From Candidatus Hadarchaeum sp. (GTDB lineage Archaea; Hadarchaeota; Hadarchaeia; Hadarchaeales; Hadarchaeaceae), in assembly GCF_049969415.1 (NCBI RefSeq), contig NZ_JBMFOX010000035.1, positions 1 through 10,923 of the forward strand: a stretch of DNA of 10,923 bases, written 5' to 3'. The notes under the pieces were generated by a model that worked only from the letters and a program-made list of their open reading frames with translations, was not told the origin of the DNA and ran no database searches. Of this stretch, positions 1 to 10,923 are shown in pieces; the stretch's first letter is position 1; each line of letters begins with the position of its first letter. A program made the translations under genes and the position numbers.

Positions 1-1
1 A

Positions 2-91
2 GCCAAACCGGAGCTTGCGCAGGAGATTTCGCGTTTATTTGTGCAACAATGCAGAAAAATGGAAAAGAATATATATGGGACAAATCGATGA
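2..91 (+). CDS. 3' end of an upstream gene (partial; product unknown)
   Basis: Open frame from the window edge, AKPELAQEISRLFVQQCRKMEKNIYGTNR, ending at TGA 89-91. The stop lies 4 nt before the RBS of the next gene, which suggests an operon. Too short to identify. Confidence 0.5.
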   Translation, partial: AKPELAQEISRLFVQQCRKMEKNIYGTNR

Positions 92-95
92 AGTT

Positions 96-102
96 GGGGT
101 GA
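96..102 (+). promoter_or_regulatory. Shine-Dalgarno site GGGGTGA for the opine dehydrogenase gene
   Basis: Archaeal-type GGTGA core 4 nt before ATA at 107. Confidence 0.65.
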
Positions 103-106
103 GACA

Positions 107-1222
107 ATAAAAATAGCTGTTTTGGGCTCGGGAAGTGGAGGCTTCATGTGCGCGGCAGATTTTTCGCTGCGCGGCCATGAGGTCCGATTTTACTCGAGAA
201 CAGGAGAGAGATTTAAACCGGTGATTGAAAAGGGAGGGATTAAATTAATCGGAAAGATGGAAGAACTGCCAGGTGACTTCGCCAAGATTTCGTTAATAAC
301 CACGGACATAAAGGAAGCCATCTCGGGAGCCGACCTGATTGTGAACCCGTTGCCTTTCTTCGGAGTAAGAAACTACGCTAAGCTGGTAGCTCCACATATA
401 GAGGACGGTCAAACGCTTGTCTATTTTGGCAAGGGTGGCGGTGCAATCGAATATTACCAGGTGTTCAAAGAGATGGGTGTCAAAAAGGAAGTTTACTTGG
501 GCGACACCAACACGCTGCCCTACGGGGCCTCATACATGGGCGACAACGTCGTGAGACTTGAATCGAGGACTTGGGAAATAATAACAACCGCTTTCCCGGG
601 TAAAAACACCGACAAGGTCATTCAAACGCTGAAAAAAGTTTATCCCATGTACTCGATAAGAAAAGCCCAGAGCCCGCTCGAAACCGTTCTAGTGGATTAC
701 AATGCCATCACCCACATTCCTCCGATGCTATGCAACGCAGGTCGGATTGAATCGGGTGATAAAAGTTTCCACCTCTTTGGCAAGGACTCCTTGACACCAT
801 CGGTGGTAAGATTAATGGAAAAAGTGGACCGGGAAAGAATGGCGCTGTCCAAGGCGCTAGGGATAAGACCTTACACGCTGGAAGAGGAGATCCTCCACGT
901 AAGATGGAATCCCCACGGCGAGAACTATGTCCTCCCGCTATACGAGGCCATTCATACGCCGTTCTTGGAGATGTGCGAAGGACCGTTCAAGCTTGAGACC
1001 CGGCATCTGCTCGAGGACGTGCCTTACGGGTTGGTCACCTACTCTTCGCTCGGGGACATGCTGAATGTGCCGACGCCGGTGGTCGACGCCGAGATTACCA
1101 TGGCGGAGGCTCTTCTCGACAGGGACTTCAGAAGCACGGGTAGAACTGTGGAAAGAATGGGCATCGATCCCAGCTGGGATCTGAAAACGCTGAACAAATA
1201 CCTGCAGGAAGGGGAAATCTAA
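107..1222 (+). CDS. NAD(P)-dependent opine (octopine/nopaline) dehydrogenase family protein
   Basis: Rossmann N-terminus (I/M)KIAVLGSGSGG...AADFSLRGHEV; TNTLPY; NAITHIPPMLCNAGRIE; DRERMALSKALG; C-terminal RHLLEDVPYGLV...TPVVDA motif of the octopine DH domain. The ORF track starts at TTG 122, but that removes the first Rossmann beta-strand, so ATA 107 is preferred. Confidence 0.88.
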   Translation: MKIAVLGSGSGGFMCAADFSLRGHEVRFYSRTGERFKPVIEKGGIKLIGKMEELPGDFAKISLITTDIKEAISGADLIVNPLPFFGVRNYAKLVAPHIEDGQTLVYFGKGGGAIEYYQVFKEMGVKKEVYLGDTNTLPYGASYMGDNVVRLESRTWEIITTAFPGKNTDKVIQTLKKVYPMYSIRKAQSPLETVLVDYNAITHIPPMLCNAGRIESGDKSFHLFGKDSLTPSVVRLMEKVDRERMALSKALGIRPYTLEEEILHVRWNPHGENYVLPLYEAIHTPFLEMCEGPFKLETRHLLEDVPYGLVTYSSLGDMLNVPTPVVDAEITMAEALLDRDFRSTGRTVERMGIDPSWDLKTLNKYLQEGEI

Positions 1223-1270
1223 TTTTCTTTAACAAAACCCCTTCCCTTTCTTCTTTTTTTGATTTTTTTA
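1223..1270 (+). terminator. Oligo-T (archaeal-type) terminator region between convergent genes
   Basis: Pyrimidine-rich tract with two T7 runs (1254-1260, 1263-1269) just after the TAA at 1222. Confidence 0.55.
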
Positions 1271-1323
1271 GTCTCGAAGGATTTATCACCGAGTCTGCTG
1301 CCGTAATTCTAAACAAGAAAATT

Positions 1324-2502
1324 TCATACCTGATAATAATCTAGCGACAGTGCCTTAGTCGGGCAAACGGTAACACATAATCCGCAGCCGAAGCATTTTG
1401 CCGGCTCTATCTTGGCGAACTCATCAACTGTTATCGCCTCATATATGCAAGCCCGTTGACAAATTCCGCAAGCGTTGCACCTATTGATATCGATCTCCGG
1501 AACCTTGGGGGTTGTAATCAGCTGTTTCCCCCTGATTTCCCTCTCCTTTATCCTTCGGTGGGTTAGGCCCCGAATTTCGCTTAAAGAAGAGTAGCCCTTG
1601 TCCTCCATGAACTTTTTAATGCCATACAGAATTTGTGGAATTATTTTTGGCCCCCTCAGGTGGACTGCGGTCGCGAGACCAACGCAGGTCGCCCCGACCA
1701 TAAAGTACTCCACCGCGTCCCTCCAGCTGCTAATTCCACCCACACCGACTATGGGGATATTGACGTTCTCTGCCATGTCCAATACCATCTTCAAGACGAG
1801 TGGCTTGATTGCGGGACCGGTCAGTCCGCCGCTACCCTTCGGGCCACCGAGGACTGGTTGTCCAGTCTCGATATCTATCTGCAGAACCGGACCTAACGCG
1901 TCCGCAGCAGCGATGGCATCCGCACCCGCCTTCTCCGATGCCTTCGCCCAATTCACCGCGTCTATGAAAAATATGGAGCTGAATTTCGGCATTATCGGGA
2001 TGCTAACCTCCTTTTTTATCTCCGCCAGCATCTTGGCCAGCGGCTCCGGGTTGTGGACCTCCGGCGGCCCCATCGACCCCGGAAACATGGCATTGTATAT
2101 CTCGGCCAAGTGCGGGCATGCGGTGGCGTACTCTATCATGTCGACTCCGGCTTCTTCAGCTTTCTTTGCCAGTTCTATGCTCTCCTCAGGAAATCTGCCA
2201 GCTATGCTCGCGATTATCTTCACCTCGCCCTCTTTCGCTATCTTAATCTCTTCCTTGAACCACTGATCCGCTGAAAGGTCGCTGCCCGAGAGACAGTTTA
2301 TGAAACCACCGTCAATCGCAGCATAACAGGGCCTAGCGTGGGGGACTGGCTGAGCCACAATGGTCTTGGTCACGATTGCGGCGGGGCCGTACTCCGATAG
2401 CTTTTTTATCGTGGCCCCATTTCTGGAAAAGGCCGAGGAGGCCACGATTATCGGGTTCTTTAACTCCAATCCGGCCAATTTTAAAGAAAGGTCTATCTCC
2501 AT
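1324..2502 (-). CDS. Dihydroorotate/dihydropyrimidine dehydrogenase-family (PreA-like) FMN protein with C-terminal 2x[4Fe-4S] domain; atypical substrate site
   Basis: LAGLELKNPIIVAS, AIVTKT, CPH catalytic loop, GGLTGPAIKP, IVGVGGISSWRDAVEYFMVGATCV; C-terminal CNACGICQRAC and CFGCGLCVTVCP. ATG 2502 (MEIDLS) is preferred over 2580 because the family homology starts there and a GTGA RBS-like motif precedes it. Confidence 0.85.
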   Translation of the reverse strand: MEIDLSLKLAGLELKNPIIVASSAFSRNGATIKKLSEYGPAAIVTKTIVAQPVPHARPCYAAIDGGFINCLSGSDLSADQWFKEEIKIAKEGEVKIIASIAGRFPEESIELAKKAEEAGVDMIEYATACPHLAEIYNAMFPGSMGPPEVHNPEPLAKMLAEIKKEVSIPIMPKFSSIFFIDAVNWAKASEKAGADAIAAADALGPVLQIDIETGQPVLGGPKGSGGLTGPAIKPLVLKMVLDMAENVNIPIVGVGGISSWRDAVEYFMVGATCVGLATAVHLRGPKIIPQILYGIKKFMEDKGYSSLSEIRGLTHRRIKEREIRGKQLITTPKVPEIDINRCNACGICQRACIYEAITVDEFAKIEPAKCFGCGLCVTVCPTKALSLDYYQV

Positions 2503-2532
2503 CTTCGTCACAATTTCATTTTTATCAGCGAA

Positions 2533-2547
2533 TAATAAATCTTTGTG
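2533..2547 (-). promoter_or_regulatory. Putative BRE/TATA promoter for the PreA-like gene
   Basis: The minus strand reads CACAAAGATTTATTA, with TTTATTA about 30 nt upstream of ATG 2502. Confidence 0.4.
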
Positions 2548-2646
2548 ATTTGCAAAAATGAACCAGTGCTCTTGCACCATATCATCCCCAAATAAGTTTG
2601 TCCACCGGATTTTGTTAAACCTGTAAAAAAGATAATTGACAAACCA

Positions 2647-2680
2647 ATCGGGAGTTTTTTGTTCTCCCTATCCTTAAATA
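2647..2680 (+). promoter_or_regulatory. Inverted repeat (ATCGGGAG-N9-CTCCCTAT) abutting TATA-like TTAAATA of the corrinoid/MttB operon
   Basis: Arms at 2647-2654 and 2664-2671 are 7/8 complementary. TTAAATA at 2674-2680 lies 21-27 nt before ATG 2701. Confidence 0.5.
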
Positions 2681-2700
2681 GGCGTTAACGAAAAAAACAA

Positions 2701-3357
2701 ATGAGGTTGATGAACGAAAGCGGAGAAAGCCTTAAAAAAATTTACCACGCCGTTTTGAATTTTGACCTGAGGGGGGCCAAAGAAGCCACAAAGGAAGCTC
2801 TGGAAAAAGGGATTGATCCTCTTCTAATTCTCAACGAGGGCTCAATAAAGGCGCTGCGCGAAGCCGGCAGCAAATTTGAAAAGGGCGAGTACTTCCTCCC
2901 CGAGATAATGGTCTGCGCTGAAGCCTTTCAGGAGTCGTATAGAATACTGGAACCGGAGCTCACCCGGAAAAGTGAAAGAGCCGATTCACTCGGCAGAATC
3001 GTCATCGGTACAGTGGTGGGCGACATGCACGACATTGGTAAAAATCTTGTGAAGGCCCTTCTCAGTGGCGTGGGATTCGAGGTTTATGACCTCGGGAGAG
3101 ACGTCCCCATCCAAAAATTTGTGGAAAAAGCTAAAGAAGTTGATGCGGATATCGTGGCCATGTCTGCCCTGCTGACCGTCACGATGCAGTTTATGGGCAC
3201 AATTATAGCGGCTCTGAGGAAAGCTGGCTCGAAAGCAAAGACCATCGTCGGCGGCGCTCCAGTAACGGCCGATTTCGCCAAGAACATCGGTGCCGACGCA
3301 TTTGCCGGTGATGCCTTGTTAGGAGTAGAGGAATGTAAAAGGCTTGTTGGGAAATGA
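2701..3357 (+). CDS. Methyltransferase cognate corrinoid protein (MttC/MtbC/MtaC family)
   Basis: N-terminal cap (ALEKGIDP...AGSKFEKGEYFLPEI), DMHDIGKN (DxHxxG cobalamin motif), DLGRDVP, SALLT, VGGAPVT. Alternative start is ATG 2710 after GAGGT. Confidence 0.93.
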   Translation: MRLMNESGESLKKIYHAVLNFDLRGAKEATKEALEKGIDPLLILNEGSIKALREAGSKFEKGEYFLPEIMVCAEAFQESYRILEPELTRKSERADSLGRIVIGTVVGDMHDIGKNLVKALLSGVGFEVYDLGRDVPIQKFVEKAKEVDADIVAMSALLTVTMQFMGTIIAALRKAGSKAKTIVGGAPVTADFAKNIGADAFAGDALLGVEECKRLVGK

Positions 3358-3361
3358 GAGA

Positions 3362-4810
3362 ATGACTAGAAAATTACTCGAGCCTTTCACTAAGGACGAG
3401 GTCTACCAAATAAATCAAGCGTCCTTGGAAATAATGGAACGAGCCGGAGTCTGGTATGAAAGAGAAGAGGCCCTGAAAATTCTGGAAAAGGCCGGGGCAG
3501 AAGTGAGCTACAAGACCAAGATTGCCAAGCTGCCCGAATCTCTGGTTAAAGATGCCCTGAAACATGTGCCGGGTAAATTCAGACTCGCCGGAAGGGAGAG
3601 AAAACACGACTTCGTTGTCGGTGAAGACAAGTCATACTGGGGAATGATGGGTGGTCCCCTAATTGTGGATTTGGAAACTGGAAAGGTCAGAGAAACCACC
3701 AAAAAGGATGTAGCTGAATGGGCCAAGTTTGCCGACGCCTTGGACGATGTCTGGTTCATAACACCGCCAATGGCCAGAGATGTAAACCCCATGGTCTCGG
3801 CAGAACACGAGTTCGAGGCGATGGTCAACAACAGCTCAAAATTCTTGGAACAAAACCTTTACTCCGGCTCGGGGGCGAGAAATGTTTTTGAGATGGCCAG
3901 CGTTGTCATGGGAGGAGATGAAGAGCTGACAAAGAACCCGTTAATTTTCGGCGCCGGCTGTGCCGTGAGCCCGCTGCAACACTGTGGCATCGCCCTTGAC
4001 GTCTGGTCTGAACTGGCCTCCAGAGGCCTGCCCTGCCTCGTGGCCACTGAGGCCATCATCGGGGCAACGGGGCCGATAACAATAGCTGGTTCCCTAGCCG
4101 TTGCCAACGCGGATGTCTTGAGCGGTATCACGCTCCTCGAACTCATCACTCCCGGAATTCCCGTCGCCTATTCGATTGGACTTTCGCACGTCATGGATAT
4201 GAAGAAGGCCGAGGCCCTGTGCGGTTGCCCCGAAAGGGTGTTCGCGATTGCGGCGAACGCCCAGCTCGGCCGTTTTTATGGGGTACCAACCTGGGTTGGG
4301 GTGGCCACGGACTCGAAGCTGCCTGACGCACAGGCGGGTTATGAGATGGCTTTGTCCGCACTCTACACGACCATGACGGGAAACCACATGGTGATGGGTA
4401 TAGGATCCTCCCTGGCATCAAGAGGGGTCTCCTATGAGGAGGCCCTAATCGACTGGGAAATCATGCGCATGGTCTCAAGAATAGCCAAAGGTACCGAGGT
4501 AAGCGAAGAAACCTTGGGCGTTGACCTGATATGTGAAATTGGCCCTGGAGGAAACTTCATAGCGACCGAACACACGCTAAAGCATTATAAGAAGGAAATT
4601 CAGGATGCCGTGATAACCGATAGAAGCTCGGTATGGATTTGGGAAAAGGAGGGTAGAAAGGACATGGCTCAGAGAGCTAGGGAAATGGCAAAAAAGATCT
4701 TAAGGGAACACGAACCCACCCCATTACCAAAAGACGTGCAAGAGAGGCTAAGCGAGATCGTCAAAAGGGCTGAGAAAGAATCGTTAAAAATGTCGTCCTC
4801 AACCTCTTAA
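3362..4810 (+). CDS. mttB: Trimethylamine methyltransferase (MttB) superfamily protein, non-pyrrolysine type
   Basis: ASLEIMERAGV...ALKILEKAGAEV, VSPL, GATGPITIAGSLAVANA, PGIPV, DMK...GCPE, FYGVP...TDSKLPDAQAGYE, IGPGGNFIATEHT, W...GRKD. No in-frame TAG. Starts 4 nt after the corrinoid gene stop. The symbol denotes the family, not the substrate. Confidence 0.92.
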   Translation: MTRKLLEPFTKDEVYQINQASLEIMERAGVWYEREEALKILEKAGAEVSYKTKIAKLPESLVKDALKHVPGKFRLAGRERKHDFVVGEDKSYWGMMGGPLIVDLETGKVRETTKKDVAEWAKFADALDDVWFITPPMARDVNPMVSAEHEFEAMVNNSSKFLEQNLYSGSGARNVFEMASVVMGGDEELTKNPLIFGAGCAVSPLQHCGIALDVWSELASRGLPCLVATEAIIGATGPITIAGSLAVANADVLSGITLLELITPGIPVAYSIGLSHVMDMKKAEALCGCPERVFAIAANAQLGRFYGVPTWVGVATDSKLPDAQAGYEMALSALYTTMTGNHMVMGIGSSLASRGVSYEEALIDWEIMRMVSRIAKGTEVSEETLGVDLICEIGPGGNFIATEHTLKHYKKEIQDAVITDRSSVWIWEKEGRKDMAQRAREMAKKILREHEPTPLPKDVQERLSEIVKRAEKESLKMSSSTS

Positions 4811-4889
4811 ACCTTCCACGCGAATCTTTATCCAAGCGGGGTTCAAACAAAGAATAATAAAGAAATGAAAATAGATGTGTTGGGATAAC

Positions 4890-6017
4890 ATGAAACAGCT
4901 TCACATAGCCAACGTGCATCATGCGCTGGGTGCGCAGATGATCGAGTTCGCAGGCTGGGAGATGCCGCTGAGCTACACGAGCTTGGCGGAGGAACACATG
5001 GCCGTGCGTGAAGCGGCGGGACTCTTTGACGTCAGCCACATGGGAGAGTTTAAAGTAAGTGGCCAGAAAGCACTGGAATTTCTCCAGAGCGTGACCACCA
5101 ACGATGTGTCCAAGCTAGAAATATTGGGAAGCCAGTACTCAACGGTGACCAACGAAAAAGGAGGAACCCGTGACGATATCTTAGTCTATCGCCTGGCCGA
5201 AAATGACTACCTCGTGGTTTGCAACGCCGCCAACGTCGACAAGATAGGCAACTGGTTTCAGGAGAATAACAAAATGGGGGCGGAGATAACGGACATTACC
5301 ATGACGACGACTCTTTTTGCGCTCCAAGGACCAAAGGCCCTACCAACGTTGCAAAAACTGACCGACTTCGACCTCACCAAGATAAAGAGGTTCAGGGCCG
5401 CCTGGGTAAACATCGCCGGCATCGAATGTCTCGCCAGCAGAACTGGCTATACCGGTGAAGATGGCATCGAAATTTTTCTCCTGGACGAACCCCAATCCAA
5501 TCCGGAGAGAGCTGAGAAGTTGTGGAAGGCCATTCTTCAAGCCGGTGGGGAATCCGGAGTTAAGCCGTGTGGGCTCGGGGCCCGTGACACCCTGCGCTTG
5601 GAAGCTGGTCTTTGTTTATACGGGAATGACCTCACTGAGGAGATATCCCCTCTTGAGGCCAGAATTGAATTTGCGGTTAAACTCGACAAAGGGGACTTCA
5701 TCGGTCGAGAGGCCTTGCTGGAGCAGAAGAAATCGGGACTGAAAAAGATCCGAATTGGGCTGCGAATGCTTGAACCAGGGATACCACGACAGGGATACAG
5801 CATCTTCAGGGATAACGAAAGGATTGGCTGGGTCTCATCCGGAACCTTATCGCCGCTTCTAAAGGTGGGAATTGCCATGGGCTACGTGCCTCCTGAGGTC
5901 AAGGCTAGGGAAACTCTTTTCGTCGAAATACATGGCAGAAAGAGAAAGGCCGAAGTCGTGGATTGGCCCTTTTATAACCCAGAACAGTATGGGTTTAAGA
6001 GGAAGCACCATGGTTAA
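4890..6017 (+). CDS. gcvT: Glycine cleavage system T protein (aminomethyltransferase)
   Basis: FAGWEMPLSY...EHMAVREAAGLFDVSHMG, GGTRDD, ALQGP, SRTGYTGEDG, GLGARDTLRLEAG, SGTLSP, IAMGYV, PFY. Alternative start is ATG 4875. Confidence 0.93.
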   Translation: MKQLHIANVHHALGAQMIEFAGWEMPLSYTSLAEEHMAVREAAGLFDVSHMGEFKVSGQKALEFLQSVTTNDVSKLEILGSQYSTVTNEKGGTRDDILVYRLAENDYLVVCNAANVDKIGNWFQENNKMGAEITDITMTTTLFALQGPKALPTLQKLTDFDLTKIKRFRAAWVNIAGIECLASRTGYTGEDGIEIFLLDEPQSNPERAEKLWKAILQAGGESGVKPCGLGARDTLRLEAGLCLYGNDLTEEISPLEARIEFAVKLDKGDFIGREALLEQKKSGLKKIRIGLRMLEPGIPRQGYSIFRDNERIGWVSSGTLSPLLKVGIAMGYVPPEVKARETLFVEIHGRKRKAEVVDWPFYNPEQYGFKRKHHG

Positions 6018-7158
6018 GGTCTGGCAGCACTTGGCCAAGGATGTTGTAACCCCTGATTACTGCATCGGCTGCGGCAGCTGTGTTGCAACCTGCCCAGTGC
6101 AGGCCTTGGAGAGAGTTAACGAAAAACCGACTTTAAAAGGAGTCTGCATCAACTGCGGCATCTGCTACGGGACCTGCCCTGAGGTCATTGACCCCCAAAG
6201 CCTGCAGATCCCGGTCTTCGGCGCTCCGCCGAACGATGAGCTAATCGGAACCTTCAGACACGCCCTCTCGGTTGAAGCCAACGACCCCAGCGTTAAAATT
6301 CGGGCCCAAGACGGCGGTGCGGTTACCGCGCTGCTCAGCTCGCTACTTGAGATCGGATACATAGACGCGGCCATTGTCACAGGCACTGATGCCGCCCCTT
6401 GGTATCCAGTTGTTAAGGTGGCCACGTGCCCCGAGGAGGTGGCGGAGGGCGCCGGGACAAAATATTCCCGAGGGCCGACCTCCCTAGGACTGCGCGAGGC
6501 GGTGAACATGTACTATCGAAAAAAGGTGGCCATCGTGGGGACGCCCTGCCAGATAATCGCCTCGAGGCGGATGGCGTTATCTACACCTAAAAACGAACAC
6601 CTCTCCGACGCGATAAAGTTAAGGATTGGGCTGTTCTGCAGCGGTGTCTTCAATTATGAGCGATTTTTCAAGAATATCGTTGAAAAGAGCCTTCAGATAC
6701 CACTGGCCTCGGTGAGCAAGTTTGACCTGAAGAATGAGAAATTGATTGTTTACCTGAAGCACGAGCCATCACGAGAGCTTCCGCTCAGCGAGATAAGAAA
6801 ATACATTGACCTGCCCTGCCGGATCTGCTCCAACTTCTCGGCTGAAACGGCTGATATCTCAATCGGCTATCTGGGCTCGCCCGCAGGCAAATCGACGGTT
6901 TTGTTAAGGACGGAGCTGGGGGAAGAAGCGTTTGCAGAAGCGGGCAAGCTGGGCAAGTTCACCGTTACCGATCTGACGAGCGTGCAACCCGGATTGGATG
7001 CCATAAGACAAGAGGCGCTGAAGAAGAGGACATTGGCGGCACAAACAATCGAAGCGCTACGAAAGGAGAAAAAGGTGTTGCCGGTTTGGCTGGAGCATCC
7101 GGCCGGTGAAACTACAGCGGAACCCATCGAGTCATACAAGGGGACCTGTACAGTCTAG
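6010..7158 (+). CDS. Coenzyme F420 hydrogenase/dehydrogenase beta-subunit family protein (FrhB/FdhB) with N-terminal 2x[4Fe-4S] ferredoxin (FpoF/FqoF-like architecture)
   Basis: CIGCGSCVATCP and CINCGICYGTCP, then AQDGGAVTALL, GTKY, VGTPCQ, IGLFC, CRIC...ADISIG. ATG 6010 overlaps the gcvT end by 8 nt; the track start at 5872 lies inside gcvT. Confidence 0.9.
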   Translation: MVKVWQHLAKDVVTPDYCIGCGSCVATCPVQALERVNEKPTLKGVCINCGICYGTCPEVIDPQSLQIPVFGAPPNDELIGTFRHALSVEANDPSVKIRAQDGGAVTALLSSLLEIGYIDAAIVTGTDAAPWYPVVKVATCPEEVAEGAGTKYSRGPTSLGLREAVNMYYRKKVAIVGTPCQIIASRRMALSTPKNEHLSDAIKLRIGLFCSGVFNYERFFKNIVEKSLQIPLASVSKFDLKNEKLIVYLKHEPSRELPLSEIRKYIDLPCRICSNFSAETADISIGYLGSPAGKSTVLLRTELGEEAFAEAGKLGKFTVTDLTSVQPGLDAIRQEALKKRTLAAQTIEALRKEKKVLPVWLEHPAGETTAEPIESYKGTCTV

Positions 7159-7190
7159 ATTAAAAATTATTCTCGACTCAAATAATAATC

Positions 7191-7218
7191 TTTATAAAGT
7201 AGTTCAAACATTTTTGAA
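7191..7218 (+). promoter_or_regulatory. TATA box (TTTATAAA) plus downstream palindromic operator TTCAAA-CATT-TTTGAA
   Basis: TTTATAAA at 7191-7198 ends 25 nt before ATG 7224, which fits a leaderless or short-leader transcript. A perfect 6-4-6 inverted repeat lies at 7203-7218. Confidence 0.65.
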
Positions 7219-7223
7219 ATACT

Positions 7224-7863
7224 ATGTATGAGATAATCGAACTCGGAATCGATGCATTGGCTGAGTATCTCTCGGCGCATGTAATTATCGGTCTAGTTCC
7301 AGCCTTTTTCATCTCAGGGGCAATCGCGGCCCTAGCGAGCAAACAGTCCGTACTCAAATACTTTGGAGCCGGAGCAAAGAAATGGCTCTCTTACAGCGTT
7401 GCCACCGTATCCGGAGCCATTCTGGCTGTCTGTAGCTGCACAATCCTGCCCATCTTTCAAGGCATTTATAAACGCGGCGCCGGCGTGTTTATCGTGGGAG
7501 TGATCGGCGGCATCGCGGCAAACTTCCCCCCCTTCTCATGACCCGGCTACTTCCGTGGGCGAGTTGACCAAGCCCTACCTCGGTAACAGCTCGCTGACAG
7601 CTTGCCTGCTGGCCTCAGTCATCGGGGCCCTCCTTTACATGCCAACTTTGAAATTCCGATTGTCGGGTCTCTCTTTGGCTACGGCAACGGGCTGATGGCG
7701 CCCGGGCCGGCCCTCTCCCTCCTGCTTGCTGGTCCGGCACTGAGCCTACCCAGCATAATCGTCCTCACTAGGATGGTCGGATGGAAAAAAGGCCGGCGTT
7801 TATGTGTTGCTGGTTGTGATAATCGCCACTTTGACTGGAATGCTTTACGGGTCATTGGTATGA
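7224..7863 (+). pseudogene. ArsP/DUF318-family permease, disrupted (internal deletion plus 3 frameshifts)
   Basis: N-terminal LVPAFFISGAI...ILAVCSCTILPIFQGIYKRGAG and C-terminal GALLYMPTL/EIPIV...GPALSLLLAGPALSLPS...WKK/AGVYVLLVVIIATLTGMLYGSLV* are split over different frames. Shifts occur at C7 (7526-7532), about 7650, and A6 (7785-7790). The reconstructed product is only about 213 codons. Confidence 0.85.
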
Positions 7864-7886
7864 AGAAAATGGGAGGTGGTTGAAAT

Positions 7887-8326
7887 TTGTCTGAGGAAAT
7901 GAAATGGGAAGCCGGAAGGAACACGCATGAAAACATCATCTACGTATGCTTTGGAGGGCTTTCAAATACAGGAATCACCGCAGCCCTTGCGGCTTTGGAA
8001 GCGGTTCAGGAACTTGGATTGAAAAAGGTGGCCATTGGCTGTTTGGCGGGACTGCCGACCAACGTGGCTCCGGTTCACGGTAAGACGAAAGCAGCCGGAA
8101 AAATCGTGACTGTGGATGGATGCCCGTTTGAGTGTAGCAAGAAGGTGGTGGAAGCAGCGGGTTTCAGGGTAAACAAAAACATCGTGCTGACTAAAGACAT
8201 CGGTATGAAAAAAAGGCGCTCCACGAGGACATCGGTAGTGACCTGAAAGAGGTCATGGCGTACATCTCAAATGACGATGTAAAGAGAGCCAAGGACCTTA
8301 TCATCAGGGCCATACTTGAGGATTGA
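7887..8326 (+). pseudogene. DGC-domain putative zinc-binding protein, frameshifted near the C-terminus
   Basis: RBS GGAGGTG at 7872-7878 and TTG start; motifs CFGGLSNTG, CLAG, VDGCPFECSKK. As sequenced the ORF ends at 8246. A shift at A7 (8208-8214) restores ALHEDIGSDLKEVMAYISNDDVKRAKDLIIRAILED* to 8326. Confidence 0.72.
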
Positions 8327-8348
8327 AAAAGACAAACGGTGCCGAGAT

Positions 8349-9092
8349 ATGGCCCAAACTTATAAAGAATTGGGCAAAAAGATGGTGGAGGTTCTTGATT
8401 TAAAATACTCTCCAGTTGGCGTAAATTTAATGTCGGTTGAAAGGGATATTCCTGGCACCGAGTTGTTGAACAAACATCGATATTGTCAGGGTTTGATGTT
8501 GGCCAGAAAGGGAAAAGGCGTTTTGCTCAGGGCGAACGGTCTCTCCTGTCCGGCGGCATCCTCTTGCTTTGGATACCAAGAATTAACGGAAAATTTAAAG
8601 ACCGGAAGAAGTCTCGTTGACTTTGGCATCGTTTCCGAAGAAGCTGCAGGACAAAGGATGTTCGCCGAAATGCCCAGACTGCAACCCGGTTCAATCAAGC
8701 AATTGCATCTTTTCCCGTTAGAAAGATCAAACTGTGTTCCCAACATCGTCGTCGTTGAAGATGAGGTGGAAAAACTGATGTGGATCCTCCTAGCCTACCT
8801 GAACCTCAAGGTAGGACAGCGCGTGTACTCAAATACTGCGGTACTCCAAGCCGCTTGCGTCGACGCTACAGTGGTGCCATACCTTGAGGACCGGCTCAAT
8901 TTCTCATTTGGTTGCTATGGTTGCAGAGACGCGACCGATATTGGAGCGGGTGAAGCCATTCTTGGATTCCCCGGCCGCTTCTTATCATCGATAGTCGACA
9001 ACTTGGTAAATTTATCCAAAAAAGCAATACCGACGTCCCGCTCAAAGCAGGCTTTGTCTGCTCTTAAAACCATCAATCCGGCTGATCAGTAA
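8349..9092 (+). CDS. DUF169-family (Cys-motif) protein
   Basis: LDLKYSPVGV, RYCQ, LSCPAA, PNIVV, AACVD, SFGCYGCR pattern. ATG 8349 is preferred over TTG 8316, which overlaps the reconstructed DGC gene end. Confidence 0.8.
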   Translation: MAQTYKELGKKMVEVLDLKYSPVGVNLMSVERDIPGTELLNKHRYCQGLMLARKGKGVLLRANGLSCPAASSCFGYQELTENLKTGRSLVDFGIVSEEAAGQRMFAEMPRLQPGSIKQLHLFPLERSNCVPNIVVVEDEVEKLMWILLAYLNLKVGQRVYSNTAVLQAACVDATVVPYLEDRLNFSFGCYGCRDATDIGAGEAILGFPGRFLSSIVDNLVNLSKKAIPTSRSKQALSALKTINPADQ

Positions 9093-9242
9093 TGTCAGCA
9101 GCCATGTCGGATTCGTTGATGCCACGAGACTCAGCAATCTTTTTTAATGTTCTCTCGCAGCCAGCTTCCATCTTTCACATTCAAAAACCAAAAGAAAATT
9201 TACCATTTGGGGTGGCCACTATCCAACATCGGAAAAATAGAC

Positions 9243-9285
9243 CAATAACTATATTGTTTTATGAACAACTTTCATATGTAGGTGA
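9243..9285 (+). promoter_or_regulatory. Two short inverted repeats and RBS upstream of the radical SAM gene
   Basis: CAATA-N4-TATTG (9243-9256), TATGAA-N5-TTCATA (9260-9276) and GGTGA (9281-9285), 7 nt before ATG 9293. Confidence 0.5.
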
Positions 9286-9292
9286 CTGAAAG

Positions 9293-10669
9293 ATGAAGGT
9301 GCTGCTCATCTCTCCACCCACAGAGAGCGCCGTGACCAAAGTTATGGGCACCACCGGACCTCCACTAGGTCTAGCTTACCTTGCTTCAATGATCAAAAAT
9401 GAACATGATGTAAAAATTGTTGATGCCGTTGCCGAGGGCTACGCTGAAGAGGACGTAGCTAAAATAATAAGGAGTTATGACCCAGACCTGATCGGCTTAA
9501 CTGCAACCACCGCCATGATGCCTGATGCCTACGAGACTGCCCAAGTCGCTAAGAAAATCAACGAAAACGTGAAAATCGTCATCGGTGGTCCCCACGCAAC
9601 TTTTTTGCCCGAGAGAACCATGCAGGAATGCCCGCAGGTGGATTTCGTCGTAAGAGGTGAAGGGGAGTACACCTTTAAAGAACTGGTAGCTGCCTTGGAA
9701 AAAGAAAGAGATCTGAAGAACATAAAGGGGCTTTCGTTCCAACGCGATGGAAAAGTGATAAACAACCCGCCGAGAGAACTGGTGGAAAACGTTGACGAAA
9801 TTCCCATGCCTGCCTATGACCTGCTGCCGATGAAAAAATACCGGGCGGGAAAAATCGAGTTCGGTACCATAATCACCAGCCGGGGCTGCCCGTTTAACTG
9901 CATCTTCTGCTCTTCCTCACTTCAGTTCGGCAAGAAATGGCGCGGCCACAGCGTCGCGAGGACTCTGGAGGAGCTATCCATCCTCAGAAATGAGTACAGT
10001 AAAAGGGAAATAGAATTTCTGGATGATACCTTTACCTTTCAGAAATCGAGAGCCATTACCATCACCGAAGAAATCAGGAGGGAAGGACTGGACATCACTT
10101 GGACGGCATCTTCCAGGGTCGATACCTTTTCACAAGAAGTGGCCTGCGCGATGAAAATGTCCGGAGCACATACCGTCTACTTCGGAATAGAATCCGCGTC
10201 GCAGAGGACGCTGGACTTCATCGGAAAGGGGATTACGCCAGAAAAATCGGTGCTGGCGGTGAAAAATGCCAAAAGGGCCGGGCTCCACGCCTTGGGGTCC
10301 TTCGTGATCGGTTTTCCAGAAGAAAGTGCTGAGGAAATTGAAACGACGATAAAGTTTTCTAAAAAGGTCGGCGTTGACCTCGCCCAGTTCACCATCGCCA
10401 CTCCATACCCGGGGACGAGGCTGTGGTTATATGCTCTGAAAGAAAAGATACTGCTCACCATGAACTGGAGAAAGTTCACCACCCTAGATCCCGTGATGAA
10501 ATTGAAATATCTTACGGCGGACCAGATAACCAAAGCTCTGAGATCGGCTTACCTAAAATTTTACCTGCGTCCGAAAATGCTGTTGCTGGACCTGATCAGA
10601 GATAGGGGCTTCGTCTTCAAGAAGGCGATGCACTTCCTAGCCAATGAGATAGTCCAACGGCTGAAATAG
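9293..10669 (+). CDS. Cobalamin (B12)-binding domain radical SAM protein (class B methyltransferase-like)
   Basis: MKVLLISPP, PPLGLAYLA, IVIGGPHAT, VRGEGE (B12-binding domain); TSRGCPFNCIFC (CxxxCxxC); DDTF, GIES, VIGFP, TPYPGT. Confidence 0.93.
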   Translation: MKVLLISPPTESAVTKVMGTTGPPLGLAYLASMIKNEHDVKIVDAVAEGYAEEDVAKIIRSYDPDLIGLTATTAMMPDAYETAQVAKKINENVKIVIGGPHATFLPERTMQECPQVDFVVRGEGEYTFKELVAALEKERDLKNIKGLSFQRDGKVINNPPRELVENVDEIPMPAYDLLPMKKYRAGKIEFGTIITSRGCPFNCIFCSSSLQFGKKWRGHSVARTLEELSILRNEYSKREIEFLDDTFTFQKSRAITITEEIRREGLDITWTASSRVDTFSQEVACAMKMSGAHTVYFGIESASQRTLDFIGKGITPEKSVLAVKNAKRAGLHALGSFVIGFPEESAEEIETTIKFSKKVGVDLAQFTIATPYPGTRLWLYALKEKILLTMNWRKFTTLDPVMKLKYLTADQITKALRSAYLKFYLRPKMLLLDLIRDRGFVFKKAMHFLANEIVQRLK

Positions 10670-10731
10670 AAACCCTTTTCACCATAACAATTACAGCTTA
10701 ACGGAAAAGCCAAGGCAATGATGGGAACATC

Positions 10732-10860
10732 GTGCTCCCGATACTTCGAGAAGCCATTATGAGTGGCGATCGGAAAAAGGCCACCGAACTTGTTGATCTC
10801 AGCCTTGCAAAAGGGATTGACGCAAGGTTCTGCGCCAATTTTAAGGCAGTTTTCCCATAG
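10732..10860 (+). pseudogene. Truncated remnant of a corrinoid-protein N-terminal cap (B12-binding_2) domain
   Basis: VLPILREAIMSGDRKKATELVDLSLAKGIDA aligns by eye with LKKIYHAVLNFDLRGAKEATKEALEKGIDP of the intact corrinoid protein at 2701. Similarity then stops and TAG 10858-10860 follows. Below the ORF-track size cutoff. Confidence 0.6.
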
Positions 10861-10913
10861 TTATTGTGGCATTTAGGAGCTGGCCGAGGCTGGTGGGGGG
10901 ACAGAAACCAACC

Positions 10914-10920
10914 GAGGTGA
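10914..10920 (+). promoter_or_regulatory. Shine-Dalgarno GAGGTGA; the next gene likely starts at or just beyond the window edge
   Basis: Strong archaeal RBS consensus at the 3' end of the window. Confidence 0.5.
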
Positions 10921-10923
10921 TTG

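What the first reader, a model, noticed from the sequence alone, without database searches (positions are those of the whole stretch)
107..7158. Candidate undescribed archaeal pathway for demethylation and breakdown of an N-methylated compound
Seen in sequence: six intact genes - opine DH, an atypical PreA/DHOD-like enzyme, a corrinoid protein, a non-Pyl MttB, GcvT and a ferredoxin-FrhB. The PreA-like gene and the corrinoid/MttB pair share a divergent promoter region of about 200 nt. Established: non-Pyl MttB homologues (MtgB, MtcB, MtpB, MtyB) demethylate quaternary amines onto a cognate corrinoid protein; GcvT loads C1 onto a folate-type carrier; FrhB domains exchange electrons with F420; opine DHs cleave or form secondary-amine C-N bonds. 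Inference: the cluster removes methyl groups from an N-methylated amino acid, betaine or N-heterocycle, redox-processes the backbone, and feeds C1 and electrons to folate/pterin and F420 pools. I know of no described pathway with this combination. The substrate cannot be read from the sequence.
Basis: partly seen in the sequence, partly recalled or inferred. Interest (0 to 1): 0.8.

Follow-up and report, generated by a model that had tools for sequence, protein, structure and literature searches.

The report
Three gene pairs, not one pathway
The six genes are real, but they are three separately inherited gene pairs in a hot-spring archaeon, and only one pair is a methyl-removing module, of an unusual type whose substrate is unknown.

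Summary
Six intact genes lie at 107-7158 in a Hadarchaeum genome (1.47 Mb, 95% complete), and a 198-nt divergent spacer separates the PreA-like gene from the corrinoid/MttB pair.

The single six-gene pathway is not supported. Comparison with 64 other Hadarchaeia genomes splits the stretch into three units with different histories.
1. Corrinoid protein + non-Pyl MttB are nearly abutting genes and form a rare clade. The pair sits at another locus in the H. yellowstonense lineage and is deleted in one close relative. It carries Trp where MtgB has the carboxylate-binding Arg312.
2. GcvT + ferredoxin-FrhB overlap by 8 nt. GcvT is single-copy. The pair is adjacent in 26 of 41 GcvT-bearing genomes, nearly all of which lack any MttB. 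It belongs with glycine cleavage and F420 metabolism.
3. Opine-DH + PreA-like occur in only four Hadarchaeum genomes. Both have large bacterial homologue sets, and homologues of the two proteins appear to share contigs elsewhere.

The window borders an accessory region that mixes further MttB/MtmB-corrinoid modules with hydantoinase-type, carbamoyltransferase, AOR and ACD genes. The substrate remains unknown.

The parts
107..1222 (+). Opine/octopine-dehydrogenase-family NAD(P) enzyme. The TTG at 122 is the first standard start. An ATA at 107 would add the Rossmann strand KIAVLG.
   Evidence: Pfam Octopine_DH scores 118 bits. Sequence read. Orthologues at 89% identity or more occur in only 3 of 64 other Hadarchaeia genomes. 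There is a large set of 55-62% homologues, and the ones that carry a source name are Spirochaetota.
1324..2502 (-). PreA/DHOD-like FMN enzyme with a C-terminal 2x[4Fe-4S] domain (392 aa from ATG 2502). It is convergent with OpDH and divergent from the corrinoid gene.
   Evidence: Pfam DHO_dh scores 129 bits, plus Fer4 families. It is below the NCBIfam PreA and PyrD cut-offs. Start inferred. Orthologues at 81% or more occur in the same 3 genomes as OpDH; five paralogous matches at 33-46% lie elsewhere in this genome.
2503..2700 (.). A/T-rich divergent intergenic region of 198 nt between the PreA-like and corrinoid genes.
   Evidence: Sequence read. In G034 the matching stretch is replaced by 334 nt with no similarity.
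2701..3357 (+). Methyltransferase-cognate corrinoid protein (218 aa) with the His-on motif DMHDIG.
   Evidence: Pfam B12-binding and B12-binding_2. TIGR02370 scores 190.3 against a cut-off of 215.3. Motif seen. It is next to the MttB orthologue in all 9 related loci examined, including the 49% relative L025.
3362..4810 (+). Non-pyrrolysine MttB-superfamily methyltransferase. The open frame begins at TTG 3344; the ATG at 3362 lies 4 nt after the corrinoid stop.
   Evidence: Pfam MTTB scores 303 bits. TIGR02369 scores 458 against a cut-off of 525. No in-frame stop. Ala321 at the Pyl position and Trp317 at the MtgB Arg312 position. The clade is rare.
4811..4889 (.). Spacer between MttB and GcvT holding a conserved A/T box (TAATAAAG about 31-38 nt before the GcvT ATG). 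It is a candidate separate promoter for GcvT.
   Evidence: The upstream alignment is conserved in G000, G032 and G034, and G034 has lost MttB. Promoter function is inferred, not shown.
4890..6017 (+). GcvT, the glycine-cleavage aminomethyltransferase (T-protein).
   Evidence: It passes two NCBIfam GcvT cut-offs (444.5 against 300; 375.5 against 235.85). It is single-copy in this genome and matched in 41 of 65 Hadarchaeia, with identity falling as relatedness falls. Start taken.
6010..7158 (+). Ferredoxin-domain + FrhB-type (F420-reductase-like) flavo-iron-sulfur protein of 382 aa. Its start overlaps the GcvT stop by 8 nt.
   Evidence: Pfam FrhB_FdhB_N and FrhB_FdhB_C plus Fer4. Start confirmed by the orthologue alignment, which also shows 8 invariant N-terminal Cys. 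The nearest solved chain is 8RIU_B. It is adjacent to GcvT in 26 of 41 GcvT-bearing genomes.
7224..10669 (+). Context outside the finding: two fragments of an ArsP_1 permease (7224-7541 and 7602-7883), a DGC-domain gene, a DUF169 gene and a B12-binding radical-SAM gene. This is a decayed paralogue of the tail of the contig C8 locus.
   Evidence: Pfam hits. By blastp the copies are 68-80% identical to the C8 genes, and residues 89-238 of the 365-aa C8 ArsP are missing here.

Best explanation
The stretch is a junction of three two-gene units with separate histories, not one operon-like pathway.

(1) Corrinoid protein + MttB is a self-contained methyl-transfer module. MttB moves a methyl group from a methylated amine onto the Co(I) corrinoid protein. 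Elsewhere in the genome, a RamA-type activase would keep the cofactor reduced. A URO-D/MtaA-type or pterin-binding methyltransferase would pass the methyl group on. The organism has no Mcr, so this would be non-methanogenic methylotrophy. This MttB clade has Trp where MtgB has the carboxylate-binding Arg312. I therefore infer that its substrate is not an acidic betaine; the actual substrate is unknown.

(2) GcvT + ferredoxin-FrhB is an old, vertically inherited pair that belongs with glycine cleavage and F420/C1 metabolism. FrhB most likely couples a redox step to F420 or ferredoxin.

(3) OpDH + PreA-like is an accessory pair, probably acquired from bacteria. It most likely acts in reductive breakdown of a nitrogen compound: ring or C=C reduction by the flavoprotein, and secondary-amine cleavage by OpDH.

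Shown here: gene content, distributions, rearrangements and residue differences. Inferred: every enzymatic role and every substrate statement.
For: Module 1, corrinoid + MttB.
- The pair is adjacent in all 9 related loci examined.
- MttB-family genes occur in 6 of 65 Hadarchaeia genomes, all in one genus, and in 0 of 57 genomes of the other 18 genera.
- Among 208 proteins with E at or below 1e-20, only 4 clusters are 86-91% identical and one is 53%; the remaining listed hits are 40% or less.
- In the H. yellowstonense-type loci L006, L010, L023 and L024, none of the other four proteins matches near the pair. On L024 the neighbours are a DeoC-family aldolase, an ATPase, an amidohydrolase and a thiolase.
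- In G034, window positions ~2506-4650 are replaced by 334 nt, and only about the last 160 nt of MttB remain.
- The MtgB residues Y97, R312, H348 and F356 (PMC13080624, passages) align to M102, W317, G352 and S359.
- W317 is kept in all 5 orthologue clusters. The genome's two other MttB copies keep Arg, and they score 370 and 357 bits to MtgB against 272 and 282 to Pyl-MttB. The window protein scores 230 and 240.
- A RamA-like gene is present. URO-D-family and pterin-binding genes are present. No MtrH and no Mcr were found.

Module 2, GcvT + FrhB.
- GcvT gives one match in this genome and is matched in 41 of 65 genomes.
- FrhB lies directly next to GcvT in 23 of the 30 loci fetched. By coordinates it is adjacent in 26 of 41 GcvT-bearing genomes.
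- G048 carries the string SHMT-GcvT-GcvPA-GcvPB-FrhB. Six of the 14 regions fetched from other genomes continue GcvT-FrhB-luciferase-like; five of these, and a seventh region (L108) that lacks the luciferase-like gene, also carry CofE and/or CofD close by.
- GcvH and GcvP lie on contig C17.
- CofD and CofH are present.

Module 3, OpDH + PreA-like.
- Orthologues of both occur in the same four genomes and stay adjacent although their surroundings differ.
- Both have large homologue sets, at 55-62% and 46-52% identity.
- Four 'longest contig' lengths are shared between the two homologue lists: 46537, 158760, 32017 and 24447.
Against: - Rearrangement among close species does not exclude functional cooperation. 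G038 keeps orthologues of all six genes, only at two loci.
- PreA-like and corrinoid-MttB share one 198-nt divergent spacer in G000 and G032, which could be co-regulated.
- A second locus in this genome (contig C8) again places a PreA-like paralogue, an MttB paralogue and an NAD(P) imine/secondary-amine dehydrogenase (OCD/SbnB-like) in one co-directional gene string. In G038 and G034 an MtmB-like + corrinoid pair lies between OpDH and a carbamoyltransferase. This repeated proximity fits a real functional link between corrinoid demethylation and these enzymes.
- The shared-contig evidence for OpDH and PreA-like elsewhere rests only on equal contig lengths. Gene order was not seen.
- The residue mapping comes from a pairwise alignment at roughly one-third identity.
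- There are no expression data.
Confidence: 0.55

Rival explanations
1. Functional-region reading. Corrinoid-MttB, PreA-like and OpDH work together with the neighbouring accessory genes: MtmB-like + corrinoid, carbamoyltransferase, hydantoinase/dihydropyrimidinase-like amidohydrolase, AOR, a second PreA-like, ACD, a second MttB and OCD/SbnB-like. Together they would break down an N-methylated cyclic amide, ureide or amino-acid derivative. Methyl groups would be stripped by the corrinoid enzymes, the ring reduced and opened, carbamoyl phosphate and acyl-CoA used for ATP, and secondary amines cleaved by OpDH/OCD. GcvT-FrhB would be only a neighbour, or would handle a glycine end product.
For: - The C8 gene string in this genome runs OTC-like, cyclic amidohydrolase (320 bits to D-hydantoinase), AOR, PreA-like, ACD, MttB, OCD, unknown, ArsP, DUF169 x2, B12-rSAM, all on one strand.
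- G038 reads PreA | OpDH | MtmB-like-Corr | OTC-like | amidohydrolase | AOR | DHOD-like. G034 is similar.
- In G034 the two loci lie about 14 kb apart on one contig.
- The OpDH paralogue in G036 sits beside a xanthine-DH-type three-subunit enzyme, a carbamoyltransferase and AOR.
- Earlier scan notes describe OpDH-like genes inside ureide-breakdown clusters and beside MttB genes in bacteria. I treat these as leads only.
Against: - G034 (94% complete) has lost the window-type corrinoid-MttB pair but keeps OpDH and PreA-like.
- In G038 the window-type pair is on a different contig.
- Among the top 120 relatives listed for each protein, no contig length is shared between the MttB list and the OpDH or PreA-like lists outside Hadarchaeum.
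- All of these genomes belong to one genus, so the repeated proximity is not independent evidence.
Confidence: 0.25
2. All six genes form one pathway in which MttB demethylates the substrate, GcvT loads the C1 unit onto a folate or pterin, FrhB passes electrons to F420, and OpDH and PreA-like process the carbon backbone.
For: - The six genes are contiguous with short gaps in G000 and G032.
- MttB, GcvT and FrhB are co-directional, with a 79-nt spacer and then an 8-nt overlap.
- F420 biosynthesis genes are present in the genome.
Against: - GcvT-FrhB is conserved in genera that have no MttB.
- GcvT is the only T-protein in a genome that also has GcvH and GcvP.
- A conserved A/T box lies upstream of GcvT even where MttB is deleted.
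- The full gene order occurs only at 81-92% identity.
- From general knowledge, not tested here: characterised quaternary-amine systems use an MtgA- or MtaA-type second methyltransferase, not GcvT.
Confidence: 0.1
3. The corrinoid-MttB pair is a decaying or functionless acquisition. It is an orphan module on its way out, as in G034, and has no current role.
For: - The pair was lost in G034.
- The window tail holds a broken ArsP permease.
- Another corrinoid-MttB pair in this genome, on contig C9, is flanked by transposase fragments.
Against: - Both genes are intact in four genomes and in three metagenome contigs.
- The six-member alignment, which reaches down to 53% identity, has a mean column identity of 86% and a long list of invariant residues.
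- The DxHxxG motif is intact.
Confidence: 0.05

Closest known systems
Non-pyrrolysine MttB-superfamily quaternary-amine:corrinoid methyltransferase systems (MtgB/MtgC of Desulfitobacterium hafniense; MtcB, MtpB, MtyB and MthB of Eubacterium limosum)
   Same: The MTTB fold family, with no Pyl codon. A cognate B12-binding protein with DxHxxG is encoded immediately upstream. A RamA-type activase is present in the genome.
   Different: Only about one-third identical to MtgB (230 bits). None of the four glycine-betaine-binding residues is kept, and Arg312 is Trp. Passages of PMC13080624 say Arg312 is conserved in MtcB, MtpB, MthB and MtyB. The corrinoid protein scores far below the MtgC models (180 against 370; 170 against 310). 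No MtgA-like gene is adjacent.
Pyrrolysine-containing trimethylamine methyltransferase MttB (Methanosarcina; PDB 7XCL)
   Same: It gives the best PDB score (240 bits). The window protein also resembles it at three of the four MtgB substrate positions: hydrophobic, aromatic and Gly.
   Different: Ala replaces pyrrolysine and there is no in-frame TAG. It is below the TIGR02369 cut-off (458 against 525). The organism has no Mcr.
Glycine cleavage system T-protein (GcvT) working with GcvH, GcvP and an L-protein
   Same: It passes the curated GcvT models. GcvH and the split GcvP are present in the genome.
   Different: No dihydrolipoamide dehydrogenase reaches the cut-off (best 160 against 408.8 bits). 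GcvT overlaps an FrhB-type gene by 8 nt, and I found no paper on this pairing. 'Glycine cleavage' + 'FrhB' returned 3 papers, of which I saw only the listing.
F420-reductase subunits of the F420-reducing CO dehydrogenase and formylmethanofuran dehydrogenase of 'Ca. Ethanoperedens' (PDB 8RIU chain B and 8RJA chain E)
   Same: The same architecture: an N-terminal 2x[4Fe-4S] ferredoxin domain followed by an FrhB-type domain. 8RIU_B is the best PDB hit at 166 bits over residues 11-343. Passages of PMC11493965 describe the ferredoxin domain as the anchor to the partner enzyme.
   Different: The genomic partner here is GcvT and the glycine-cleavage genes, not CODH or Fwd. No complex is shown.
Reductive N-heterocycle (uric acid / 2,8-dioxopurine) breakdown clusters of anaerobic bacteria (XdhD, YgfK, SsnA, YgeW and others)
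   Same: The same logic of a flavin/Fe-S reductase, a cyclic amidohydrolase and a carbamoyltransferase (abstract of 10.1101/2025.05.19.654654). The Hadarchaeum region has PreA-like, hydantoinase-like and OTC/YgeW-like genes.
   Different: The Hadarchaeum proteins are below all equivalog cut-offs; YgeW, for example, scores 164 against 453. That abstract mentions neither OpDH nor corrinoid methyltransferases. No xanthine-DH-type gene was seen in the regions annotated around the window-type locus.

Membership tests
MttB superfamily (Pfam PF06253) | Full-length match to the MTTB profile above the gathering score | tested here: met
   303.1 bits against a cut-off of 25, covering profile positions 30-498 of 500.
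Pyl-type trimethylamine methyltransferase (TIGR02369 equivalog) | Score above the curated cut-off, and an in-frame TAG (pyrrolysine) at the active site | tested here: not met
   458.4 bits against a cut-off of 525. The frame is open throughout. Ala321 aligns to the Pyl position of 7xcl.
MtgB-type / acidic quaternary-amine methyltransferases | The carboxylate-binding Arg312 (conserved in MtgB, MtcB, MtpB, MthB and MtyB according to PMC13080624), plus H348 and the aromatic pair Y97/F356 | tested here: not met
   The aligned residues are W317, G352, M102 and S359. W317 is kept in the 5 orthologue clusters, whereas the genome's two paralogues have Arg. Caveat: the alignment is pairwise, at roughly one-third identity.
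Methyltransferase-cognate corrinoid proteins (TIGR02370) | B12-binding and B12-binding_2 domains, a DxHxxG motif, and a gene next to its methyltransferase | tested here: met
   Both Pfam domains are present. DMHDIG is present. The stop codon lies 4 nt before the MttB ATG. The curated score is just missed (190.3 against 215.3).
Complete corrinoid methyl-transfer system (MT1 + corrinoid protein + MT2 + activase) | A second methyltransferase and a RamA-type reductive activase available to the module | tested here: inconclusive
   A RamA-like gene lies on contig C40 (332 bits). There are four URO-D-family matches over the cut-off and one pterin-binding gene. No MtrH was found. None of these is adjacent to the module, so the pairing is unknown.
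Glycine cleavage T-protein (GcvT) | Passes the curated GcvT models, with H- and P-proteins present in the genome | tested here: met
   PRK00389 scores 444.5 against 300 and TIGR00528 scores 375.5 against 235.85. GcvH and GcvP lie on contig C17. No L-protein was found above the cut-off.
FrhB / F420-reductase family | FrhB_FdhB_N and FrhB_FdhB_C domains, and F420 available in the organism | tested here: met
   Both Pfam domains are present. CofD (180 bits) and CofH (475.5 against 374.1) are present. It is below the FrhB equivalog cut-off (201.7 against 331.5), so it is not the hydrogenase subunit itself. F420 binding was not tested.
NAD-dependent dihydropyrimidine dehydrogenase PreA, or dihydroorotate dehydrogenase PyrD | Score above the curated equivalog cut-off | tested here: not met
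   PreA scores 219.5 against 335, PyrD subfamily 1 scores 213 against 270, and archaeal PyrD scores 167 against 330. No PreT-like partner gene lies in the window. It is a member of the DHO_dh fold family only.
Opine (octopine/nopaline) dehydrogenase family | The Octopine_DH helical domain plus an N-terminal NAD(P) Rossmann domain | tested here: met
   PF02317 scores 118 bits and PF01210 scores 24.5 against 23.1. GSGSGG is visible in the sequence. Substrate is unknown; no NCBIfam equivalog was hit.

The most novel reading that the evidence does not exclude
A subclade of Hadarchaeum carries an accessory region of unmeasured total length. On G034 its two loci lie about 14 kb apart, and in G000 it is split over at least contigs C35 and C8. 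This region may encode an undescribed anaerobic route for a methylated nitrogen compound, for example an N-methylated cyclic amide or ureide, or a non-acidic methylammonium compound. In that route, several non-Pyl MttB/MtmB-corrinoid modules, including a Trp317-type MttB with a new substrate class, would remove N-methyl groups. PreA-like flavoproteins, a hydantoinase-type hydrolase and a carbamoyltransferase would open the skeleton and harvest energy from it. OpDH/OCD-type dehydrogenases would cleave the resulting secondary amines. A glycine-type end product would go to a glycine cleavage system whose redox partner is an F420/ferredoxin-linked FrhB protein instead of a classical L-protein.
Probability: 0.15. 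Interest if true: 0.8.

Novelty: new member of a known kind. Interest (0 to 1): 0.4.

Why it matters
Most members of the MttB superfamily have no known substrate. This small clade replaces the Arg that binds the substrate carboxylate in characterised non-Pyl enzymes, so it is a concrete candidate for a new substrate class. Hadarchaeia are widespread subsurface and hot-spring archaea. I did not find their methylotrophic potential described (the listing was not read further). This genome alone has three MttB and three MtmB homologues without pyrrolysine, and no Mcr.

The analysis also shows that gene adjacency in a single genome can mislead. The conserved GcvT-FrhB pair in genomes without a recognisable L-protein is a separate, testable question about how these archaea run glycine cleavage.

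Tried and rejected
- Expression: the look-up of sequencing runs listed no run for 107-7158, so no RNA holder was listed and read laying was not used.
- Wider synteny for OpDH: tblastn against plasmids gave only 4 records at 29-33% identity, too distant to use.
- Context of the 53% MttB relative P0006 and of the contigs that seem to carry both OpDH and PreA-like homologues: this could not be fetched.
- FrhB as a replacement for the L-protein, tested by looking for a complementary distribution: the result is mixed.
  - For: G036 lacks FrhB and has an Lpd-like gene (364 bits, cut off by a contig end).
  - Against: genus g14 has both (7 of 7 genomes have an Lpd-like match and 7 of 7 have FrhB). 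In genus g8, all 3 genomes have GcvT with neither Lpd nor FrhB. Family f5 has FrhB homologues in 6 of 6 genomes but no GcvT match.
- Earlier scan notes: none for 'GcvT FrhB', for look-alikes of the window, for the MttB or for the PreA-like protein.
- A call with wrong FrhB coordinates failed on frame and was repeated correctly.
- The bacterial promoter/terminator scan was not run, because the organism is an archaeon.
PDB scores and residue mapping were used instead.

Full report
**Where the window lies.** The window is contig C35 of a 1.47-Mb genome in 138 contigs, 95% complete. Close relatives found in public genomes are named Hadesarchaea / Candidatus Hadarchaeum, including Ca. H. yellowstonense.

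**Observation.** ORF listing and profile searches confirm the six genes.
- The opine-DH-family gene runs to 1222. The first standard start is TTG 122. An ATA at 107, behind a GGGGTGAG box, would add the Rossmann strand KIAVLG.
- The PreA/DHOD-like gene with two 4Fe-4S motifs lies on the minus strand. Orthologues align from residue 26 onward, so the start is probably ATG 2502. The divergent spacer to the corrinoid gene is then 198 nt. The protein misses the curated PreA and PyrD cut-offs.
- The corrinoid protein (2701-3357) carries DMHDIG.
- MttB has no in-frame stop. Its probable ATG at 3362 lies 4 nt after the corrinoid stop.
- GcvT probably starts at 4890, because the close relative L004 has a stop codon right after the upstream ATG.
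- The ferredoxin-FrhB gene starts at ATG 6010 and overlaps the GcvT stop by 8 nt. An alignment of 12 orthologues confirms this start and shows eight invariant N-terminal cysteines.

**Synteny test.**
- The full six-gene order is found in one genome, seen as L004 = G032. A second relative, L005 = G033, shows Corr-MttB-GcvT-FrhB before its 3.7-kb contig ends. Protein identities are 81-92%, too close to be informative.
- In the H. yellowstonense lineage (L006, L010 = G038, and metagenome contigs L023 and L024; MttB 85-86% identical), none of the other four window proteins matches near the corrinoid-MttB pair. On L024, which I annotated, its neighbours are a DeoC-family aldolase, an ATPase, an amidohydrolase and a thiolase.
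- A 49% relative on a 4.4-kb metagenome contig (L025) again has corrinoid-MttB, followed by an amino-acid kinase on the opposite strand.
- In G034 the order is ArsP-FrhB-GcvT, then a 30-residue MttB remnant, then PreA-like. At the DNA level, window positions ~2506-4650 are replaced by 334 nt of unrelated sequence, and about the last 160 nt of MttB survive. The pair was therefore deleted there.

**Distribution across 65 Hadarchaeia genomes (G000 plus 64 others).**
- MttB-family genes occur in 6 genomes, all in the window's genus, and in none of the 57 genomes of the other 18 genera.
- GcvT gives one match in this genome and is matched in 41 of 65 genomes. Identity falls from 87% within the genus to 45-49% in other families, which fits vertical inheritance.
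- The FrhB gene lies directly beside GcvT in 23 of the 30 GcvT loci fetched. By coordinates it is adjacent in 26 of 41 GcvT-bearing genomes. Five more genomes have the two genes on different contigs, nine have no FrhB match, and G048 has them in one gene string.
- In other genera and families the neighbourhood is about C1 and F420 metabolism. Six of the 14 regions fetched continue GcvT-FrhB-luciferase-like. Five of those, and a seventh region (L108) that lacks the luciferase-like gene, also carry CofE and/or CofD close by. G048 reads SHMT-GcvT-GcvPA-GcvPB-FrhB.
- This genome has GcvH and a split GcvP on contig C17, and it has CofD and CofH.

GcvT-FrhB is therefore an old unit tied to glycine cleavage and F420, independent of MttB. 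An A/T box upstream of GcvT is conserved in G000, G032 and also G034, where MttB is gone. I read this as a candidate promoter of GcvT's own; that is an inference.

**The MttB itself.**
- In the 5.8-billion-protein search only four clusters are 86-91% identical and one is 53%. The remaining listed hits are 40% or less.
- Against solved structures it scores about equally to Pyl-MttB (240 bits) and to MtgB (230 bits). Ala321 sits at the pyrrolysine position.
- A 2026 paper on MtgB identifies Y97 and F356 (cation-pi) and R312 and H348 (carboxylate). It states that R312 is conserved in MtcB, MtpB, MthB and MtyB (PMC13080624, abstract and passages).
- After correcting for a 2-residue numbering offset, which I checked on all four residues, these positions map to M102, W317, G352 and S359 in the alignment.
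- Trp317 is kept in all five orthologue clusters. The genome's two other MttB copies (contigs C8 and C9) have Arg, and they score 370 and 357 bits to MtgB.
- I infer that the window clade does not bind an acidic betaine. This is the one feature that sets it apart from the characterised non-Pyl enzymes.
- A RamA-like activase, URO-D/MtaA-like genes and one pterin-binding gene exist elsewhere in the genome. MtrH and Mcr were not found.

**OpDH and PreA-like.**
- Orthologues at 89% or more (OpDH) and 81% or more (PreA-like) occur in the same four genomes: G000, G032, G034 and G038. They stay adjacent although the surroundings differ.
- Both have large homologue sets, at 55-62% and 46-52% identity. 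Many are unnamed; the named ones are mostly bacterial (Spirochaetota, Chloroflexota, Bacillota), with one Asgard archaeon.
- Four 'longest contig' lengths are identical between the two lists (46,537; 158,760; 32,017; 24,447). This suggests the two genes travel together elsewhere. I did not see gene order on those contigs.
- No contig length is shared with the MttB list outside Hadarchaeum.

**The wider region.**
- In G038 the order is FrhB-GcvT | IorA-IorB | amino-acid permease | PreA-like | OpDH | MtmB-like-corrinoid | OTC-like | amidohydrolase | AOR | DHOD-like. G034 has the same genes in a different arrangement.
- In this genome, contig C8 carries, all on one strand: OTC-like, a cyclic amidohydrolase (320 bits to D-hydantoinase, below its cut-off), AOR, a PreA-like paralogue (259 against 335 bits), ACD alpha, an Arg-type MttB, an OCD/SbnB-like dehydrogenase, an unknown gene, ArsP, two DUF169 genes, another unknown gene and a B12-rSAM gene.
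- The window's own tail (ArsP fragments, DGC, DUF169, B12-rSAM) is a decayed paralogue of that tail. The copies are 68-80% identical, and the ArsP copy has lost residues 89-238.
- Corrinoid methyltransferase genes therefore sit repeatedly among ring-opening, carbamoyl-transfer and oxidoreductase genes in this genus. However, all of these genomes are close kin, so the repeats are not independent.
- Earlier scan notes report OpDH-like genes in ureide-breakdown clusters and beside MttB genes in bacteria. I used them as leads only.
- The abstract of the reductive uric-acid pathway paper shows the analogous logic of reductase, hydrolase and carbamoyltransferase.

**FrhB.**
- Its best solved relatives are the F420-reductase subunits of the F420-reducing CODH and Fwd complexes of 'Ca. 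Ethanoperedens' (8RIU_B and 8RJA_E). In those, the ferredoxin domain anchors the subunit to its partner enzyme (PMC11493965, passages).
- No dihydrolipoamide dehydrogenase reaches the cut-off in this genome (160 against 408.8 bits), and only 4 of 65 genomes in the class have one that does.
- A role for FrhB as redox partner of glycine cleavage is attractive, but the distribution test was mixed.

**Verdict.** The six-gene pathway is not supported. The real units are a mobile, unusual corrinoid-MttB module, a housekeeping GcvT-FrhB pair, and an accessory OpDH-PreA-like pair. The substrate of the MttB, and any link to the neighbouring catabolic genes, remain open.

Noticed in passing
window 4890-7158; loci L107-L114 and L117: GcvT and a ferredoxin-FrhB gene form a conserved pair across Hadarchaeia, adjacent in 26 of 41 GcvT-bearing genomes. 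One genome has the string SHMT-GcvT-GcvPA-GcvPB-FrhB. Most of these genomes lack a recognisable dihydrolipoamide dehydrogenase. FrhB might be the redox partner of glycine cleavage, but the distribution test was mixed.
   Followed up: partly
G000 contig C8 1-16000 (L092): A co-directional gene string: carbamoyltransferase, hydantoinase/dihydropyrimidinase-like hydrolase, AOR, a second PreA-like Fe-S flavoprotein, ACD alpha, an Arg-type MttB with no adjacent corrinoid gene, an OCD/SbnB-like dehydrogenase, an unknown 389-aa protein, ArsP permease, two DUF169 genes and a B12-rSAM gene. It looks like a catabolic cluster for a nitrogen compound with a built-in demethylase.
   Followed up: partly
G000 contigs C100, C78 and C42 (L099-L101); L094 9421-11471; L095 14514-16552: The genome has three MtmB (monomethylamine methyltransferase) homologues with no in-frame stop. 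In G038 and G034 one MtmB-like + corrinoid pair lies between OpDH and the carbamoyltransferase. A 2026 paper (PMC13044021, search listing only) links a non-Pyl MtmB homologue to tetramethylammonium and choline use.
   Followed up: partly
window 7224-7883: The ArsP_1 permease gene is broken into two short frames and lacks the part matching residues 89-238 of the intact 365-aa copy on C8. The window tail (ArsP, DUF169, B12-rSAM) is a 68-80% identical duplicate of the C8 tail.
   Followed up: yes
G000 contig C9 3000-11000 (L093): A third corrinoid + MttB pair lies between IS630-type transposase fragments (HTH and DDE_3). The element has split a molybdopterin oxidoreductase gene. This points to recent mobility of such modules.
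   Followed up: no
G036 contig C30 (L126): A 34% OpDH paralogue sits next to a three-subunit xanthine-dehydrogenase-type enzyme, a putative cyclase, a luciferase-like protein, a carbamoyltransferase, AOR and an arginase-family gene, in a genome that has no MttB.
   Followed up: no
window 92-124: The OpDH frame has no ATG, GTG or TTG before position 122. Yet the codons from ATA 107 encode the expected Rossmann strand, and a GGGGTGAG box lies 4 nt upstream. This may be an ATA start.
   Followed up: partly
G000 contig C8 20706-22683: The F420 biosynthesis genes CofD and CofH lie a few kb beyond the C8 gene string. In other genera CofE and CofD follow GcvT-FrhB closely. The accessory region may therefore have been inserted into an ancestral GcvT-FrhB-Mer-like-CofE-CofD neighbourhood.
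   Followed up: no
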